From: a virus
Taxonomy: Duplodnaviria > Heunggongvirae > Uroviricota > Caudoviricetes
DNA: 15,529 nucleotides
Reading direction: 5' to 3' (one strand)
Virus record (IMG/VR): IMGVR_UViG_2681813263_000002
A program made the position numbers and the translations under genes. Below, piece after piece: positions 1 through 15,529 of the stretch (within the stretch, counting starts at the first letter, position 1; each line of letters starts with the position of its first letter). The notes under the pieces are model-generated. The model made no database searches, was not told the origin of the DNA, and was given only the letters and a program-made list of their open reading frames with translations.

Positions 1-170
1 TGGTAGTGTCCGCTATTGCCAGTACACCTCAATGCGCCGTATCGTCGCTGTATTCCCTCATTAACAGAGACCGCAGCCCGACAGGGAGACTCCTCTGCGC
101 GAGTGTGCGGGGATAATCAAAAACGATACACACCGGGGTTTACCGCGTTAACGGAGCGCGGNNNNNNNNN

Positions 171-787
171 NNNNNNNNNNNNNNNNNNNNNNNNNNNNNN
201 NNNNNNNNNNNNNNNNNNNNNNNNNNNNNNNNNNNNNNNNNNNNNNNNNNNNNNNNNNNNNNNNNNNNNNNNNNNNNNNNNNNNNNNNNNNNNNNNNNNN
301 NNNNNNNNNNNNNNNNNNNNNNNNNNNNNNNNNNNNNNNNNNNNNNNNNNNNNNNNNNNNNNNNNNNNNNNNNNNNNNNNNNNNNNNNNNNNNNNNNNNN
401 NNNNNNNNNNNNNNNNNNNNNNNNNNNNNNNNNNNNNNNNNNNNNNNNNNNNNNNNNNNNNNNNNNNNNNNNNNNNNNNNNNNNNNNNNNNNNNNNNNNN
501 NNNNNNNNNNNNNNNNNNNNNNNNNNNNNNNNNNNNNNNNNNNNNNNNNNNNNNNNNNNNNNNNNNNNNNNNNNNNNNNNNNNNNNNNNNNNNNNNNNNN
601 NNNNNNNNNNNNNNNNNNNNNNNNNNNNNNNNNNNNNNNNNNNNNNNNNNNNNNNNNNNNNNNNNNNNNNNNNNNNNNNNNNNNNNNNNNNNNNNNNNNN
701 NNNNNNNNNNNNNNNNNNNNNNNNNNNNNNNNNNNNNNNNNNNNNNNNNNNNNNNNNNNNNNNNNNNNNNNNNNNNNNNNNNNNNNN
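171..787. other. Run of N (617 nt): assembly gap or masked region, content unknown
   Basis: Uninterrupted n characters; ORFs 16..801 (+) and 140..853 (-) read through it only as X residues. Confidence 0.95.
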
Positions 788-1095
788 AATCATTTGGTTA
801 GGAAAGCGGATGTTGCGGGTTGTTGTTCTGCGGGTTCTGTTCTTCGTTGACATGAGGTTGCNNNNNNNNNNNNNNNNNNNNNNNNNNNNNNNNNNNNNNN
901 NNNNNNNNNNNNNAGTGTCGCTGATTTGTATTGTCTGAAGTTGTTTTTACGTTAAGTTGATGCAGATCAATTAATACGATACCTGCGTCATAATTGATTA
1001 TTTGACGTGGTTTGATGGCGTAGATGCACGTTGTGACATGTAGATGATAATTATTATCATTTTGCGGGTCCTTTCCGGCGATCCGACAGGTTACG
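788..1095 (+). other. Lambda right-end-like sequence immediately upstream of cosN, including the cosQ-containing segment; interrupted by a 51-nt N-run at 863-913
   Basis: Sequence (aatcatttggttaggaaagcggatgttgcggg ... gggtcctttccggcgatccgacaggttacg) matches my recollection of the last ~250 bp of the lambda genome with a few substitutions, and ends exactly at the cosN 12-mer. Confidence 0.7.
863..913. other. Run of N (51 nt): gap or masked segment within the right-end-like region
   Basis: Uninterrupted n characters. By recollection lambda has only about 9 nt at this position, so the true length here is uncertain. Confidence 0.9.
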
Positions 1096-1107
1096 GGGCG
1101 GAAGGCG
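1096..1107 (+). other. cosN: cosN-like cohesive-end site (terminase nicking site), variant 12-mer GGGCGGAAGGCG
   Basis: Sits between ...ccgacaggttacg and cgcgggttttcgctatttatg..., the conserved lambda flanks of cosN. Lambda's 12-mer is GGGCGGCGACCT; here the left half is identical and 5 of the 6 right-half bases differ. Confidence 0.7.
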
Positions 1108-1147
1108 CGCGGGTTTTCGCTATTTATGACAATTTTCCGGTTTAAGG

Positions 1148-1260
1148 CGTTTCCGTTCTTCTTCGCCGTAACCTAATGTTTTTATTTAAAACACCCCCTG
1201 AAAAGAAAGGAAACGACAGGTGCTGAAAACGGGCTTTTTGGCCTCTGTCGTTTCCTTTCT
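1148..1260 (+). promoter_or_regulatory. cosB: cosB: terminase small-subunit binding elements R3 (about 1148-1163), A/T-rich IHF-site-like I1 (about 1170-1200), R2 inverted (about 1205-1219), R1 (about 1245-1260)
   Basis: Three copies of the cgtttcc(t/g)ttct motif: cgtttccgttcttctt; gaaaggaaacgacag, which is the reverse complement ctgtcgtttcctttc; and ctgtcgtttcctttct. This is the R3-I1-R2-R1 layout between cosN and the nu1 start, as in lambda. Confidence 0.7.
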
Positions 1261-1284
1261 CTGTTTTTGTCCGTGGAATGAACA

Positions 1285-1804
1285 ATGGAAGTCAACAAAA
1301 AGCAGCTGGCTGACATTTTCGGTGCGAGTATCCGTACCATTCAGAACTGGCAGGAACAGGGAATGCCCGTTCTGCGAGGCGGTGGCAAGGGTAATGAGGT
1401 GCTTTATGACTCTGCCGCCGTTATAAGATGGTATGCCGAAAGGGATGCTGAAATTGAGAACGAAAAGCTGCGCCGGGAAGTTGAAGAACTGCGGCAGGCC
1501 AGCGAGACAGATCTCCAGCCAGGGACTATTGAGTACGAACGCCATCGACTTACGCGTGCGCAGGCCGACGCACAGGAGCTGAAAAATGCCAGAGACTCCG
1601 CTGAAGTGGTGGAAACCGCATTCTGTACTTTCGTGCTGTCGCGGATCGCAGGTGAAATTGCCAGTATTCTCGACGGGATCCCCCTGTCGGTGCAGCGGCG
1701 TTTTCCGGAACTGGAAAACCGACATGTTGATTTCCTGAAACGGGATATCATCAAAGCCATGAACAAAGCAGCCGCGCTGGATGAACTGATACCGGGGTTG
1801 CTGA

Positions 1805-1830
<26 letters not shown>
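1285..1830 (+). CDS. nu1: Terminase small subunit gpNu1 (N-terminal winged-HTH DNA-binding domain)
   Basis: 181-aa ORF MEVNKKQLADIFGASIRTIQNWQEQGMPVLRGGGKGNEV... recognised as lambda Nu1. ATG start about 180 nt downstream of cosN; 26-nt overlap with A as in lambda. Confidence 0.95.
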
Positions 1831-5829
<3,999 letters not shown>

Positions 5830-5849
<20 letters not shown>

Positions 5850-7130
5850 TCTCCCGCATATTGCCAGCATGGCTTTTAATGAGCCGCTGATGCTTGAACC
5901 CGCCTATGCGCGGGTTTTCTTTTGTGCGCTTGCAGGCCAGCTTGGGATCAGCTGCCTGACGGATGCAGTATCCGGCGACAGCCTGACTGCCGGAGAGGCA
6001 CCCGCGGCGCTGGCGTTATCCGGTGATGATGACGGACCACGACAGGCCCGCAGTTATCAGGTAATGAACGGCATCGCCGTGCTGCCGGTGTCCGGCACGC
6101 TGGTCAGCCGTACTCGGGGATGACCGGTTACAACGGCATTATCGCCCGTCTGCAACAGGCTGCCAGCGACCCGATGGTGGACGGCATTCTGCTCGATATG
6201 GACACACCGGGCGGAATGGTGGCGGGAGCATTTGACTGCGCTGACATCATCGCCCGTGTGCGTGACATAAAGCCGGTATGGGCGCTGGCCAATGACATGA
6301 ACTGCAGCGCAGGTCAGCTGCTTGCCAGTGCCGCCTCCCGGCGTCTGGTCACGCAGACCGCCCGGACAGGCTCCATCGGCGTCATGATGGCTCACAGTAA
6401 TTACGGCGCTGCACTGGAGAAACAGGGCGTGGAAATCACGCTGATTTACAGCGGCAGCCATAAGGTGGATGGCAACCCCTACAGCCATCTACCGGATGAT
6501 GTCCGGGAAACATTGCAGTCCCGGATGGATGCAACCCGCCGGATGTTTGCACAGAAGGTGTCGGCATATACCGGCCTGTCCGTGCAGGCTGTGCTGGATA
6601 CCGAGGCTGCAGTGTACAGCGGTCAGGAGGCCATTGATGCCGGACTGGCTGATGAACTTGTTAACAGTACCGATGCGATCACCGTCATGCGTGATGCACT
6701 GGATGCACGTAAATCCCGTCTCTCAGGAGGGCGAATGACCAAAGAGACTCAATCAACAACTGTTTCAGCCACTGCTTCGCAGGCTGACGTTACTGGCGTG
6801 GTGCAAGCGACGGAGGGCGAGAACGCCAGCGCGGCGCAGCCGGACGTGAACGCGCAGATCACCGCAGCGGTTGCGGCAGAAAACAGTCGCATTATGGGGA
6901 TCCTCAACTGTGAGGAGGCTCACGGACGCGAAGAACAGGCACGCGTGCTGGCCGAAACCCCCGGTATGACCGTGGAAACGGCCCGCCGTATTCTGGCCGC
7001 AGCACCACAGAGTGCACAGACGCGCAGTGACACTGCGCTGGATCGTCTGATGCAGGGGGCACCGGCACCGCTGGCTGCAGGTAACCCGGCATCTGATGCC
7101 GTTAACGATTTGCTGAACACACCAGTGTAA
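5830..7130 (+). pseudogene. C: Gene C (capsid assembly protease / minor capsid protein, S49 SppA-like family) split by a frameshift near 6118-6123: 5' part 5830-6123 (97 aa), 3' part in another frame 6120-7130
   Basis: GTG at 5830 gives MTAELRNLPHIASMAFNEPLMLEPAYARVFF..., ending ...LVSRTRG then TGA at 6121-6123. The next ORF starts at ATG 6120 (MTGYNGIIARLQQAASDPMVDGILLDMDTPGG...) in a different frame with no spacer or Shine-Dalgarno sequence. In lambda these form one continuous protein (...SRTRALQPYSGMTGYNG... by recollection, 439 aa); here 97 + 336 = 433 aa, consistent with loss of about 19 nt. Confidence 0.6.
6525..7130 (+). CDS. nu3: Scaffolding protein gpNu3, translated in frame from an internal start within the 3' part of C
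   Basis: Internal ATG at 6525 (MDATRRMFAQKVSAYTGLSV...) in the same frame and with the same stop as the C 3' region; 201 aa, matching lambda Nu3 length and position. Confidence 0.8.
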   Translation: MDATRRMFAQKVSAYTGLSVQAVLDTEAAVYSGQEAIDAGLADELVNSTDAITVMRDALDARKSRLSGGRMTKETQSTTVSATASQADVTGVVQATEGENASAAQPDVNAQITAAVAAENSRIMGILNCEEAHGREEQARVLAETPGMTVETARRILAAAPQSAQTRSDTALDRLMQGAPAPLAAGNPASDAVNDLLNTPV

Positions 7131-7139
7131 GGGATGTTT

Positions 7140-7472
7140 ATGACGAGCAAAGAAACCTTTACCCATTACCAGCCGCTGGGCAATAGTGACCCGGCTCATA
7201 CCGCAACCGCGCCCGGCGGATTGAGTGCGAAAGCGCCTGCAATGACCCCGCTGATGCTGGACACCTCCACCCGTAAGCTGGTTGCGTGGGATGGCACCAC
7301 CGACGGTGCTGCCGTTGGCATTCTTGCGGTTGCTGCTGACCAGACCAGCACCACACTGACGTTCTACAAGTCCGGCACGTTCCGTTATGAGGATGTGCTC
7401 TGGCCGGAGGCTGCCAGCGACGAGACGAAAAAACGGACCGCGTTTGCCGGAACGGCAATCAGCATCGTTTAA
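7140..7472 (+). CDS. D: Head decoration protein gpD
   Basis: [43 protein letters not shown]... recognised as lambda gpD, 110 aa. ATG 7140 preferred over the upstream in-frame ATG 7134 because the AAGGGA Shine-Dalgarno-like sequence is then at proper spacing. Confidence 0.95.
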
Positions 7473-7489
7473 CTTTACCCTTCATCACT

Positions 7490-7514
7490 AAAGGCCGCCT
7501 GTGCGGCTTTTTTT
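7490..7514 (+). terminator. Intrinsic-terminator-like hairpin between D and E (GC-rich stem, CTGT loop, T-run)
   Basis: aaaggccgc-ctgt-gcggctttt: about 9 bp of stem including one G-T wobble, followed by ttttttt further downstream. Sits 18 nt after the D stop. Confidence 0.4.
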
Positions 7515-7527
7515 ACGGGATTTTTTT

Positions 7528-8553
7528 ATGTCGATGTACACAACCGCCCAGCTGCTGGCGGCAAATGAGCAGAAATTTAAGTTTGATCCGCTGTTTCTGC
7601 GTCTCTTTTTCCGTGAGAGCTATCCCTTCACTACGGAGAAAGTCTATCTCTCACAAATTCCGGGACTGGTAAACATGGCGCTGTACGTTTCGCCGATTGT
7701 TTCCGGTGAGGTTATCCGTTCCCGTGGCGGCTCCACCTCTGAATTTACGCCGGGATATGTCAAACCCAAGCATGAGGTGAATCCGCAGATGACCCTGCGT
7801 CGCCTGCCGGATGAAGATCCGCAGAATCTGGCGGACCCGGCTTACCGCCGCCGTCGCATCATCATGCAGAACATGCGTGACGAAGAGCTGGCCATTGCTC
7901 AGGTCGAAGAGATGCAGGCAGTTTCTGCCGTGCTCAAGGGCAAATACACCATGACCGGTGAAGCCTTCGATCCGGTTGAGGTGGATATGGGCCGCAGTGC
8001 GGCGAACAACATCACACAGTCCGGCGTCACGGAGTGGAGCAAGCGTGACAAGTCCACGTATGACCCGACCGACGATATCGAAGCCTACGCGCTGAACGCC
8101 AGCGGTGTGGTGAATATCATCGTGTTTGACCCGAAAGGCTGGGCGCTGTTCCGTTCCTTCAAAGCCGTCAAGGAGAAGCTGGATACCCGTCGCGGCTCTC
8201 ATTCCGAGCTGGAGACAGCGGTAAAAGACCTGGGCAAAGCGGTGTCCTATAAGGGAATGTATGGCGATGTGGCCATCGTCGTGTATTCCGGACAGTACGT
8301 GGAAAACGGCGTCAAAAAGAACTTCCTGCCGGACAACACGATGGTGCTGGGGAACACTCAGGCTCGCGGTCTGCGCACCTATGGCTGCATTCAGGATGCG
8401 GACGCACAGCGCGAAGGCATTAACGCCTCTGCCCGTTACCCGAAAAACTGGGTGACCACCGGCGATCCGGCGCGTGAGTTCACCATGATTCAGTCAGCAC
8501 CGCTGATGCTGCTGGCTGATCCTGATGAGTTCGTGTCCGTTCAACTGGCGTAA
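7528..8553 (+). CDS. E: Major capsid protein gpE
   Basis: MSMYTTAQLLAANEQKFKFDPLFLRLFFRESYPFTTEKVYLSQIPGLVNMALYV... recognised as lambda gpE, 341 aa. The ORF-track start at 7501 is an upstream in-frame extension, not the real start. Confidence 0.95.
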   Translation: MSMYTTAQLLAANEQKFKFDPLFLRLFFRESYPFTTEKVYLSQIPGLVNMALYVSPIVSGEVIRSRGGSTSEFTPGYVKPKHEVNPQMTLRRLPDEDPQNLADPAYRRRRIIMQNMRDEELAIAQVEEMQAVSAVLKGKYTMTGEAFDPVEVDMGRSAANNITQSGVTEWSKRDKSTYDPTDDIEAYALNASGVVNIIVFDPKGWALFRSFKAVKEKLDTRRGSHSELETAVKDLGKAVSYKGMYGDVAIVVYSGQYVENGVKKNFLPDNTMVLGNTQARGLRTYGCIQDADAQREGINASARYPKNWVTTGDPAREFTMIQSAPLMLLADPDEFVSVQLA

Positions 8554-8555
8554 TC

Positions 8556-8577
8556 ATGGCCCTTCGGGGCCATTTTC
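8556..8577 (+). terminator. Hairpin directly after the E stop: perfect 7-bp stem with TTCG tetraloop followed by TTTT
   Basis: atggccc-ttcg-gggccat then ttttctctct, beginning 3 nt after the E stop codon. Confidence 0.4.
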
Positions 8578-8594
8578 TCTCTGTGGAGGAGTTC

Positions 8595-8993
8595 ATGACG
8601 AAAGATGAACTGATTGCCCGTCTTCAGGAGCTGGGTGAGCAATTGAACCGCGATGTCAGTTTGACGGGAACGAAAGAAGAACTGGCGCTTCGTGTGGCAG
8701 AGCTGGAAGAAGAGCTTGATGACACGGATGAAACTGCCGGTCAGGACACCCCTCTCAGCCGGGAAAATGTGCTGACCGGGCATGAAAATGAGGTGGTATC
8801 AGCGCAGCCGGATACCGTGATTCAGGATACGGCTGAACTGGTCACGGTCGTGGCACTGGTGACGCTGCATACTGATGCACTTCACGCCACGCGGGATAAA
8901 CCTGTGGCATTTGTGCTGCCGGGAACGGCGTTTCGTGTCTCTGCCGGTGTGGCAGCCGAAATGACAGAGCGCGGCCTGGCCAGAATGCAATAA
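8595..8993 (+). CDS. FI: DNA-packaging / head assembly protein gpFI
   Basis: MTKDELIARLQELGEQLNRDVSLTGTKEELALRVAELEEELDDTDETAGQ... recognised as lambda gpFI, 132 aa. GGAGGA Shine-Dalgarno sequence 5 nt upstream of ATG 8595; the ORF-track start at 8556 is an upstream extension. Confidence 0.9.
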   Translation: MTKDELIARLQELGEQLNRDVSLTGTKEELALRVAELEEELDDTDETAGQDTPLSRENVLTGHENEVVSAQPDTVIQDTAELVTVVALVTLHTDALHATRDKPVAFVLPGTAFRVSAGVAAEMTERGLARMQ

Positions 8994-9004
8994 CGGGAGG
9001 CGCT

Positions 9005-9358
9005 GTGGCTGATTTCGATAACCTGTTCGATGCTGCCATTGCCCGCGCCGATGAAACGATACGCGGGTACATGGGAACGTCAGCCACCATGACATCCGGT
9101 GAGCAGTCAGGTGCGGTGATACGTGGTGTTTTTGATGACCCTGAAAATATCAGCTATGCCGGACAGGGCGTGCGCGTTGAAGGCTCCAGCCCGTCCCTGT
9201 TTGTCCGGACTGATGAGGTGCGGCAGCTGCGGCGTGGAGACACGCTGACCATCGGTGAGGAAAATTTCTGGGTAGATCGGGTTTCGCCGGATGATGGCGG
9301 AAGTTGTCATCTCTGGCTTGGACGGGGCGTACCGCCTGCCGTTAACCGTCGCCGCTGA
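9005..9358 (+). CDS. FII: Head completion / head-tail connector protein gpFII
   Basis: GTG-initiated 117-aa ORF MADFDNLFDAAIARADETIRGYMGTSATMTSGEQSGAVIRGVFDDPEN... recognised as lambda gpFII. Confidence 0.93.
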   Translation: MADFDNLFDAAIARADETIRGYMGTSATMTSGEQSGAVIRGVFDDPENISYAGQGVRVEGSSPSLFVRTDEVRQLRRGDTLTIGEENFWVDRVSPDDGGSCHLWLGRGVPPAVNRRR

Positions 9359-9369
9359 AAGGGGGATGT

Positions 9370-9948
9370 ATGGCCATAAAAGGTCTTGAGCAGGCCGTTG
9401 AAAACCTCAGCCGTATCAGCAAAACGGCGGTGCCCGGTGCCGCCGCAATGGCCATTAACCGCGTTGCTTCATCCGCGATATCGCAGTCTGCGTCACAGGT
9501 TGCCCGTGAGACAAAGGTACGCCGGAAACTGGTAAAGGAAAGGGCCAGGCTGAAAAGGGCCACGGTCAAAAATCCGCAGGCCAGAATCAAAGTTAACCGG
9601 GGGGATTTGCCCGTAATCAAGCTGGGTAATGCGCGGGTTGTCCTGTCCCGCCGCAGGCGTCATAAAAAGGGGCAGCGTTCATCCCTGAAAGGTGGCGGCA
9701 GCGTGCTTGTGGTGGGTAACCGTCGTATTCCCGGCGCGTTTATTCAGCAACTGAAAAACGGCCGGTGGCATGTTATGCAGCGTGTGGCCGGGAAAAACCG
9801 TTACCCCATTGATGTGGTGAAAATCCCGATGGCGGTGCCGCTGACCACGGCGTTTAAACAGAATATTGAACGGATACGGCGTGAACGTCTTCCGAAAGAG
9901 CTGGGCTATGCGCTGCAGCATCAACTGAGAATGGTAATAAAGCGATGA
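9370..9948 (+). CDS. Z: Tail completion protein gpZ
   Basis: 192-aa ORF MAIKGLEQAVENLSRISKTAVPGAAAMAINRVASSAISQSASQVARETK... recognised as lambda gpZ; ATGA overlap with U. Confidence 0.93.
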   Translation: MAIKGLEQAVENLSRISKTAVPGAAAMAINRVASSAISQSASQVARETKVRRKLVKERARLKRATVKNPQARIKVNRGDLPVIKLGNARVVLSRRRRHKKGQRSSLKGGGSVLVVGNRRIPGAFIQQLKNGRWHVMQRVAGKNRYPIDVVKIPMAVPLTTAFKQNIERIRRERLPKELGYALQHQLRMVIKR

Positions 9949-10340
9949 AACATACTGAACTCCGTGCAGCCGTACTGGATGCACTGGAGAAGCATGACAC
10001 CGGGGCGACGCTTTTTGATGGTCGCCCCGCTGTTTTTGATGAGGAAGATTTTCCGGCAATTGCCGTTTATCTCACCGGCGCTGAATACACGGGCGAAGAG
10101 CTGGACAGCGATACCTGGCAGGCGGAGCTGCATATTGAAGTTTTCCTGCCTGCTCAGGTGCCGGATTCAGAGCTGGATTCGTGGATGGAGTCCCGGATTT
10201 ATCCGGTGATGAGCGATATCCCGGCACTGTCAGATTTGATCACCAGTATGGTGGCCAGCGGCTATGACTACCGGCGCGACGATGATGCGGGCCTGTGGAG
10301 TTCAGCCGATCTGACTTATGTCATTATCTATGAAATGTGA
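9945..10340 (+). CDS. U: Tail terminator protein gpU
   Basis: 131-aa [55 protein letters not shown]... recognised as lambda gpU. Confidence 0.93.
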
Positions 10341-10347
10341 GGACGCT

Positions 10348-11088
10348 ATGCCTGTACCAAATCCTACAATGCCGGTGAAAGGTGCCGGGACCACCCTGTG
10401 GGTTTATAAGGGGAGCGGTGACCCTTATGCGAACCCGCTTTCAGACGTTGACTGGTCGCGTCTGGCAAAAGTTAAAGACCTGACGCCCGGCGAACTGACC
10501 GCTGAGTCCTATGACGACAGCTATCTCGATGATGAAGATGCAGACTGGACTGCGACCGGGCAGGGGCAGAAATCTGCCGGAGATACCAGCTTCACGCTGG
10601 CGTGGATGCCCGGAGAGCAGGGGCAGCAGGCGCTGCTGGCGTGGTTTAATGAAGGTGATACCCGTGCCTATAAAATCCGCTTCCCGAACGGCACGGTCGA
10701 TGTGTTCCGTGGCTGGGTCAGCAGTATCGGTAAGGCGGTGACGGCGAAGGAGGTGATTACCCGCACGGTGAAGGTCACCAATGTGGGACGTCCGTCGATG
10801 GCAGAAGATCGCAGCACGGTGACGGCGACGACCGGCATGACGGTGACACCCGCCAGTGCTTCCGTAGTGAAAGGGCAGAGCACCACGCTGACCGTGGCAT
10901 TCCAGCCGGATGGCGCAACCGACAAGAGCTTCCGTGCGGTGTCTGCGGATAAAACAAAAGCCACCGTGTCGGTCAGTGGTATGACCATCACCGTGAAAGG
11001 TGTTGCTGCAGGCAAGGTCAACATTCCGGTCGTATCTGGTAATGGTGAGTTTGCTGCGGTTGCAGAAATCAACGTCACCGCCAGTTAA
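10348..11088 (+). CDS. V: Major tail tube protein gpV (N-terminal tube domain plus C-terminal Ig-like domain)
   Basis: [45 protein letters not shown]... recognised as lambda gpV, 246 aa from ATG 10348. The Thr/Val-rich C-terminal roughly 90 aa are typical of a Big_2 Ig-like domain. Confidence 0.95.
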
Positions 11089-11103
11089 TCCGGAGAGTCA
11101 GCG

Positions 11104-11526
11104 ATGTTCCTGAAAACCGAATCATTTGAACATAACGGTGTGACCGTCACGCTTTCTGAACTGTCAGCCCTGCAGCGTATTGAGCATCTCGACCTGATGA
11201 AACGGCAGGCAGAACAGGCGGAGTCAGACAGCAACCGGAAGTTTACTGTGGAAGACGCCATCAGAACCGGCGCTTTTGTGGTTGCGATGTCCCTGTGGCA
11301 TAACCATCCGAAGAAGACGCAGATGCCGTCCATGAATGAAGCCGTTAAACAGATTGAGCAGGAAGTGCTTACCACCTGGCCCACAGAGGCAATTTCTCAT
11401 GCTGAAAACGTGGTGTACCGGCTGTCCGGTATGTATGAGTTTGTGGTGAATGATGCTCCTGAACAGGCAGAGGACGCCGGGCCTGCAGAGCCTGTTTCTG
11501 CGGGAAAGTGTTCGACGGTGAGCTGA
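11104..11526 (+). CDS. G: Tail assembly chaperone gpG
   Basis: 140-aa ORF MFLKTESFEHNGVTVTLSELSALQRIEHLDLMKRQAEQAESDSNRKFTVEDAIRTGAF... recognised as lambda gpG. Confidence 0.93.
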   Translation: MFLKTESFEHNGVTVTLSELSALQRIEHLDLMKRQAEQAESDSNRKFTVEDAIRTGAFVVAMSLWHNHPKKTQMPSMNEAVKQIEQEVLTTWPTEAISHAENVVYRLSGMYEFVVNDAPEQAEDAGPAEPVSAGKCSTVS

Positions 11527-11942
11527 GTTTTGCCCTGAAACTGGCGCGTGAGATGGGGCGACCCGACTGGCGCGCCATGCTTGCCGGGATGTCATCCACG
11601 GAGTATGCCGACTGGCACCGCTTTTACAGTACCCATTATTTTCATGATGTTCTGCTGGATATGCACTTTTCCGGGCTGACGTACACCGTGCTCAGCCTGT
11701 TTTTCAGCGATCCGGAGATGCATCCGCTGGATTTCAGTCTGCTGAACCGGCGCGAGGCTGACGAAGAGCCTGAAGATGATGTGCTGATGCAGAAAGCGGC
11801 AGGGCTTGCCGGAGGTGTCCGCTTTGGCCCGGACGGGAATGAAGTTATCCCCGCTTCCCCGGATGTGGCGGACATGACGGAGGATGACGTAATGCTGATG
11901 ACAGTATCAGAAGGGATCGCAGGAGGAGTCCGGTATGGCTGA
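11104..11942 (+). CDS. G-T: Tail assembly chaperone fusion gpGT, made by programmed -1 ribosomal frameshift at G GGA AAG (11502-11508) from the G frame into the T frame
   Basis: The slippery heptamer GGGAAAG lies in the zero frame as G GGA AAG near the 3' end of G. The -1 frame from there stays open to 11942 and encodes ...FDGELSFALKLAREMGRPDWRAMLAGMSSTEYADWHRFY..., recognised as lambda gpT sequence, with no independent start or RBS. Confidence 0.85.
11502..11508 (+). other. Slippery heptanucleotide GGGAAAG (recoding signal for the G-T -1 frameshift)
   Basis: Read directly: cgGGGAAAGtg, with the codon phase of G giving G GGA AAG. Confidence 0.85.
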
Positions 11943-14496
11943 ACCGGTAGGCGATCTGGTCGTTGATTTGAGTCTGGATGCGGCCAGATTTGACGAGCAG
12001 ATGGCCAGAGTCAGGCGTCATTTTTCCGGTACGGAAAGTGATGCGAAAAAAACAGCGGCAGTCGTTGAACAGTCGCTGAGCCGACAGGCGCTGGCTGCAC
12101 AGAAAGCGGGGATTTCCGTCGGGCAGTATAAAGCCGCCATGCGTATGCTGCCTGCACAGTTCACCGACGTGGCCACGCAGCTTGCAGGGGGGCAGAATCC
12201 CTGGCTGATCCTGCTGCAACAGGGTGGTCAGGTTAAGGACTCCTTCGGCGGGATGATCCCCATGTTCAGGGGGCTTGCCGGCGCGATCACCCTGCCGATG
12301 GTGGGGGCCACCTCGCTGGCGGTGGCGACCGGTGCGCTGGCGTATGCCTGGTATCAGGGCAACTCAACCCTGTCCGATTTCAACAAAACGCTGGTCCTTT
12401 CCGGTAATCAGGCGGGACTGACGGCAGATCGTATGCTGGTCCTGTCCAGAGCCGGGCAGGCGGCAGGGCTGACGTTTAACCAGACCAGCGAGTCACTCAG
12501 CGCACTGGTTAAGGCGGGGGTAAGCGGTGAGGCTCAGATTGCGTCCATCAGCCAGAGTGTGGCGCGTTTCTCCTCTGCATCCGGCGTGGAGGTGGACAAG
12601 GTCGCTGAAGCCTTCGGGAAGCTGACCACAGACCCGACGTCGGGGCTGACGGCGATGGCACGCCAGTTCCATAACGTGACGGCGGAGCAGATTGCGTATG
12701 TTGCTCAGTTGCAGCGTTCCGGCGATGAAGCCGGGGCATTGCAGGCGGCGAACGAGGCCGCAACGAAAGGGTTTGATGACCAGACCCGCCGCCTGAAAGA
12801 GAACATGGGCACGCTGGAGACCTGGGCAGACAGGACTGCACGTGCATTCAAATCCATGTGGGATGCGGTGCTGGATATTGGTCGTCCTGATACCGCGCAG
12901 GAGATGCTGATTAAGGCAGAGGCTGCGTTTAAGAAAGCAGACGACATCTGGAATCTGCGCAAGGATGATTATTTCGTTAACGATGAAGCACGGGCGCGTT
13001 ACTGGGATGATCGTGAAAAAAAACGCCTGGAGCGGGATGCAGCCCAAAAGAGGGTAGATCAACAGCGTCAACAGGACAAAAATGCGCAGCAGCAGAGCGA
13101 TACCGAAGCGTCACGGCTGAAATATACCGAAGAGGCGCAGAAGGCTTACGAACGGCTGCAGACGCCGCTGGAGAAATATACCGCCCGTCAGGAAGAACTG
13201 AACAAGGCACTGAAAGACGGAAAAATCCTGCAGGCAGATTACAACACGCTGATGGCGGCGGCGAAAAAGGATTATGAAGCGACGCTGAAAAAGCCGAAAC
13301 AGTCCGGCGTGAAGGTGTATGCGGGCGATCGTCAGGAAGACAGTGCTCATGCGGCCCTGCTGACGCTTCAGGCAGAACTCCGGACGCTGGAGAAGCATGC
13401 CGGAGCGAATGAGAAAATCAGCCAGCAGCGCCGGGATTTGTGGAAGGCAGAAAGTCAGTTCGCGGTACTGGAGGAGGCGGCACAACGTCGCCAGCTGTCC
13501 GCACAGGAGAAATCCCTGCTGGCGCATAAAGACGAGACGCTGGAGTACAAACGCCAGCTGGCTGCACTTGGTGACAAGGTTACGTATCAGGAGCACCTGA
13601 ATGCGCTGGCGCAGCAGGCGGATAAATTCGCACAGCAGCAACGGGCAAAACGGGCAGCCATTGATGCGAAAAACCGGGGGCTGACTGACCGGCAGGCAGC
13701 GCGGGAAGCCACGGAACAGCGCCTGAAGGAACAGTATGGCGATAATCCTCTGGCGCTGAATAACGTCATGTCAGAGCAGAAAAAGACCTGGGCGGCTGAA
13801 GACCAGCTTCGCGGGAGCTGGATGGCAGGCCTGAAGTCCGGCTGGAGTGAGTGGGAAGAGAGCGCCACGGACAGTATGTCACAGGTTAAAAGTGCAGCCA
13901 CGCAGACCTTTGATGGTATTGCACAGAATATGGCGGCGATGCTGACCGGCAGTGAACAGAACTGGCGCAGCTTCACCCGCTCCGTGCTGTCCATGATGAC
14001 AGAAATTCTGCTTAAGCAGGCAATGGTGGGGATTGTCGGGAGTATCGGCAGCGCCATTGGCGGGGCTGTTGGTGGCGGCGCATCCGCGTCAGGTGGTACA
14101 GCCATTCAGGCCGCTGCGGCGAAATTCCATTTTGCAACCGGGGGATTTACGGGAACCGGCGGCAAATATGAGCCAGCGGGGATTGTTCACCGTGGTGAAT
14201 TTGTCTTCACGAAGGAGGCAACCAGCCGGATTGGCGTGGGGAATCTCTACCGGCTGATGCGCGGCTATGCGGAAGGTGGTTATGTGGGCGGTGCCGGAAG
14301 TCCGGCGCAGATGCGGCGGGCTGAAGGCATTAATTTTAATCAGAACAATCACGTGGTGATTCAGAACGACGGTACGAATGGTCTGCCAGGTCCACAGATG
14401 ATGAAGGCCGTGTATGACATGGCCCGCAAGGGTGCCCGTGATGAAATTCAGACACAGATGCGTGATGGTGGCCTGTTCTCCGGAGGTGGACGATGA
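11935..14496 (+). CDS. H: Tail tape measure protein gpH
   Basis: 853-aa ORF, the lambda gpH length, with long charged/coiled-coil-like segments and a Gly/Ala-rich C-terminal region; ATGA overlap with M and 8-nt overlap with the T frame. Position after G/T is the conserved chaperone-tape measure arrangement. Confidence 0.95.
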   Translation: MAEPVGDLVVDLSLDAARFDEQMARVRRHFSGTESDAKKTAAVVEQSLSRQALAAQKAGISVGQYKAAMRMLPAQFTDVATQLAGGQNPWLILLQQGGQVKDSFGGMIPMFRGLAGAITLPMVGATSLAVATGALAYAWYQGNSTLSDFNKTLVLSGNQAGLTADRMLVLSRAGQAAGLTFNQTSESLSALVKAGVSGEAQIASISQSVARFSSASGVEVDKVAEAFGKLTTDPTSGLTAMARQFHNVTAEQIAYVAQLQRSGDEAGALQAANEAATKGFDDQTRRLKENMGTLETWADRTARAFKSMWDAVLDIGRPDTAQEMLIKAEAAFKKADDIWNLRKDDYFVNDEARARYWDDREKKRLERDAAQKRVDQQRQQDKNAQQQSDTEASRLKYTEEAQKAYERLQTPLEKYTARQEELNKALKDGKILQADYNTLMAAAKKDYEATLKKPKQSGVKVYAGDRQEDSAHAALLTLQAELRTLEKHAGANEKISQQRRDLWKAESQFAVLEEAAQRRQLSAQEKSLLAHKDETLEYKRQLAALGDKVTYQEHLNALAQQADKFAQQQRAKRAAIDAKNRGLTDRQAAREATEQRLKEQYGDNPLALNNVMSEQKKTWAAEDQLRGSWMAGLKSGWSEWEESATDSMSQVKSAATQTFDGIAQNMAAMLTGSEQNWRSFTRSVLSMMTEILLKQAMVGIVGSIGSAIGGAVGGGASASGGTAIQAAAAKFHFATGGFTGTGGKYEPAGIVHRGEFVFTKEATSRIGVGNLYRLMRGYAEGGYVGGAGSPAQMRRAEGINFNQNNHVVIQNDGTNGLPGPQMMKAVYDMARKGARDEIQTQMRDGGLFSGGGR

Positions 14497-14822
14497 AAAC
14501 CTTCCGCTGGAAAGTGAAACCCGGTATGGATGTGGCTTCGGCCCCTTCTGTAAGAAAGGTGCGCTTTGGTGATGGCTATTCCCAGCGAGCGCCTGCCGGG
14601 CTGAATGCCAACCTGAAAACGTACAGCGTGACGCTTTCTGTCCCCCGTGAGGAGGCCATGGTACTGGAGTCGTTTCTGGAAGAGCACGGGGGCTGGAAAG
14701 CCTTTCTGTGGACGCCGCCTTATGAGTGGCGGCAGATAAAGGTGACCTGCGCAAAATGGTCGTCGCGGGTCAGTATGCTGCGTGTTGAGTTCAGCGCAGA
14801 GTTTGAACAGGTGGTGAACTGA
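14493..14822 (+). CDS. M: Minor tail (tail tip assembly) protein gpM
   Basis: 109-aa ORF MKTFRWKVKPGMDVASAPSVRKVRFGDGYSQRAPAGLNANLKTYSVTLSVPREE... recognised as lambda gpM. Confidence 0.93.
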   Translation: MKTFRWKVKPGMDVASAPSVRKVRFGDGYSQRAPAGLNANLKTYSVTLSVPREEAMVLESFLEEHGGWKAFLWTPPYEWRQIKVTCAKWSSRVSMLRVEFSAEFEQVVN

Positions 14823-15520
14823 TGCAGGATATCCGGCAGGAAACACTGAATGAATGCACCCGTGCGGAGCAGTCGGCCAGCGTGGTGCTCTGGGAAATCG
14901 ATCTGACAGAGGTCGGTGGAGAACGTTATTTTTTCTGTAATGAGCAGAACGAAAAAGGTGAGCCGGTCACCTGGCAGGGGCGACAGTATCAGCCGTATCC
15001 CATTCAGGGGAGTGGTTTTGAACTGAATGGCAAAGGCACCAGTACGCGCCCCACGCTGATGGTTTCTAACCTGTACGGTATGGTCACCGGGATGGCGGAA
15101 GATCTACAGAGTCTGGTCGGCGGAACGGTGGTCCGGCGTAAGGTTTACGCCCGTTTTCTGGATGCGGTGAACTTCGTCAACGGAAACAGTGACGCCGATC
15201 CGGAGCAGGAGGTGATCAGCCGCTGGCGCATTGAGCAGTGCAGCGAACTGAGCGCGGTGAGTGCCTCTTTTGTACTGTCCACGCCGACGGAAACAGATGG
15301 CGCTGTTTTTCCGGGACGTATCATGCTGGCCAACACCTGCACCTGGACCTATCGCGGCGATGAGTGCGGTTATCACGGTCCGGCGGTCGCGGATGAATAT
15401 GACCAGCCAACGTCCGACATCACGAAGGATAAATGCAGCAAATGCCTGAGTGGCTGTAAGTTTCGCAATAACGTCGGCAACTTTGGCGGCTTCCTTTCCA
15501 TTAACAAACTTTCGCAGTAA
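14822..15520 (+). CDS. L: Minor tail (tail tip) protein gpL with C-terminal cysteine cluster
   Basis: 232-aa ORF MQDIRQETLNECTRAEQSASVVLWEIDLTEVGGERYFFCNEQNEKGEPVTWQGRQYQPY... recognised as lambda gpL; Cys at residues 173, 182, 205, 208 and 212 near the C-terminus. Confidence 0.93.
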   Translation: MQDIRQETLNECTRAEQSASVVLWEIDLTEVGGERYFFCNEQNEKGEPVTWQGRQYQPYPIQGSGFELNGKGTSTRPTLMVSNLYGMVTGMAEDLQSLVGGTVVRRKVYARFLDAVNFVNGNSDADPEQEVISRWRIEQCSELSAVSASFVLSTPTETDGAVFPGRIMLANTCTWTYRGDECGYHGPAVADEYDQPTSDITKDKCSKCLSGCKFRNNVGNFGGFLSINKLSQ

Positions 15521-15529
15521 ATCCCATGA

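Follow-up and report, generated by a model that had tools for sequence, protein, structure and literature searches.

The cos region and terminase genes of the window

The window analyzed here, the whole 15,529-nucleotide stretch of IMG/VR virus record IMGVR_UViG_2681813263_000002 (Duplodnaviria; Heunggongvirae; Uroviricota; Caudoviricetes), contains a cos region of the lambda family and, to its right, the terminase genes Nu1 and A. The features and their coordinates are collected in Table 1. The cosQ heptamer, which we take to be lambda bp 48473-48479, is shared with lambda together with its 30-bp distance to the nick, the cosN left half GGGCGG, the flanking CG pairs, and the R3, R2 and R1 boxes with their spacing. 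The cosB of the window is of the complex kind, with an inverted R2, a cosN-to-R3 spacing identical to that of lambda and an I1 site predicted by homology; the order R3-I1-R2-R1 has been described previously, as has the presence of one identical 16-bp sequence in both R2 and R1 (PMC9026076). No mismatch to lambda was found from bp 36 to bp 70, a stretch that includes R3, whose extent and role as the TerS site anchoring the TerL protomer that nicks the bottom strand are taken from the same source (PMC9026076). In the R3-R2 interval the window departs from lambda at five commonly polymorphic sites, bp 71, 73, 78, 97 and 102. The three substitutions in Nu1 all lie outside the recognition helix (residues 17-24) and the wing (residues 31-39), both of which are unchanged (residue numbering from PMC9026076).

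Table 1. Coordinates of the cos region and terminase genes within the window
Feature	Position	Strand	Remarks
cosQ heptamer GGGTCCT, packaging-termination signal	1066..1072	+	begins 30 bp before the top-strand nick, the spacing seen in lambda and N15; invariant in alignments
cosN, 12-bp cohesive-end sequence plus the CG flanking each nick	1094..1109	.	16-bp definition from PMC9026076 and PMC4669245
Conserved CG dinucleotides flanking the two predicted nicks	1094-1095 and 1108-1109		present
Predicted top-strand nick	1095/1096	top	homology and conserved spacing
Predicted bottom-strand nick	1107/1108	bottom	homology and conserved spacing
cosN left half GGGCGG	1096..1101	+	same as lambda
cosN right half AAGGCG, variant allele	1102..1107	+	lambda CGACCT; from alignments
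cosB R3 AGGCGTTTCCGTTCTT, critical TerS binding site	1145..1160	+	equals lambda bp 50-65
R3-R2 interval, IHF site I1 in lambda	1161..1203	.	by homology; predicted I1 only
cosB R2, inverted 16-bp R box CTGTCGTTTCCTTTCT	1204..1219	-	exact
cosB R1, 16-bp R box CTGTCGTTTCCTTTCT	1245..1260	+	exact
Nu1 (TerS), 181 aa, intact	1285..1830	+	178/181 identical to lambda (K48R, A75T, L132I)
A (TerL, gpA), 641 aa, intact	1805..3730	+	638/641 identical to lambda (T151S, D185E, T466I)

Positions 1090-1112 read gttacg GGGCGGAAGGCG cgcgg, the 12-mer itself occupying 1096-1107. In a multiple alignment the same columns are GGGCGGCGACCT in lambda, DE3, 2H10, Turner and the Stx1 (Stx1a) phages, and also in phage 21 and several PhiR phages; the annotated 12-base sticky end of phi80 is GGGCGGCGACCT as well. 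The window agrees with lambda at 7 of the 12 bases with no indel. Bases 1-6 are all the same, bases 7, 8, 9, 10 and 12 are changed, and C11 is the sole right-half base retained, so that the mismatches are confined to bp 7-12 while the left half, the flanking CG pairs and cosQ are unaltered. The initial annotation had stated that the left six bases are those of lambda and that five of the six right-half bases differ. The alignments with lambda and 21 and the sticky end of phi80 agree with this: the 12-mer given there for lambda is the correct one, and it is absent from the window.

The surrounding DNA is close to lambda. Identity between window 1108-4616 and lambda 13-3522 is 98.35%, interrupted by a single 1-nt indel, and upstream of cosN 9 mismatches were counted over 182 nt. 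At a background divergence of 1.8%, the probability of at least 5 mismatches in a given 6-nt interval is approximately 1e-8, and approximately 4e-5 such clusters would be expected over the ~3,700 intervals compared; the cluster is therefore not due to chance, and the earlier description of a tight cluster within near-lambda DNA is confirmed.

An IMG/VR contig (L016) is 100% identical to the window over 914-4616 and 4879-12088, and the exact 12-mer with its flanks was found again in hundreds of independent records. The right-half change of cosN is real, and is neither a sequencing or assembly error nor a private lesion. We did consider that the 12-mer might have been created by sequencing, assembly or scaffolding, since the window has three scaffold-like runs of N (162-787; 863-913, 51 N; and 4617-4878, 262 N), the third of which is flanked by an exact 56-nt duplication. 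However, the cos block at 914-4616 is uninterrupted and identical to an IMG/VR contig, and the 12-mer and its flanks occur exactly in many finished genomes, which leaves an artifact with a practically negligible probability.

The N runs have the appearance of masked sequence or of joins or gaps in a scaffold. The portal gene B contains the 262-N run, whose duplicated flanks (4561-4616 and 4879-4934) both correspond to lambda 3467-3522. Contig L016 has no extra sequence at this site, and in place of the 51-N run it has only ~9 nt. A 639-aa portal "B" ORF (3930-5849), with an apparent insertion of ~300 nt relative to lambda, was therefore discarded as an artifact of the N run and its duplicated flanks. 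Positions 1-161 of the window may not be contiguous with the prophage.

Distribution and spectrum of cosN right-half alleles

In order to determine how widespread the variant is, complete E. coli genomes were searched with a 46-nt query designed so that any 28-nt megablast seed was forced across the variant bases. Of the 5,426 genomes, 158 gave a match to the variant query, at 169 places in total, 16 of which are on plasmids; the lambda-type query matched 8,401 places in 4,481 genomes, 20 of them on plasmids. Among cos sites of complete E. coli genomes with either AAGGCG or the lambda 12-mer, AAGGCG thus accounts for ~2%, and it is ~40-fold enriched on plasmids relative to the lambda allele. 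The variant is carried as well by 78 IMG/VR contigs and by 31 metagenome contigs from gut and food, and a single additional species representative, Escherichia sp. E1V33, has it too. Among these 78 IMG/VR and 31 metagenome contigs, none had a terminus at the predicted nick.

The exact 12-mer with its flanks was found in phage PhiR46_1, in Ravinvirus YDC107_1, in a 46.9-kb E. coli plasmid and in a chromosomal prophage of APEC, and E. coli plasmids of ~46 kb carry the allele. PhiR46_1 and YDC107_1 are N15-like telomere phage-plasmids, and plasmid pAH01-1 also carries AAGGCG. PhiR46_1 has ParA, ParB and a telR site, and its Nu1, A, W, B, C, D and E through J are all at full lambda length; its status as a propagating phage is taken from its GenBank record, which names ECOR13 as laboratory host. 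A search of the literature for papers on the PhiR phage series or PhiR46_1 returned none. Both PhiR46_1 and YDC107_1, the latter classified as a Ravinvirus, have a lambda-type cosB, Nu1 and A, unlike N15, which has a simple cosB, and unlike the "Monarch" group described by Feiss.

To survey the alleles that occupy the right half, IMG/VR was scanned for cosQ, the lambda spacing and CG-GGGCGG followed by a free right half. The lambda allele was excluded position-wise at bp 7-9 only, and the counts therefore cover right halves that depart from CGA at one or more of these three positions. AAGGCG was the commonest non-lambda right half among the alleles scanned, with 52 contigs, and its 12-mer was invariant on 13 different cosQ-cosN spacer haplotypes. 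CGTCCG, the N15 type, and CAGCGT, which matches the published differences of Gifsy-1, were each found in 46 contigs. These were followed by CGTCCT (12 contigs), AGACCT and CAGACT (6 each), CAGACG (5), GAGCGG and CAGCGG (3 each) and TGACCT (2). AAGGCG and GAGCGG are jointly the most divergent from lambda in this spectrum. Alleles seen in single contigs include CAACCT, CAGGCT, CAGGCG and AAGGCT, which form a single-step bridge from the lambda right half to AAGGCG. An origin by a small inversion of a lambda segment had been considered, as GCGACCTC in reverse complement agrees with GAAGGCGC at 6 of 8 positions, but it became unconvincing when these stepwise alleles were found and was dropped. A scan of IMG/VR with all 12 bases left free gave lambda-type sites in ~117 of 120 matches and one left-half change. 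That change, the sole one of its kind among the ~120 unbiased matches, is GGGCGACGACCT (G6A) in IMG/VR contig L091. A rare single-step right-half allele, GGGCGGAGACCT (C7A), is present in PhiR70_1.

AAGGCG is old and widespread, and its conservation on many backgrounds is unlike the behavior of a decaying site. Two of the other alleles correspond to named phages and allow a closer comparison. The cosN of N15 and phiD326, GGGCGGCGTCCG, which is also that of HK225, is a natural variant of the right half only, and like the window it has C at bp 11 and G at bp 12. N15 differs from lambda at 2 positions, whereas AAGGCG differs from lambda at 5 and from N15 at 4 (bp 7-10). The two also differ in the rest of the site, as N15 has a simple cosB with one R box and its own TerS specificity, whereas the window has the full lambda cosB and a lambda-type Nu1; the window allele is itself carried by the N15-like elements described above. 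The Gifsy-1 type, about as common in IMG/VR as AAGGCG, is likewise changed in the right half only and has A8 and G9 in common with the window, but it keeps C7, C10 and T12 of lambda and changes C11.

A full-text literature search for the 12-mer in both orientations returned only unrelated plant and Streptomyces papers. We thus found no description of the AAGGCG allele in the searchable literature, while variation of the right half as such is already known; with 5 changes, AAGGCG exceeds the described variants, which have 2-3.

Two minor observations came from these searches. The 56,122-bp record IMGVR_UViG_3300045988_113976 has two AAGGCG cos sites on opposite reported strands, and could represent two elements or an assembly chimera. 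Matches to the cos pattern were also found in records of Streptomyces, Raphidiopsis, Aeromicrobium, Archangium and Alicyclobacillus. All but the Streptomyces record, four of the five, have the lambda 12-mer; Raphidiopsis, Aeromicrobium and Alicyclobacillus have the exact cos flanks of lambda and Archangium differs in the spacer. These four are most likely contamination with lambda or a cosmid vector. The Streptomyces match, which has unrelated flanks, looks like a chance match.

Terminase sequences beside the two alleles

We compared segments of 2.85 kb, from cos to the end of gene A, for 14 variant-linked and 61 lambda-type sites (MAFFT, fast setting). Only the five cosN bases were perfectly associated with the allele. 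Three sites in the non-coding cosB spacers, at window positions 1166, 1192 and 1232, showed strong but imperfect linkage to AAGGCG, with frequency differences of 0.70-0.87. They lie 70-136 bp to the right of cosN; no site on the left side was linked, and the maximum difference in gene A was 0.63. This pattern suggests that AAGGCG moves as a short cosN-cosB haplotype.

A larger sample of TerL, with 57 distinct variant-linked and 65 lambda-type segments, contained no fixed amino acid difference between the two allele classes, and 7 TerL protein sequences were found unchanged beside both alleles. Genes intact at lambda coordinates were A in 47 of 57 and Nu1 in 51 of 57 variant-linked segments, and A in 40 of 65 and Nu1 in 50 of 65 lambda-type segments. 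None of the three gpA substitutions of the window, T151S, D185E and T466I, is specific to the cosN allele. As an indirect test, these comparisons indicate that TerL probably does not discriminate AAGGCG from the lambda cosN.

They also bear on the idea that the terminase has evolved together with the allele and that its nuclease now recognizes a different sequence, such that the TerL of lambda and that of the window would not cut each other's sites. This idea drew on a first, small sample, in which T466I of gpA was present in 12 of 13 variant-linked sequences and in 9 of 48 others. In the larger sample the signal was gone, with 27 variant-linked TerL proteins having T at residue 466 and 17 having I, and T466I was rejected as a marker of AAGGCG along with the idea built upon it. 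The absence of any class-fixed residue, the 7 proteins identical in both classes and a window TerL that differs from that of lambda at just 3 of 641 residues all argue against a changed nuclease, as does the published finding that lambda and N15-hybrid terminases are without cosN specificity (PMC4669245, Table 4). We regard it as extremely unlikely.

AAGGCG offers a natural test of the asymmetry model of cosN, with 5 of 6 right-half base pairs changed and a TerL that is the same as beside the lambda cosN. The occurrence of identical TerL proteins beside AAGGCG and the lambda cosN supports the view that the TerS-R3 anchor, and not the sequence at the cut, determines where the bottom strand is nicked.

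Predicted cleavage and end pairing of the AAGGCG allele

The reading that we consider highly probable is that the window 12-mer works as a cosN of the lambda family and that AAGGCG is one of the right-half alleles that occur naturally at this cohesive-end site. From homology, the conserved spacing and the lambda and N15 literature we infer that cleavage is likely to occur, that the nicks would fall at the lambda positions and that the ends would be incompatible with those of the other type. TerS (Nu1) would bind the unchanged cosB (R3-I1-R2-R1), and the R3-bound TerS would place one TerL (gpA) protomer for the bottom-strand nick, which would fall between bp 12 and 13 (1107/1108). A second TerL protomer would read the left half GGGCGG and the flanking CG and nick the top strand at 1095/1096; a top-strand nick by a second TerL is also part of the model summarized by Murialdo and Feiss 2022 (PMC9026076). 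Base pairs 7-12 would be free to change without loss of cleavage, because the bottom-strand cut would be set by the TerS-R3 anchor and not by the reading of bp 7-12.

Published work on lambda-like phages is consistent with such a scheme. Mutations at bp 7-12 have minimal phenotypes, whereas the symmetric changes in the left half are severe, and this functional asymmetry of cosN depends on nearness to cosB (Feiss et al. 2015, PMC4669245). Lambda-like phages commonly differ in the right half, at bp 9 and 12 in N15 and phiD326 and at bp 8, 9 and 11 in Gifsy-1, while the flanking CG pairs and the 7-bp cosQ are highly conserved (PMC4669245). In experiments the N15 cosN proved as good a substrate for lambda TerL as the lambda site, and lambda terminase gave equal yields with cosN-lambda and cosN-N15 (PMC4669245).

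The products of cleavage would be 12-nt 5' overhangs, GGGCGGAAGGCG at the left end and CGCCTTCCGCCC at the right end. Using DNA nearest-neighbor parameters, the predicted pairing energy of the window ends with each other is -18.6 kcal/mol, compared to -19.0 kcal/mol for the lambda ends, so that the window ends should anneal mutually as stably as those of lambda and cyclization would be normal. A chromosome with one AAGGCG end and one lambda- or N15-type end would pair via the 6-bp GGGCGG core only, at a predicted energy of about -9.5 kcal/mol. For a lambda end with an N15 end the prediction is about -15.2 kcal/mol, and this 2-bp mismatch is tolerated experimentally with a 4-fold loss of yield (PMC4669245). 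The likely outcome of the AAGGCG change is normal cleavage giving ends that are different from those of lambda, equally stable, and poor at pairing with them. In the initial annotation the change was read as either a different cohesive-end specificity or an impairment of cos cleavage. The first holds insofar as the cohesive-end sequence is different, but not as a different specificity of the enzyme, given the 7 shared TerL proteins and the lack of a fixed residue; impaired cleavage is not supported.

The allele may nevertheless have some quantitative effect on nicking. The twofold symmetry of cosN extends over 8 of 16 positions in the window (the flanking CG pairs, G2:C11 and C4:G9), as opposed to 10 of 16 in each of lambda, N15 and the Gifsy-1 type, since AAGGCG loses two of the three internal symmetric pairs of lambda, G3:C10 and G6:C7. 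This lower symmetry might bring a modest loss of nicking, and five simultaneous changes go past both the natural 2-3-bp variants and the point mutations tested so far.

A further reading is that a functional AAGGCG allele is also selectively maintained, as a cohesive-end compatibility group that would restrict recombination or productive chimeric packaging among lambda-family elements resident in one cell, such as phage-plasmids and integrated prophages. The predicted cross-annealing with lambda or N15 ends has about half the energy of self-annealing, a mismatch of just 2 bp already carries a 4-fold cost in yield (PMC4669245), a few discrete alleles dominate with no cloud of variants, and the plasmid enrichment (16 of 169 versus 20 of 8,401 places) would fit with such a role. 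On the other hand, every cos of a concatemer inherits the same cosN mutation and the ends stay matched, so drift alone can fix alleles, and the conclusion of Feiss et al. is that selection does not act on bp 7-12. Shared ancestry explains the plasmid enrichment and the N15-like carriers equally well and can account for the discrete alleles, and we view selective maintenance as unlikely. Somewhat less likely again is a more specific version, in which the right-half alleles of lambda (CGACCT), N15 (CGTCCG), Gifsy-1 (CAGCGT) and the window would all act as compatibility groups. As all of them would be cut by the same TerL, packaging from one allele to another would give non-cyclizing ends, and AAGGCG would be maintained because it insulates its lineage from unproductive chimeric packaging or recombination with the abundant co-resident lambda-type prophages. 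No other of these alleles is less compatible with lambda and N15 ends than AAGGCG, at the predicted -9.5 kcal/mol versus about -19 kcal/mol for matched ends, and AAGGCG also shows strong enrichment on N15-like phage-plasmids.

The opposite possibility is that the five substitutions inactivate or severely weaken cosN as part of the decay of a packaging-defective prophage. Five of the six right-half bases are changed and two symmetric pairs are gone, the same prophage has a frameshifting 19-nt deletion in gene C, and cleavage at AAGGCG is something that we infer. Yet the allele is shared by 158 complete E. coli genomes and by over 100 contigs besides, it is invariant on 13 flank haplotypes, and it occurs in complete phage and phage-plasmid genomes. 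The linked A and Nu1 genes are intact in a higher fraction (47/57 and 51/57) than at lambda-type cos sites in the same sample, and bp 7-12 are tolerant of change in the literature (PMC4669245). A decayed cos would be recognized as a private or sporadic lesion, absent from intact phages and accompanied by degraded terminase genes, and AAGGCG has none of these properties. We consider decay of cosN to be very unlikely, and retain a functional natural allele as the explanation. For annotation, finding a 12-mer unlike that of lambda in a cos that otherwise resembles lambda should not count as evidence of prophage decay, and cohesive-end prediction for lambda-family prophages and phage-plasmids should allow several right-half alleles.

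The initial annotation had also reported a frameshift in C and joined it with the cosN change as fitting a packaging-defective prophage. The frameshift itself exists. A deletion of 19 nt at window position 6105, corresponding to lambda 4693-4711 (CAGCCGGACGCGGGCGCTG) and flanked by the 6-nt direct repeat CAGCCG, disrupts the reading frame of the S49 protease/scaffold gene C (ORFs 5695-6123 and 6120-7130), with Nu3 in frame downstream. Since C is frameshifted, the window prophage cannot itself demonstrate the function of its cosN. The joint interpretation did not hold, as the allele is widespread and the deletion is not: its junction was found only in the window and contig L016, and the best-matching complete E. 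coli genomes are all undeleted. The C lesion is recent and private, in contrast to the cosN allele, and hence independent of it. The prophage may well be defective in head maturation because of C, and not because of cosN.
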